A stretch of 64,000 bases of DNA from an uncultured Hyphomicrobiales bacterium. Lineage in GTDB: Bacteria > Pseudomonadota > Alphaproteobacteria > Rhizobiales > Xanthobacteraceae. The notes under the pieces are model-generated. The model saw only the letters and a list, made by a program, of their open reading frames with translations. It searched no databases and was not told where the DNA came from. The stretch covers positions 7,418 through 71,417 of the forward strand of contig CAYWCE010000004.1 of assembly GCA_964456755.1 (NCBI GenBank), in the 5' to 3' direction. Positions 1-64,000 of the stretch are shown piece after piece. Positions within the stretch are counted from its first letter, which is position 1. Each line of letters starts with the position of its first letter. A program made the position numbers and the translations under genes.

Positions 1-406
1 CGGCGAGTTTCTTGGCGGCACCGTTGATAAGGCGCTGTCCGAGCTGCGCGAGCTTGCCGCCGATCTGCGCCTCGACCGCATAAGTGAGCACGGTGCCGTC
101 GGCGCCGTCGCTCAGCTTCACGTCGGCACCACCCTTGGCGAAGCCCGCCACGCCGCCGTCGCCCTGCCCGGATATCCGGTACCCGTTGGGCGGATCGAGT
201 TCGGACAGCTTCACCGTGCCCTTGAAGCGCGCCTTGACCGGACCGATCTTGTTGACGGCCACGGCCGAGAATTCCGTGTCCGAGAGCTTGTCGAGCTGCT
301 CGCAGCCCGGGATGCACGCCTTCAGCACTTCCGGATCGTTCAGCTTCGCCCAGACCACGTCGCGAGACGCGGGCAACTGGACTTCGCCGGTCATCGTCAT
401 CGCCAT
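1..406 (-). CDS. coxG: Carbon monoxide dehydrogenase subunit G (SRPBCC family), 3' end outside window
   Basis: Manual translation of the - strand from ATG at 406: MAMTMTGEVQLPASRDVVWAKLNDPEVLKACIPGCE...GPVKARFKG...GGVAGFAKGGA...GGKLAQLGQRLI, typical of CoxG. Not in the ORF track because it runs off the window. Confidence 0.88.
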   Translation of the reverse strand, partial: MAMTMTGEVQLPASRDVVWAKLNDPEVLKACIPGCEQLDKLSDTEFSAVAVNKIGPVKARFKGTVKLSELDPPNGYRISGQGDGGVAGFAKGGADVKLSDGADGTVLTYAVEAQIGGKLAQLGQRLINGAAKKLA

Positions 407-420
407 AGCCGGCCGCTCCG

Positions 421-1062
421 TCAGGATTGCGTCAGATAGTCGTCGACAGGTTGCATGACTATCCCGTCGGCAATCGGCACACAATCGGCAGGGAAATCCT
501 GCCGGTGCCGTGCGCCCATTTCGCCGGCACGGTCCAGAAACCGCTCCAGGTGCCGCATCGCGCCGGTCGGCAGATCGTGCAGCACCATCAGCGTCCACGC
601 CCGTTCCCGGCACTGACCGAGCGCACGCTCGATCCACCCATCGGGATCGTCCCAATCGCGCGGAATGGCGTTCCACAACACGCAAGTGAACCGACCGGCG
701 ATCAGATAGTCGAGCGCCGACCTGTTCAGCAGCCGTCGGTCGAGATGCCCGCCGCCCCCGAACGGCCGAAACCAGCGATGCGGATGCGACAAGGTGCCGA
801 TCTCGGCCTGCGTGCGCCCGATCTCGCGCTCTCCGGTATCCGGCTCGTTTCGCTGTCCGAACGGCAGCGTGTGGCTCCAGGAATGGTTGCCGATCCAGTG
901 CCCCTCCGCATGCGCGCGTTCCGCCGGCGCCCGATGCCGCCGCAGCCGCTCCCCGACCACAAAGAAGGTCGTCCTGATCGCGCGGCGGGCGAGGATGTCG
1001 AGCACCGCAGGCGTCGTGTCCGGGTCGGGACCGTTATCGAAAGTGAGGGTTAGCTCGAACAT
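421..1062 (-). CDS. Polysaccharide deacetylase (NodB/CE4 family)
   Basis: LTFDNGP, GNHSWSH, FRPFGG and VLHD motifs. Confidence 0.85.
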   Translation of the reverse strand: MFELTLTFDNGPDPDTTPAVLDILARRAIRTTFFVVGERLRRHRAPAERAHAEGHWIGNHSWSHTLPFGQRNEPDTGEREIGRTQAEIGTLSHPHRWFRPFGGGGHLDRRLLNRSALDYLIAGRFTCVLWNAIPRDWDDPDGWIERALGQCRERAWTLMVLHDLPTGAMRHLERFLDRAGEMGARHRQDFPADCVPIADGIVMQPVDDYLTQS

Positions 1063-1170
1063 GCGGCCTTATCGTCCGGTGCACCGGTGCAGGCAATATC
1101 TCCACAGACAATGGCGCCATGCGCCGCAAAGCCCTAGTCTGTTGCCTCGCCACAGTCCAGAACGCTGCAC

Positions 1171-2538
1171 ATGACCGGTCCGCTCCAGCCAGACAGCCTG
1201 CTCGGCCCGCTTTTTTCCGGCGCGGCGATGCGCGCGGCGATGAGCGACCGCGCGCGCCTGCAGCATATGCTCGACGTCGAGCAGGCGCTGGCGCGGGTCC
1301 AGGGCGCGCTTGGGATTATCCCCGCAGAGGCGGTTGCGCCGGTGGCCGCGGCCTGCAAGGCCGAACTTTACGACATGGCGGCACTCGGCCGGGCCGCGGT
1401 CGGCGCCGGAAATATCGTCATTCCTCTGGTCAAAGCCCTGACCGCACAGGTCGCAAGCCAGGATGCAGCAGCCGCCCGCTTCGTGCATTGGGGCGCGACC
1501 AGCCAGGACATCGTGGACACGGCGACGGCGCTCGATCTCCGCGACGCCGTCGCCGCGCTCGATGCCGACCTGGCGCGCGCGATTGCCGGCTTCTCGTCGC
1601 TGGCCGCCGCGCATCGCAACACGCCCGCCGTCGCCCGCACCTGGCTGCAGCATGCGCTGCCGATGCCGTTCGGCCTCAAGCTGGCCGGCTATGCCGCGGC
1701 GCTCGCCCGCTCGCGCAGGCGCCTGCAAAGGATGCGCGACGAGTGCCTGGTGCTGCAATTCGGCGGCGCGGCGGGCACGCTCGCCTCGCTCGGCACGGGC
1801 GGTCTCGAAGTGGCCGAAGCGTTGGCGCGCGCGCTCGGTCTGCCCCTGCCGGACGCGCCCTGGCACACACACCGCGACCGGTTCGCGGAGGCGGCGGCCG
1901 ACCTTGCGATCCTCGCCGGCACCTGCGGCAAGATCGCGCGCGATATCGGCCTGCTGATGCAGACGGAGGTCGGCGAAGTCTTCGAGCCCTCCGGTCCGGG
2001 CCGCGGCGGCTCCTCAACCATGCCGCACAAGCGCAACCCCGTCGCCGCTGCGGCCGCGCTCGCCTGTTCCCAGCTTGCCCCGCAACTCGCCGCAGCAATC
2101 CTGGCGGGGCAGGCGCAGGAGCACGAGCGCTCCGCGGGATTGTGGGCTGCCGAATGGCCGGCCTTTCCGGCACTGGCGCTGGCGACGTCCGGCGCGCTTG
2201 CGGCAATCGTCGACATCGCCGAGGGCCTCGAGGTCGACGCCGCCCGCATGCGCGGCAATCTCGATCTCACACAAGGCCTGATCCTTGCCGAGGCGGTGGC
2301 CATGAAGCTCGCGGAGACGGTCGGCAAGGCCGAAGCGCACCGGCTGGTCGAGGCTGCGAGCAGGCGCGCGGTGCAGGACGGGCGGCACCTGAAGGATGTC
2401 GTGCAGTCCGACGCCGCACTCACCGCGCTGCTCGCGCCAGCGGCGATCGAAGCGCTGTTCGACCCGCGGAATTATCAGGGCGTGGCCCAGCAATTGATCG
2501 ACCGGCTGCTGGCCGCCGCTGGCGACGCCAGACCATAA
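1171..2538 (+). CDS. pcaB: 3-carboxy-cis,cis-muconate cycloisomerase
   Basis: HWGATSQD, RTWLQHA, GSSTMPHKRNP and QEHER motifs; followed by pcaD and pcaC. Confidence 0.93.
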   Translation: MTGPLQPDSLLGPLFSGAAMRAAMSDRARLQHMLDVEQALARVQGALGIIPAEAVAPVAAACKAELYDMAALGRAAVGAGNIVIPLVKALTAQVASQDAAAARFVHWGATSQDIVDTATALDLRDAVAALDADLARAIAGFSSLAAAHRNTPAVARTWLQHALPMPFGLKLAGYAAALARSRRRLQRMRDECLVLQFGGAAGTLASLGTGGLEVAEALARALGLPLPDAPWHTHRDRFAEAAADLAILAGTCGKIARDIGLLMQTEVGEVFEPSGPGRGGSSTMPHKRNPVAAAAALACSQLAPQLAAAILAGQAQEHERSAGLWAAEWPAFPALALATSGALAAIVDIAEGLEVDAARMRGNLDLTQGLILAEAVAMKLAETVGKAEAHRLVEAASRRAVQDGRHLKDVVQSDAALTALLAPAAIEALFDPRNYQGVAQQLIDRLLAAAGDARP

Positions 2539-2553
2539 GGACGGAGGAATGCA

Positions 2554-3333
2554 ATGCCGACGATCGACGCCGACGGTTGTCCGATTCATGTCGAAGTCGA
2601 GGGCCCCGACAACGCGCCGACGCTGATGCTGTCGAACTCCCTCGGCACCACGCTCAACATGTGGGATCCGCAGGCAAGGGCCTTTGCCGAGCGGTTCCGC
2701 CTGATCCGCTACGACCGGCGCGGGCACGGGCGCTCCGGCCTGGGCAAGGGCCCCTGTACGATGGAGCGCCTCGGCCGCGATGCCATTGCGATCCTCGACA
2801 CGCTCGGGGTGAAAAAGACCAACTGGTGCGGCCTTTCGATGGGCGGGATGGTCGGACAATGGCTTGCTGCGAATGCGCCGGAGCGCATGGACCGCGTCGT
2901 TTTGTCGAACACATCCTGCTATTACGCCGACAAGGAGATCTGGAACGGCCGCATCAGGTTCATTCGCGAAAAGGGGCTTGCCGGCATTGTCGACGGCACG
3001 ATGGAGCGCTGGTTCACGCCAGACTTTCGGACACGCGCGCCGCAGACGATCGCGCGCATGACCGAGATGCTGCTGTCCACGCCGGTCGACGGCTACATCG
3101 CCTGCTGCGAAGCCGTGCGCGACATGGACCATCGCGACCTGCTGGCACGGATTTCCGTGCCGACGCTGATCCTCGCCGGCGGCCGCGATCCGGCCACCAC
3201 GGTGAGCGACGGGGAATATCTGCGCGACCATATCAAGGGCGCGCGGCTTTCCGTGATCGACGCCGCGCACATATCCAATATCGAGCAGCCGGAGGAATTC
3301 CGGCGCATCGTGCTCGAATTTCTCGGCGCCTGA
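2554..3333 (+). CDS. pcaD: 3-oxoadipate enol-lactonase
   Basis: LSNSLGT, RYDRRGHG, GLSMGG, AAHISNIEQP; GGAGG RBS. Confidence 0.92.
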   Translation: MPTIDADGCPIHVEVEGPDNAPTLMLSNSLGTTLNMWDPQARAFAERFRLIRYDRRGHGRSGLGKGPCTMERLGRDAIAILDTLGVKKTNWCGLSMGGMVGQWLAANAPERMDRVVLSNTSCYYADKEIWNGRIRFIREKGLAGIVDGTMERWFTPDFRTRAPQTIARMTEMLLSTPVDGYIACCEAVRDMDHRDLLARISVPTLILAGGRDPATTVSDGEYLRDHIKGARLSVIDAAHISNIEQPEEFRRIVLEFLGA

Positions 3334-3346
3334 GCGGGAGCGACAC

Positions 3347-3742
3347 ATGGACGACAGCGAGCGCCATCAACGCGGCATGGTCCGGCGCCGCAAGGTACTT
3401 GGCAACCAATGGGTGGATCGCGCCAACGCATCGAAGACCGCATTCAATTCGGAATTTCAGGATTTCATCACCCGCTACGCCTGGGGCGAAATCTGGACGC
3501 GCCCGCATTACGACGAGCGCACCCGCCGCGTCCTGGTCATCGGCACCATGATCGCGCTGGACAAATGGGCGGAATTCCGCATGCACGTGCGTGCGGCCCT
3601 GGTCGAGGGCGGATTTTCCGCCGACGACATCAAGGAAATCATCATGCAGCAGGCGATCTATTGCGGTGTGCCGGCTGCCAACCACGCGTTCAAGGAAGCC
3701 GGCGAGATCGTCGCCGAATTGTCCGGCAGGGACGGCGGCTAG
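3347..3742 (+). CDS. pcaC: 4-carboxymuconolactone decarboxylase
   Basis: GMVRRRKVLG, FQDFITRYAWGEIWTRP, AIYCGVPAANHAF. Confidence 0.9.
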   Translation: MDDSERHQRGMVRRRKVLGNQWVDRANASKTAFNSEFQDFITRYAWGEIWTRPHYDERTRRVLVIGTMIALDKWAEFRMHVRAALVEGGFSADDIKEIIMQQAIYCGVPAANHAFKEAGEIVAELSGRDGG

Positions 3743-4326
3743 CCCGATCCCGCCTGGCGGCGCAGAATATCCCAGCGCCGCGCGCCGGCGCCGCACCGGC
3801 GTCGCGGCCGACCGGGATAACGCTCCGCCGACGCCCGCTGCTCCTGGCAGGCAAGCCGAGACGGTCGTTCGCTTTCCATCGCACGCTCGATCAGGCTCAG
3901 CGTCGCCGCGAGTCCCGCAAGCCAGAGCACCGGACGGTGCTGCGCGAGCAGTTGCGGGGTCGCCTCAAGCAGCGCCGGCGCAGCGGCAAAAAAAGTCGCG
4001 ATCAGCGCCAGCACGACGCCGGCGTCGAGCATTTCGTGCTGGGTCTCGCCGCCGAACAGCCCGGCCATACGGGTGGCGACATAGAATGCGAACAGGATCG
4101 CCACTGCGAGCTGAAGCGCTGCGAAGAATGCGGCCAGCATCACCAGCCCCCGCGGCCCGGCGCCGAACGCCGCGCCGATGTCGAACACCGCGCGCGCAAA
4201 ATCGCGGTCGTCGAAGCCCCAGACCGGCGAGGCCAGATGCGCAATGGCATCTCGCCCGAACACCGCCACGAAGTAGAGGGACACGCCGACGATCAGGAAC
4301 GGAATCGAACGGGATACACGCCGCAT
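3739..4326 (-). CDS. Hypothetical integral membrane protein
   Basis: About four hydrophobic segments; GGAG upstream; no family recognised. Confidence 0.6.
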   Translation of the reverse strand: MRRVSRSIPFLIVGVSLYFVAVFGRDAIAHLASPVWGFDDRDFARAVFDIGAAFGAGPRGLVMLAAFFAALQLAVAILFAFYVATRMAGLFGGETQHEMLDAGVVLALIATFFAAAPALLEATPQLLAQHRPVLWLAGLAATLSLIERAMESERPSRLACQEQRASAERYPGRPRRRCGAGARRWDILRRQAGSG

Positions 4327-4436
4327 TGCAGTCTCCGCAGGCCCGGCCCGGCGAAAACCCCTCCCCGCCGCCGTCCGGTCACGCGCATATCCAATTTCGA
4401 TTCAATGCCGCGGGCAATGCTAACCGGATGTTTACC

Positions 4437-5336
4437 TTAACCCTTCGGGTTCGCGCGCCCCTGCCGATAGTCCTGCGGCGTCTTGCCGGTCTGCTTGCGG
4501 AAAAAGCGGGCGAAATGCGACGGATCGAAGAAGCCGAGATCGTATGCAATGTCGTGGATCGGACGTCCGGTAAAGACCAGCTCGCGCTTGGCCTCGGTCA
4601 GCAGCCGCTGGCGGATCAGGTGGCCGGCGGTCACGCCGGCGGTGCGCTTGACGATGGCGTTGAGGCGGTCTGCCGTCATCGCCAGCATGCCGGCATAGAA
4701 AGCAACCTGCCGCTCGGTGCGGAAATTCTCGTCGACCAGACGACGCAGTTGCAGCAGCATCGGATCGGCCGGGGCCAGCGTAACGCTGCCGCTGCGCGCA
4801 CGGCTCGCCGCCAGACGCGCCGCTTCGATGGCGATCAGCGCCAGCAGCGCGCGCATGGCGAGCCGATGTCCCTCCCGCGCCAGGAAGCTCTCCTGGTGCA
4901 GGTCGGCGCACAAAGCCGCAATCCGGCGTCTCTCCTTGTCGGAATCGAGCGCAATCACCGGTTCCGTTGCAAGCATCCGCAATCGGGTCAGCGCCTGCAG
5001 CGACTGGTCGCCGAGGCCGTCGGCGACATCCTCGGTAAAGCTGACGACCCAGCCGTCGGTGACCCGGGGCTCGAAGCGAAAGCCATGAACGACATTCGGC
5101 TGCAGAAGGATGACCGCCGGCGCACGAAAGGAAACGTTCGCCGTCTCGCAGGTCATTTCGCCGCCGCCGTCCGCGATCAGCAGAATCTGGAACAGGTTAC
5201 GGTGGCGGTGCGCGCGGATGACCCAATCGTGCACGCGCGAGCGCGAGGCGATGGTCTCGATATGGATGAAATCGAATGCCTGCTCGTCCGGCGGATCGCC
5301 GTATAGATGGAACAGCGGCAGAGCCTGCGCGGACAT
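4437..5336 (-). CDS. AraC-family regulator, PobR-like
   Basis: LFHLYGD...FDFIHIETI...HRH cupin N-terminus; IAYDLGFFDPSHFARFFRKQTGKTP AraC C-terminus; near pca genes. Confidence 0.85.
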   Translation of the reverse strand: MSAQALPLFHLYGDPPDEQAFDFIHIETIASRSRVHDWVIRAHRHRNLFQILLIADGGGEMTCETANVSFRAPAVILLQPNVVHGFRFEPRVTDGWVVSFTEDVADGLGDQSLQALTRLRMLATEPVIALDSDKERRRIAALCADLHQESFLAREGHRLAMRALLALIAIEAARLAASRARSGSVTLAPADPMLLQLRRLVDENFRTERQVAFYAGMLAMTADRLNAIVKRTAGVTAGHLIRQRLLTEAKRELVFTGRPIHDIAYDLGFFDPSHFARFFRKQTGKTPQDYRQGRANPKG

Positions 5337-5384
5337 GGCGCAAGCATAATGTGCGGCGCGCGGCAGTAAACCGCCGCGTGCGAT

Positions 5385-6191
5385 TCAGTCCTGCGACCTG
5401 TCGTTGCGGAACGGCTGGGTCAGCAGCCGGTCGAGCCGCAATTCCCGCGGATTCCGGAAGATCGTGAGCCCGATCGTCATGCCCTGATGGCCGGCGGAGG
5501 GCTCGGCCCGGTAGGTGCCGAACAACCAGTCCCACCACGGCAGATTGAAGCCGAAATTGCTGTCGGTTTCATGCCGCAGAATGGAATGGTGAACGCGGTG
5601 CATGTCCGGCGTCACCACAACCAGCCGCGCCAGGCGATCGATCCAGCGTGGCATTGCGACGTTGGCGTGGTTGAATACTGACGTCGCATTCAGCACGATT
5701 TCGAACGCCAGAACCGCAAGCGAGGGAATGCCGAACGCGATTACCACGGCGACCTTCAGCGCCATCGAAATCAGGATTTCAATCGGGTGGAAACGAAGGC
5801 CGGTGGTCAGGTCGATATCCAGATCGGCGTGATGCATCCGGTGCAGCCGCCAGAGAACGGGCACGTGATGGAAGGCAAAATGCTGGGCATAAATCACGAG
5901 GTCGAGGATCAGGAATCCGGCAATGCCGGATGCGAGCGGCGGCAGACCGGCGATATTGAAAAGGCCCCAGCCCTTTTCCGCGGCGAGGATCGCGGCCCCG
6001 ACGGCGGCAGCGGGCATCAGCAGGCGTACGGCCAGCGCGTCGATCACCACGATCCCGAGATTGCTCGGCCAGCGCGGCGCCCGGCCGACCAGAAGCGCCC
6101 GGCACGGCGCCACGATCTCCCAGATCGCCATGGATCCAAAGATGGCCAGGGCCGATACGACCCTGATTGCGATTTCGGTCTCCGGCGACAT
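5385..6191 (-). CDS. Sterol desaturase / fatty acid hydroxylase family protein
   Basis: His boxes HFAFH, HRMHH, FNHAN, HRVHH; NFGFNLPWWDWLFGTY. Start assumed at MSPETE (6191). Confidence 0.88.
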   Translation of the reverse strand: MSPETEIAIRVVSALAIFGSMAIWEIVAPCRALLVGRAPRWPSNLGIVVIDALAVRLLMPAAAVGAAILAAEKGWGLFNIAGLPPLASGIAGFLILDLVIYAQHFAFHHVPVLWRLHRMHHADLDIDLTTGLRFHPIEILISMALKVAVVIAFGIPSLAVLAFEIVLNATSVFNHANVAMPRWIDRLARLVVVTPDMHRVHHSILRHETDSNFGFNLPWWDWLFGTYRAEPSAGHQGMTIGLTIFRNPRELRLDRLLTQPFRNDRSQD

Positions 6192-6385
6192 CCCATTCGG
6201 CTCCGGTACGGTTCCGCCGCCGCACACATAACCATGCCCCGGGTCGGTGAAAAGCGCTTGCCCGCAAGCTTGCCGCGTTGCCCATGTCAGGCGGCGCTGC
6301 TAAGGAAAACAGGCCCGCCGCCGCGATCCGGCCCGCGGGCCATCGCCGGGGCCTTTGTTTTCTGCGCGGGGGACGCGACCGACGG

Positions 6386-7296
<911 letters not shown>

Positions 7297-7300
<4 letters not shown>

Positions 7301-8625
7301 GGCTTCGCCGCGTGCGACTCGAAGCGCAAACGCCCCAACCTGCGCTCGATGTCGTCGGCGCGCTGAAAAGCGCGCTGCTTGCGGCGCTCGTCGCCTTCGG
7401 GCTGTTCTCGATGCTGATCGGCTTGCGTACCGATCAGGGCCCGACCGGCGCCCTGATCCTGACGCCGCGATTTGCCGAACTGCTCGGATTTGTCGCCGCC
7501 GTCTTCGTCGGCGCATTCCTGCGGGCATTGCTGTTCAGCGACGAGCGGTTTCAGGTCTCGCGGCTGATCCCCGCATCCGTGCGTGCCGTCGCCGGCGGCG
7601 CCGGACCCTATTTCGGCGCGGCATTGCTGATCTTTGCCGTGCTTGTGCCGGTTTTCTTTTTCGAGGATCGTTACGTTCTCGACCTGTCGATCGCCATCCT
7701 CACCTACATCATGCTGGGCTGGGGCCTGAATATCGTCGTCGGGCTGGCCGGACTTCTCGACCTCGGCTATGTCGCCTTCTATGCCGTCGGCGCCTATTCC
7801 TACGCCCTGCTGGCGCAGTATTTCGGTTTCAGCTTCTGGATCTGTCTGCCGCTGGCGGGAATCCTCGCGGCGTTCTGGGGCATCCTGCTTGGCTTTCCGG
7901 TGCTGCGCCTGCGCGGCGACTATCTCGCCATCGTCACCCTTGCCTTTGGCGAGATCATCCGCCTGGTCCTGATCAACTGGCAGGAATTCACCGGCGGGCC
8001 GAACGGAATTTCCGGCATCGCGCGGCCGAGCTTTTTCGGCATTCCGTTTACCGCCGACGAGGACGGCTTTGCCGCCACGTTCGGGATTGAGTTTTCCTCC
8101 ACGCACCGGGTGGTTTTTCTGTACTACCTGATCCTTGCGCTCGCGCTGGTCACCAACGCCGTCACCATCAGGCTGCGCCGGCTGCCGATCGGCCGCGCCT
8201 GGGAAGCCCTGCGCGAAGACGAGATTGCCTGCCGTTCGCTCGGCATCAACACCACCAACACCAAGCTCACCGCCTTCGCCATCGGCGCCATGTTCGGCGG
8301 CTTTGCCGGCTCGTTCTTCGCCACGCGGCAGGGCTTCATCAGCCCGGAAAGCTTCACCTTCGGCGAGTCGGCGCTGATCCTCGCCATCGTCGTGCTCGGC
8401 GGCATGGGCTCGCAGATCGGCGTCGTCATCGCCTCGGTGGTGATGCTGGGCGGCTTCGAGATTTTCCGCGAATTCGAGCAATACCGCATGCTGGTGTTCG
8501 GTTTCGCCATGGTCGCGATCATGATCTGGCGGCCGCGCGGGCTGGTGGCGACGCGCCTGCCTTCGATCTATCTCAAGGAACGCAAGGTCGTTTCCGCCGA
8601 GATGGTCAGCGAGGGGCGCGGATGA
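7297..8625 (+). CDS. livM: Branched-chain amino acid ABC transporter permease
   Basis: [25 protein letters not shown]; [16 protein letters not shown]; GTGA overlap with livH. Confidence 0.94.
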
Positions 8626-9473
8626 GCGGTTCCGCCCCGATCCTGAAAGTCGAGCACTTGAGCATGCGTTTCGGCGGGCTCGTGGCCGTCGACGACCTGT
8701 CGTTTTCGGCGCAGCGCGGCGACATTACCGCGCTGATCGGGCCGAATGGCGCCGGCAAGACTACCGTATTCAACTGCATCACCGGCTTCTACAAGCCGAC
8801 CGTCGGCATGATCACGCTGACGCATGCGAACGGACGGACTTTCCTGCTGGAACGGCTGTTCGATTTTCGCATTTCCCAGATTGCCCGCGTCGCGCGCACG
8901 TTTCAGAATATCAGGCTGTTTCCCGGCATGACCGTGCTGGAAAACCTCATGGTGGCCCAGCACAACGTGCTGATGCATGCGTCCGGCTGGACGATCGCCG
9001 GCATGCTCGGTCTGCAGACTTTCACCAGGGCCGAACGCGCCTCGGTGGAACTTGCCAAATACTGGCTCGAACGGATCGGGCTGATCGAACGCGCCGACGA
9101 TCCCGCCGGCGAACTGCCCTACGGGGCGCAGCGCCGGCTGGAAGTCGCCCGCGCCATGTGCACACGGCCGGTTCTGCTCTGTCTCGACGAGCCGGCCGCC
9201 GGACTGAATGCGCGCGAGAGCGCCGAGCTAAACGAGCTTCTGCTTTTTATACGCAAGGAACACGGCACCTCGATCCTGCTGATCGAGCATGACATGTCCG
9301 TGGTGATGGAGATTTCCGACCATATCGTCGTGCTCGACTATGGCGTGAAGATTTCCGACGGAACGCCCGCGCAGATCCGCGAGGATCCCAAGGTGATCGC
9401 CGCCTATCTCGGTGTTGAGGACGAGGAGGTCGAGGAGGTTGAAGCGGAGGTCGGCATTGGCACAGACCGCTAG
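8622..9473 (+). CDS. livG: Branched-chain amino acid ABC transporter ATP-binding protein
   Basis: [35 protein letters not shown]. Confidence 0.95.
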
Positions 9474-10239
9474 CAGTCCCGCTCCGGCCGCCGATCCGCG
9501 CACGCCGCTGCTCGCGGTGCGCGGCGTGAAGACCTATTACGGCAATATCGTTGCGCTGCGCGGCGTCGATGTCGACGTACATGAGGGCGAGATCGTCACG
9601 CTGATCGGCGCCAATGGCGCCGGCAAGTCGACGCTGATGATGACCATTTTCGGCAATCCGCGCGCACGCGAGGGCTCGGTCTATTTCGAGGGTCGCGACA
9701 TCACGCGCATGCCGACGCACGAGATCGCCCGTCTGCATATCGCCCAGTCGCCGGAGGGCCGGCGCATCTTTGCGCGCATGACGGTGCTGGAAAACCTGCA
9801 GCTCGGCGCCACCATTTCCGAGCCCGGCCTGTTCGCGGCGGACCTGGAGCGGGTGCTGACCCTGTTCCCGCGCCTGCGCGAACGGCTTTACCAGCGCGGC
9901 GGCACGCTCTCCGGCGGCGAGCAGCAGATGCTGGCGATTGCGCGCGCGCTGGTCAGCCGCCCGCGCCTGCTGCTGCTCGACGAACCCTCGCTGGGGCTGG
10001 CGCCGCTGCTGGTGCGGCAGATATTTTCCGCCATCCGCGAATTGAACGAGCGGGAGAAGCTGAGCGTGTTTCTGGTGGAACAGAACGCCTTTCATGCGCT
10101 CAAGCTCGCGCATCGCGGTTATGTGATGGTCAACGGCCAGATCACCATGGCGGGGACGGGCAAGGAATTGCTGGCGCGACCGGAAATCCGCGCCGCCTAT
10201 CTGGAGGGCGGACGGCACGACGGAGGCGCGGCGCGATGA
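9457..10239 (+). CDS. livF: Branched-chain amino acid ABC transporter ATP-binding protein
   Basis: GANGAGKS, PEGRRIF, LSGGEQQM, LDEPSLGLAP; TTG start at 9457 after GGAGG. Confidence 0.94.
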   Translation: MAQTASSPAPAADPRTPLLAVRGVKTYYGNIVALRGVDVDVHEGEIVTLIGANGAGKSTLMMTIFGNPRAREGSVYFEGRDITRMPTHEIARLHIAQSPEGRRIFARMTVLENLQLGATISEPGLFAADLERVLTLFPRLRERLYQRGGTLSGGEQQMLAIARALVSRPRLLLLDEPSLGLAPLLVRQIFSAIRELNEREKLSVFLVEQNAFHALKLAHRGYVMVNGQITMAGTGKELLARPEIRAAYLEGGRHDGGAAR

Positions 10240-10604
10240 CCGGCCTTTATGAATCGGAGGACTGGTTTCACGTCCTGATGGTGACCGGGATGATCGGCGG
10301 CGGCGCCGCCTGGCTGGCCGGCCGCGCCATCGCGCAGACCTGGCGGCCGGCCTGGCATGCCATCCTCTACATGATCCTGCTCGGCGGAGCGGTACGCTTC
10401 GTGCATTTCGCGCTGTTCTACGGCACGCTCCTGTCTTTGCCCTCCTATCTCGCGGATGCCGGCTTCCTGACTGCCGTGTCCCTGGTCGCCTACCGGATGA
10501 CGCGAGCGCGACAAATGGCCACGCAATATCCTTGGCTGTACCGGCGCACCGGGCCGTTCACGTGGCGGGAACATGCCGGCGCAGGCGAAAAAAGCACAAT
10601 TTAG
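10236..10604 (+). CDS. Conserved small membrane protein of alphaproteobacterial liv operons (DUF6867-like)
   Basis: GRAIAQTWRP, VRFVHFALF, QMATQYPWLY; lies between livF and livK. Confidence 0.75.
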   Translation: MTGLYESEDWFHVLMVTGMIGGGAAWLAGRAIAQTWRPAWHAILYMILLGGAVRFVHFALFYGTLLSLPSYLADAGFLTAVSLVAYRMTRARQMATQYPWLYRRTGPFTWREHAGAGEKSTI

Positions 10605-10713
10605 CCCCGCTGGCCTGATGACTTCCGGAAAAATCCGGCGAAAATGACGCCAGCAGCTTTTGCCACGGTCGGCGTGCCGCCGCCCGTTCACTTCACGCGA
10701 GAGGAGCCTAACC

Positions 10714-11835
<1,122 letters not shown>

Positions 11836-11866
11836 GCCGCCGCGCCCGACGCACGTTCCAACATCG

Positions 11867-11896
11867 TCCGCCCCGGTTCGCCGGGGCGGATTTTTT
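11867..11896 (+). terminator. Rho-independent terminator of the liv operon
   Basis: TCCGCCCCGG-TTCG-CCGGGGCGGA perfect 10-bp stem followed by T6. Confidence 0.92.
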
Positions 11897-12015
11897 GTGC
11901 CCGGACCCGCGGCGTGGCGCATGGCACGTCCTTGCATCCGAAACGTCTGGCCGCGGGCGCGCGCAAGCGCCCGTATTCTTTGCGGCGCCGGGTGCGCCGT
12001 CTTGCGTTTCGTTCC

Positions 12016-12356
12016 CGTCCCTGCGAAGGGACGCGCGGAACGCCGGGCTCTCAGCCTGCCCGCGGCCTCGTGTGGGGATTGCGAAAACCACACGAGATTG
12101 CAGTCACCACGGACCGCCGATTTCTCCGGCGTTCCGCGCGCGGTGTTTGAGGCTTGCTCTGCGACAACCCCGGAGGAGAGACACCCCAGCGACGGGGCTG
12201 CCCTTGGTATCCTCCGCTGGTGACCCACGGCCCGTGGGCCGGATCGCCGCAGCTTGGGCCTCCGCTGCGCGGGCGTACGTCCTGCGCCCGTGCTGCGGCC
12301 ACCGCATCCCGCCCCGCGTCCGCGACGCTCGAGACGCCCCTTGCTCGGGGCGGGAT
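12016..12356 (-). ncRNA. Large multi-stem non-coding element (candidate structured RNA or intergenic repeat)
   Basis: Perfect inverted repeats: 12032-12046/12126-12140 (15 bp), nested 12067-12075/12088-12096 (9 bp), 12016-12022/12027-12033, 12171-12177/12210-12216, 12224-12229/12233-12238, 12246-12253/12292-12299, 12306-12315/12347-12356 (10 bp). No credible ORF. A TATATT -10-like box lies just upstream on the - strand; strand is inferred from this. Confidence 0.5.
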
Positions 12357-12475
12357 CGCAAGGAATATAATCCTGTATTGTGGCGGCAGTTTGGCGGCGG
12401 CCCTTGTTGCAGCATCCGGGCGCCAGTAGCGTTCGAATCACACCTCGTGCTCCGCCCAGCAGTCGGGGACTGTCG

Positions 12476-13120
12476 TTGACCGGCAATACACTTGCAAATG
12501 CCGTCTCCCGCTTTGGGGCCGCTCTGAAGCCGAAGCTGGCAAACCCCGCGATCGTCGGCGCGCCCGAAGACCAGTTGCGGGGGCCGCTGGAAGCGCTGGT
12601 GCGCGAATTGGCCTTGCTGGCGGGACTGCCGGCCGGCGCGGTGTCGCTGGTCGGAGAAACGACGCAGACCGACCTGAAGACCCGGCCCGATTACGCCGTC
12701 ACGGTCGGCAAGGCGCTGGTCGGCTTCGTCGAGGTCAAGGCGCCGGGCAAGGGCGCCGACCCGCGCAAGTTCACCGACGAGCACGACAAGGAGCAGTGGA
12801 AGAAGCTCCAGTCGCTGCCCAACCTGCTCTACACCGACGGCAACGGATTCAGCCTGTGGCGCGACGGCAAGATCGAAGGCGCGGTGGTCCATCTCGAAGG
12901 CAATGTCGAAAGCGCAGGCGCGAAGCTTGCTGCGCCCGCGACGCTGCTGCCGCTCCTCACCGATTTTCTGCGCTGGGCGCCGATCCCGCCGAAGAGCGCA
13001 GGGCTTCGCCGCGGCCGACGTGACGGTGGCCAATCCGGCGGTCGGCACCTGCACGTTCCTGCTCGGCGTGCTGCGCCGCATCGCGCAAACCGTGGAGCAT
13101 GACCAGGGCGCGGGCGCCAA
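12476..13120 (+). pseudogene. 5' remnant of a type ISP/IIG restriction-modification gene (PD-(D/E)xK nuclease domain plus out-of-frame, mutated MTase motif I)
   Basis: TTG start at 12476 after GGGGAC; RPDY...GFVEVKAP nuclease motif and LPNLLYTDG. After WAPIPPKSA (~13000) another frame reads VANPAVGTCTFLLGVL, a degenerate DPAxGTGTFL. Similarity ends ~13120; the nuclease frame stops at 13102. Confidence 0.75.
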
Positions 13121-13142
13121 ATGGTCCGCGATCAGCACGAGC

Positions 13143-13171
13143 TTGCTTGTCTCCTTGGTGTTTGGTATTGA
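13143..13171 (+). promoter_or_regulatory. Putative sigma70 promoter of the retron
   Basis: TTGCTT (13143-13148), 17 nt, then TATTGA (13166-13171) preceded by TGn. Predicted +1 (~13178) coincides with the start of the msr arm. Confidence 0.5.
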
Positions 13172-13178
13172 AACTCAT

Positions 13179-13317
13179 AGGCTTACAGGCAGATTTGTTG
13201 CCGCGCTTCGCGGTATATGAACGAATGTCAGGGAGCGATGCTTCCCGACGATCCTTAATGCGCTATGTATCAACACGATATGATGCGCATGACACGCGTA
13301 GGAGTGCCTGTAAGCCT
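13179..13317 (+). ncRNA. Retron msr-msd non-coding RNA (Ec67/Eco2-like)
   Basis: Perfect 13-bp inverted repeat AGGCTTACAGGCA (13179-13191) / TGCCTGTAAGCCT (13305-13317); unpaired G13192 opposite G13304 (branching-G geometry); hairpins at 13199-13215, 13227-13249 and 13252-13303; ends 23 nt before the RT start. Confidence 0.9.
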
Positions 13318-13340
13318 TTATTCTTCAACAGGAACTTCTT

Positions 13341-15056
13341 TTGTCGATACTTAAGAATTTGAAGAGCGCATCATCACTCAAAGATGTTGCTACAATTCTG
13401 GGATACAAGCCGAGTGCGCTCGCTTACATCATCTACAAGCTTCCGTCTGACAAGAAGTACACCAAGTTCAAGATTCCTAAGAACGGCGGCGGTGAACGAG
13501 AGATTTGCGCGCCGATAAAGTCGTTGAAAATTTTGCAGCGACGCCTAGCCAACGTGCTGTATGCGTGCAGGCATGAAATCGAACGCGAACACGGGCGACG
13601 GCCGCTGTCGCACGGTTTCCGCAAAGACTTGTCCATCATCACCAATGCACGCCGGCACAAGCGCCGCCGCTACGTGCTGAATCTTGATCTTCAGGACTTC
13701 TTCCCGACGTTCAATTTCGGCCGGGTGAGGGGCTTTTTCATCCAGAACAACAGCTTCAAGTTGAACGACAAGGTAGCGACCATCATTGCGCAGATTGCCT
13801 GTTTCGAAAACGCGCTTCCGCAAGGCAGTCCCTGTTCGCCGGTCATCGCCGACCTCATCGCGCATCTGCTTGATGTCCGGCTGGCCCAGATCTCCAAGAA
13901 AAATCAGCTCACCTATTCGCGCTATGCCGACGATCTTACGTTTTCAACCAGCCGGCGGGATTTCCCAGCGCTGGTGGGCGCGCCATCTGCGCCCGGAAGC
14001 CCCAAATGGGCACCGGGACACAACCTGAGCAAAACGATTCAGAGCGCGGGTTTCAAGATCAACTCGGTCAAGACCAGAATGCAATTCAGGATGAGCCGAC
14101 AACTCGTTACAGGTCTTACCGTGAACGCCAAAGTCAATATCCGTCCAGAGTATTACCGGCGCGCGCGCGCCATGTGCCACACTCTCTTTAGGACCGGCGC
14201 TTATCATAGGCACATGCCAGCCGGAGAGGCCGGAAAAGAGGCCAAGCCGGCATTGATTACTTCACTGGGACCGCTTGAAGGGACCCTAAGCCACATCCAT
14301 CATATTAAGGACTCGATCGACGACCGCAACCAGCTCGAAAAGAGAAAGGATCCGACTGCATTTCGTAGGCTGTATGCGCGCTTTCTCAAATTCCGGTATT
14401 TCGTTTGCCTTGAGCGCCCGCTAATAGTATGCGAAGGCAAGACGGACAACGTTTATTTCAAATATGCACTCCGCAAGCTTCCAGCCTTTCACCCCAAGCT
14501 TGGTTCGTGGAAAGGGCAGACCTTCAGCAGTGCTGTATCCTTTTTCAATTACGATAACCAAGCTCACCGCATTCTGGAACTGGGCGGCGGCACGTCAGAC
14601 CTGCGGTATTTCTTCATCAAGAACCGCTATCCGCAGGACATCCATCAGTTCGAGCACCGCCCACTGAAACACCCTATCATCGTGCTCATCGACAACGACA
14701 ACGGTGCGAAAGAAATCTTCAAGGTCATAAAAACGAATTATTGTATTGTAATTGACCATCAATCGACCGACCCTTTCTTTCACATCGCCGACAACCTGTA
14801 TCTTGTTAAGACGCCGGAACAGGGCGCAGACGGCATCTCTAGGATTGAAAGCTTCTTTGACCCAAAGCTCCTCCAAACCAAGCTTGACGGAAAGACATTT
14901 AATCCCGACAAGGATCATGGCGCTGACGACGAATACGGTAAGTATGTCTTTGCGGAAAAAGTCGTCCGCGCGAACGCCGATAAGGTCGATTTTTCAGGAT
15001 TCACGCCGCTGTTCAAGCGCATTGCGGCAGTCATAGACCACTATAAGTCGACGTGA
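13341..15056 (+). CDS. Retron Ec67-family reverse transcriptase fused to a C-terminal TOPRIM nuclease (type I-C retron)
   Basis: RT motifs KNGGGEREICAP, TNARRH (retron NAxxH), LDLQDFFPT, LPQGSPCSP, YSRYADDLTFS, LVTGLTVN (retron VTG); TOPRIM motifs IVCEGKTD and LIDND; 571 aa; visibly AT-richer than flanks. Confidence 0.95.
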   Translation: MSILKNLKSASSLKDVATILGYKPSALAYIIYKLPSDKKYTKFKIPKNGGGEREICAPIKSLKILQRRLANVLYACRHEIEREHGRRPLSHGFRKDLSIITNARRHKRRRYVLNLDLQDFFPTFNFGRVRGFFIQNNSFKLNDKVATIIAQIACFENALPQGSPCSPVIADLIAHLLDVRLAQISKKNQLTYSRYADDLTFSTSRRDFPALVGAPSAPGSPKWAPGHNLSKTIQSAGFKINSVKTRMQFRMSRQLVTGLTVNAKVNIRPEYYRRARAMCHTLFRTGAYHRHMPAGEAGKEAKPALITSLGPLEGTLSHIHHIKDSIDDRNQLEKRKDPTAFRRLYARFLKFRYFVCLERPLIVCEGKTDNVYFKYALRKLPAFHPKLGSWKGQTFSSAVSFFNYDNQAHRILELGGGTSDLRYFFIKNRYPQDIHQFEHRPLKHPIIVLIDNDNGAKEIFKVIKTNYCIVIDHQSTDPFFHIADNLYLVKTPEQGADGISRIESFFDPKLLQTKLDGKTFNPDKDHGADDEYGKYVFAEKVVRANADKVDFSGFTPLFKRIAAVIDHYKST

Positions 15057-15589
15057 GCGTGACCGCGTTGGCCTCGGTATTTTTTCGCCCCATAGGTCGG
15101 CCGCGCCTGCCGAAGGGAAGCGCGCCGTTCATTCCGGCCAAGGGCGAAATCCCCGGAGCGCCCGAGCCGCTGCCCGACACGATGGACTACGATCCGGCGG
15201 CACGGCGGCTGAACATCGGCAAGGGCTTTGTCGAGAACGTCACGCCGGAAATGTGGGCCTACGAAGTCTCCGGCAAGAACGTGCTGCGGCAGTGGTTCAG
15301 CTATCGCAAGCGCGACCGCAGCCGCCCGATCATCGGCGACCGCCGCCCGCCGTCGCCACTCGACAAGATTCAGCCGGACCATTGGCTGCCGGAATACACC
15401 TCAGACCTGCTCGATCTTTTGCACGTGCTCGGGCGCCTGATCGCGCTGGAGGGCAGGCAGGCCGATCTGCTGGAGAGCATCTGTGCAGGTCCGCTGCTGG
15501 CCGCCGAGGAACTGCGCAACGCTGGCGCGCTGACGCACAGCGAGGAAAAGGCGGCCAAAGCGAAACGCAAGAGCAAAAGCAAGGCGTAA
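15053..15589 (+). pseudogene. 3' remnant (C-terminal domain) of the type ISP/IIG R-M gene, open from a GTG overlapping the RT stop
   Basis: From ~15100 high-GC coding resumes: PRLPKG...MDYDPAARRLNIGKGFVENVTPEMWAYEVSGKNVLRQWFSYRK...WLPEYTSDLLDLLHVL, resembling the type ISP C-terminal WxY/FxVxGxxVLxxWxxYR signature. Confidence 0.72.
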
Positions 15590-15680
15590 GGGCCGGTGGA
15601 TAGCTATGGGGACTTCGGCCCGCCGCGCTCGCGGCCGCCGCAATCCGCGTTAAAGATTCGCACGATTCGCAATTGGAAAC

Positions 15681-15980
15681 GTGCGACCGATGTCCTCCCC
15701 CCGCCAGGGCGACCTGTTCCGCAGCGACGACAAGCCGGAACTTTACGACGACGAGTCGCAGACGCCGGTCTATGAAGCCGACCCCGACGAGGTGCGCGCC
15801 GAACTGCACCGCATTCTGGCCGAAGCCCGCGCCGCGTCCACGATGCCTTGGGACGAACGCCGCGTCTCGCTCTACCGCACGATCTTCCCGCAGATGACCG
15901 CCGCGCTGCCGGAGGAGGAGGGCGCCCAACTGCGGTTTGCGTTCATGACCGAGATGGAGCGGCTGGACAAGGCGGCATAG
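15681..15980 (+). CDS. Small acidic helical hypothetical protein
   Basis: 99 aa (alternative ATG at 15690) with host-like codon usage: DPDEVRAELHRILAEARAASTMPW...YRTIFPQMT..LPEEEGAQLRFAF. Confidence 0.7.
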   Translation: MRPMSSPRQGDLFRSDDKPELYDDESQTPVYEADPDEVRAELHRILAEARAASTMPWDERRVSLYRTIFPQMTAALPEEEGAQLRFAFMTEMERLDKAA

Positions 15981-16026
15981 GCCGCGCGGGTCAGTTTCCC
16001 AACGCGCCTTGCACGCCAACCTGCCC

Positions 16027-16758
16027 TCACCCGATCCTTCCCAGCACCGGAAACGTCTCCAGCAGCCAGAAGCTGAAATCGTTGATCGTGCCGGTGAGGA
16101 AGGCGATGCCGGTGAGCACGAGCAGCGCGCCCATCACCTTTTCCACCTTGCCGATATGCTTCCGGAAGCGGGAGAGGAATTTCGCGAACGGCTCGATGGC
16201 GATTGCCGCGATCACGAAGGGGATGCCGAGGCCGAGCGAATAGACCGCGAGCAGGCCGGCGCCTTTTGCGACCGTCGCCTCGGAGGCGGCAACCGCGAGA
16301 ATGGCGGCGAGGATCGGGCCGATGCACGGCGTCCAGCCGAAGGCGAAGGCGAGGCCCATCGCATACGCGCCCCACAGCCCGGCGGGCTTCGGCACCTCGA
16401 CGCGCTTCTGGCGCATCAGCCAGCCGATCTGCAAGGCGCCGAGAAAATGCAGACCCATGACGATGATGACGATGCCGGCGACGATGGACAATTCGTACGA
16501 ATGGGTGCGCAGCAGCGCCCCGACCGCGCTGGCGCTGGCGCCGAGCGCGATGAAAACGGTGGAAAAGCCGGCGACGAACAGGCAGGCGGCGATCGCGGTT
16601 TCCACCTTCACGCGCGGTTCCGGCTCGCGGTCGGCGAGCCGCTCCAGCGAGGTGCCGGCCATGTAGACGAGATAGGGCGGCACCAGCGGCAGCACGCACG
16701 GGCTCAGGAAACTGATCAGGCCGGCGAACAGCGCGGCGTAAAGCGGAACCTCGGTCAT
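16027..16758 (-). CDS. ccdA: Cytochrome c biogenesis protein CcdA
   Basis: AGLISFLSPCVLPLVPPY and FAFGWTPCIGPIL motifs. Confidence 0.92.
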   Translation of the reverse strand: MTEVPLYAALFAGLISFLSPCVLPLVPPYLVYMAGTSLERLADREPEPRVKVETAIAACLFVAGFSTVFIALGASASAVGALLRTHSYELSIVAGIVIIVMGLHFLGALQIGWLMRQKRVEVPKPAGLWGAYAMGLAFAFGWTPCIGPILAAILAVAASEATVAKGAGLLAVYSLGLGIPFVIAAIAIEPFAKFLSRFRKHIGKVEKVMGALLVLTGIAFLTGTINDFSFWLLETFPVLGRIG

Positions 16759-16951
16759 CGGCGGTTACATGCATGGTGGGGACCGCCGGCGCAAGCGCGG
16801 GCGGTCGTTTGCGCGCGGATGTGATGGCGGCGTGATGGCCGGCGGCGCCGCCGCGGCGCCGGGGGGTTGCGCCGCCGCGCCGGCGCTGAAAAGCTCCGCC
16901 TTCGACCCGGCCCGTCCGGGCGGAGCCAATGCGCGCCAACCGGTAGCATCC

Positions 16952-17938
16952 ATGCGCAATCTGATCACCGATGTCGCGGGCGTGCGCGTCGGCCATGCCG
17001 GCGACGCAGCGCTCGGTTCCGGCACGACCGCCATCGTGTTCGACGAGCCCGCCGTCGCCTCCTGCGACCTGCGCGGCGGCGGCCCGGGCACGCGCGAGAC
17101 CGACCTGCTCGATCCGGCGATGACGGTGGAGCGCGTCGACGCCATTGCACTGTCCGGCGGCTCCGCTTTCGGGCTGGATGCGGCTTCGGGTGTGCAGGCC
17201 TGGCTTGCCGAACGCGGGCGCGGCTTTGCGGTGGCGCAGGCGCGCGTGCCGATCGTGCCGGCGGCGATCCTGTTCGATCTGCTCAACGGCGGCGACAAGG
17301 ATTGGGGGCGCTATGCGCCCTATCGCGAATTCGGCTATGCGGCGGCGGCGGCAGCGGGCGAACGCTTCGCGCTCGGCAGCGCCGGGGCGGGACTGGGCGC
17401 GACCACGGTCAATCTCAAGGGCGGGCTCGGCTCCGCCTCGGCCCGCAGCGCGGACGGCATCGCCGTCGGCGCCATCGTCGCGGTGAATGCGGCCGGCAGC
17501 GTTACACTCGGCGACGGCGCGCATTTCTGGGCGGCGCCGTTCGAGCAGGACGGCGAGTTCGGCGCGCGCGGCTGGCCGCAGTCCGTTCCGCACACAGCGC
17601 TCGTGCCGCACATCAAGGGCGGCGCACGGCAGTCGACCACCGTCGCAGTGGTGGCGACCGATGCCGCGCTCACCAAGACGCAGGCAAAGCGCCTGGCGAC
17701 GATGGCGCAAACCGGCCTGGCGCGCGCGATCTGGCCGGTGCATACCCCGCTCGACGGCGACATCGTGTTCGCGGCATCGACCGGCAGGAGGCCGCTCGCC
17801 GATCCCGTGTCGGCGCTTGCCGCGCTCGGCGCGCTGGCGGCGAACGTGCTGGCACGCGCGGTGGCGCGCGGCGTCTACGAGGCGGCGGCACTGCCCTTCC
17901 CCGGCGCGCTGCCGGCCTGGAAGGACCGGTTCGGCTGA
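16952..17938 (+). CDS. P1/S58 (DmpA-like) aminopeptidase
   Basis: NLITDVAGVRVGHA, RGGGPGTRETDLL, LSGGSAFGL, HTPLDGD. Confidence 0.88.
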   Translation: MRNLITDVAGVRVGHAGDAALGSGTTAIVFDEPAVASCDLRGGGPGTRETDLLDPAMTVERVDAIALSGGSAFGLDAASGVQAWLAERGRGFAVAQARVPIVPAAILFDLLNGGDKDWGRYAPYREFGYAAAAAAGERFALGSAGAGLGATTVNLKGGLGSASARSADGIAVGAIVAVNAAGSVTLGDGAHFWAAPFEQDGEFGARGWPQSVPHTALVPHIKGGARQSTTVAVVATDAALTKTQAKRLATMAQTGLARAIWPVHTPLDGDIVFAASTGRRPLADPVSALAALGALAANVLARAVARGVYEAAALPFPGALPAWKDRFG

Positions 17939-17947
17939 GGCCGGGCG

Positions 17948-19192
17948 CTACAGAAACCGCTCCGCGGCATAGGGCCTCGGATCGCAGAACGGCGTTTCGC
18001 CGGTCATCATTTCGGCGAGCAGACGGCCGCTGACCGGCCCGAGCGTGAGCCCCCAATGTGCGTGTCCGTAATCGAGCCAAAGGCCGTCGAGCCCCGGCGC
18101 GCGGCCGATCACCGGGCGCGAATCCGGAAAGCAGGGCCGCGAGCCCATCCACGGCCGCTCCTCGATCTGCGCGCCGATGGGAAAAAGCTCGCGCGCAGCG
18201 GGCATCAGGCGCGCAAACTGCACCGGCGTCGGCGGGGCGTCGCGATGGGCGAATTCCGCGCCCGTGGTCAGCCGCAATCCCTGCTGCATCGGCGCGATCA
18301 CGTAGCCCTTGTCGGCGTCGAGTGTGGGACGGTTGAGTCCGCGATTGCCTTGCGGACGGAAATGCAGGTGATAGCCGCGCTTGACCTCCAGCGGCAGATG
18401 CAGGCCGAGCCGGCCGAGCACGTCCGGCGCCCAGGGCCCGAGCGCGACCACCGCCTGCGGCGCATCGACCGGCCCCTCCAGCGTGTCGACGCGCCAGCGG
18501 CCGTCGGCGCGGTGCAGCGTGCGCGCGTCGCCCTTGAGCAACACGCCGCCAAGCTCGGCGAACCGGCCGGCATAGGCGCGGGTGACGCCGGCCGGATCGG
18601 TCACGCTCGCGGCGGTCGGCCAGAAAATGCCGTGCGCGAAAACCGGCGCAAGATCCGGTTCGAGCCGCAGCGCGCCGTCGCGATCGAGCCGCTCGAATTC
18701 GATTCCCGCCTGCGCGACGGCGTCGAGATCCGCCTGCACGCTCCCGTAGTTCCGTTCGCTGCGATAGACCTTGAGCCAGCCGTTGCGGCGCAAGTATTTC
18801 TCCGCGCCGGATTCGCGCATCAGCGCTTCGTGCCCGGCGACCGCGTCGGCGAAAAGCGGACGCATGCCATGTGCGAATTCGTACATGCGCTCGGGCCGGC
18901 CGGCGCGCCAATAGGCGAACAGCCAGGGGATCAGCCGCGGCAGGAAGGAGAGATGGTAATTGGCTTCGGTCGCGCGCTTGAGGCCGATGCGCAGGAGCGC
19001 GGCGGGATCGGTGGGAAAGGGATAGGGAAAGAAGGTATTGCCTTCGAGAATCCCGGCATTGCCGAAAGAGGTGCCCTCTCCCGGCGCCTCGCGCTCGATC
19101 AGCGCGACGGACAATCCGCGCTTGGCCAGATGCAGGGCGGCGGACGTGCCGACGATGCCGGCCCCGAGAACGATGACGTCGGTACGTGCCAT
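17948..19192 (-). CDS. FAD-dependent D-amino acid dehydrogenase-like oxidoreductase
   Basis: GAGIVG Rossmann fold, TSFGNAG, KRGYH, WMGSRP, GHAHWGLTLGP. Confidence 0.88.
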   Translation of the reverse strand: MARTDVIVLGAGIVGTSAALHLAKRGLSVALIEREAPGEGTSFGNAGILEGNTFFPYPFPTDPAALLRIGLKRATEANYHLSFLPRLIPWLFAYWRAGRPERMYEFAHGMRPLFADAVAGHEALMRESGAEKYLRRNGWLKVYRSERNYGSVQADLDAVAQAGIEFERLDRDGALRLEPDLAPVFAHGIFWPTAASVTDPAGVTRAYAGRFAELGGVLLKGDARTLHRADGRWRVDTLEGPVDAPQAVVALGPWAPDVLGRLGLHLPLEVKRGYHLHFRPQGNRGLNRPTLDADKGYVIAPMQQGLRLTTGAEFAHRDAPPTPVQFARLMPAARELFPIGAQIEERPWMGSRPCFPDSRPVIGRAPGLDGLWLDYGHAHWGLTLGPVSGRLLAEMMTGETPFCDPRPYAAERFL

Positions 19193-19395
19193 GGAGACCC
19201 TTTGGAAATCCTTCGAGAGCCTTGCGGAAAACGGGCGCGGGACGCCCCTTTATCATCTCCTGCGTGCAGGAAAAGCGGTTTGGCGCATATCTGACATATA
19301 GGCAGCGGGCTTTATCGCTCAACGCGGCTCGATTAACACTGCCCTCCCGCACGGGCGGGCCGCGCCCCGCGGCGCGGATGCCGGGAACGAAAACG

Positions 19396-20355
19396 ATGCC
19401 GTTGACGAATGCGCCGGCCGCGGCTCTGGCCTGGCTCGGCCGGCAGGGGACGCGTGCGCTTGCGGCGATGGTGTTCATCGGCATCGCCCTGCCGCCGCTG
19501 GGTGCGCTGCTGCGGCCCTATGTGGCGGAATCGGTCTTTGCACTGCTGGTGCTCGCCTTCCTGCTGGTGGAGCCGCGCATGCTGCGCGCGCATTTTGCCC
19601 GGCCCGGCCTGGTGCTTGCGGTCGCCGGCTGGACCATGCTGGCGCTGCCGGCCATCCTCGGACTTGCCTATTGGACGATCGGCCTCGCCGAGGCCTCGCC
19701 GGCGCTGTTTCTCGCACTGATGCTGCAGGCGAGCGCCTCGCCGCTGATGTCCTCGCCGGCCATCGCCGCCCTGCTCGGACTCGACGCCGCGCTGGTGCTG
19801 GCGGGCCTCGTGGCCTCCACGGCGCTGGTCTCGCTCACCGCACCGGTTTTCATGCGCCTGTTCGCCGACGGCACCGTCAGCATCGCCCCGCTTGCGCTCG
19901 GCCTGCGGCTGTTTGCCATGCTCGCCGGCGCCGCCATCCTCGCCGCGCTGATCCGCCGCCTTGCCGGCAGCCAGCGCATCGCCGCGCACAAAGACGTTAT
20001 CGACGGCCTCAATGTCATCGTGCTGTTTGTATTCATCGCCGCGCTGATGGGAGATGTCGGCGCGCAGTTTCTCGCCGACCCGCTGCCGGTGATCGGCCTG
20101 ATCCTGCTCGCCTTCGCGCTCACCGGCCTGCTGTTCGCGCTCACCTATCCGGTCTTCGCGGCGGCCGGCCGCGGCCGCGCCTTTGCCATCGCCCTGATGG
20201 CGTCCCAGCGCAATATGGGACTGATGCTCGCCGCCGTCGCCGGCACGGTTCCGGACCTGACCTGGCTCTATTTCGCGCTGGCGCAGTTTCCGATCTACCT
20301 GTTGCCGCAAATGCTCAAGCCGCTGACCGGCCGGTTTCCGGGCAACGGCCGATAG
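19396..20355 (+). CDS. Na+-dependent transporter (bile acid:sodium symporter-like)
   Basis: About 9-10 TM segments; ASPLMSSPA and QRNMGL motifs; start assumed at 19396. Confidence 0.75.
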   Translation: MPLTNAPAAALAWLGRQGTRALAAMVFIGIALPPLGALLRPYVAESVFALLVLAFLLVEPRMLRAHFARPGLVLAVAGWTMLALPAILGLAYWTIGLAEASPALFLALMLQASASPLMSSPAIAALLGLDAALVLAGLVASTALVSLTAPVFMRLFADGTVSIAPLALGLRLFAMLAGAAILAALIRRLAGSQRIAAHKDVIDGLNVIVLFVFIAALMGDVGAQFLADPLPVIGLILLAFALTGLLFALTYPVFAAAGRGRAFAIALMASQRNMGLMLAAVAGTVPDLTWLYFALAQFPIYLLPQMLKPLTGRFPGNGR

Positions 20356-20415
20356 GCGCGTTTGCCCGTCGCGTCCGGCAATGTTATTCCGGCGCCGTCC
20401 ATGCAAGGGAATCGC

Positions 20416-21102
20416 ATGTCCCGTCCGCTGCTGATTGCGCCGTCCATCCTGGCTTCGGATTTTGCCCGGCTCGGCGAGGAGGTCCGCGCCATCGACGCCG
20501 CCGGCGCCGACTGGGTGCATGTCGACGTGATGGACGGGCATTTCGTGCCGAACATCACCATCGGCCCGGATATCGTCAAGGCGCTGCGCCCGCACTCGAA
20601 GAAAATCTTCGACGTGCATCTGATGATCGCGCCCTGCGATCCGCATCTCGAAGCCTTCGCCAAAGCCGGCTCCGACATTATCACCGTGCATGTGGAGGCC
20701 GGCCCGCATCTGCATCGTTCGCTGCAGGCGATCCGCGCGCTCGGACGGAAAGCCGGCGTCTCGATCAATCCGGCGACGCCCGTGGAGACGATCGAACACG
20801 TGCTCGACACCGTCGATCTGGTGCTGGCGATGTCGGTCAATCCCGGTTTCGGGGGGCAGGCCTTCATTCCGGCGGTGACGGAAAAAATCGCGCGGCTGCG
20901 TGCCATGATCGGCGCGCGTCCGATCGATATCGAGGTGGACGGCGGCATCACGCCGGACACCGCGCCGCAGGTCGCGCGTGCCGGCGCCAACGTGCTGGTC
21001 GCGGGCTCGGCCGTGTTCCGGGGCGGCAATCCGGACGCCTATCGCGCCAATATCGCGGCGATCCGCAACGCGGCGGCGCTGGCGCGGGGCGAAGCGGCCT
21101 AG
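20416..21102 (+). CDS. rpe: Ribulose-phosphate 3-epimerase
   Basis: [41 protein letters not shown]. Confidence 0.97.
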
Positions 21103-21112
21103 GTCCGGCCCG

Positions 21113-23158
21113 CTATTGCGGAATGCCCGCCCGCCGCAGGTCGGCGGCGGCCGCCGCCAGCACGCCGGGATCGCGATAGGGTTGCGAGGCGCTCCAGCGC
21201 CCGAGCGTCAGCGCCGCATCGAATTCGCGCACCTCTGCCGCCACGCGACGCGCATCCGCAAGCCAGCCGCAGCGCGCCAGCGCCCCGGTCAGCAGCAGCC
21301 GGCTCTGAATGCCGGCCGGCATAATGCGCAGCGCTTCGCGTGCGGCAATGACGGCGAGATCGGCCATGCCGGCATCGCGATAGGACGCGGCGAGAATTTC
21401 GACGAACCACGGCGGATAGACCGGCATGAAGCGGATGGCGCGCCGCGCATGCACGGCCGCCTGCTGCGGCTCGCCGCAATACAGCAGCACGTTGGCGAGA
21501 AAGCCGTTGGCATTGGAACAGCCGGGACGGATTTCCAGCGCCTGGCTTGCGACCGCGATCGCCTCGTCGAAACGGCGCTGCAACAGGCGCACGTTTCCGA
21601 GCACGGTATGCGCCTGGCCGTCCGCATCCTCCATGGCGACGGCGCGTTCGGCCCATGCGCCGGCCTGCTCGCGCGCCGCAGCCGGATCGGCGGCCCAGCC
21701 GCGCGAGGATTCGAACCACAGGCAGAGCGCCATCCAGGTCGGCCCGAACGGCGAATCCGGCGCAAGCACGACGAGTCGTTCGAAGAACACGCGCGCGCTG
21801 GCAATCGAGTCGCGGTTCATGCGCATGAATGCCTGCACGCCGCGATAGAAGCATTCGCGCGCCTCCGGATCGGTCAGGCATTTGTGCCAGATGCGGGCCT
21901 GTTCGCCGCTGCCGAGCCTGACATTGAGCGCGGTGACGATGCGTTCGGTGATCTCGTCCTGCAGCGAGAAACTTCCATCGAGCACGCGGTCGTAGGTCTC
22001 CGACCACGCGACGGCGCCGGCGACGGCATCGACAAGCTGCAGGCTGACGCGCATGCGCGCGCCCGCGCGCTGCACGATTCCTTCAAGCGCATAGCGCACG
22101 CCGCTGCGGCCGGCGGCCTCGGCGGCCGACCAGCCGCGCATCGCATTGGCGCTGCCGGCGCCGAGCAGAAAAATGCCGGCCATCTTGGTCAACGCATTCT
22201 GCACGTCGATGCGCAGCCCCTCCGCCAGCGCCTCGCTCTCCTCGCGCTCGTCGCCCGCGACCCTGAAAGGCAGAAGCACGATGGAAGGGCGGTTCGGCAG
22301 TTGCAGGTCGAGCGCGTGCAGTTGCGCGGGAAACGGCGCCGGCGGGCCGGCATCGCCGCGATCGTCCAGCTCGAATCCGCCGGCTGGCGCATCCACGATC
22401 TGAATTTGCGCGTCGGCAGGCAGACCGGCCCTGACGCATTCGCTCATCCGGACGGCGTCGGGATGCGCGTTCGTGGCGAGCGCGGCGGCACGCTCCAGCG
22501 CGGTGCCGCACGGCCCCTCCGGACCGTCGGCGAGTTCGCCGCCTGCGACGGCGAACCGGTAATGCACGCGCTGCGCCGCCGGCAGGGAGCGGTTGACGTC
22601 CGCCAGCGCCGCGCGGGCGGCCCCGGAAGCCGATATGGCGCGGGCCGCATCGGCAAAGGCGGCGACGACGGTGTCGCCCTGCACGGTCAGCAGCCGCGCG
22701 CCGCGGTTTTCCAGGCCGGAGGCGACGAGGTCGCGGCCGCGCCGCAGCACGTCGCGCACCGCACCTTCGTCCTCGCCGATCAGCACGCAGGCGGCGCGCG
22801 CCTCGGCGCGCACGACGACCGCCGCATCGCCGGGTTGCGGTGCGCCGTCGTCCTCGCCGACCGCGCCGACGAACCGGAATCCCTTGCGCGGCCATGTGCG
22901 GATCAGCGCCTGAGCCCGCCCGCTGTCGCCGATGGCGCTGCGCGCCGCGTTGATGCGCGTGGTCAGCGCCGAATCGGAGACGATGCGGCCGCCCCAGACC
23001 CCGGCAATGAGATCGTCCTTGCTGACGACGCGATCGCGGTTGCGGATGAGAAAGACGAGGAGATCGAAGACCTGCGGTTCCACTGCGACCAGCGCGGTGC
23101 CGCGCCGAAGCTCGCGGCGCTCTGTGTCGAGAATGCATGCGCCAAACCGATAGGCCAA
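21113..23158 (-). CDS. OmpR/CadC-type winged-HTH regulator with degenerate adenylate-cyclase-like, TolB-like and TPR domains
   Basis: VEPQVFDLLVFLIRNRDRVVSKDDLI...RKGFRFVG; GDTVVAAF; RPSIVLLPF...YALEGIVQRAGARMRVSLQLVD; C-terminal TPR-like helices. Confidence 0.82.
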   Translation of the reverse strand: MAYRFGACILDTERRELRRGTALVAVEPQVFDLLVFLIRNRDRVVSKDDLIAGVWGGRIVSDSALTTRINAARSAIGDSGRAQALIRTWPRKGFRFVGAVGEDDGAPQPGDAAVVVRAEARAACVLIGEDEGAVRDVLRRGRDLVASGLENRGARLLTVQGDTVVAAFADAARAISASGAARAALADVNRSLPAAQRVHYRFAVAGGELADGPEGPCGTALERAAALATNAHPDAVRMSECVRAGLPADAQIQIVDAPAGGFELDDRGDAGPPAPFPAQLHALDLQLPNRPSIVLLPFRVAGDEREESEALAEGLRIDVQNALTKMAGIFLLGAGSANAMRGWSAAEAAGRSGVRYALEGIVQRAGARMRVSLQLVDAVAGAVAWSETYDRVLDGSFSLQDEITERIVTALNVRLGSGEQARIWHKCLTDPEARECFYRGVQAFMRMNRDSIASARVFFERLVVLAPDSPFGPTWMALCLWFESSRGWAADPAAAREQAGAWAERAVAMEDADGQAHTVLGNVRLLQRRFDEAIAVASQALEIRPGCSNANGFLANVLLYCGEPQQAAVHARRAIRFMPVYPPWFVEILAASYRDAGMADLAVIAAREALRIMPAGIQSRLLLTGALARCGWLADARRVAAEVREFDAALTLGRWSASQPYRDPGVLAAAAADLRRAGIPQ

Positions 23159-23312
23159 ACCGTCACCTCCGTGACACTGCGCCGCCTAATGACGGCAACC
23201 GCCTCCCGAGTCCAGATCGCAGGCCGATCTTAAGAAAAAGACAAGATTACCGTAAAGCCGGATCGGGGCGGTCGGCGGCATGGTTCCTGCATCGCAATGC
23301 ACAGGAACGACC

Positions 23313-23780
23313 ATGCAAACGCTGCTCACAGTGCTGATTGCCTGGCTGTCGGTCAATTTCGACCTGCCCGCCGTCGCCGAATTGCCGAAAGTCGAATTCG
23401 TCACGGCGGCGAAAATGGCGGAGGTGCGCTACAGCCGGCTGGGGACGTTGCGGGCGGACCGCGTTCCGGCCGAAGCCGGCCGGACCGCACCGGGCGAACA
23501 GGGCAGCGACGTGTTCGCCATCTACGACGACGTCACCCGCACGATCTATCTGCCCAAAAACTGGACGGGACGGTCGCCCGGAGAAGTCTCGGTGCTGGTG
23601 CACGAACTCGTGCATCACCTGCAGAATGTCGGCCGGCTGGACTACGATTGCGCGGGTGCGCGCGAGCGCCCGGCCTACAAGGCGCAGGCGGGGTGGCTGG
23701 AACTGTTCGGCAGGAACCTGGCCGGCGAGTTCGGCCTCGATCCGATGACCGTGCTGGTGCGCTCAAGCTGCATGCGCTGA
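23313..23780 (+). CDS. Secreted HExxH-motif protein (DUF6647-like)
   Basis: Hydrophobic N-terminus; AIYDD...IYLP..W...SVLVHELVHHLQ...C...E; AGGA RBS. Confidence 0.7.
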   Translation: MQTLLTVLIAWLSVNFDLPAVAELPKVEFVTAAKMAEVRYSRLGTLRADRVPAEAGRTAPGEQGSDVFAIYDDVTRTIYLPKNWTGRSPGEVSVLVHELVHHLQNVGRLDYDCAGARERPAYKAQAGWLELFGRNLAGEFGLDPMTVLVRSSCMR

Positions 23781-23862
23781 CGGCCGGCGCTGAACCTTTC
23801 TGCCGCGGACGGCCACTCAGCCGCAGTCCGGCGGTCCGGACGCCAAATTTTGGGGCTGAGCC

Positions 23863-24639
23863 ATGCACGCTCGTAAACTTATTTGCGCCGCCGTCATCGC
23901 TGCGGCCGCCGCCGTCCATGCCGCGCCCGCGCCGGCCGGCGACGCCGCCGCGCGCCGCGTGATCGGCTTCTCGCCCGACGGGACCGTCTTCGTCTTCGAA
24001 CAATCCACCATGATCTACGAGGACGATGCGGCCTTCTCCGAATATGTCGCGATCGACACGCGCACCGACAAATACCTGCCCGGCACGCCGGTCCGGGTAT
24101 TGCTGCGCGGCGACGACGGCCTCGACGCCGGCAAGGCACAGGAACAGGCGGCCAGGAAGGCTGAGCCGATCCTGAAAAAGTACAAGGTCGGCGACAACGG
24201 CACGCATATCGCGGGCAAGCCGTCGATGGATCTCGACGACGGCGGAATCTACCAGATGGGTGCGGAGCCGATGTCCAAGACGCTCGACTTCACGCTGCCG
24301 GACGGGCGCAAGGCACGGCTTGCCGTCGCCGACAGGCCGCTCGGCAGCGCCGTCTGCGAGGGCTATGGCGGGCGCGGCATGAAGGGCAAGGCGGAAGTCG
24401 CCGGGCTGAAACTCACGCTGCAGATTGCCGGCGCGCCGGCCGTCGTCATGCAGGAGGACAAGGCGCTGCCGGCAAGCCGCAAATGCGCCGCCGAATACGG
24501 CATCGCGGAAGCCTGGCTGCACAAGGCTGCGGACGGCACGGTCACCCTCGCCGCCATGATCGAATATGCCGACAACCACGATTACCATGCCGGCCCCAAC
24601 CGCCGGTTCATGGCAGTAACGAAGCGCCTGGCGCGCTGA
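23863..24639 (+). CDS. Secreted protein, DUF2259-like
   Basis: Signal peptide, AGDAA...IGFSPDG..FVFEQ, AIDTRTDKYLPGTPVRV, C-terminal GPNRRFMAV; upstream of purB. Confidence 0.7.
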   Translation: MHARKLICAAVIAAAAAVHAAPAPAGDAAARRVIGFSPDGTVFVFEQSTMIYEDDAAFSEYVAIDTRTDKYLPGTPVRVLLRGDDGLDAGKAQEQAARKAEPILKKYKVGDNGTHIAGKPSMDLDDGGIYQMGAEPMSKTLDFTLPDGRKARLAVADRPLGSAVCEGYGGRGMKGKAEVAGLKLTLQIAGAPAVVMQEDKALPASRKCAAEYGIAEAWLHKAADGTVTLAAMIEYADNHDYHAGPNRRFMAVTKRLAR

Positions 24640-24737
24640 TCGGCGGGCACGGTCGAACACGGATCCCGCCTGCGGCGGGCCGCATTGCCGGCCTGCCGCG
24701 CCTCTGGTACAGGCCGCGCTGAGCCGCAGAGGTGCGC

Positions 24738-26039
24738 ATGATTCCCCGCTATTCCCGCCCCGAAATGACCGCGGTCTGGTCGCCGCAAACGCGCTTTCGC
24801 ATCTGGTTCGAAATCGAGGCGCACGCTGCGGACGCCATGGTCGAACTCGGCATCGTCCCCAAGGACGCAGCGAAGACGATCTGGGACAAAGGCGGCAAGG
24901 CGACCTTCGACATTGCGCGCATCGAGGCCATCGAGGCCGAGACCAAACACGACGTCATCGCCTTCCTGACGCATCTGGCCGAAATCGTCGGTCCCGAAGC
25001 GCGTTTCGTGCACCAGGGCATGACTTCCTCGGACGTACTCGACACCTGCTTCAACGTGCAGCTTGTGCGCGCCGCCGACATTCTCTCAGCCGATCTCGAC
25101 CGCCTGCTCGCCGCGCTGAAGGCGCGCGCCTTCGAACACAGGATGACGCCGACCATCGGCCGCTCGCACGGCATCCATGCCGAGCCGACCACTTTCGGGC
25201 TCAAGCTGGCGCAGGCCTATGCCGAATTCGCGCGCGCGCGCGAGCGCCTGCTCGCAGCACGCAGGGAAGTCGCCACCTGCGCCATTTCCGGTGCGGTCGG
25301 CACCTTCGCGCAGGTCGACCCGCGCGTGGAGGAATATGTGGCGAAAGCGATGGGGCTTGCGGTCGAGCCCGTCTCCACGCAGGTGATCCCGCGCGACCGG
25401 CACGCGATGTATTTTGCGACGCTCGCCGTCGTCGCCTCCTCGCTCGAACGGCTTGCCACCGAAATCCGTCACCTGCAGCGCACCGAGGTGCTGGAAGCCG
25501 AGGAATTTTTCGCCGCGGGGCAGAAAGGCTCCTCCGCCATGCCGCACAAGCGCAACCCGGTTCTGTCGGAGAATCTGACCGGGCTGGCGCGCATGGTGCG
25601 CGCCTATGCGCTGCCGGCGCTGGAGAATGTGGCGCTGTGGCATGAGCGCGACATCTCGCATTCCTCGGTCGAGCGCATGATCGGACCCGACGCCACGGTC
25701 ACGCTCGATTTCGCGCTCAACCGGCTCGCCGGCGTAATCGAAAAGCTCGGGGTCTATCCTGCGAACATGCAGAAAAATCTCGACCGCCTCGGCGGCCTGG
25801 TGCATTCGCAGCGCGTCCTGCTGGCGCTGACGCAGAAAGGCGTCGCGCGCGAGGACGCCTACCGCATCGTGCAGGACAATGCGATGAAGGTCTGGCGCGG
25901 AGAGGGCGATTTCCTGTCCTTCCTGAAGGCCGACCCGCGCGTCGCCGGAAAGCTGAGCGACAAGGAGATCGAGGCGAATTTCGACCTCGCCCACCATTTC
26001 AGGCACGTGGATACGATCTTCCGGCGCGTGTTCGGCTAG
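24738..26039 (+). CDS. purB: Adenylosuccinate lyase
   Basis: MIPRYSRP, TKHDVIAF, GRSHGIHAEPTTFG, GSSAMPHKRNP, WHERDISHSS. Confidence 0.97.
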   Translation: MIPRYSRPEMTAVWSPQTRFRIWFEIEAHAADAMVELGIVPKDAAKTIWDKGGKATFDIARIEAIEAETKHDVIAFLTHLAEIVGPEARFVHQGMTSSDVLDTCFNVQLVRAADILSADLDRLLAALKARAFEHRMTPTIGRSHGIHAEPTTFGLKLAQAYAEFARARERLLAARREVATCAISGAVGTFAQVDPRVEEYVAKAMGLAVEPVSTQVIPRDRHAMYFATLAVVASSLERLATEIRHLQRTEVLEAEEFFAAGQKGSSAMPHKRNPVLSENLTGLARMVRAYALPALENVALWHERDISHSSVERMIGPDATVTLDFALNRLAGVIEKLGVYPANMQKNLDRLGGLVHSQRVLLALTQKGVAREDAYRIVQDNAMKVWRGEGDFLSFLKADPRVAGKLSDKEIEANFDLAHHFRHVDTIFRRVFG

Positions 26040-26302
26040 ACCGACATGGCGGTCCTCTCGTTCGTCGGCGCCGGATGCCCGACGATTTTGCCGGCGCGGG
26101 CCGGCGCGCGGCCCTGCCATCGCCTTGCGCGCGCAGGCGCTCGACCGTCTGTTGCCTGGCCGAGCGCATCATCGGCGGAGTGCACGCCGTGCGGACGCGG
26201 TTGTCCACCCCCATCCACAGCTATCCCCCGCACGGTATTTGCCTGCCGCACGGGCCGGCCCTAGCGTCGTCGGAACAGCGATTCGCGCCACGGGAGGATC
26301 CG

Positions 26303-26875
26303 ATGGGCCGACTGGTTCGCGTTCCCAAACAGGTCAATGCCGACCTGTCGATTGCCGGCGTCGTCGAAGGCATGCTCAATCCGGGACTGGCCGGACTGCA
26401 GCCGCAACCCAAGGTGACCATCGTCGAGGACAGCTATCTCGAGCGCGTCGCCAAATATGTGCCCGCCGAGGTGCTCGCTTTTTCCGTCTTCATCAACGCC
26501 ATTCTCGACCAGGCGATGAAGACCGGCGGCCCCTCCGCGGTGATGGCCGGCGTGCCGGTGTCGACCATTGCCATCGTGGCGCTGCTCGCGACCGTGGCGA
26601 TCACGCCGTTCTTCGTCTGGTATGTGCGCGAGGATGGCGATGCGTGGATCACCAATGCGGTGATGTCGACGCTGGTATTCCCGTTCTGGGCCTATGCGCT
26701 CGGCGCACCCGCCTTCGCCGAGATGCGCGACGGCAATCTCGCCGCCATGCTGCTCGCCAGCGTGTCGGTGGCGAGCGGCCTGGTGCGCCCGCGGGTGCCG
26801 CGTCCGAAGAAGGAAGCCAGGGCGAGCGCGGCTGCGCCCGAACGCCCCCATCTCATCGACTCGCTGGCGAGTTGA
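26303..26875 (+). CDS. Hypothetical membrane protein
   Basis: GGAGG RBS before ATG 26303; DSYLERVAKYVPAEV followed by about four TM segments. Confidence 0.7.
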   Translation: MGRLVRVPKQVNADLSIAGVVEGMLNPGLAGLQPQPKVTIVEDSYLERVAKYVPAEVLAFSVFINAILDQAMKTGGPSAVMAGVPVSTIAIVALLATVAITPFFVWYVREDGDAWITNAVMSTLVFPFWAYALGAPAFAEMRDGNLAAMLLASVSVASGLVRPRVPRPKKEARASAAAPERPHLIDSLAS

Positions 26876-26887
26876 CGGGACGGCCGG

Positions 26888-27250
26888 TCAGCCGTCGCCG
26901 GCGAAGACGAGCCCGTCGTCGCGGCGCAGAAAGCGGCCGCTCACCGTCTGCTGCAGCGGTCCGCTGGCGAGGCCGACCTCGACGGCGAAGCTGCAGACAT
27001 GTTCGCGCAATTCGTCGCGCTCGCAGCGCAGCTTGCGGAATGCGGTAACCTCGAAACGGTCCATGCCGCCCGCGCGGATGGTGCGGACGGCTTCGTCGCC
27101 GCCGCTTTCCCGGGCGAATTCGAGCGCATTGCGCACCTGCAGGTCGAGCGCGCGCTCGAAGGCCGCGCGCATCTGCGTCTCGGAAGGCTCATCGCCGAGG
27201 CTCGCCGCGAAGGCGCCGACGGCGACGAGCGGAATGACCCAGATTTTCAT
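26888..27250 (-). CDS. Hypothetical exported protein
   Basis: Signal-like N-terminus; EPSETQMRAAF, FRKLRC, HVCSFAVEV. Confidence 0.65.
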   Translation of the reverse strand: MKIWVIPLVAVGAFAASLGDEPSETQMRAAFERALDLQVRNALEFARESGGDEAVRTIRAGGMDRFEVTAFRKLRCERDELREHVCSFAVEVGLASGPLQQTVSGRFLRRDDGLVFAGDG

Positions 27251-27453
27251 CGTCTCGTCTTTCCGCGCTCCGTCCCGCTTTTACGTCTACAGCAAGTTCT
27301 TTGCGGGGACGTTCCGCCGGCCGGTACAATTTTACGCAATCGGGCGGCCTTGCCTCGCCGCCGACGCTGCCGCAGATTTCCGGCGGGCCGGGAGACAAAT
27401 CCAGTGACAAGAACCGCCGTCTCGCCCGCCACCCCGGCGGAACGAGGCCGATC

Positions 27454-28065
27454 ATGACTGCAGGAAAACGCCCGAAGACGCCGGGCCGGCTAAAGGCTGC
27501 CGCGTTGGCACCGCGGCTCGGCGACGTCGCGGAAAAGGCAATGACCGCACAGCAACGCGCGCTGCTCGACGACATCCGCAGCACGCGCGGAAAAGGAACG
27601 GCGGGCGGACCGTTCGCGGTGTTCCTGCACGCGCCCGAATACGGCAATCTCGCACAGAAGCTCGGCGCGCATTGCCGCTACAGGACCGCCGTGCCGCAAC
27701 GGCTGTCCGAATTCGCCATTCTCGCGATCGCGCGGCACTGGCGGGCGCAATACGAATGGTATGCGCATTCGAAAATCGCAGAGAAAGCGGGCGTGCGGCC
27801 CGATACGATCCGGGATCTGCAGGCCGGCCGCAGGCCGCGGCGGGCGCCCGCGGACGAGCGGGCGATCTACGATTTCATCGCCGAATTGCATAAGACGCGG
27901 CGCGTGTCCGATGCGGCCTACCGGCGCGTGCACGCCATGCTCGGCGATGCCGGCATGGTCGAGTTCGCCGGCATCCTCGGCTATTACACGCTGATCTCGA
28001 TCACGCTGAACGTGTTCCGCGTGCCGCTGCCCGAGGGCGAAAAATTGCCGTTCCGCGAGGGGTAA
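27454..28065 (+). CDS. Carboxymuconolactone decarboxylase/AhpD-family protein
   Basis: GGPFAVFLHAP, EFAILAIARHW.AQYEWYAH, GILGYY. Confidence 0.82.
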   Translation: MTAGKRPKTPGRLKAAALAPRLGDVAEKAMTAQQRALLDDIRSTRGKGTAGGPFAVFLHAPEYGNLAQKLGAHCRYRTAVPQRLSEFAILAIARHWRAQYEWYAHSKIAEKAGVRPDTIRDLQAGRRPRRAPADERAIYDFIAELHKTRRVSDAAYRRVHAMLGDAGMVEFAGILGYYTLISITLNVFRVPLPEGEKLPFREG

Positions 28066-28125
28066 GGTTCCGCCCGCGTTTTCGCCGGCGGCAGGGACGA
28101 TCGTCCGGCGGGCTCCGTACGGCGC

Positions 28126-29043
28126 TTACGCCACCCGCCCGACCGGCTGATCGGAATTCTCACCGCCCTGATGCAGCGATCGCGCGCGATTGTTGCGCTG
28201 GTTGAGCAGCGCAATGAAACGCTCCTTCGGCATCGGCGGGGCCAGCAGGACGCCCTGGCCGAAATCGCAGCGCATCACCTGCAGCGCCTGCAGGTCGGAG
28301 ACGCTTTCGATGCCTTCCGCCACCGCCTTGCTGCCGAAACGGTGGGCGAGATCGATCGCGGTCTGACAGATCGCGCCGTTGGTTCCTTCGGTCGCGCAGT
28401 CCTTGACGAAGGTATGGTCGATTTTCAGTTCGGCGAAGGGCAGTTCGCGCAGCGAGGCCAGCGAGGAATAGCCGCCGCCGAAATCGTCGATGGCGACGGA
28501 TACGCCGGACACCTTGAGCTGGCGGGCGATTTCCTGCGCCAGCTTGATGTCGCGCACGATCTGGTCCTCGGTGACTTCCACCATCAGGCCGGGCCAGTGA
28601 TCGTCGAGCGGGCGGTTTTCGCGCACCAGCGTCGGCACCGGCAGGCGCAGCAGCGCACTGACCGGGACGTTGATGGCCAGATGCAGATTGTATCCGGCGG
28701 CGTCGAAGGTGTTCCAGTCGAACAACGTCGTCAGCAGCGCATGCTCGGTCAGATGCGCAAGGCTGTCGTCGTCGATGCCGTTAAGAAACTGTCCGGGCAG
28801 CAGCAGCCCGAGATTGGGATGATGAATGCGGGCGAGCGCCTCCGCGCCGGCCAGACATTTGCGCTTGAGATCGATTTTCGGCTGATACCAGATTTCCAGC
28901 CAGTTCTCGCGCAGCGCCTGCTCGACGTTGATCTGCGGCGGCTGGCCGCGCATCGATTCGACGAGCCAGCCGCGCTCGTCGTCGCCCATCTGGTCGAGCG
29001 GACCGGACCAATGCCTTGGGTCTTCTGCGTAGTGCGTCGCCAT
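28126..29043 (-). CDS. Stand-alone EAL-domain c-di-GMP phosphodiesterase
   Basis: YQPK, EALAR, AINV, EVTE, DDFGGGYSS, ELKID, AEGIE and GQG motifs all present. Confidence 0.9.
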   Translation of the reverse strand: MATHYAEDPRHWSGPLDQMGDDERGWLVESMRGQPPQINVEQALRENWLEIWYQPKIDLKRKCLAGAEALARIHHPNLGLLLPGQFLNGIDDDSLAHLTEHALLTTLFDWNTFDAAGYNLHLAINVPVSALLRLPVPTLVRENRPLDDHWPGLMVEVTEDQIVRDIKLAQEIARQLKVSGVSVAIDDFGGGYSSLASLRELPFAELKIDHTFVKDCATEGTNGAICQTAIDLAHRFGSKAVAEGIESVSDLQALQVMRCDFGQGVLLAPPMPKERFIALLNQRNNRARSLHQGGENSDQPVGRVA

Positions 29044-29219
29044 CGGTTTCTCGTCAGGCTCCCCCGTCCGCGCGACATTGTCGCACAGGTCTTAAACTTT
29101 GGTGTTTTCGGTGTTCCGAATTCCGCTGCGGCGCGGCGCGGGGAGGTATCGCTTGGCCGCGCCGGGCCACGTGGCTAACGAATGGTGAATCGGACGCAGG
29201 CGCAGTCGCGAGCAACGCC

Positions 29220-30914
29220 CTATTGCGAGGGCGGATAGAGCGCGATCAACCGTGTCTGCGCCAGCAGATGTCCGAGGAAGGCGGCGGTCGGCGACGGCGA
29301 GAAGTCGCGCGCACGGTTGCGCGCTCCGATCGCAAACAGCAGGCGCTGCTCCTGCCACAGACGGCGGTAGGTGCGCCAGACCGGCAGGGCCGGATCCCAG
29401 GCATCGATCGCCTCGCCGCCGATGCCGTTGATTTCCACGATCCGGAATCCGTCGCCGCGACGCAGCGCATCCATGCTGCTGAAGCGCAGATCGAAGCGGC
29501 CATAATGGAATTCGGTCATCGAGCGTGCGATCTCGTCGAAGCGCTCCTGCATCGCCGCCGTAATCTCGTTCGACGCATCGAAATAAAGGCCGCCTGCGCG
29601 CTGGTTGCCGATCAGCGCGAGCTGCACAGTTTCGCCCGCGGACGGCACGCGTTGCAGATCGTCCGCGCTCAAGCCGCGATGCGTGGGATCGCAGCCCAGA
29701 TGCAGCGCCGCCTTCCAGCGCGCGCGCGGATCGCGCCGGATCAGCTCGCGCAGGCTCGTGCGCCCGTCGCCGGTCACCTGCGGCAATTGCCGCAGCGTCA
29801 GCGAGCGGATGCGACCGCGCGGCTCTCCCGGCATGCGGGCATAGAGCACGGCGGCCTCGTGCGGCCATTCGACAAAGTGCTGCAGGATCAGCTTCACGCC
29901 CACCGGATAGCGCGCAAGATAGGCGGCAAGCGCCGCCGCGCCGTCGATGCGCCGCACGGCGTAGCCGTGCCAGCCGATGTCGGGTTTGGCCACCAGCGGA
30001 AAGCGCAGGCGCTTCTCGTCGAGCAGGGCGAGCGCGCGGCCCAGTCCGCAATCGCGCTCGGCCGGCGCACGCGCGAATACGGCATAGGCGGCGACGCTGT
30101 CGCGCAGTCGCAGCGCCATGTCTTCGAAATAATCGCTTTTGGATTCGCCCCACATGCCGCCGGTGGGAATGGCGGGATTGGCCGCGCTCGGCAATGTCAG
30201 GCTGCGGTGACGGATGCCGAGCGCGATCCAGCTCAGGAGCAGCGGCGCATAGAACAGCAGGGGCGGAATGCGTTCGGCCCGCGCAACGGGACGCGGGCCC
30301 TCCGGGCCGGCGCGCAGCTCCCCTGCAGATACGTCCGCGGCGCTGCCTTCGGACAATGCGAACACGCGCTTGCGCAGGACGCCGAAAGCGACGAGCGCGA
30401 CGAGCAGAAGCGGCCAGGTCCACAGTCCGGCGACGTGGTCGAGAGCCGCGCCGAAATAAATCGCCAGCAGCAGGGTCAGCGGAAGATAGACGGCGGAGAC
30501 GGCCAGGCTAGCGAGGGTGAAGCGCGACAGCGGCACGCGCGCCCAGCCGCAGGCGACGAAGGCGATGAACACGACGCCCGGAACGAAGCGGCAAATCGCA
30601 ACCAGCGCGAACACGTTGCGCTTGAGCGTCTCGCTGAAACGCCGCACGCGCGCATCGGCATAGCGTCGCAGAAACGGCAGCCGGCGCGCGCCGACGCCGA
30701 GCCCGTAAAGCGCGAAGTCGCTGGCGACGATGCCGCCGTAAATCCCGATTGCGACCAGCGAGGCCGGCATCAGATTGTTGTTGATGATGTAGGCGCCGGC
30801 GACGATCGCCAGATCCTCGTGTGCAAACGGTAGCACGATCAGCGACGCCAGTTGCACGATCCACGACAGATCGGCGCCGTCTGCCGACGGCAGGCCCGCA
30901 GCCAAGCCCCCCAC
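29220..30914 (-). CDS. DedA/VTT membrane domain fused to an ATP-grasp (D-Ala-D-Ala ligase-like) domain
   Basis: PFAHED, SDFALYGLG, RFVPG (DedA); ANPAIPTGGMWGESK, FPLVAKPDIG, GRFDLRF, IVEING (ATP-grasp). Start uncertain: GTG 30914 chosen, ORF open to 31232. Confidence 0.75.
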   Translation of the reverse strand: MGGLAAGLPSADGADLSWIVQLASLIVLPFAHEDLAIVAGAYIINNNLMPASLVAIGIYGGIVASDFALYGLGVGARRLPFLRRYADARVRRFSETLKRNVFALVAICRFVPGVVFIAFVACGWARVPLSRFTLASLAVSAVYLPLTLLLAIYFGAALDHVAGLWTWPLLLVALVAFGVLRKRVFALSEGSAADVSAGELRAGPEGPRPVARAERIPPLLFYAPLLLSWIALGIRHRSLTLPSAANPAIPTGGMWGESKSDYFEDMALRLRDSVAAYAVFARAPAERDCGLGRALALLDEKRLRFPLVAKPDIGWHGYAVRRIDGAAALAAYLARYPVGVKLILQHFVEWPHEAAVLYARMPGEPRGRIRSLTLRQLPQVTGDGRTSLRELIRRDPRARWKAALHLGCDPTHRGLSADDLQRVPSAGETVQLALIGNQRAGGLYFDASNEITAAMQERFDEIARSMTEFHYGRFDLRFSSMDALRRGDGFRIVEINGIGGEAIDAWDPALPVWRTYRRLWQEQRLLFAIGARNRARDFSPSPTAAFLGHLLAQTRLIALYPPSQ

Positions 30915-31270
30915 TCCATTCCCTCCGAAACGTCCCGCCGGCGGCGCCGGTCCGGTTTGTTTGTTCTTGCGCCGTGCGAAACAGCGGATCGGATCGGGTG
31001 TCGCCCCCCTTTCCGGACGGTAGATTGAATGGGAAACGAACGCGGACGCAAGCGGCAACGCGATCCGCGGAAGACGACAACGCTGCAATCCTGTATGGTC
31101 GTTCACAATCGCGCGCCCGGGCCGCACGGAATGTCCGCCATTGGCCCGCGCGCCGGGAGCACCTAAATGAAGGTGCGTCTCGACAAGGAGCGCCTTGACC
31201 GGCGGGCCGGCAGTTGTCCCGCCTGCCGGCAAACCGGCAGTTCGTCACCGACCCGCAACCGGCACAGGCC

Positions 31271-31600
31271 ATGAGCGAGAACGAAAATCCCGCAGAATCC
31301 GACGGCCGCGTCGTGCCGCTGCGCCGTGCGCCCGCGCGCGCGGACAAGGCCGCGCAGAGCGGTACGGGCGCCGACATGCGCGCCGACACCCTCGCCGGCT
31401 TCGGCGGGGGCGGCGGGGAGGACGATTATCGCCACCGCATGATCACCAATGTCGCGGGCCTGGCGGTCCTGGCGCTGCTGATTCTCGGCGGCATCTGGAT
31501 CGCCGACACCATGGCGTCGATCAAGAAGAACCAGGACTGTGTGCTGTCCGGACAGCGCGGCTGTACCCCGGTCGACGCCCCGCCGCCGCGACGCTGGTAG
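31271..31600 (+). CDS. Small single-TM hypothetical protein
   Basis: DDYRHRMITN, TM helix, then NQDCVLSGQRGC. Confidence 0.7.
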   Translation: MSENENPAESDGRVVPLRRAPARADKAAQSGTGADMRADTLAGFGGGGGEDDYRHRMITNVAGLAVLALLILGGIWIADTMASIKKNQDCVLSGQRGCTPVDAPPPRRW

Positions 31601-31726
31601 CGCCGGCGGAGGCGGCGCCAAACAATCCGCCCCGTGCAGACGGCACCCATTGCCGCCCCGGCGGGGCGCCAGTATCGTCACATCAATGAAAAGAAGCCGT
31701 GCCATGACGGCTTGGGAGGAGGAGCC

Positions 31727-32773
31727 ATGAGACCCTTCGGTAAACGTTTCGGCGCCGCGGCGCTCGGCGCGACGCTTGCGGCATTCGTCGCCGACGCCGC
31801 TTTTGCGCAGGCCGACGCCTGCAAGAATCGCGGCCAGCTCGACACGCTCTATTGCGACGACAACAACGACCTCGTCGCCGACGCGCCGAAAGATCCGAAA
31901 AACTGGAAGGATCCATCGACGCTCGTCTTTGCCTATACCCCGGTCGAGGATCCGGCGGTCTATGCCAATATCTTCAAGCCATTCACCGACTATCTCACCC
32001 AGTGCACCGGCAAGCGCGTGGTCTATTACCCGGTGCAGTCGAATTCCGCGCAAATCGAGGCGATGCGTTCGGGCCGCCTGCATGTGGCGGGCTTCTCGAC
32101 CGGACCGACCGGCTTTGCGGTCAACCTCGCCGGCGCAATACCCTTCGCCGCCAAGGGGACCGAAAAGCAGTTGCGCGGCTACCAGCTGCTCGCGCTGGTG
32201 AAGTCGGACAGCCCCTACCAGAAGCTGTCCGACCTGAAGGGCAAGCGCGTCGCGCACACTTCGCCCTCCTCCAATTCCGGCAATCTCGCTCCGCGCGTCC
32301 TGTTCCCGCCCGAGGGGCTGAAGCCTGACGACGACTACAAGCCGCTGATGTCGGGCGGCCACGACAAGTCGACGCTCGGCGTCGCCTCCGGCGACTACGA
32401 CATGGCTCCGGTCGCCTCCGACGTGTTCGAGCGCATGGTCACGCGCGGCACGGTGAAGGGCGGCGATTTTCGCATCATCTACAAGAGTCCGGTTTTCCCG
32501 ACCTCCTCCTTCGCCTATGCGCACGACCTGAAGCCGGAACTCGCCAAGAAGCTGGTCGACTGCTTCTACGCCTATCGCTTCCCGCCGGACATGCAGAAGG
32601 AATTCAACGGCGACGACCGCTTCTTCCCGATCACCTACAAGGAGACCTGGGCTGTGGTGCGCGACGTGGCGGAGAAGACCGGCACGCCCTACAACAAGGC
32701 GGCCTACGACGCCGAGGCAAGGCGCGAGGCGGAAGCCGCAGCAAAGAAGGCGCAGCAGAAGAAGCCGCAATAG
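31727..32773 (+). CDS. phnD: Phosphate/phosphite/phosphonate ABC transporter substrate-binding protein
   Basis: Signal peptide; [35 protein letters not shown]; GGAGGA RBS. Confidence 0.85.
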
Positions 32774-32787
32774 CGGCGTCCCCCGAC

Positions 32788-33591
32788 ATGGACGCCTCAG
32801 CACCGCTGCGTTCGGCGGCGGCCGGCGAGCATCCCGGCCGCGCCCTTTCCGTTCGCAATCTTTGCAAGGAGTACCGGCCCGGCGTGCCGGTGCTCAAGGA
32901 CATCACGCTCGATTTCGCCGCCCGCGGCATGACCGCCATCATCGGCCCCTCCGGCACCGGCAAGTCCACGCTGATCCGCTGCATCAACCGGCTGGTCGAC
33001 CCGACCTCCGGCCAGATTCTGTTCCTCGGCAAAGACCTTGCCAGGCTGCGCGGCAGGGAATTGCGGCAGGCGCGGCGGCGCATCGGCATGGTGTTCCAGG
33101 AATACAACCTGGTGGAACGGCTGAGCGTGATCGAGAATGTGCTGTGCGGCCGGCTCGGCTATATCCCGGTCTGGCGCGCCTGGCTGCGCAAGTTTTCCGC
33201 CGCCGACATCGAGCACGCCTTCGCATTGCTCGAGGCGGTGGGGCTTTCGGATTTCGCCAACCAGCGCGCCGACCAGCTTTCCGGCGGCCAGCGCCAGCGC
33301 GTCGGCATCGCGCGCGCGCTGATGCAGGATCCCGACCTGATTCTCGCCGACGAGCCGACCTCCTCGCTCGATCCCAAAACCTCGGTCGAGATCATGGAAC
33401 TGATGGTGCGTCGCGCGGGCGAACGCGACATCCCCGTCATCGTCAACATCCATAATGTCGATCTGGGCCGCCGCTTTGCCGATCGGGTGGTCGGCATGTC
33501 GAAGGGCGAGATCGTCTTCGACGGCGCGCCGCAGCAGCTCGAGGATTCCGGCCTGCTGAAAATCTACGGCGGCGAGGGCTGGCTCGAATGA
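32788..33591 (+). CDS. phnC: Phosphonate ABC transporter ATP-binding protein
   Basis: [50 protein letters not shown]. Confidence 0.9.
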
Positions 33592-34391
33592 GCGCGGCGC
33601 CGCGGGCGGGCGCATGGCGCCGCAGGGCGTTTCCGGTCAACTGGCCGGCGCGGCTCGGCCTCGCCGCGCTCGCGCTCTATGCCGTCTATGCCGCGCAGAT
33701 CGTCGACCTCACCTGGGGACGCTTTCTCATCGGCATCGACCAGGGCGGGCGCTTTCTCTCGCGCATGTTCCCGCCCGACATCGCCGCCGACAAGCTCGAC
33801 CTTCTGCGCACGGGCATGCAGGAAAGCCTGCAGATCGCCATTCTTGCCACCGTGTTCGGCACGCTGGTGTCGCTGCCGCTCGGGATTGCCGCCGCACGCA
33901 ACATCGCGCCGATGCCGGTCGCCTGGATCGCACGCACTGCGATCGTCATCGCGCGCACCTTTCATCCGGTCATCGTCGCCATCCTGTTCGTCAAGGCGGT
34001 CGGGTTCGGCGCGCTGGCCGGCGTGCTGGCGCTGACCGTCGCCTCGGTCGGCTTCGTCTCCAAACTCGTCGCCGATGCCGTCGAGGAAACCTCGATGAAC
34101 CAGATCGAGGCGGTGCGCGCGACCGGCGCATCGTTCGCAGGGATCGTGATCATGGGGCTGTTTCCGCAAATCATCCCGCGCTTCATCGGTTTCACCGCCT
34201 ACGAGCTGGACGCCAACCTGCGCAATTCGGCGCTGGTCGGCATCGTCGGCGGCGGCGGTATCGGCGCGACCCTGTTCACCGCTTTCCAGCGCTTCGACTA
34301 CGATTTCGTGCTCACCATCATCCTCACCGTCATCGCGCTGGTGATGATCGGCGAAGTAATCTCCGGATGGATGCGGAGGCTGGTGCAGTGA
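33588..34391 (+). CDS. phnE: Phosphonate ABC transporter permease
   Basis: [36 protein letters not shown]. Confidence 0.88.
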
Positions 34392-35218
34392 CCACGGCCG
34401 ACGGCCTGCCGTCCGGCGCAGCCGGGACGCGGATGCGAAAATGGCAGCGCTTCACGCCGCTGGAACGTCTGACCCGCAGCGGCTTCTATCTGCTGACCCT
34501 GCTTGCGGTGATCTGGGCGCTGCGCACGATCGAGATCATTCCCGAATTTCTCTACGACGCCCCGCAGCAGACCGCCGACCTGTTCGCGCGCATGTGGCCG
34601 ATCGACTGGGCCTGGTATCCGCAGGTGGTGCACGAAGCGCTGATCGAGACGCTGCATACCGCTACCCTCGGCACGATGCTGGCGATTGCGCTTGCCGCCC
34701 CGGTGGCGCTGATCGTCGCGCGCAACATCACCGGCTCGGCGATCCTCAACAATGTCGGCCGCTTCATCCTGGTCGCCACGCGCTCGGTGCATTCGCTGAT
34801 GTGGGCGCTGCTGTTCGTGGCCGTATTCGGGCCCGGCGCGCTGGCCGGCATGCTGGCGATCGCGATCCATTCGATCGGCTTTACCGGCAAGTTCCTCTCC
34901 GAGGCGATCGAGGAGGCCAAACCGGGGCCGATCGAAGCGCTGAGAGCGGCAGGCGCGCCCCCGCTGGCCATTCTCGTCAAGGGCTACTGGCCGCAGGTCA
35001 AACCCGCCTTCCTCGCCATCGCCATCTTCCGCTGGGACATCAATGTGCGCGAATCCGCCGTACTCGGCCTTGTCGGCGGCGGCGGACTGGGCATGGCGCT
35101 CGATACCGCGCTGTCCAACCTGTACTGGGATCAGGCCGGACTCGTGCTGTTCGTGATTTTCGTGGTGGTGATCGCCACCGAAATCGCGACAGGGTGGCTG
35201 CGCAATCGAATCATCTGA
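34388..35218 (+). CDS. phnE: Phosphonate ABC transporter permease (second copy)
   Basis: GTG 34388 overlaps the previous stop; FGPGALAG, KFLSEAIEE, RWDINVRESAVLGLVGGGGLG. Confidence 0.88.
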   Translation: MTTADGLPSGAAGTRMRKWQRFTPLERLTRSGFYLLTLLAVIWALRTIEIIPEFLYDAPQQTADLFARMWPIDWAWYPQVVHEALIETLHTATLGTMLAIALAAPVALIVARNITGSAILNNVGRFILVATRSVHSLMWALLFVAVFGPGALAGMLAIAIHSIGFTGKFLSEAIEEAKPGPIEALRAAGAPPLAILVKGYWPQVKPAFLAIAIFRWDINVRESAVLGLVGGGGLGMALDTALSNLYWDQAGLVLFVIFVVVIATEIATGWLRNRII

Positions 35219-35240
35219 ACGCCGTAGCCCGCCGGCAACG

Positions 35241-35273
35241 AAAAACCCGGCAGGCTTGCGGCCGGCCGGGTTT
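35241..35273. terminator. Bidirectional terminator-like hairpin between convergent genes
   Basis: AAACCCGGC (35243-35251) / GCCGGGTTT (35265-35273) with flanking A and T runs. Confidence 0.6.
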
Positions 35274-35293
35274 GTCCGATTGGCGTTTTCCGA

Positions 35294-36211
35294 TCAGAGC
35301 GGAAGCCGCTGCCGCGGCTTGTCCCGCGTCGGCACCGCCTGCGGGACTGCCGCCGGTGTCGGCGCAGGCGTTCGGGCTGCGGGCTGCGCCGCGGCGCGGC
35401 TGTCTGCGCCGTCGGCCTTGTCCTCGTCGGAGGCGCCGGAAGTGGCCGAAGCGGGCTTGACCGGCGGGGTCGGCGGGGTCGGCGCGGCGGCGGGTGTCGC
35501 AGCCGGCTTGTCCTGCGAACTGACGGAGGAGGCCGGCTTGGCCTCGGCCGGCGCGGGCTGCGCCTGACGCGGACCGCCACGGCCGACGACGCCGACCACC
35601 TTGTTGATCACCATGTTGTGCAGCCGCGGCGACTTGTCGATGTCGGTGTGGCCATAGCCCTGGCCGCTGACGTCGATATTCTGCAACTCGCCGCGGAAGC
35701 CCGGGCCGCGACGCATATAGGCGTAATCGCGCTGGGTGAGATTCATTACGCGCGAGACGTTGGAGGAGGCGGCAAACGATCCGGTGCCGTCGAACGGCAC
35801 GATGAGCGCCACCGGCACGCCCTTCTTGCCGAGATATTCGCCCATGAACATCACGGCGTCGGCGCCGAGCGAATGACCGATGAGAACGACGGCGCCATGA
35901 CGCCCGGCCTTGTAGCGGGCGGCGATGTCGTTGGCGAGCGATTCCCATTCCGCATGGTTATGTACGCTGGTGCGCACGCCGCGCTTTTCGAGCTTCTGCG
36001 CGAGATCGTCCATGCCGAGGGAGAAGATGTTGAGCAGGCCGCGTAGCAGATAGACATGCGCGCCGCCGGAGCCGGGACGCGGATTGCTGGCCGGCTTCGC
36101 CGCCGGCTTCTCGGCCGCAGCGATGGTCTGACCCTGAGCCGGCAGTGCGAAAGCAAAAAAGGCCAGCGCGATGGCCGCCGCTGTCGCTGGCAATCGGAAT
36201 TTGCTGATCAT
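35294..36211 (-). CDS. Secreted alpha/beta-hydrolase-fold protein with Ala/Pro-rich tail
   Basis: Signal peptide; VYLLRGLLNIFSLGMD, IGHSLGA, GHTDIDK; low-complexity C-terminus. Confidence 0.75.
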   Translation of the reverse strand: MISKFRLPATAAAIALAFFAFALPAQGQTIAAAEKPAAKPASNPRPGSGGAHVYLLRGLLNIFSLGMDDLAQKLEKRGVRTSVHNHAEWESLANDIAARYKAGRHGAVVLIGHSLGADAVMFMGEYLGKKGVPVALIVPFDGTGSFAASSNVSRVMNLTQRDYAYMRRGPGFRGELQNIDVSGQGYGHTDIDKSPRLHNMVINKVVGVVGRGGPRQAQPAPAEAKPASSVSSQDKPAATPAAAPTPPTPPVKPASATSGASDEDKADGADSRAAAQPAARTPAPTPAAVPQAVPTRDKPRQRLPL

Positions 36212-36439
36212 TTGCCGCCCAAGCTCCAAGACCTGTATCTGAAAGACCTGTATCCGACCTGGTTTGACCTGATCTGAAAAACAGCGCCCGGACTGCCCCC
36301 CATAGAGCCCGGGCGCTGTCCGATTTATAGCGGGTCGAAACGCGGTTGCCACACTAGGCTGCGGGAATTTACCCAAACTTTTGCGGTGTTGCAGGGATGT
36401 CACGGCCGCGCGAGCGAGAGGTCGCATCCCCCGCGGCGC

Positions 36440-37024
36440 TCAATAAATCCAGGGTACGACCCGCGCCGTGCGCGACATATAGGCCCGGTATTCCTCGCCA
36501 AACGTCTCCAGCATCATGCGTTCCTCCCGTCCCACACGGCAGAAGAACAGGATGCCGAATCCGGCAAAGCCCGCGAATCCTGCGATCCAGTTCGGCAGCA
36601 GCAGCGCCTGCGCCAGCGCCCACAGGAAAAACGCCGAATACATCGGGTGACGGACATGGCGGTAGAGGCCGTCGGTCACGAGCGTGTGGCGTTCGCGCAC
36701 CTCCAGCGAATCGGACCAGTTGCGGCCCAGCTCGCGATGCACCCGGTAGAACAGCCATAGGGAGGCCGCGAACACTGCCGTGCCCAACCATGCCAGCAAC
36801 GGCTGGAACGGATAGTCGGCGAATCGCGGAAAGCCGGTGAACGCATAAGCGAAGGGGACGATTCCCAGTCCGGTGAATGAGCCGGTGAGCAGCAGCTTTT
36901 CCCGCAAGTTGCGCTGGCTGTGGCGAACCGCGGTTTTCCAGGAGCGGCGCTGGTGCGGAAGACGGATGACGAACCAGGACACTGCGCCGGCGATCAGGAT
37001 CATCTTCGCTGCGAAAGCGGTCAT
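36440..37024 (-). CDS. Isoprenylcysteine carboxyl methyltransferase family protein
   Basis: LGRNWS, HTLVTDGLYRHVRHPMY, REERMM, FGEEYRAY. Confidence 0.9.
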   Translation of the reverse strand: MTAFAAKMILIAGAVSWFVIRLPHQRRSWKTAVRHSQRNLREKLLLTGSFTGLGIVPFAYAFTGFPRFADYPFQPLLAWLGTAVFAASLWLFYRVHRELGRNWSDSLEVRERHTLVTDGLYRHVRHPMYSAFFLWALAQALLLPNWIAGFAGFAGFGILFFCRVGREERMMLETFGEEYRAYMSRTARVVPWIY

Positions 37025-38244
37025 TGCGATTGCGCCTCTTGCCGTTCGGCTGCCGGATCCGCGAGCAGGCTGCCGTCGCCGGCGAAAGCCACCACGCGCG
37101 CGGGATCGCTGACGCGGGTGGCCAGCCGGAACGGGCCGCAGCAGACCATGAAATAGTCGTAGAAGTAGCGTTTGTCGTTGCCCATGACGAGCTGGCGGTG
37201 CAGCCGGAAGAAATTGCCCTTGAAGCGCCGATAGGTCGCCCGCTCGAGCATGTCGCGCACATGCACGCGCCGCACCTGCGGTCGCCCGGTATCGGGAAGC
37301 CCGAGCGCGGTCACCGGGTGAACCTTGTAGAAGCTGATGACGTCCACCATGGTCTGGTATTCGGCCCAGAACACATTCGTATTCCGGGAGACGCGCTCCA
37401 CCGCCGCGCGCAGCCAGTCCGCGGCCGGATGCAGCGCGATCTTGAGCAGCGAGGAGCCGGTCGAGACCATGTTGAGGCGGTTTCGCAGCGGCCCGTTAGC
37501 AGCGGCGCGCTGCAGCGCGCGATCGGCAACGTCGAGCTTGAGCGCGCAGCCGAGGCTGTGGCCGGCGAAGACGATTTCGTCGAAGGCGGGATCGTCGAGC
37601 CGGGCGGCGAGATCGGCCGCGAACAGATCGAGGCGCGCATCGAGGCCGGGCCGCGTGCGGTGCACCAGTTCGCCGGCGAATATCCAGTCGTCGAGCATAT
37701 AGGCCAGGAGCAGGTAACGCCCCGGCAGCGACACCAGCGCGGCAAATACAGCGGCGGCGAGGACGGGCGCGGTCAGAACCGGCCAGGGCAGACCGAGGCC
37801 GACGGCAACGAACGCCGCCGAAACGGCAAGCGCGGCAAAGGCGATCAGGATCGCGACCGGATAGGCGAAGAATAATCCGTAGCGCCAGTTGACCGCAAAA
37901 TAGCGAAATGCCGTGCCCGAGCCGAAAAAGTCGGCAAAGGCGCGCAGCGCCAGCGGCAGCCGCACCCAGTCCGGCCGCGCAAAGTCCTTCTCCACCAGAT
38001 CGGCCCAGATCAGCGAGCGGTATTCGGTCTCGACCGACCAGTTCGGCCCGCGTGCGGTCACCGTCCAGGCGGCGATCGCACCGTCGCGCTCCAGCGTCAT
38101 TGCCGAGACGGTAGCCGAGACGTTCCAGGCGCGCTCAAAGCGGCGCAATTCGCGCTGGAAGCGCTCATGCTGCCAGGCCGGCGCGATCGGTTCGTAGCCG
38201 CCAAGAAAAAAGACGCAGCGCCGCCCGACCTCAGCCCCGTTCAT
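37021..38244 (-). CDS. Membrane-associated alpha/beta-hydrolase-like hypothetical protein
   Basis: VFFLGGYEP, two central TM helices, FAGHSLG nucleophile elbow, FFRLHRQ; overlaps the ICMT start (ATGA). Confidence 0.7.
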   Translation of the reverse strand: MNGAEVGRRCVFFLGGYEPIAPAWQHERFQRELRRFERAWNVSATVSAMTLERDGAIAAWTVTARGPNWSVETEYRSLIWADLVEKDFARPDWVRLPLALRAFADFFGSGTAFRYFAVNWRYGLFFAYPVAILIAFAALAVSAAFVAVGLGLPWPVLTAPVLAAAVFAALVSLPGRYLLLAYMLDDWIFAGELVHRTRPGLDARLDLFAADLAARLDDPAFDEIVFAGHSLGCALKLDVADRALQRAAANGPLRNRLNMVSTGSSLLKIALHPAADWLRAAVERVSRNTNVFWAEYQTMVDVISFYKVHPVTALGLPDTGRPQVRRVHVRDMLERATYRRFKGNFFRLHRQLVMGNDKRYFYDYFMVCCGPFRLATRVSDPARVVAFAGDGSLLADPAAERQEAQSQ

Positions 38245-38547
38245 GCTGCCCCCTCTTCCCCCCGGGGAGCGGACCGAAGTCCCATTCCGGGCCCGCGCGG
38301 GGGGCCGGCGCCGGCACTGCTGCAATCCACGTCACGGCCCTCCCCCGGATGACACGAAAACCGCAGGCTGGTTAGGGAAACTGGCCCGATTGTTCAAGCG
38401 ATTGGGCCAAAAAGCCGCGCGGCGGCGTTGAAACGGGGGCCTACCTTCGCTATAGGGGCTTCCCAAATCCACCAGCGGCAGCCCAGCCGTCCGTTGCGCC
38501 GGAGCCGTTATGCCCGCCCCGGCTGCAGTGGTTACTTGAGAGCGCCA

Positions 38548-38829
38548 ATGTCCAGCACGTTCGATAAAGTCGCCGACATCATTGCCGAGACCTGCGACAT
38601 CCCGCGCGACACCATTACGCCGGACAGTCATACCATCGACGATTTGAAGATCGACAGCCTCGACTTCCTCGACATCGCCTTTGCCATCGACAAGGCCTTC
38701 GGCATCAAGCTGCCGATCGAGCAATGGACGCAGAAGATCAACGACGGTCAGGCGACGACCGAGCAGTTTTTCGTAATGAAGAATCTCTGCGCGCGCATCG
38801 ACGAACTGATCGCCGCAAAAGGCGCCTGA
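38548..38829 (+). CDS. acpXL: Specialised acyl carrier protein for very-long-chain fatty acid
   Basis: [38 protein letters not shown]. Confidence 0.93.
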
Positions 38830-38885
38830 TCGCGCGGCGGCCGGCCTGACCCGGCCGGGCGACGATCCATCCGGGTAGGGGACAG

Positions 38886-39356
38886 ATGCGGCTTGAATAT
38901 TTCCAGATGCTCGACCGTTTCGTCGAGGTCAAAGCGGACGAGCGCTGGATCAAGGCGGAAAGCAAAGTCCCGATGCAAAGCCCGGTCTTCGAGGGCCATT
39001 TCCCCGGCTTTCCGCTGATGCCCGGCGTGCTGCTGATCGAGAACATGGCTCAGACCTGCGGCTGGCTGGTCAGCGCGATCACCGGCTTCACCGGCCTGCC
39101 GGTGCTGGCGGGCGTGAAGGAAGCCAAGGTGCGCGCTGCGGTCTATCCCGGCATGGATCTGACCACCGAGGGCAAGATCGTGCATGAGGGCTCCGGCTTT
39201 GCCATCGCCGACGGCAGCATCAAGTCGAAAGACGGCGCGGTCGCCGACGCACGCCTGACCTACCGGCTGATTCCCTACCCGTCGCCGGAATTTCAGAACA
39301 CGATGGTGACCTGGGCAAAACAACTCGATTTCCCGCTGCAGGAATTCAAGAAGTGA
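38886..39356 (+). CDS. fabZXL: 3-hydroxyacyl-ACP dehydratase (VLCFA pathway)
   Basis: FEGHFPGFPLMPGVLLIE; follows acpXL. Confidence 0.88.
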   Translation: MRLEYFQMLDRFVEVKADERWIKAESKVPMQSPVFEGHFPGFPLMPGVLLIENMAQTCGWLVSAITGFTGLPVLAGVKEAKVRAAVYPGMDLTTEGKIVHEGSGFAIADGSIKSKDGAVADARLTYRLIPYPSPEFQNTMVTWAKQLDFPLQEFKK

Positions 39357-40540
39357 GCGAGCGTCGCGAGGTCTGGATTACCGGCATCGGCCTGGTCACC
39401 GCGCTCGGCGAAGGGCTCGATCAGCACTGGCAGAAGCTGACCGCCGGCGGACCGCCGCCCTGCGACGACAAAACGTTCGCGCCCTATCTCACATTTCCGC
39501 TGGTGCCGGTGAATTTCGACACGCAGATCCCGAAAAAAGGCGATCAGCGGCAGATGGAGGCCTGGCAGCGCATCGGCGTCTATGCCGCCGGCCTCGCGCT
39601 GACCGATGCCGGCGTCGCCGGCAAGGCGGAAATCCTCGACCGGACCGACATGATCGTGGCTGCCGGCGGCGGCGAACGCGACATTGCCGTCGACAGCGCG
39701 ATCCTCTCCAGCATTCGCGACAGCAACGATCGCGATGCGCGGGTCAACGAGCGGCTGATGAGCGACCTGCGCCCCACCCTGTTCCTGGCGCAATTGCCCA
39801 ATCTGCTCGCCGGTAACATTTCCATCGTACACGGCGTGGTCGGCTCTTCGCGCACCTTCATGGGCGAAGAGGCGTCCGGCGTCGATGCGCTGCGGCTGGC
39901 GCATGCGCGCATCGCCGCGGGCCAGAGCGAAATCAGTCTGGTCGGCGGCGCGTATAACGGCACGCGCTGGGATCTGGTGCTGCTGTTCAAGCTCGGCACG
40001 CCTTTGCTGGAGGCGCCGTTCCGGCCGGTCTGGGACCGGGGCCCCGACGGGGCGATCGCGCTTGCCGCCATGGGCGCCTTTGTCGTGCTGGAAAGCCGCG
40101 CGCATGCGGAAAGCCGCGGCGCCAGGCCGCTTGCACGGCTCAATGCCGTTCTGTCCAGCCGCAACCTGCGCAACAGGGGCGAGTCGGAAGCCACCTTGCG
40201 CGCGGAATGGCAGGCGCTCGCCCCCGACGTGAAGAAGGACTGCGCGGTGGTGATTTCCGGCGCTTCCGGAGCGGAGCCGGCTACCGGCGAGGAAAAGAAG
40301 GTGCTGGCCGAGATCGGCCTTCCCGTCCGCGCCACCGCGACCCATATTGGCAACGGCATGGAGGCGCAGTTCCTCGCCAATGTCGCTCTCGGCTGCCAGG
40401 CGGTGCGCAGCGGCACACTGTTTCCGGGCTCGGGCAGCGGCGACACCGGGGAGACGCCGAAAGGCGGCATCTGCCAGGCGCTGGTCACCAGCGTCGGACA
40501 CTGGCGCGGCGAAGGGATGGCGCTGATCGAGCGCATCTGA
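39353..40540 (+). CDS. fabF2XL: Beta-ketoacyl-ACP synthase-like subunit (no catalytic Cys)
   Basis: VWITGIG, DQRQMEAWQRIGVYAAG, LRPTLFLAQL, RTFMGEEASG. Confidence 0.87.
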   Translation: MSERREVWITGIGLVTALGEGLDQHWQKLTAGGPPPCDDKTFAPYLTFPLVPVNFDTQIPKKGDQRQMEAWQRIGVYAAGLALTDAGVAGKAEILDRTDMIVAAGGGERDIAVDSAILSSIRDSNDRDARVNERLMSDLRPTLFLAQLPNLLAGNISIVHGVVGSSRTFMGEEASGVDALRLAHARIAAGQSEISLVGGAYNGTRWDLVLLFKLGTPLLEAPFRPVWDRGPDGAIALAAMGAFVVLESRAHAESRGARPLARLNAVLSSRNLRNRGESEATLRAEWQALAPDVKKDCAVVISGASGAEPATGEEKKVLAEIGLPVRATATHIGNGMEAQFLANVALGCQAVRSGTLFPGSGSGDTGETPKGGICQALVTSVGHWRGEGMALIERI

Positions 40541-40551
40541 TCGGGGGAGCA

Positions 40552-41826
40552 ATGGCACGGCGCGACAAGGCAGGACGTCCGGTTGTGGCGGTCACCGGCA
40601 TGGGCATCGTCAGCCCGCTCGGCACCGGCAAGGCCGACAACTGGAAGAAGCTGACCGCCGGCGAATCCGGCATCCGCAGCATCACGCGCTTTGCCACCGA
40701 AGGTCTGCGCACGACCATCGCCGGCACCGTCGATCACGTGTTCGAGGGCGGCATGGTGTCGTCCGAACTGTCGGAGAAGTTGGCCCGGCTCGCCGGCATG
40801 GAGGCGATCGAGGAGGCCGCCATCGGCTCCAAAGGCAACTTTCCGGGTCCGCTGTTTCTCGCCTTTCCGCCGATCGAGATCGAATGGCCGCATCGCTTCG
40901 CCATCGCGCAGGGCGCCGACAACGGCAACGGCATCGAATATCCCGATCTCGTGCGCGCGGCGACCAGGCCCGAATTCCACCGTTTCTACGAGGCGTCCAA
41001 ATACGGCGTCGTGCCCGACAAACTCGCCGAACATTTCGGCACACAAGGCTCGCCGATCGCGCTGACCACCGCCTGCGCCTCGGGCGCGACCGCAATCCAG
41101 CTCGGGCTGGAGGCGATCCGCCGCGGCGAATGCCAGGCCGCGCTCGCCATCGGCGCCGACGGCTCAATCACCGCGGAATCGGTGGTACGCTTCTCGCTGC
41201 TCTCGGCGCTGTCCACCAACAACGCCAACCCGCAGGGCGCCTCGCGCCCGTTCTCGAAAAACCGCGACGGCTTCGTGCTGGCGGAGGGCGCGGCGGCGCT
41301 GGTGCTGGAAGACTACGATCATGCGCTGGCGCGCGGAGCCGACATTCTGGCGATCGTGGAAGGCTGCGGCGAGAAGGCCGACAATTTCCACCGCACGCGG
41401 TCGAGCCCGGACGGGCGGCCGGTGATTTCCTGCATGCGCAACGCGCTTGCCGACGCCGGGGTAACGCCGCAGGACGTCGACTACATCAATGCGCACGGCA
41501 CTTCGACGCCGGAAAACGACAAAATGGAATATCTCGGGGTCTCCACCGTGTTCGGCGACAGTCTGAAAGACATTCCGATTTCCTCGAACAAGTCGATGGT
41601 CGGACATACGCTGACCGCCGCAGGCGCGATCGAGGCGGTGTTCTCGGCGCTGACCATTCTCAACCAGCGCATCCCGCCGACCATCAATTACCAGGTTCCC
41701 GACCCGGCCATCCCGCTCGACGTCGTTCCGAACCAGGCGCGCGACGCGACGGTGCGGCGCGTCATCTCCAATTCCTTCGGCTTCGGCGGACAGAATGTCT
41801 GCCTCGTGCTGAGCGCAGCGGCCTGA
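40552..41826 (+). CDS. fabF1XL: Beta-ketoacyl-ACP synthase
   Basis: TACASG, YINAHGTST, SNKSMVGH, SNSFGFGGQN. Confidence 0.9.
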   Translation: MARRDKAGRPVVAVTGMGIVSPLGTGKADNWKKLTAGESGIRSITRFATEGLRTTIAGTVDHVFEGGMVSSELSEKLARLAGMEAIEEAAIGSKGNFPGPLFLAFPPIEIEWPHRFAIAQGADNGNGIEYPDLVRAATRPEFHRFYEASKYGVVPDKLAEHFGTQGSPIALTTACASGATAIQLGLEAIRRGECQAALAIGADGSITAESVVRFSLLSALSTNNANPQGASRPFSKNRDGFVLAEGAAALVLEDYDHALARGADILAIVEGCGEKADNFHRTRSSPDGRPVISCMRNALADAGVTPQDVDYINAHGTSTPENDKMEYLGVSTVFGDSLKDIPISSNKSMVGHTLTAAGAIEAVFSALTILNQRIPPTINYQVPDPAIPLDVVPNQARDATVRRVISNSFGFGGQNVCLVLSAAA

Positions 41827-41986
41827 TCGATCGCCTGCGGGAGCGCCGCGGCGGGCGCGCCGCGCCGGTTTGCGCCCGCGGGACCAAGCGGCAAGGCCTC
41901 AATCGGGTTGACGCGCCCCCTCACCCGCCCTAGGCAGACGCATCGGCCGGCCGTCCCACCGTTCAATTTCCGGAGAAATCGCGCCC

Positions 41987-43009
41987 ATGCGTGCGCTTGC
42001 TTTGCTTGGTGAACGCAAGCTCGAACTCACCGAGCTGCCGCCCCCGCCCGCGCCGGGCGAGGGCGAAGTGCAGATTCGCGTGCGCGCGGTCGGCCTCAAC
42101 CATATCGACGTGTGGGGCTATCGCGGCATGGCCTTCGCCAAGCGCGCCTATCCGCTCGTCGTCGGCGCGGAGGCCGCCGGCGAGGTGGCGGCGGTCGGCC
42201 CCGGCGTCGAAAAGTTCAGACCCGGCGATCCCGTCGTTATGTACGGCGCGCTGACCTGCGGCACGTGCAAATATTGCCGCGAGGGCCGCGACAATCTTTG
42301 CGAAAATGTCGGCGGCATCATGGGCTTCCATGTCGACGGCTTTGCGCGCGAGCTCGTCAACATGCGCGAGCGCCTGGTGATCCCGGTGCCGAAAGGCATC
42401 GCCATGCGCGATGCCGCCTGCGCGCCGGTCGCCTTCTCCACCGTCGAGCACATGCTGTTCGACAATGCACGGCTGCAGCCGGGCGAAAGCATTCTGGTGC
42501 ATGCAGGCGGATCGGGTATCGGCACGGTGGCGATCAAGATGGCGAAGGCGCTCGGCTGCACGGTGATTACGACGGTGGGCAGCGACGACAAGATCGAGAA
42601 GGCGATGGCGATCGGCGCCGATCACGTCATCAATTACCGCACCGACCGTTTCGAGGGGCGCGTGCGCAAGCTTACCGGCAAGAAGGGCGTCGACGTGGTG
42701 TTCGAGCATGTCGGCGGCGAGGGCTTCAACGGTTCGCTGCTGTGCCTGAAGAAAGGCGGCCGGCTCGTCACCTGCGGCTCCACCGCGGGACCGACCGTCA
42801 CCATCAACCTGATGCAGCTGTTCCAGCAGCAATACAAGATTTTCGGCTCCTTCGGCGCCTCGATGCGCAATATCCGCGACGGCCTCGCCAAAATGGCGGG
42901 GGGCCTGCTGCCGGTGATCGACACCGAAGTGGGACTCGAAGACCTGGAACGCGGACTGGAGCGGCTGGAAAGCCGGCAGGTCTTCGGCAAGGTGATCGTG
43001 TCGTTTTGA
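41987..43009 (+). CDS. adhA2XL: Zinc-binding dehydrogenase/reductase of the VLCFA cluster
   Basis: CGTCKYC...C structural Zn site, AGGSGIG; lies between fabF1XL and lpxXL. Confidence 0.85.
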   Translation: MRALALLGERKLELTELPPPPAPGEGEVQIRVRAVGLNHIDVWGYRGMAFAKRAYPLVVGAEAAGEVAAVGPGVEKFRPGDPVVMYGALTCGTCKYCREGRDNLCENVGGIMGFHVDGFARELVNMRERLVIPVPKGIAMRDAACAPVAFSTVEHMLFDNARLQPGESILVHAGGSGIGTVAIKMAKALGCTVITTVGSDDKIEKAMAIGADHVINYRTDRFEGRVRKLTGKKGVDVVFEHVGGEGFNGSLLCLKKGGRLVTCGSTAGPTVTINLMQLFQQQYKIFGSFGASMRNIRDGLAKMAGGLLPVIDTEVGLEDLERGLERLESRQVFGKVIVSF

Positions 43010-43114
43010 TCCTGTCCTGTAGATCCGCATGACGCTTGCGCTCCGCGATCCGCATTTGCCCCGCCTCCCGTCGAGGGACCGAATCGGGGACCGGCCACGC
43101 CACAGGGTGTTGCA

Positions 43115-44056
43115 ATGCCGCCGCTTATGAAGCGCGGTCTGCGCAAAATCGGTCAGGCGACGGAGGCCGCGCGCGACTTCGTCATCGGGCACGCCGCCGT
43201 TGCCATCCTGAAAGGCGTGCGACGCACCGATCCGCGCCGCATGTCCGACCGCATGGCGCGGCTGCTGCGATGGATCGGGCCGAAGCTGCGCGAACACCGG
43301 ATCGGCCGCGACAATCTCCGCCACGCCTTTCCGGACAAATCCGGGGCGGAGATCGAGCGGATCCTGCTCGGCGTGTGGGACAATCTGGGACGGCTGGTGG
43401 CGGAATTCGCCCATCTCGACCGCATCTGGGACCACGATCCCGCGCGCACGGACCGGATGGGGGACAGCAATGTCGAATTCTCGCAGGAGACCATCGAACG
43501 CTTCGTGCGGCTGCGCGACGACGGCAAGCCGGCGCTCGTGTTTGCCGCGCACCTGGCCAACTGGGAATTGCCGGCATTGCCCGGTCCCGCGCACGGACTG
43601 CCGAGCGCGGCGATCTACCGGCCGCCGAACCTGAAAGCCGCGGCGCAGGCGATCCTGGAAGTGCGATCGCTGGCGATGGGCGAGCTGATCTCGCGCGGCA
43701 TCGATGCGCCGCTGAAAGTCGCAGACGCGCTCGAGCGCGGCCTGCATGTCGGCATGCTGGTCGACCAGTACAACGTGCAGGGTGTCGAGGTGACCTTCTT
43801 CGGCCGCAGAACCAAGGCCAATCCGATGCTGGCGCGGCTCGCCCGGCATTTCGACTGCCCGATCCACGGCACGCGCGCGATCCGCCTGCCCGGCAACCGT
43901 TTCCGCCTGGAACTGACCGAGGAAATTCCGCCGGCGCGGCTTGCCGACGGCAGCATCGACGTCGCCGGCACGATGCAGCGAATTACCGACGTGGTGGAAG
44001 GCTGGATCCGGGAATATCCGGAGCAATGGCTGTGGCTGCACCGGCGCTGGCGCTAG
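43115..44056 (+). CDS. lpxXL: Lipid A very-long-chain acyltransferase
   Basis: AHLANWE (H-x4-E), MLVDQ, YPEQWLWLHRRWR. Confidence 0.9.
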   Translation: MPPLMKRGLRKIGQATEAARDFVIGHAAVAILKGVRRTDPRRMSDRMARLLRWIGPKLREHRIGRDNLRHAFPDKSGAEIERILLGVWDNLGRLVAEFAHLDRIWDHDPARTDRMGDSNVEFSQETIERFVRLRDDGKPALVFAAHLANWELPALPGPAHGLPSAAIYRPPNLKAAAQAILEVRSLAMGELISRGIDAPLKVADALERGLHVGMLVDQYNVQGVEVTFFGRRTKANPMLARLARHFDCPIHGTRAIRLPGNRFRLELTEEIPPARLADGSIDVAGTMQRITDVVEGWIREYPEQWLWLHRRWR

Positions 44057-44071
44057 GCCGGCGGAGCGCGT

Positions 44072-44905
44072 TCACGCATCCCGGTGCGCGACATAGAGCA
44101 CCGAATTCTCCGCGATGCCGGCCCGCGCGAACGCATCCGTGCCGAACCATTTCACATCGAGCGCCTCGACGCGGAAACCGGCCTCGCGCAACCGATCGAG
44201 GAAATCCGCCCGGCCATACAGGCGCAGGTGGTCGCCGTCCGCGTAATGGCGCCAGCGCAGTTCCGGGGTGTCGATTGCCGGATTCTCTTGTGTCGCCTCG
44301 ACGCCGACGACAAGCGGCACCATGACGATGCCGAATCCGCCCGGCCTGAGGATGCGGTACAGCTCGCGCATCGCCTTGCGGTCTTCGCGGATGTGCTCAA
44401 GCACATGCGAACAGATCGCAATGTCGAAGGAAGCATCGGGATAGCGCATGGCGGCGATGTCGATGCGGTCGTCGACATTGCGGCGGAACAGGTCGGCGCT
44501 GCGATAGTCGACGAAGGCGCAGCTTTTCAGTTTCGCCTGCAGGGCCGGCGAAGGCGCAAACTCGACCAGGCGCCGGCGCACGCTCCCATCCGGGCCGGCA
44601 GCGAGGCGGTCGAAATACAGCGCGTAGAGCCGCTCGCGATCGGACGCGTCGCAGGCGGGACAGGAATAGGCGGCAATGTTGAGCGTCTCGAATGCCGCAA
44701 GCGGATAGATCAGCCCCGCCCGTTCGGCATTGCGCAGGAACGACTTCCAGATCGGCTTGAAGCGCGACAATTGCGCACCGCAGACCGGGCATGCGCAGGC
44801 ATTGCCGCGATATTGCGGCAGCGCGATACGGCGCAGCAGAGCCTTGCGCTGCTCCTTGAAGGCGACGTAGGCGGGATGATGCTTGAATGCGCCGAACAGG
44901 CCCAA
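44072..44905 (-). CDS. Class I SAM-dependent methyltransferase with N-terminal CPxC pair
   Basis: CPVCG, CPAC..SDRER, EFAP, CSHVLEH, LYRILRPGG, HLRLYG. Confidence 0.82.
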   Translation of the reverse strand: MGLFGAFKHHPAYVAFKEQRKALLRRIALPQYRGNACACPVCGAQLSRFKPIWKSFLRNAERAGLIYPLAAFETLNIAAYSCPACDASDRERLYALYFDRLAAGPDGSVRRRLVEFAPSPALQAKLKSCAFVDYRSADLFRRNVDDRIDIAAMRYPDASFDIAICSHVLEHIREDRKAMRELYRILRPGGFGIVMVPLVVGVEATQENPAIDTPELRWRHYADGDHLRLYGRADFLDRLREAGFRVEALDVKWFGTDAFARAGIAENSVLYVAHRDA

Positions 44906-44908
44906 GGT

Positions 44909-46018
44909 TCAGCGTCCCGTCTTCACGCGCGTCCACAGCCGGTTCATCAGACGCGTCGTCTTCGCATCATGCGCGTGGATGGTGTAGAGATTCTTCATCG
45001 TCGCGGCGTCCGGATAGACCGTCGGGTCGTCCAGGATCGCCCTGTCGATCAGCTTCTGGCTGGCGAGATTGCCGTTGGCATAGGAGATGAAGTTGGTGTT
45101 CTTCGCCGCGACTTCGGGCCGCAGCATGTAGTCGATGAAGGCATGCGCCTCTTCGACATTACGCGCGTCCTTCGGGATGGCGAAATTGTCGAACCACATC
45201 TGCGCGCCTTCTTTGGGAACGGAATAGCCGATCTCGATTCCGGTCCGTGCTTCGGCGGCGCGTTTCTGCGCCTGCTTGATGTCGCCCGACCAGCCCACCA
45301 CCAGGCAGATTTCTCCGGTGGCAAGCGCGGTGAGATATTCGGAAGAATGAAACTTGCGTACCGACGGGCGCACTCCGGCGACAAGCGCGGCCGCCCGTTC
45401 GAGATCGGCCTGGCTGCTGCTGTTGGGATCGAGCCGCAGATAGCGCAACGCCGCCGGCAGAATGTCGTCGGACGAATCCAGCATCATCACCCCGCAGGAC
45501 TTGAAGCGCGCCAGACTGTCCGGCGCGAACACGATGTCCCAGGAATCGATGCGCGCGCCGGCGCCGAGGATTTCCTGCACTTTTTTCACATTGTAGCCGA
45601 TGCCGGTCGTGCCCCACATGTAATTGACGCCGAACTGGTTGCCCGGGTCGTAGGCGGACAGCCGTTCGGCGATGTCGGGCCAGACATGCACGAGATTGGG
45701 CAACTTGCCCTTGTCCAGTTTCTGGAACACCCCGGCCTTGATCTGACGTTCGAGAAAATAGGCAGTCGGGGCGACCACGTCGTAACCGGACCGGCCGCTC
45801 AGCAGCCTGGTCTCCAGCGTCTCGTTGGCGTCGAAGGTGTCGTAACGCACCCTGATGCCGGTCTCGCGCGTGAAGTCTTCGAGCACCGAAGGGTCGATAT
45901 AGTCGGACCAGTTATAGACGTTGACCACGCGTTCCTTGCGCGGCTGCGCGGGGGCGGCGAGCGCGAGCGCGGCGATGAAAAAAGCGGCAAGTGCAGTCGA
46001 CAGCATTCGCCTCGACAT
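44909..46018 (-). CDS. potF: Polyamine ABC transporter substrate-binding protein (PotF/SpuD)
   Basis: VNVYNWSDYI, YMWGTTGIGYN, GWSGD, PKEGAQMWFD. Confidence 0.88.
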   Translation of the reverse strand: MSRRMLSTALAAFFIAALALAAPAQPRKERVVNVYNWSDYIDPSVLEDFTRETGIRVRYDTFDANETLETRLLSGRSGYDVVAPTAYFLERQIKAGVFQKLDKGKLPNLVHVWPDIAERLSAYDPGNQFGVNYMWGTTGIGYNVKKVQEILGAGARIDSWDIVFAPDSLARFKSCGVMMLDSSDDILPAALRYLRLDPNSSSQADLERAAALVAGVRPSVRKFHSSEYLTALATGEICLVVGWSGDIKQAQKRAAEARTGIEIGYSVPKEGAQMWFDNFAIPKDARNVEEAHAFIDYMLRPEVAAKNTNFISYANGNLASQKLIDRAILDDPTVYPDAATMKNLYTIHAHDAKTTRLMNRLWTRVKTGR

Positions 46019-46031
46019 CGTTTTCGATCCC

Positions 46032-46361
46032 TCAGGTCGCGGTCGGCAGGCCGGCAGCCTTCCAGGCTTTCAGTCCGCCGGCGAGGTGGGAATTGTAGTC
46101 ATAGCCCTGCTGCTGCGCGGCCTGCACCGCCTTCAGCGAGCGCTGGCCGATCCCGCAGGCGAACACCACTTCGCGCCCGGCCGGGTCCGGCAGGGCGGAC
46201 GCATCGAACTGCGACAGCGGCATGAACTCGGCATCGGGATAGGTTTCCATCGCGGTCTCGTGCGGCTCGCGCACGTCGACCAGCATGATGCGGCCCTCTG
46301 TCAGCCCGCGGGCGACGTCCTCGGGCGTCAGTTCGCGGATCGGCGGCAGTGCGTCGGACAT
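46032..46361 (-). CDS. Rhodanese-like domain protein
   Basis: LVDVREPHE, CGIGQRS, HLAGGLKAW. Confidence 0.87.
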   Translation of the reverse strand: MSDALPPIRELTPEDVARGLTEGRIMLVDVREPHETAMETYPDAEFMPLSQFDASALPDPAGREVVFACGIGQRSLKAVQAAQQQGYDYNSHLAGGLKAWKAAGLPTAT

Positions 46362-46431
46362 GACGGTTCTCCGCCGGCACAGGAACCATCATCGCCCGGC
46401 GGCGTCAACCGCAGGCGCGGTTGCCGCCCGC

Positions 46432-48357
46432 CTAAACCGTCACCTGGGTGCCCACTTCCACCACGCGCCCGGTCGGTATCTGGAAGAAGTCGGTGGCGTC
46501 GCTGGCGCTGCGCGCCATGTTGATGAACAGCCGGTCCTGCCAGGCCGGCATGCCCGATTTGGCCGCCGGCTTGAGCGCACGACGCGAGAGGAAGAACGAC
46601 GTCGCCATGATGTCGAACGTCCAGCCGAGCTTGCGCGCGATGGCGAGCGCTTTGGGAATATTGGGCTGCTCCATGTAGCCGAATTTCAGCGCGATGCGGC
46701 TGAACAGCGGAGAGACCGGTGTGATTGCCACCCGTTCCTCGTCCGGCACGCGCGGGGTGTCGGCGGCGACGATGGTGAGAATGACATTGTGTTCGTGCAG
46801 CACTTTGTTGTGCTTGAGATTGTGCATCAGCGCGGTCGGTGCATAGGCCGGATCGCTGGTGAGAAAGACCGCGGTGCCGGGCACGGTATGCGGCGGCTTT
46901 TTTTCAAGGCTGCGCAGCAACGCTTCCAGCGGCACCTCGGTCTTGCGCGTCTTGGCGGCGAGGATGCCGGTGCCGCGCCGCCACGATACGACCAGAATGA
47001 CGATGACCAGGCCGAGCAGCACCGGCACCCAGGCGCCGTCGGCAAGCTTCAGCATCGTCGCTCCGAGAAAAGCCGCATCGATGACGATGAACGGACCCAT
47101 CAGCAGCGCCGTGCTCCACAGGCGCCAGCCCCACAATTTCCAGATCACGATGAATCCGAGCAGCGTCGCCGTCGCTTCGGTGGCGGCAACCGCCATCACA
47201 TAGGCGGAAGCGAGCGCGCTCGACGTGCGGAACATCAGCACCAGCAGCAGCACGCCGACGAGCAGCGTGGTGTTGACCCGCGGCATGTAAATCTGCCCGT
47301 AATGCGTCGCAGAGGTGTGCCGGATCTCGAAACGCGGCAACAATCCGAGCTGGATCGCCTGCTGCGTGATCGAATAGGCGCCGGTGATGACCGCCTGGCT
47401 TGCGATCACGGTGGCGGCGGTGGCCAGGCCGACCAGCGGCAGCAGCATGGCTTCGGGGACCAGTCTGTAGAACGGATCGGCGACGGCGGACGGGTCGGAA
47501 AGGACCAGCGCACCCTGCCCGAAATAGTTGATCAACAGCGCCGGCAGCACGAGGAAAATCCACGCCGCCTGTATCGGCTTGCGGCCGAAATGTCCGAGGT
47601 CGGCATACAGCGCTTCGCTGCCGGTCACCACGAGAAACACCGCCCCGAGCGTGATCAGGCCGATGATGCCGTTATCGGCAAGGAAGACGATGGCGTAATA
47701 GGGATTGAGCGCGAAGAACACGGTCGGATCGTCGGCGATGTGAATGCCGCCGATGACCGCAATGACCAGGAACCAGACGACCGTGATCGGACCGAACAGG
47801 GCGGCGACGCGCCCGGTGCCGCGCGACTGCACGGCAAAGAGCAGAACCAGGATCAGCACGGTCAGCGGCAGCACATAAGGCTCGAACGCGGGCGTTGCGA
47901 CCTTCAGACCCTCGACCGCCGACATCACCGACAATGCCGGCGTGATGAAGGAGGAACCGTAGAACATCGCCGCGCCGATCACCCCGAGCATCAGCACCAG
48001 CGGGGTGCGCTGCCCGAGCGCGCGGAAGGCGAGCGCGGTGAGCGACAGCGTGCCGCCTTCGCCGTTATTGTCGGCGCGCAGCAGGATGAGGACGTATTTC
48101 AGCGTGACGACGAGGATGAGCGACCAGACGATCAGCGACAGGACGCCGAGCACGACCGGCCGCGTCGCGATCTCCTCCCCGCTCGCCGCCTGCACCGCCT
48201 CGCGGAAGGCATAGAGCGGGCTGGTGCCGATATCGCCATAGACGACGCCGATGCTGCCGAGCGCGAGCTTGAAGAAGGAGCCGTCGCGCCGGTCCGCGCC
48301 GTCTGCAGTGCCGGTCGCATCCGCCGGCACCGGCTCGCCCTGGGGAGATACGCTCAT
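46432..48357 (-). CDS. kup: Potassium uptake transporter Kup
   Basis: [46 protein letters not shown]. Confidence 0.96.
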
Positions 48358-48463
48358 GCTGGCGCTGGCCTGTTGCGGCAAAGGTGGGGCGCATAACAGC
48401 CCCGCCCGGCTGCAGCAACCCGAATTTACGCCTGAGACCGTCCGGCGCCCGGTCCGGCCGCGA

Positions 48464-49291
48464 TCAGGGCCTGAATCCGGCCGGGATTGGCGGGGCTTCC
48501 CGCATCAGCGTGATCGTGACCCGGCGGTTCGAGGCGATATACGGGTCGTCGGGGAACAGCGGCTGGGTGTCCGCCCGGCCCGCCACCTGGTAGAAATGCC
48601 CCCCCGGTACCCCTTCGTCCTCCAGCACCAGCCGTACCGAATTCGCGCGGTCGGCGGACAGATCCCACGGGCCATAGCCGCGCCGCGCCGGCAGACGGCT
48701 CGCTGCGGTGTGGCCGACGATCGACATGCGGTAGGGCATCGCCTTGAGGCGCGGGGCGAGCGCCTTGAGCACGCGGCGGGTGCGCTCGTTGGGCTCGCGC
48801 GATCCGTCGGCAAACATCGAGCGGCCGTCCTGGTCGACGATCTCGATATTCAGGCCCTGACGCGTTTCCTCGATCATGATGTGTTTGGAGACTTCCGCGA
48901 TTTCCGGCAGGTCGTCGAGCGCCTGACGCAGCGAGGCGGAAGCGAGCGCAAAGCCGCTGTCCTCCTTGGTGCGCGTACCGATGTCGCTCTTGAAATCCTG
49001 CTCCTCCGGACTGGGCGTAGGCGAGGCTTCCTCGGGATTGGCGCGCTTGACGTTCTTGAGCTTGGGTCGCGTGGGAAGCCCGTCGACCTCGATGATGCCG
49101 GAATAGCGCACATTCTGCTGCACGCCGAACGCCTCGCGCATCGAACCGGCGACGATCTGCAGCTTGGCCTGATCCTGGGTCGAGAACGCCACGAGCATCA
49201 CGAAGAACGACACCAGCAATCCCATCAGGTCGGCAAAGGTGACAAACCAGCCGTGACCGCCGCCATGGGCAGAACTTCGCTTCTTTGCCAT
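48464..49291 (-). CDS. motB: Flagellar stator MotB/PomB
   Basis: [19 protein letters not shown] (conserved Asp); OmpA-like WDLSADRA...NRRVTI. Confidence 0.9.
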
Positions 49292-49310
49292 AGCGGGATG
49301 CTCGCGGGCG

Positions 49311-50084
49311 CTACGCCGGCGCCAGTTCTGTCTCATCGTGGCGATGCTTCTCCGGCAGGTAAGCAAGCAGCATTTCGCGCACGAGGGCAGGGCTCTTGGA
49401 TTCGCGCATCATCAACACTCCGTCGATGATCAACGTCCGGTTGACCTCCTCGTCCAGCAGTTTGACGTGCAGTTTGTCGGCGATCGGCAGGCAGAACAGG
49501 TTCGCCACCGCCGCGCCGTAGAAGGTGGCAAGCAGGGCCACCGCCATATACGGACCGAGCTTGGATGGATCGGTCATGTTGGCGAACATCTGCACCATGC
49601 CGATCAGCGTGCCCACCATGCCGAAGGCCGGCGCGCAATCGCCGATCGCGCGGTAGATTTTCTGGCCTTCGTCGAGATGGGTGATGAAATTGTCGCGATC
49701 GCGTTCGAGATTTTCTCGGATGAAGTCGGCATCGTAGCCGTCGGCGACGTAGCGCACGCCCTTGGCGAGAAAGGGATCGTCCACCTCCACGCGCTCGAGC
49801 CCGATCGGCCCGTTTTTGCGCGCGATTTCGGCAAGGCCCGCGATTTCCTCCACCAGTTCGCGCTGGGTGATGCGGCGCAGCGTGAAGGCGTATTTCATCC
49901 CCATCGGGATGCCGTGGAATATCGAGGTGAGCGGGAAGCGGATCAGGGTGGCGGCGAAGGAGCCGCCGAAAATGACGATGGCGGCGTGCGTGTCGGCGAA
50001 CATTCCGAGATCGCCGCCCATCATGATCAGGGTAACGAGCACAATCGCGCCGGCGACCAGACCCAAACCGGTTGCAATGTCCAT
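49311..50084 (-). CDS. motA: Flagellar stator MotA/PomA
   Basis: IVIFGGS, PAFGMVGTLIGMVQM, MAVALLATFYG, PIADKL; 257 aa. Confidence 0.9.
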   Translation of the reverse strand: MDIATGLGLVAGAIVLVTLIMMGGDLGMFADTHAAIVIFGGSFAATLIRFPLTSIFHGIPMGMKYAFTLRRITQRELVEEIAGLAEIARKNGPIGLERVEVDDPFLAKGVRYVADGYDADFIRENLERDRDNFITHLDEGQKIYRAIGDCAPAFGMVGTLIGMVQMFANMTDPSKLGPYMAVALLATFYGAAVANLFCLPIADKLHVKLLDEEVNRTLIIDGVLMMRESKSPALVREMLLAYLPEKHRHDETELAPA

Positions 50085-50288
50085 AAAACGCTACCCCAAC
50101 GCCGACGCTGACTGCCGGCCCCGCAGGGCCGGTTGCGGTACATTAGGGCGTACGCAATTAAAGGACCGTAAAGGCTAATAAATTCCGGCTTCTGTCGCCG
50201 GGGTGCTTGGCAGCGGCTTTTCCCCTGCGCTATGCCCGTCCGCAACGGGCGTCCAGAGCCCGCAAGGCAACAATCCCGGGAGGAGGAC

Positions 50289-51785
50289 ATGCGCGAGATC
50301 GGGCATTTTATCGCCGGCAAGCCGGTCAAGGGCCGGTCCGGCCGCTTCGGCGACGTTTACAATCCGAACACCGGCGAGGTGCAGGCGAAAGTGGCGCTGG
50401 CGAGCCGCGCCGAGGTCGAGGAGGCCATCGCCAATGCCGAGCGGGCGCAGGTCGCCTGGGCGGCGACCAATCCGCAGCGGCGGGCGCGCGTGCTGTTCAA
50501 ATTTCTCGAACTGGTGCAGAAGGAGATGGACGCGCTGGCGCAGGTGCTGTCCTCCGAGCACGGCAAGACCGTCGCCGATTCCAAGGGCGACATCCAGCGC
50601 GGCATCGAGGTGGTGGAATTCGCCTGCGGCATCCCGCACCTGATGAAGGGCGAATTTACCGAAGGCGCCGGCCCGGGTATCGACCTTTTCTCGATGCGCC
50701 AGGCGCTCGGCGTCGTCGCCGGCATCACGCCGTTCAATTTTCCGGCGATGATCCCGATGTGGAAATTCGCGCCGGCCATCGCCTGCGGCAACGCCTTCAT
50801 TCTCAAGCCGTCGGAACGCGACCCTTCGGTGCCGATGCGGCTCGCCGAATTGCTGGTCGAGGCGGGGCTGCCGGAAGGTGTGCTCAATGTCGTCAACGGC
50901 GACAAGGAAAGCGTCGACACGCTGCTGACGGATCCGCGCGTGAAAGCGATCGGTTTTGTCGGCTCCACCCCGATCGCCGAATATATCTATACGACCGGCT
51001 GCGCGCACGGAAAGCGCGTGCAGTGCTTCGGCGGCGCAAAGAACCACATGATCGTGATGCCCGACGCCGACATCGACCAGGCGGTGGATGCGCTGATCGG
51101 CGCCGGCTACGGTTCCGCCGGCGAGCGCTGCATGGCGATTTCGGTCGCGGTGCCGGTCGGCAAGAAGACCGCCGACATCCTGGTGGAGAAGCTGATCCCG
51201 CGCGTGGAGAGCCTGAAGATCGGACCATCGAACGATCCGCAGGCCGATTACGGCCCGCTGGTGACGCGCGCGCATATGAACAAGGTGCGCGACTATGTCG
51301 AGACCGGCGTCAAGGAAGGCGCCGCGCTGAAGGTCGACGGGCGCAATTTCAAGCTGCAGGGCTACGAGAACGGCAATTTCATGGGCGGCTGCCTGTTCGA
51401 CGAAGTGACGCCGGACATGCGCATCTACAAAGAGGAAATTTTCGGCCCCGTGCTCTCGGTGGTGCGCGCGAAGGATTACGAGGAGGCGGTGCGGCTGCCC
51501 TCCGAACACGAATACGGCAACGGCGTGTCGATCTTCACCCGCGACGGCGACACCGCGCGCGATTTCGCCAGCCGCGTCAATGTCGGCATGGTCGGCGTGA
51601 ACTTCGCCATCCCCGTGCCGCTCGCCTATCACACCTTCGGCGGCTGGAAACGCTCCGGCTTCGGCGACCTCAATCAGCACGGGCCGGATTCGATCCGCTT
51701 CTATACCAAGACCAAGACGGTGACCGCGCGCTGGCCGTCGGGCACCAAGGAAGGCGCCGAATTCGTCATCCCAACGATGCGGTAA
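50289..51785 (+). CDS. mmsA: CoA-acylating methylmalonate-semialdehyde dehydrogenase
   Basis: GITPFNFPAMIP, LKPSERDP, FVGSTPIA, GAKNH, SAGERCMA, EEIFGP; AGGAGG RBS. Confidence 0.94.
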   Translation: MREIGHFIAGKPVKGRSGRFGDVYNPNTGEVQAKVALASRAEVEEAIANAERAQVAWAATNPQRRARVLFKFLELVQKEMDALAQVLSSEHGKTVADSKGDIQRGIEVVEFACGIPHLMKGEFTEGAGPGIDLFSMRQALGVVAGITPFNFPAMIPMWKFAPAIACGNAFILKPSERDPSVPMRLAELLVEAGLPEGVLNVVNGDKESVDTLLTDPRVKAIGFVGSTPIAEYIYTTGCAHGKRVQCFGGAKNHMIVMPDADIDQAVDALIGAGYGSAGERCMAISVAVPVGKKTADILVEKLIPRVESLKIGPSNDPQADYGPLVTRAHMNKVRDYVETGVKEGAALKVDGRNFKLQGYENGNFMGGCLFDEVTPDMRIYKEEIFGPVLSVVRAKDYEEAVRLPSEHEYGNGVSIFTRDGDTARDFASRVNVGMVGVNFAIPVPLAYHTFGGWKRSGFGDLNQHGPDSIRFYTKTKTVTARWPSGTKEGAEFVIPTMR

Positions 51786-51811
51786 CTTCCGTTTTCTACA
51801 GTGGCGGGGAC

Positions 51812-52249
51812 ATGATTCGTCCCCGCCCCATTCGTCCCCGCGCCATTCGTCCCCGCGCTTTGCCGCGCCTGGTCTTGGCGCTTGCCCTCGCCGCCCTCAC
51901 CGGCTGCGGCAGCGAGCGCATGAGCCGGTCCGGCCCGCAGGCCGATCCGGTGCATACCGGCAGCATTGCACCGCGTCCGGAGATGAACGGGCGCTGGACG
52001 CTGGCCTCGCCGGCGGGCGGCCTGTGCGGCTTCAATCTCAGCCAGGCGCCCGGCTTTGCCGGCGGCCCGGTCGCGCCGGAAGGCGGCTGTCCGGGCCAGT
52101 TCTACATGAGCCGCCACTGGGCGTTCGAGCATGGCGGCCTTGTCATCCGCGACCATCAGGGGCAGGTTCTCGGCCAGCTTTCGCCTGCCGGCAGCGGCCG
52201 TTTCGAGGGACGCGCGGCCGCAGGCTTTCCGATCGTCCTCGCACGCTGA
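51812..52249 (+). CDS. Lipoprotein, AprI/Inh protease-inhibitor-like beta-barrel
   Basis: Lipobox LTGC; GRWTL..CGFNL..GGC..W..L.IRD..G..LGQL..GRFEG pattern. Confidence 0.7.
   Translation: MIRPRPIRPRAIRPRALPRLVLALALAALTGCGSERMSRSGPQADPVHTGSIAPRPEMNGRWTLASPAGGLCGFNLSQAPGFAGGPVAPEGGCPGQFYMSRHWAFEHGGLVIRDHQGQVLGQLSPAGSGRFEGRAAAGFPIVLAR
51815..51859 (+). repeat. Three 15-bp in-frame tandem repeats (ATTCGTCCCCGCSCY)
   Basis: Units 51815-51829, 51830-51844, 51845-51859 encode IRPRP/IRPRA/IRPRA. Confidence 0.9.
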
Positions 52250-52258
52250 GAGCATCCG

Positions 52259-52906
52259 ATGTCCGAATTCAAGCTTTACTGCTTCGCGCAGTCCGGCAAC
52301 GCCTATCGTGCCGCGCTGATGCTTAACCTGATCGGCGCCAAATGGGAGCCGGTCTGGGTCGACTTTTTCAGCAAGGGCGAGCAGCGCACGCCGCAATGGC
52401 GCGCGGAGATCAACGAGATGGGCGAGGCGCCCGTGCTGGAGCACGGCGCGAAGAAACTCTCGCAGTCGGCGGTGATCCTCAACTACCTGGCCGACCTGTC
52501 CGGCAAGTTCAAGCCGAAGGACCGCGAGGAGGAACTGGAAGTTCTGCGCTGGATCGTCTTCGACAACCAGAAGGTCAACGGCTATCTCGGCCCTTACCGC
52601 TTTCTGCGCACCCTGGCCAATCCGCCCGGCGATCCGCTGATCCTCAATTTCCTGAAGGGCCGCATCGACAATGCGCTCGGCATCGTCGACAAGCGGCTCG
52701 GCAAGAACGAATGGCTCGTGGGCGGGCGCCCGACCATCGCCGACATTTCCATGTGCGCGTATCTTTATTACCCGGCGGAGGAGTTCGGTTTCGACATCGC
52801 CGCGACCTGTCCCAACATCGCCAAATGGCTCGACCGCATCAAGGCGCTGCCCGGCTGGGGGCATCCTTACGATCTGATGCCCGGGCACCCGATGCCGGGG
52901 CAATGA
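52259..52906 (+). CDS. Glutathione S-transferase family protein
   Basis: QSGNAYR, NEMGEAPVL, LSQSAVIL, PTIADIS. Confidence 0.9.
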   Translation: MSEFKLYCFAQSGNAYRAALMLNLIGAKWEPVWVDFFSKGEQRTPQWRAEINEMGEAPVLEHGAKKLSQSAVILNYLADLSGKFKPKDREEELEVLRWIVFDNQKVNGYLGPYRFLRTLANPPGDPLILNFLKGRIDNALGIVDKRLGKNEWLVGGRPTIADISMCAYLYYPAEEFGFDIAATCPNIAKWLDRIKALPGWGHPYDLMPGHPMPGQ

Positions 52907-53024
52907 GGGTTGAGGCGCGGCGCTCGCCGGTCGATTGCCGTTCGCTTTTCCCGGCTCTCGCGGCTGCCGATCCCGGCTCTCGCGGCCATCGCCGCTTGAC
53001 CGGGACGACGGCCTCGGCGTCCCG

Positions 53025-53795
53025 TCACTTCCGGTGAATGGCAAAATTGCCGAACGCCTGCATCACCGGCATCATCTGCATGCGGTTGATGTTGAGGTGG
53101 CGCGGCAGCGTGCAGGTCCAGAAAATCGTCTCGGCGATATCGTCGGCCGACATCGGCTGCAGCCCCTTGTAGGGCAAACCAGCCTTGTCGGCGTCGCCCT
53201 TGAAGCGAACCAGCGAGAATTCCGTCTCCGCCATGCCCGGCTCGATGCTGGTGACGCGCACGTTTTTCCCGAGCAGGTCGGCACGCAGGTTGAGGGCGAG
53301 TTGCTTCACGAAGGCCTTGGTCGCCCCATAGACGTTGCCGCCGGGATAGGGATAGTCGCCGGCAACCGAGCCGATCAGGATCACATGCCCTTGGTCGCGC
53401 GCGACCATGCCGGGCAAAAGCGCGCGCACGGTATAAAGCAGGCCCTTGATGTTGGTATCGACCATCTCCTCCCAGTCGGCGAGATCGGCATCCTGTGCGG
53501 CTTCAAGCCCGAGCGCGAGCCCGGCATTGGCGACGCAGACATTGACATCGCGGAAGGCCGCCGGCAGATCGGCCACCGCCTTGTCCACCGCCTTGCGGTC
53601 GCGCACGTCGAAGACGGCGACGTGGCAGCGCTCGCCGATGCTCTTCTGCAGCGCCTCAAGCCGGTCGGCGCGGCGGCCGGTAGCGACGACGCGCGCGCCG
53701 GCTTCCGCAAAGCGGCGGCACACGGCCGCGCCGAAGCCCGCGGTCGCGCCGGTGACGAAAGCCGTCAATGTCTTCGGGTCGAGCATCGAAATCAT
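53025..53795 (-). CDS. SDR oxidoreductase, YdfG-like (NADP-dependent 3-hydroxy acid dehydrogenase)
   Basis: TGATAGFG, NAGLALG, YPGGNVYGATK, EPGMAETEFS. Confidence 0.88.
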   Translation of the reverse strand: MISMLDPKTLTAFVTGATAGFGAAVCRRFAEAGARVVATGRRADRLEALQKSIGERCHVAVFDVRDRKAVDKAVADLPAAFRDVNVCVANAGLALGLEAAQDADLADWEEMVDTNIKGLLYTVRALLPGMVARDQGHVILIGSVAGDYPYPGGNVYGATKAFVKQLALNLRADLLGKNVRVTSIEPGMAETEFSLVRFKGDADKAGLPYKGLQPMSADDIAETIFWTCTLPRHLNINRMQMMPVMQAFGNFAIHRK

Positions 53796-53816
53796 CTGCA
53801 GGTCCTCGCTTGAAGG

Positions 53817-54542
53817 TCAGGTCGCGGTCAGGCCGCCATCGATAACGAATTCAGCGCCGGTGACAAAGCCGGATTCGTCGCCGAGCAGATAAACGCACAG
53901 ATCCGCCACTTCCTCCGCCGTACCCAGACGCCGCAGCGGGACCGCGCCCACCATGCGCTGCCGCGCCCTGAGCGCGTCGGTTGACGCATCGAGCAGCGAC
54001 TGCGTCATGGCGCCTTCGAGAAATGCCGGGTGCACCGAATTGCACCGCACTTTCGGATCCGACCGCGCCCCATGCATGGCGATCGACTTGGTGAGCAGCC
54101 GGACTCCGCCCTTGGAGGCGTTGTAGGCGGCCAGATTGTGGCCTCCGACCAGGCCCGAGACCGAGGAGACATTGACGATGGAGCCGCCGCGCTTCTTGAG
54201 TAGCGGCATGGCATATTTGCAGCCGAGAAACGTCCCTTCGAGATTGACCGCGAGCACGCGGCGGAAGTCGTCGAGACTCGTGTCCTCGATGCTGCCGAGC
54301 AGGACGATACCGGCTGCGTTGACAAGACCGTCGAGATGCCCGTGCTCGCGCGCGATCCGCTCGCAGATGGCGATCCAGTCCCGCTCGCGCGTGACGTCGA
54401 GCGCGTCGTGCACCGGCCCTCCCGCGTTCAGGTCCGTGGCGACGGCGCGGCCGCCCTCGCGCGCGACCGCGCGGCAGAGCGCGAGACCGACGGCGCCCGA
54501 GGCACCGGTGACGAGGATGGTCTTGTCGAACAGGCGCGGCAT
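53817..54542 (-). CDS. SDR oxidoreductase (hydroxysteroid dehydrogenase-like)
   Basis: TGASGAVG, VNAAG, AYNASKGG, IDGG; start at MPRLFDK (54542). Confidence 0.87.
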   Translation of the reverse strand: MPRLFDKTILVTGASGAVGLALCRAVAREGGRAVATDLNAGGPVHDALDVTRERDWIAICERIAREHGHLDGLVNAAGIVLLGSIEDTSLDDFRRVLAVNLEGTFLGCKYAMPLLKKRGGSIVNVSSVSGLVGGHNLAAYNASKGGVRLLTKSIAMHGARSDPKVRCNSVHPAFLEGAMTQSLLDASTDALRARQRMVGAVPLRRLGTAEEVADLCVYLLGDESGFVTGAEFVIDGGLTAT

Positions 54543-54559
54543 GTCCGTCCGCACTCCGC

Positions 54560-55357
54560 TCAGATATTGCCGAAGTCGCCGCCGCGGCCCTTGCCCTCGG
54601 CAAAACGCCTGGCGCCTTCGGTGCCCGACAGCGCGACCATGGCAACCGAATTCGTCCATTCCGCGCGCAATGCCGCCTGCTCGTGCAATCCCTCCTGCAG
54701 ATAGCAGGACCGCCTGTCGGCGCGCATGCAGGCCTGCGGAAAGCGCGCGATCTCGTGCGCAAGCTCCTCGGCCGCCTGCCGCGCTTCTCCGGCCGGGACC
54801 AGCCGCTCGCACAGCCCGATGCGGTGGCATTCCTCGGCCGGCACCTTGCGGCCGGTCATCACGATGTCGAGCGCGCGACCGCGTCCGACGATGCGCGGCA
54901 GCCGCACGGTGCCGCCGTCGATCAGCGGCACGCCCCAGCGCCGGCAATAGACGCCCATATAGGCGCCGGCCTCCATCACCCGCAGGTCGCACCACAGCGC
55001 AAGCTCCATGCCGCCGGCGACGGCGGGACCGGCAATCGCCGCGATCACCGGCTTGGAGAGCTGCAGCCGCGTCGGTCCCATCGGTCCGCGCGGCACCGCT
55101 CCCTCGTCCTCGGGGAAATCGAGATGGCCGAGCGGATTCTCCCTGCCGCCGAGCGAGGCTGCGTATTTGAGGTCGAAGCCGGAGCAGAAGGCGCCGCCGG
55201 CGCCGTAGAGTACGGCGACGGATTGCGAGGGATCGGCGTCGAAATCCAGGAATGCCCGGGTCAGCGCATCGGCGCTGTCGGGGTCCATGGCGTTGCGCGC
55301 CTCGCGCCGGTCGCGCACGATCGTGGTGACGGGTCCGCTGCGTTCGACAGAGATCAC
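54560..55357 (-). CDS. Crotonase/enoyl-CoA hydratase family protein
   Basis: FCSGFDL, KPVIAAIAGPAVAGGMELALWCD, GVPLIDGG; GTG 55357 after AGGGGAG. Confidence 0.88.
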   Translation of the reverse strand: MISVERSGPVTTIVRDRREARNAMDPDSADALTRAFLDFDADPSQSVAVLYGAGGAFCSGFDLKYAASLGGRENPLGHLDFPEDEGAVPRGPMGPTRLQLSKPVIAAIAGPAVAGGMELALWCDLRVMEAGAYMGVYCRRWGVPLIDGGTVRLPRIVGRGRALDIVMTGRKVPAEECHRIGLCERLVPAGEARQAAEELAHEIARFPQACMRADRRSCYLQEGLHEQAALRAEWTNSVAMVALSGTEGARRFAEGKGRGGDFGNI

Positions 55358-55437
55358 GACATTCTCCCCTCTATCCTTTGAGCCCAAAACCTGCATTCTT
55401 CCAATTGACCGCCTCCATGTCCTGATGCAACAATAGG

Positions 55438-57615
55438 TTGTATCGGGAGGGCTCTGCGGTGGTTGCCTGGCATCGGCTCCGACGAACATCGACGCTCGTT
55501 GGCATCTCGCTTCTTATCGGTCAGGCGGTCGCAAGCGCCGCACATGCGCAAAGCATCGCATGGCAAGTCGACAACCCGTTCCGTTTCTACCGTTACAAAT
55601 CGGATTTTGAAATCCAGCGCTGGGCCTATCGCGAACTCAGCGACGCCGACAGGCGCGACAATCCCGTCAGCAAGATCGAGCGGAAGCTCAACCATCCGAA
55701 ATGGTGGGACACGCTTCACCCGAGCGGACAAACCTACAAGGAAGAGCTTGCCGCGCTCCGCAAAGCGGAAGGACGGCAGCCTTTCGCCCATGACCCTCGG
55801 CTCGGCTGGGCCTCGCTGCTGCGGCCAGGCCGCTATGACACCTGCTGGCGCGCCAACCTGCAGACGCATAAGGGCTGCAGCTCGCCAACTATCGACCTGC
55901 GCGGGGGTACCTACCTCGATCCCAAAGCGCATGCCGTGACGATCTGGAGACCGCAGGGCGCCGCCAACCAAACTTGCCGCTGGAGCGCATCGCAGCCGAT
56001 CTTTCCCGCCGGCCCCAACCTGATGACCGCCGGCACGACCCAGCCCTGCGATCAGCGCCTTCCGGCGATCGTGCCGGCTAAAACAAAAGTCCAGCTTACA
56101 CTGGATGACGGTACGGCCGCGCCATTGCGCACGGATATCGAGGTGCGGGACCTGCTGATCGTCGGCCTCGGCGATTCCTATTCGTCGGGCGAAGGCAATC
56201 CGGACGTGCCGGTGCCGCTCGATCCGGCGAACGGAATCGCACCGGCTTTCGACGAAACGAGCAAGACCTACCGCCGCGACGTCGCCTTTCCCCGCCGCCG
56301 CTCGCCCGACGTTCCGGCGCAATGGCTCGACCGCAAATGCCACCGCAGCATCTATGCGTGGCAAGCGCGCACCGCGCTCGCCGTCGCGCTGCAGGAGCCG
56401 CAGCACCAGTCGGTGGCATTCCTGTCGCTCGCCTGCAGCGGCGCGGAAGTGCTGGAAGGGATGCTCTATCCCTACGAGGGACGCGAAACGCTTGACTCCA
56501 GCAGACTGCCGGCAGAAGGGCGGGACCGTCTGAAGCGGTCGCAGCTCGATGCCATCGTCGACGAACTCTGCATGGTGCCGTCCGGCGCGCCGGCCTCGAT
56601 CGGGCCGGGCACCATGCTTCACGAGCAGGACGAGTGGGTGGTTGAAAAGCCGTCCACCCCGCGTGATCACATCGCGGTGCGCACCTGCCCGAAAAACAAG
56701 ATGCGCAGCGTCGATCTGCTTCTGCTCAGCATCGGAGGCAACGATGTCGGCTTCTCGCGGCTGATCGCCGATACCGTCGCGCAGAACGGCTTCAGCCATG
56801 CCTGCGTCGGCAGGACCTGCTATTCACGCGATCTCGTGCGCGGTCTCGCAAAGGTCGTTTCCGTGGACGAAAGCCGGCCGAAAAACCCCTCGGCTACTGT
56901 CCGGCTGGAGCAGCATCTGCCGCCCCGCTACGAATTCCTGAAAAAGGCCTTTGCCGAACGTCTGAAGCTCACCGACGACGATCCCAAGCGCATCGTGTTC
57001 GTCGGATATCCGTCGCCGCTGGTCAAGACAGCCGGAAGCCCGGTCGCCGGCAACCTGTGCGGGACGGGTCGCGACACGATGACGGTGTCGGAAGTTTACG
57101 AAATCAAGTCGGCGGACACGATCCGGAAGGTGCACACATTCGTCGAGGACAAGCTCATTCCGTCGATCAGGCAATTGGCCTCCGGCTGGACCTGGGTTGA
57201 CGGGCACCGGGAGCGGTTTGTCGGCCACGGCTTCTGCTCGTCCGCACCCGACGGCCCCAACGAGAGCGGCGGAGGCTCGGCGGAGAAGCTGGCCATGCCC
57301 CATACCACATTCTTGCCGACGGACCCGTGGAAGGTCTATGATCCCCGGATCCTGCATCCATACGAGAGCCGCGCCCGCTGGTTCCGCACCTTCAACGACG
57401 ACTATGTGATCACGAATTATGCGAAACGGCGTTTTGATATTCGCCCGCTCGGACGCGACGATAGCGGGCGCTCCGCCGAATATGCCCATCCGGCCAATCT
57501 GATCGAGCAGACGCTGGGCGGCCCCATGCATCCGACGGCGGAGGGTCATTCGCACATGGCGGATGCCGCCACGAAGACCGCGCGCGATGTGCTCAAACTT
57601 GGCGCCCAACCGTAG
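55438..57615 (+). CDS. Large secreted SGNH/GDSL-like hydrolase
   Basis: Signal-like segment ending AHAQ; GLGDSYSSGEG (block I), ACSGA (II), SIGGNDVGF (III), MHPTAEGH (V); exact start uncertain. Confidence 0.75.
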   Translation: MYREGSAVVAWHRLRRTSTLVGISLLIGQAVASAAHAQSIAWQVDNPFRFYRYKSDFEIQRWAYRELSDADRRDNPVSKIERKLNHPKWWDTLHPSGQTYKEELAALRKAEGRQPFAHDPRLGWASLLRPGRYDTCWRANLQTHKGCSSPTIDLRGGTYLDPKAHAVTIWRPQGAANQTCRWSASQPIFPAGPNLMTAGTTQPCDQRLPAIVPAKTKVQLTLDDGTAAPLRTDIEVRDLLIVGLGDSYSSGEGNPDVPVPLDPANGIAPAFDETSKTYRRDVAFPRRRSPDVPAQWLDRKCHRSIYAWQARTALAVALQEPQHQSVAFLSLACSGAEVLEGMLYPYEGRETLDSSRLPAEGRDRLKRSQLDAIVDELCMVPSGAPASIGPGTMLHEQDEWVVEKPSTPRDHIAVRTCPKNKMRSVDLLLLSIGGNDVGFSRLIADTVAQNGFSHACVGRTCYSRDLVRGLAKVVSVDESRPKNPSATVRLEQHLPPRYEFLKKAFAERLKLTDDDPKRIVFVGYPSPLVKTAGSPVAGNLCGTGRDTMTVSEVYEIKSADTIRKVHTFVEDKLIPSIRQLASGWTWVDGHRERFVGHGFCSSAPDGPNESGGGSAEKLAMPHTTFLPTDPWKVYDPRILHPYESRARWFRTFNDDYVITNYAKRRFDIRPLGRDDSGRSAEYAHPANLIEQTLGGPMHPTAEGHSHMADAATKTARDVLKLGAQP

Positions 57616-57626
57616 GTCGGATTGGA

Positions 57627-58946
57627 TCAATTCAGCCAGCGCACCAGCACGAGAGCCATCACCGGGAAAGCGGTGACCAGCGCCAGCCGCACGATGTCGG
57701 CGGCGATGAAAGGCAGCACGCCGCGATAGATCGAGAAGATCGGCACGTCGCGGGCGATGGCCGAGACCACAAACACGTTGAGCCCGATCGGCGGGCAGGT
57801 CAGGCCGATGCCGACGACGATGAGCACGAGAATGCCGAACCAGATCGCGGTTTCTTCGGCCGGCAGGCCGAAATCGAGCGCAGCGACGATCGGAAAGAAC
57901 ACGGGCAGGGTGAGCAGGATCATCGCCAGTTCGTCCATCACCGCGCCGAGCAGTATGTAGAACAGCAGCAGCATGGCCATGATGCCGAAGGGCGGCAGGC
58001 CGGTGGCGGCGACGAATTCGGCGGCCCGGGCGGGCAGTTGCGAATGCGCGAGGAAGGAATCGAACAGTTCGGAGCCGAGGATGATGGCGAAAATCATCGC
58101 CGAGGTATCTGCCGTCTGCAGCAGCGCGTCCTTGAACTCGGTCCAGCCGAAACGGCTCTGCGTCGCCGCGATCGCCAGCATAGAGATGGCGCCGACGGCA
58201 GCACCCTCCGTCGGCGTGAACACGCCGCCATAGATGCCGCCCACCACCACGAAAGCGACGATCACCACCGGCCACACCGCCAGCAGCGCCGTCACGCGCT
58301 CGCGCGCGGTCATGCGCGCATGGCCCGGTCCGTCCTGCGGACGCCACCGCATCAGGATCGCAATGACGATACAATGGAAGATCGCGGCAAGCAGGCCGGG
58401 AATGAGCGCCGCCTGGAACAGCTTGGCGATGTTCTGCTCGGTCGTGATCGCGTAGACGACGAGGATGATGGAGGGGGGAATGAGGATGCCGAGCGTGCCG
58501 CCGATGGCGACCGTCCCGGTTGCGAAGCTTTGCGAATAACCGTAGCGGCGGAATTCCGGCAGCGTTGCGCGTGCGAAGGTCGCGGTGGTCGCGACCGACG
58601 AACCGCAAATTGCGCCGAAAGCGGTACAGGCGCCGATCACCGCCATGCCCATGCCGCCGGGGCGGTGGCCGATCAGGCTGGCGGCCGCGTTGAACAGCTT
58701 GGTCGACAGCCCGGAGCGCTCGGCGAGCGCGCCCATGAGAATGAACAGGGGAATGACCGACAGCGTATAATTCGAGAACAGGTAGTAAGGCGTCGAATTC
58801 ATGAAGCTGAGATAGGCGTTCCAGCTGGTGAAATAGATGTAGCCGGCGCTGCCGGTCACCAGCATGGCGAGTCCGACCGGCATGCGAATGCCGATCAGCA
58901 GCAGCATGACGGCAAAGCCCAAACCGGCGATGACGATGCCGCTCAT
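57627..58946 (-). CDS. dctM: TRAP transporter large permease
   Basis: IPLFILMG, FGAICGSSVAT, GGTLGILIPPS, FTPTE, TCPPIGLNVFV. Confidence 0.92.
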   Translation of the reverse strand: MSGIVIAGLGFAVMLLLIGIRMPVGLAMLVTGSAGYIYFTSWNAYLSFMNSTPYYLFSNYTLSVIPLFILMGALAERSGLSTKLFNAAASLIGHRPGGMGMAVIGACTAFGAICGSSVATTATFARATLPEFRRYGYSQSFATGTVAIGGTLGILIPPSIILVVYAITTEQNIAKLFQAALIPGLLAAIFHCIVIAILMRWRPQDGPGHARMTARERVTALLAVWPVVIVAFVVVGGIYGGVFTPTEGAAVGAISMLAIAATQSRFGWTEFKDALLQTADTSAMIFAIILGSELFDSFLAHSQLPARAAEFVAATGLPPFGIMAMLLLFYILLGAVMDELAMILLTLPVFFPIVAALDFGLPAEETAIWFGILVLIVVGIGLTCPPIGLNVFVVSAIARDVPIFSIYRGVLPFIAADIVRLALVTAFPVMALVLVRWLN

Positions 58947-59452
58947 CGGCCATTCCGCAAGATGCGCCAGGCGGTGGCGAGCCCGACCAGCGCAAGGAAG
59001 CCGGCCATCACCGCGCAGGCGGCGATCGCCCAGCCGACGGGGAGGCCCAGCATCATGGAGACGGTGTTGCTGCGGACCGTATCCCAGGCGCCGACGCCGA
59101 GCCGCCAGGCGATGATGACGGCCATGAACACGTAGACGAGATCCCAGAGCGCATCGAGGCCGTTGCGCAGCCAGGCCGGCAGACGGGTGGTGAAGGTGTC
59201 GACGACGATATTGCCGCGCCGCGACTGGCACAGCGGCAGGAACGCGAATATCGCGAGCGCCGTGCCGATCTGCACCAGCTCGATGTCGCCGGGCACCGAA
59301 CGGTTGACCAGCCAGCGCATGACGACGCTGACCGTCACCATGACCGCGACGCCGACCATCAGCATGCCGCCGAGAATGGCGAGAGGACGCGTGAGGGCGG
59401 CGAGCGGTCCTTCACGGACCTGCCCGCCGCCCTCGCCGGATGCCTGCGACAT
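58943..59452 (-). CDS. dctQ: TRAP transporter small permease
   Basis: Four TM segments, PGDIEL, GNIVVD. Confidence 0.88.
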   Translation of the reverse strand: MSQASGEGGGQVREGPLAALTRPLAILGGMLMVGVAVMVTVSVVMRWLVNRSVPGDIELVQIGTALAIFAFLPLCQSRRGNIVVDTFTTRLPAWLRNGLDALWDLVYVFMAVIIAWRLGVGAWDTVRSNTVSMMLGLPVGWAIAACAVMAGFLALVGLATAWRILRNGR

Positions 59453-59461
59453 CTAATTCGC

Positions 59462-60511
59462 TCAGGCGCTGGCGTGCTTGGACAGCAATGCCTTGGCGTC
59501 GGCCAAAAGCTTCTCGCCGTTCAGCCCCTTGTCCTTGGCCTGTTTGAGCCAGGCATCGACCACGGGCTGCGTCGCCTTCTGCCAGTTGGCGGCCTCGCCC
59601 TTGTCGAGCAGGGTGACGGTGTTGCCGCGCTTCTTCACGATCTCCTCGACCTTCAGCGCCTGCTCGTCCCACATCTTGCCGGCGGCGGTCGCGAAGGGCA
59701 TGCCCGAATTCGCGTCGACCACCTTTTTCAGATCGGCCGGCAGCGATTCGTACTTCGCCTTGTTCATGGCGATGATGAATGTCGCGGTATAGAGCGTCGG
59801 CGAACCGGGAATTTCCGTATGGAATTTCACCAGTTCGTGCACCTTGATCGCAGGCACAACCTCCCACGGCACGACGCAGCCGTCGAGCACGCGCTGCGCC
59901 AGCGCTTCGGGCACCTGCGGGATCGGCATCGGGATGCCGTTGGCGCCGAGCGCCTTCAGCGCATCGCCGGCAAGCCGCGTCGGCGAACGCAGCTTCAGGC
60001 CCTTCATGTCGTCCATGCTCTTGATCTGCTTGTTGGCATGGATCAGGCCGTGGTCGTGCGCCCATACGCAGAGCGGATGCACTTCCTTGAACTCGTCGCC
60101 GATATGCGTCTGGTAGAATTCCTGCACCGCGCGCGCATTCGACACGCCGCTCTTGTTGGCGACGAAAGGAAGCTCGAACACTTCAAGGCGCGGAAAGCGG
60201 CCCGGCGTCGAACCCGGCAGCGTCCAGGTGATGTCGGCGACGCCGTCGCGCGCCTGATCGTAAAGCTGCGGCGGCGTGCCGCCGAGCTGCATGGACGGGA
60301 AAATGTCGATCTTCAGCCGGCCGCCGGATTCCTGCTCTACCTTTTTCACCCACGGCAGCAGCAGATGCTGATGCACGTTGGAGACAGGCGGCAGGAAGTG
60401 GTGGAATTTGAGCGTGACCTGCGGTGCCTGGGCAAAGGCGGAACGCGCAATCGCTGGCGCAGCGACGGCAGCGCCGGCGACTTTCAGAAACTGGCGTCGA
60501 TGTAGCGACAT
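59462..60511 (-). CDS. dctP: TRAP transporter substrate-binding protein (Tat signal)
   Basis: RRQFLK twin-arginine signal; FPSMQLGG, DQARDGVAD, TPGRFP, GLKLRSP. Confidence 0.92.
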   Translation of the reverse strand: MSLHRRQFLKVAGAAVAAPAIARSAFAQAPQVTLKFHHFLPPVSNVHQHLLLPWVKKVEQESGGRLKIDIFPSMQLGGTPPQLYDQARDGVADITWTLPGSTPGRFPRLEVFELPFVANKSGVSNARAVQEFYQTHIGDEFKEVHPLCVWAHDHGLIHANKQIKSMDDMKGLKLRSPTRLAGDALKALGANGIPMPIPQVPEALAQRVLDGCVVPWEVVPAIKVHELVKFHTEIPGSPTLYTATFIIAMNKAKYESLPADLKKVVDANSGMPFATAAGKMWDEQALKVEEIVKKRGNTVTLLDKGEAANWQKATQPVVDAWLKQAKDKGLNGEKLLADAKALLSKHASA

Positions 60512-60697
60512 GAATCTCCTCCCGTACGGCTCAGTCGGTGCAGAGCCGTGTCGTTGAACGTGTCCAATCACTCTTACCGATTTGCCCACTTCGGTCCAGT
60601 GCCTCTGCCCACCTAGGACGACAGGACGCAATCCGGCAAGCGGGCAAAATGCAAGTGCAGCAGGATTTTGTACCGGTGCGCGCGGCCGCGGGTGCGC

Positions 60698-61141
60698 TTA
60701 CCGCACGTGCGCAGCATAAGCGCCGCGCTCGGGTTCGAACGGAGCCTCGATGACACCGATCGACGCGCCGAGCGAGACAAGCCATGCCTCGGTTGCAGCA
60801 TCGCGACGGATGCGCAGGCGGCGTGCATGCAATTCCGCAGGAATATGCCGGTCGCCGATCTGCCAGGCGAGATGCGCGAGCGCGGACAATCCGGCCGCCC
60901 GTATCTCGGCAAGCGGCTCCGGCCTGGCAACGACCTCGACGAACGTGCCGTCGTCGAGCACGAGGCGATCGTCGTGGCGCAATTGCCAGCGCGCCGCTGC
61001 CTGCATGTCGACGGTCGTGCCGTTAAGACCGCGCAGCGTCGGCGGCGGCGCCTGTCTCGCAGCATAGTCGAGCAGCACCGCATCGATCGCACGGCCGTCA
61101 TGCGGCGCGGCGGCCGGGATCAGGGCAACGGCGCGGCGCAT
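60698..61141 (-). CDS. UreE-like metallochaperone (orphan)
   Basis: LRHDDRLVLDDG..VEVVARPEPL, LAWQIGDRHIP, EAPFEPERGAY match the UreE pattern; no His-rich tail. Confidence 0.75.
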   Translation of the reverse strand: MRRAVALIPAAAPHDGRAIDAVLLDYAARQAPPPTLRGLNGTTVDMQAAARWQLRHDDRLVLDDGTFVEVVARPEPLAEIRAAGLSALAHLAWQIGDRHIPAELHARRLRIRRDAATEAWLVSLGASIGVIEAPFEPERGAYAAHVR

Positions 61142-62032
61142 TCAGTTGAGCCGGTCGGGCCGCCGCTCCGCATCGTCGTCGAGCAGGTCGGGAGCGGTGG
61201 CGGGGGCGACGGCTTCGGCGGCGTCCGCAGGCACCCCGGCGGCAAGACCGGCCGCCGCATCCTTGCGCTGATATTCGCGATAGGCGAACCAGCCGAAGGG
61301 AAGCGAGGCGAGATAGAGCAGCGAGCCGACGGTGAGCACCCACCACGGATAGCTGACCAGCAGCGCGACGAAGAGAACGACGACAACGAAGATCGGCAGC
61401 ACCATTTCCGGCGGAACGCGTTTGCCGACGCGCTTGCCGGAGAAAACCGGCAGCGTGGAAACCAGCAGGAACGAGATGGCCAGCGTGTAGAGTTCGGCAA
61501 GAAAATGCAGCCGCGGCACCCCGAGCAGGCTGAGATAGATCGGCAGCATGACGATGATGGCGCCGGCCGGCGCGGGGACGCCGGTGAAAAAATTCGCCGC
61601 CCAGTCGGGCTTGTTCGGATCGTCGGCCATGACATTGAAGCGCGCAAGCCGCAGCACCATGCAGATGGCGAAGACCAGCGAGGCGATCCAGCCGATCGCC
61701 CCCAGTTCCTTCAGCCCCCAGAAATAGAGAATCAGTGCGGGCACCACGCCGAAATTGACGAAGTCGGCCAGGCTGTCTAGCTCCGCCCCGAACCGCGACT
61801 GGCCCTTGAGCAGACGCGCCAGCCTCCCGTCGATGCCGTCGAGGATGGCCGCAAACACGATGGCGCCCAACGCCCATTCCAGCTTGTCTTCGATAGCGAG
61901 CCGGATTGCGGTCAGCCCGGCGCAGAGCGACAGCAGCGTGATCAGGTTCGGCAGCAGGATGCGCACGGGGATGGCGCGGAAGCGCCGCTTGCGGGCTTCC
62001 GAACGTTCGGGGTCGAGGGGCGGAAACAACAT
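61142..62032 (-). CDS. pssA: CDP-diacylglycerol-serine O-phosphatidyltransferase
   Basis: LPNLITL, DGIDGRLAR..SRFGAELDSLADFVNFGVVP, LRLARFN; adjacent to psd. Confidence 0.93.
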   Translation of the reverse strand: MLFPPLDPERSEARKRRFRAIPVRILLPNLITLLSLCAGLTAIRLAIEDKLEWALGAIVFAAILDGIDGRLARLLKGQSRFGAELDSLADFVNFGVVPALILYFWGLKELGAIGWIASLVFAICMVLRLARFNVMADDPNKPDWAANFFTGVPAPAGAIIVMLPIYLSLLGVPRLHFLAELYTLAISFLLVSTLPVFSGKRVGKRVPPEMVLPIFVVVVLFVALLVSYPWWVLTVGSLLYLASLPFGWFAYREYQRKDAAAGLAAGVPADAAEAVAPATAPDLLDDDAERRPDRLN

Positions 62033-62093
62033 CCAACAAATATAGCGATGTCGGAGGCGGCCCGCCATGCCGGCCGGCAGTCAATCGACGGCG

Positions 62094-62792
62094 TCAGCCG
62101 ATGCGGAAATTGCGGGCGGTATCGGCGGCTTTGAGGTCGGCCAGCACGGTCTCCCCGGCCAGCGCGATCTGCCCCTCCGCCACCAGGGGGCGTGTCCCCT
62201 CGGGCATGTAGACGTCCACCCGCGAGCCGAAACGGATCAGCCCGAAGCGCTCGCCCGGGCCGATCGCCTGGCCTTCCTTGACGAAGGAGACGATGCGCCG
62301 GGCGACGAGGCCGGCGATCTGCACCACCCCGATACGCACTCCGGCACCGGCAACGACCAGTCCGTTACGCTCGTTGTCCTCGCTCGCCTTGTCGAGGTCG
62401 GCGTTGATGAACTTGCCGGGCCGGTAGACGATGCGGTCGATGCGACCGCCGATCGGGCTGCGATTCACGTGGCAGTCGAACACGCTCATGAAGATGGAGA
62501 CGCGCGGCAGCGGCCGTTCGCCGAGATCAAGCTCCCTGGGCGGCACGGCATTGGTGACGCGGCTGACCCGTCCGTCCGCCGGAGAGACGACAAGGCCCTC
62601 GCGCACGGGCGTAACCCGCACCGGATCGCGGAAAAAATAGGCGCACCAGAGCGTGAGCAGGGTGCCGATCCAGCCGAGCGGCGACCACACCCAGAACAGG
62701 ACCAGGCTCGCCAGCGCAAAGGCGCCGACGAACGGGTAGCCCTCCGGGTGGACGGGGGCGAGCTGGGAGCGGACCGAGGAGACGATGGACAT
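62094..62792 (-). CDS. psd: Phosphatidylserine decarboxylase
   Basis: [30 protein letters not shown]. Confidence 0.95.
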
Positions 62793-62890
62793 TTGGCGCG
62801 ATTCAACCCCTGGATATTGCTAACTGGATATCGCTAGTTGCCTCACCCTGCGCAGCGCCGCAAGGCAGGTCTCGAAGGTTCGAGCCTTGC

Positions 62891-64000
62891 CTATTCCGCC
62901 GCATCCGCAGGCACGACCGGCCGCGGCGCGGCGGCCGCCGCGCTGATTTCGTCCTCCACCGGCGGCGGGTTGCGATTGGGAGCGCCGGCCGCCTCCCCCG
63001 CCAGCGCCAGCTTTTCGCGCGCCTCCTCGGCCTCGCGCTGGCGGTTCCACATACTGGCATAGAGGCCGCCACGCGCCAGCAGCGCCTGGTGCGTACCGCG
63101 TTCGGCGATCACGCCCCTGTCGAGCACGATGATCTCGTCGGCGCCGACGATGGTGGACAGGCGGTGTGCGATCACCAGCGTGGTGCGGTTTTTCGACACG
63201 CGGTCGAGCGCATCCTGGATTTCCTTTTCGGTATGGCTGTCGAGCGCCGAAGTCGCCTCGTCGAGCAGCAGGATCGGCGGCGCCTTCAGGATGGTGCGCG
63301 CGATCGCCACGCGCTGCTTCTCTCCGCCGGAGAGCTTCAGGCCGCGCTCGCCGACTTCGGTTTCGTACCCTTTCGGAGACATGCGGATGAATCCGTCGAT
63401 CTGCGCAAGCTTCGCAGCTTCCTCCACTTCGCCGTCGCTCGCATCCCAGCGCCCGTAGCGGATATTGTATCGGATGGTGTCGTTGAACAGCACGGTATCC
63501 TGCGGCACCATGCCGATCGCCGCGCGCAGCGAGACCTGCGTCACGTCGCGGATGTCCCGGCCGTCGATCAGGATGCGCCCGCCGGTGACGTCGTAGAATC
63601 GGAACAGAAGCCGCGAGATGGTCGACTTGCCGGCGCCCGAGGGCCCGACAATGGCGACGGTACGCCCGGCCGGCACCGCGAAGTCGATGCCCTTCAGGAT
63701 CGGCCGCGCCGGATCATAGGCGAAGGACACATTCTCGAATCGGATATCGCCCGCCGTCACCTGCAGCGGGCTTGCGTCGGACCTGTCCCTGATTTCCGGA
63801 TCGCGGCCGAGAATCGAGAACATGGTCTCGATGTCGGTCACCGCCTGCTTGATCTCGCGGTAGACCATGCCCATGAAATTGAGCGGTTGATAAAGCTGGA
63901 TCATCATGGCGTTGATCATGACGAAATCGCCGACGGTATTGTTGCCGGCGCGGATGCCGTAGGCGCACATCACCATGGTGGCGGCAAGCCCGAAGGTGAA
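62891..64000 (-). CDS. Atm1/ABCB7-type ABC exporter (permease + ATPase), 5' part outside window
   Basis: QLYQPLNFMGMVYREI, GPSGAGKS, VPQDTVLFNDTI, GERGLKLSGGEKQR. Confidence 0.92.
   Translation of the reverse strand, partial: FTFGLAATMVMCAYGIRAGNNTVGDFVMINAMMIQLYQPLNFMGMVYREIKQAVTDIETMFSILGRDPEIRDRSDASPLQVTAGDIRFENVSFAYDPARPILKGIDFAVPAGRTVAIVGPSGAGKSTISRLLFRFYDVTGGRILIDGRDIRDVTQVSLRAAIGMVPQDTVLFNDTIRYNIRYGRWDASDGEVEEAAKLAQIDGFIRMSPKGYETEVGERGLKLSGGEKQRVAIARTILKAPPILLLDEATSALDSHTEKEIQDALDRVSKNRTTLVIAHRLSTIVGADEIIVLDRGVIAERGTHQALLARGGLYASMWNRQREAEEAREKLALAGEAAGAPNRNPPPVEDEISAAAAAPRPVVPADAAE

What the first reader, a model, noticed from the sequence alone, without database searches (positions are those of the whole stretch)
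13143..13317. Complete retron msr-msd RNA with predicted branch point and ~77-nt msDNA
Seen: a perfect 13-bp terminal inverted repeat (13179-13191/13305-13317), G13192 unpaired opposite G13304, a hairpin at 13199-13215, and a promoter-like site placing +1 at the first arm. The junction motifs AGGCAGATTTGTTG, ATCCTT and AGGAGTGCCTG match my recollection of the E. coli Ec67 ncRNA, while the arms and hairpin interiors differ but still pair. Inference by analogy: 2'-5' priming at G13192 gives msDNA complementary to 13303-13227, TCCTACGCGTGTCATGCGCATCATATCGTGTTGATACATAGCGCATTAAGGATCGTCGGGAAGCATCGCTCCCTGAC, with two hairpins. Standard annotation would likely miss this RNA, and it is a candidate new retron for ssDNA production or editing.
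Basis: partly seen in the sequence, partly recalled or inferred. Interest (0 to 1): 0.7.

Follow-up and report, generated by a model that had tools for sequence, protein, structure and literature searches.

The report
Ec67-type retron template RNA gene

Summary
Confirmed, and ordinary. Window 13179-13317 (+) has a perfect 13-bp a1/a2 inverted repeat. G13192 lies opposite G13304, and a 7-bp msr hairpin lies at 13199-13215. The stretch ends 23 nt before a 571-aa RT-Toprim ORF (13341-15056). That ORF scores 730 bits on PADLOC RT-Toprim_I-C and E 1e-114 against the solved Ec67/Eco2 protein.

A covariance model built from 63 other RT-Toprim loci, without the window, hits exactly 13179-13317 on the + strand (95.3 bits, E 7e-25). 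In the 64-sequence alignment the branch G and the GAGT before a2 are invariant. Compensatory changes occur in 12 of 13 arm pairs and 6 of 7 hairpin pairs.

The rule "template from the A of GAGT back to the G of AAUG" gives 67 nt on an Ec67-like E. coli locus (L083), the published Ec67 length. It gives 77 nt here; the family range is 59-85.

A promoter (TTG, then TGnTA) is positionally conserved across the family and puts +1 at about 13178.

Rfam has no model that detects this RNA.

The cassette is a ~50% GC island inside remnants of a type IIG restriction-modification gene.

This scan has already confirmed Ec67-type retron RNAs on other DNA. msDNA synthesis itself is inferred, not shown.

The parts
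13143..13171 (+). Promoter-like site: -35 TTGCTT (13143-13148), 17-nt spacer, extended -10 TGGTATTGA (13163-13171). Predicted +1 at about 13177-13180.
   Evidence: In 64 loci, TTG lies 49-46 nt before the branch G in 37 of them, and TGnTA lies 26-23 nt before it in 35. Elsewhere in the upstream 150 nt the rate is about 0.2-1.5 per position. Homology with other cassettes starts at the -35 box. The strict sigma-70 scan does not call it.
13179..13191 (+). a1 arm of the terminal inverted repeat
   Evidence: Perfect 13-bp complement of 13305-13317. 12 of 13 pairs show compensatory changes across 64 loci.
13192..13192 (+). Predicted branching guanosine (2'-OH primer), equivalent to Eco2 rG15
   Evidence: Invariant in 64 of 64 sequences, as is the preceding A. 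Aligns with rG15 of Eco2 (PMC12405507).
13199..13215 (+). msr stem-loop (7 bp, CUU loop), the RT recognition hairpin
   Evidence: 97% of cells paired. 6 of 7 pairs have changes on both sides. This helix was not used to pick the sequences.
13224..13227 (+). AAUG stop motif. G13227 is the predicted last templated base; U13226 is equivalent to the flipped-out rU51 of Eco2.
   Evidence: G is at least 90% conserved. AAUG is present in 33 of 64 sequences and NNNG in 60 of 64. Eco2 numbering was verified on L089 and in PMC12405507.
13227..13303 (+). msd template. The predicted msDNA is the reverse complement (window:13227-13303:-), 77 nt, starting with dT templated by A13303.
   Evidence: The same rule gives 67 nt for the Ec67-like locus L083, equal to the published Ec67 length. 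Family range 59-85, median 72. DNA fold.
13301..13304 (+). Invariant GAGU. A13303 is the first template base and G13304 faces the branch G.
   Evidence: GAGT in 64 of 64 sequences.
13305..13317 (+). a2 arm
   Evidence: See a1.
13341..15056 (+). RT-Toprim fusion gene (571 aa, TTG start, AGGAA 13331-13335 as ribosome-binding site). Motifs: NAxxH 102-106, YADD 195-198 (13923-13934), VTG 256-258, EGKTD 365-369 (14433-14447), DND 451-453 (14691-14699).
   Evidence: PADLOC RT-Toprim_I-C 730 bits. PDB Ec67 9lm3/9i2f E 1e-114 over residues 4-569. 39% identity to the Ec67-like RT of L083. The motifs are invariant in 25 homologues. F43 and R180 align with Eco2 F46 and R184, which contact rU51 and rG15.

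Best explanation
This is the msr-msd gene of an intact type I-C (Ec67/Retron-Eco2-like) retron.

1. Transcription starts from the cassette's own promoter at about 13178 and runs through the ncRNA into the RT-Toprim gene.
2. The 13-bp a1/a2 duplex and the msr hairpin (13199-13215) position the RT.
3. The 2'-OH of G13192 primes cDNA synthesis on A13303.
4. Synthesis runs to G13227 and stops where U13226 would flip out onto F43. The product is a 77-nt msDNA joined 2'-5' to a roughly 59-nt msr RNA, with about 11 bp of RNA-DNA hybrid left after RNase H.
5. By analogy with Eco2, msDNA and RT-Toprim assemble into a self-inhibited trimer. A phage nuclease that degrades the msDNA frees the Toprim RNase, which stops translation and aborts infection.

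Shown here: sequence, structure, family membership, conserved contacts, intact ORF. Inferred: every biochemical step.
For: - Independent covariance model: 95.3 bits, E 7e-25, full length, + strand only; single copy in the genome.
- Invariant A-G and GAGU. Compensatory changes in 12 of 13 arm pairs and 6 of 7 hairpin pairs. Covariation score 0.588 against 0.238 in shuffles and at most 0.16 in slid controls.
- The same model finds the canonical Eco2 RNA (84 bits) and further I-C loci outside its seed, but nothing next to RT-only matches of other retron types.
- RT-Toprim is intact, with all catalytic motifs and the RNA-contact residues.
- The endpoint rule reproduces the published 67-nt Ec67 msDNA.
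- The window and Eco2 RNAs fold alike.
- Mechanism taken from PMC12405507 and PMC12916289.
Against: - There are no expression or msDNA data.
- The genome is a 74%-complete metagenome bin.
- The promoter fails a strict sigma-70 scan.
- The arm pairing statistic is partly circular, because loci were trimmed by their inverted repeat.
- The msd interior is not alignable, and the DNA fold is not significant (z -1.28).
- The RT is only 39% identical to an Ec67-like E. coli RT (L083), so trigger and target may differ.
- The exact msDNA 3' end could shift by processing.
Confidence: 0.9

Rival explanations
1. A decayed retron. The RNA gene looks intact, but the cassette, which sits inside a broken restriction-modification gene, is no longer expressed or active.
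For: The surrounding type IIG gene survives only as out-of-frame fragments. The promoter is sub-consensus. The -10 hexamer matches TATAAT at only 3 of 6 positions.
Against: The 571-aa ORF is uninterrupted, and every invariant residue of 25 homologues is kept. The ncRNA scores higher than canonical Eco2 on the family model (95.3 against 84 bits). The promoter boxes sit at the family's conserved positions.
Confidence: 0.07
2. A real retron RNA whose msDNA ends differ from the prediction: termination elsewhere or exonuclease trimming, giving a product that is not 77 nt.
For: The endpoints are inferred from one solved relative. The branch-to-stop spacing is 35 nt here against 37 in Eco2. Other retrons' msDNAs are known to be trimmed after synthesis (general knowledge).
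Against: The AAUG motif and F43 are conserved. The rule gives the correct 67 nt on an Ec67-like locus.
Confidence: 0.2
3. Not a retron RNA: the inverted repeat is a terminator or attenuator, a REP or MITE-type repeat, or the ends of a mobile element.
For: It is a strong hairpin-forming inverted repeat at the edge of a foreign island.
Against: Full-length, strand-specific match to a model of 63 RNAs that all precede RT-Toprim genes. No T-run follows it. It is a single copy in the genome. Invariant unpaired G facing G.
Confidence: 0.01

Closest known systems
Retron-Eco2 (Ec67) of E. coli, type I-C1. ncRNA at L089:338-468 (E. coli S10); structures 9LM3, 9I2F, 9I2G, 9S1F.
   Same: - Order: promoter, msr-msd, then RT-Toprim.
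- 13-bp a1/a2 arms.
- A-G-AUUUGUUG after a1 and AGGAGUGCCUG into a2.
- A single msr hairpin and the AAUG stop motif.
- A UCCU...AGGA closing stem in the msd.
- Toprim motifs EGxxD and DxD.
- RNA-contact residues F46/F43 and R184/R180.
   Different: - The RT is only 39% identical to the Ec67-like E. coli RT of L083; identity to canonical Eco2 was not computed (E 1e-114 over residues 4-569).
- Arm sequences and hairpin interiors differ but still pair.
- The branch-to-stop spacing is 35 nt, not 37.
- The msd is 10 nt longer (77 against 67), with an unrelated interior.
- The host is a 65-70% GC bacterium rather than a P2-like E. coli prophage slot.
Structured RNA family 'IC' of type I-C1/I-C2 retrons (Mestre et al. 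2020, PMC7736814)
   Same: An ncRNA directly upstream of an RT fused to a C-terminal Toprim domain. The window's closest relatives are alphaproteobacterial members: RT up to 76% identical in metagenomes and 66% in L001.
   Different: Nothing qualitative. I did not have the published IC model and rebuilt one (R1) from 63 loci.
Rfam RNA families (release 15)
   Same: None matched.
   Different: No Rfam family matches 11000-16000 at this site at E <= 1, so routine RNA annotation does not label it.

Membership tests
Retron type I-C (Ec67/Eco2) msr-msd | RT with C-terminal Toprim fusion encoded directly downstream on the same strand | tested here: met
   ORF 13341-15056. PADLOC RT-Toprim_I-C 730 bits over the full length. 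PDB Ec67 E 1e-114 over residues 4-569.
Retron type I-C (Ec67/Eco2) msr-msd | Terminal inverted repeats a1/a2 enclosing the RNA | tested here: met
   13 of 13 bp perfect. Compensatory changes in 12 of 13 pairs across 64 loci. The pairing percentage is partly by construction.
Retron type I-C (Ec67/Eco2) msr-msd | Conserved unpaired branching G right after a1, facing a G before a2 | tested here: met
   G13192 and G13304. The A-G and GAGU columns are invariant in 64 of 64 sequences. Aligns with Eco2 rG15.
Retron type I-C (Ec67/Eco2) msr-msd | msr stem-loop recognised by the RT | tested here: met
   13199-13215. 97% paired, and 6 of 7 pairs change on both sides.
Retron type I-C (Ec67/Eco2) msr-msd | Match to a family covariance model built without the candidate | tested here: met
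   R1: 95.3 bits, E 7e-25, model positions 1-134. Canonical Eco2 scores 84 bits.
Retron type I-C (Ec67/Eco2) msr-msd | Stop motif AAUG with the aromatic RT residue that stacks on the flipped U | tested here: met
   13224-13227. F43 aligns with Eco2 F46 and is invariant in 25 homologues.
Retron type I-C (Ec67/Eco2) msr-msd | Catalytic motifs: RT NAxxH, YADD, VTG; Toprim EGxxD and DxD (I-C1/I-C3 signature rather than the DxE of I-C2) | tested here: met
   N102-H106, Y195-D198, V256-G258, E365-D369, D451-D453. Signatures from PMC7736814.
Retron type I-C (Ec67/Eco2) msr-msd | Production of branched msDNA with a 2'-5' link | not testable with these tools
   Needs expression and debranching assays.
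Retron type I-C (Ec67/Eco2) msr-msd | Anti-phage activity dependent on RT, ncRNA and Toprim | not testable with these tools
   Needs plaque assays in a laboratory host.

The most novel reading that the evidence does not exclude
The 1.95-kb cassette (promoter to RT stop, about 13140-15090) moved as a discrete module and replaced the core of a type IIG restriction-modification gene. The surviving C-terminal specificity fragment (15053-15589) has a GTG that overlaps the RT stop. It would then be co-translated and would act with the retron as an added sensor or partner. That would be a retron/R-M hybrid not described so far.
Probability: 0.04. Interest if true: 0.55.

Novelty: new member of a known kind. 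Interest (0 to 1): 0.2.

Why it matters
It adds one well-delimited natural retron from a high-GC environmental bacterium, with branch point, template limits and promoter all mapped. The template is 10 nt longer than Ec67's, which could serve as one more scaffold for ssDNA production or editing screens. The 64-locus alignment and model also give a usable detector for type I-C retron RNAs, which Rfam lacks. They also show that the promoter and the AAUG stop site are conserved family features. None of this changes what is known about retrons.

Tried and rejected
- Rfam scan of 11000-16000: only a weak suhB/mmgR-like terminator match at 11835-11904, nothing at the site.
- Strict sigma-70 and terminator scan: no + strand promoter and no terminator after the RT.
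- A lower msr stem (13193-13198 with 13221-13226), suggested by the minimum-energy fold: only 64% paired in the family, with little covariation. Not adopted.
- Full-text search for the Ec67 motif in papers: no hits.
- The first attempts to reach Ec67 DNA failed or gave only relatives. The canonical locus was reached through E. coli S10.
- Target-site duplications or terminal repeats at the cassette borders: none convincing.
- Type IIG fragments next to other RT-Toprim loci: none in the other fetched loci.
- The same cassette or an intact IIG gene in 30 relatives at DNA level: not found in those searched.

Full report
**Observation.**
- Window 13179-13191 is the exact reverse complement of 13305-13317, a 13-bp repeat (recovered independently).
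- G13192 follows the first arm and faces G13304.
- 13199-13215 forms a 7-bp hairpin with a CUU loop.
- The 139-nt RNA folds at -61.4 kcal/mol, z -5.25, and none of 200 shuffles did as well.

**Surroundings.**
- GC falls from 65-70% to 47-55% between about 13140 and 15090, then returns.
- An uninterrupted 571-aa ORF starts 23 nt after the second arm (13341-15056; TTG start, AGGAA five bases upstream).
- The ORF matches PADLOC RT-Toprim_I-C over its full length (730 bits).
- It matches the solved Retron Ec67 protein (9lm3, 9i2f) at E 1e-114 over residues 4-569.
- NAxxH, YADD, VTG, EGKTD and DND are present, and all are invariant in 25 homologues.
- The island sits inside fragments of a type IIG restriction-modification gene: 12380-13220 matches profile positions 5-156 and 335-394, and 15053-15589 matches positions 927-1052.
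- Outside the island lie liv transporter genes upstream and DsbD-like, peptidase S58 and DAO genes downstream.

**Family evidence.**
- A scan of one genome per species returned 80 loci encoding relatives of the RT.
- In nearly all full-length RT-Toprim loci, an inverted repeat of 9-16 bp spanning 120-148 nt ends 15-35 nt before the RT start. The first arm is always followed by G-A-U-U-U and the second is always preceded by G-A-G-U.
- I aligned the window with 61 such loci and two E. coli loci (A2). The A-G at the branch and the GAGU are invariant.
- Across the family, 12 of 13 arm pairs and 6 of 7 hairpin pairs keep pairing through changes on both sides.
- For a 26-pair test structure (these two helices plus the candidate lower stem rejected below), the covariation score is 0.588. 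Shuffles give 0.238 and slid controls give at most 0.16.
- The 100% pairing of the arms is partly by construction, because I trimmed the loci by their repeat. The hairpin played no part in the selection and is 97% paired.
- A lower msr stem seen in the minimum-energy fold is not supported (64% paired).

**Independent test.**
- A covariance model built from the 63 other sequences (A4, R1) was run over the whole window with filters off. It hits 13179-13317 on the + strand at 95.3 bits, E 7e-25, covering model positions 1-134.
- The next best match is the same place on the - strand at 18 bits.
- It is the only copy in the 2.9-Mb, 74%-complete genome.
- The model also finds RNAs in loci outside its seed, including a different I-C retron in a same-genus genome. 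It finds nothing beside RT-only matches of other retron types.

**Comparison with Ec67.**
- I reached the canonical element through E. coli S10, the strain used for the cryo-EM work (PMC12405507).
- Its RT (L089:506-2266) scores 1325 bits over 586 residues against 9i2f. Its ncRNA (L089:338-468) scores 84 bits on R1.
- The two RNAs fold alike, including a UCCU/AGGA stem that explains the AUCCUU motif.
- Counting from the published rG15, the Eco2 sequence puts A49-A50-U51-G52 on the AAUG motif. This agrees with the structure, in which rG52 templates the last nucleotide and rU51 flips onto F46.
- The window's AAUG is 13224-13227.
- F43 and R180 of its RT align with F46 and R184.
- Taking the template from the A of GAGU back to the G of AAUG gives 67 nt for the Ec67-like locus L083, the published Ec67 length. 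It gives 77 nt for the window. The family range is 59-85, with median 72.

**Promoter.**
- The strict scan calls nothing on the + strand.
- Across 64 loci, TTG lies 49-46 nt before the branch G in 37, and TGnTA lies 26-23 nt before it in 35. Both are far above background.
- The window has TTGCTT at 13143-13148 and TGGTATTGA at 13163-13171 with a 17-nt spacer, so +1 falls at about 13178, next to the first arm.
- Homology with other cassettes begins at the -35 box, which is also where host-like composition ends.

**Mechanism.**
- By homology with Eco2 (PMC12405507, PMC12916289), the RT primes on the 2'-OH of G13192 and copies 13303 down to 13227.
- The msDNA then holds RT-Toprim in an inactive trimer until a phage nuclease destroys it and frees the Toprim RNase.
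- All of this is inferred; nothing here shows msDNA.

**Verdict.**
- The element is a new member of a large known family: 4746 related proteins at E <= 1e-20 among the 8000 candidates scored, and a published 'IC' RNA family.
- This scan has confirmed Ec67-type retron RNAs on other DNA before.
- The unusual point is the position inside a broken type IIG gene. That arrangement was seen in none of the other fetched RT-Toprim loci, and neither the cassette nor these type IIG fragments were found in the 30 relatives searched. It is the subject of a separate note.

Noticed in passing
window 12380-13220 and 15053-15589: Fragments of one type IIG restriction-modification gene flank the retron: profile positions 5-156, 335-394 and 927-1052 of 1086. 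The retron therefore occupies the place of the missing methyltransferase core. No such fragments lie within the fetched flanks of any of the other RT-Toprim loci held at that point (L001-L083).
   Followed up: partly
window 15053-15056: A GTG overlaps the RT stop (GTGA) and opens the 178-aa frame that carries the type IIG C-terminal domain. A short T-run (15079-15085) after a weak hairpin lies just inside it.
   Followed up: no
window 13616-13628 and 14946-14958: A second perfect 13-nt inverted repeat lies inside the RT gene, with arms 1317 nt apart. About 0.05 such pairs are expected in 2.5 kb, so it may be chance.
   Followed up: no
L086:992-1120 (same-genus genome G017): A different type I-C retron RNA (89.4 bits) with other arm sequences. 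Its RT is about 70% identical at DNA level over a short stretch. Two genomes of the genus therefore carry independently acquired I-C retrons.
   Followed up: partly
L031:1578-1716: In Sphingomonas silueang the ncRNA lies about 1.3 kb upstream of where the RT match begins (residue 30 onward). This suggests an insertion between the RNA gene and the RT.
   Followed up: no
L081 (E. coli): An Ec67-family retron distinct from canonical Ec67 is present, nearly identical, in 511 of 5426 complete E. coli genomes, including many O25b:H4-ST131 strains. Canonical-type Ec67 is present in only about 15.
   Followed up: no
window 11835-11904: A weak Rfam suhB/mmgR match (20.7 bits, E 0.62) is a GC-rich hairpin with a T-run after the liv binding-protein gene. 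It is most likely just its terminator.
   Followed up: no
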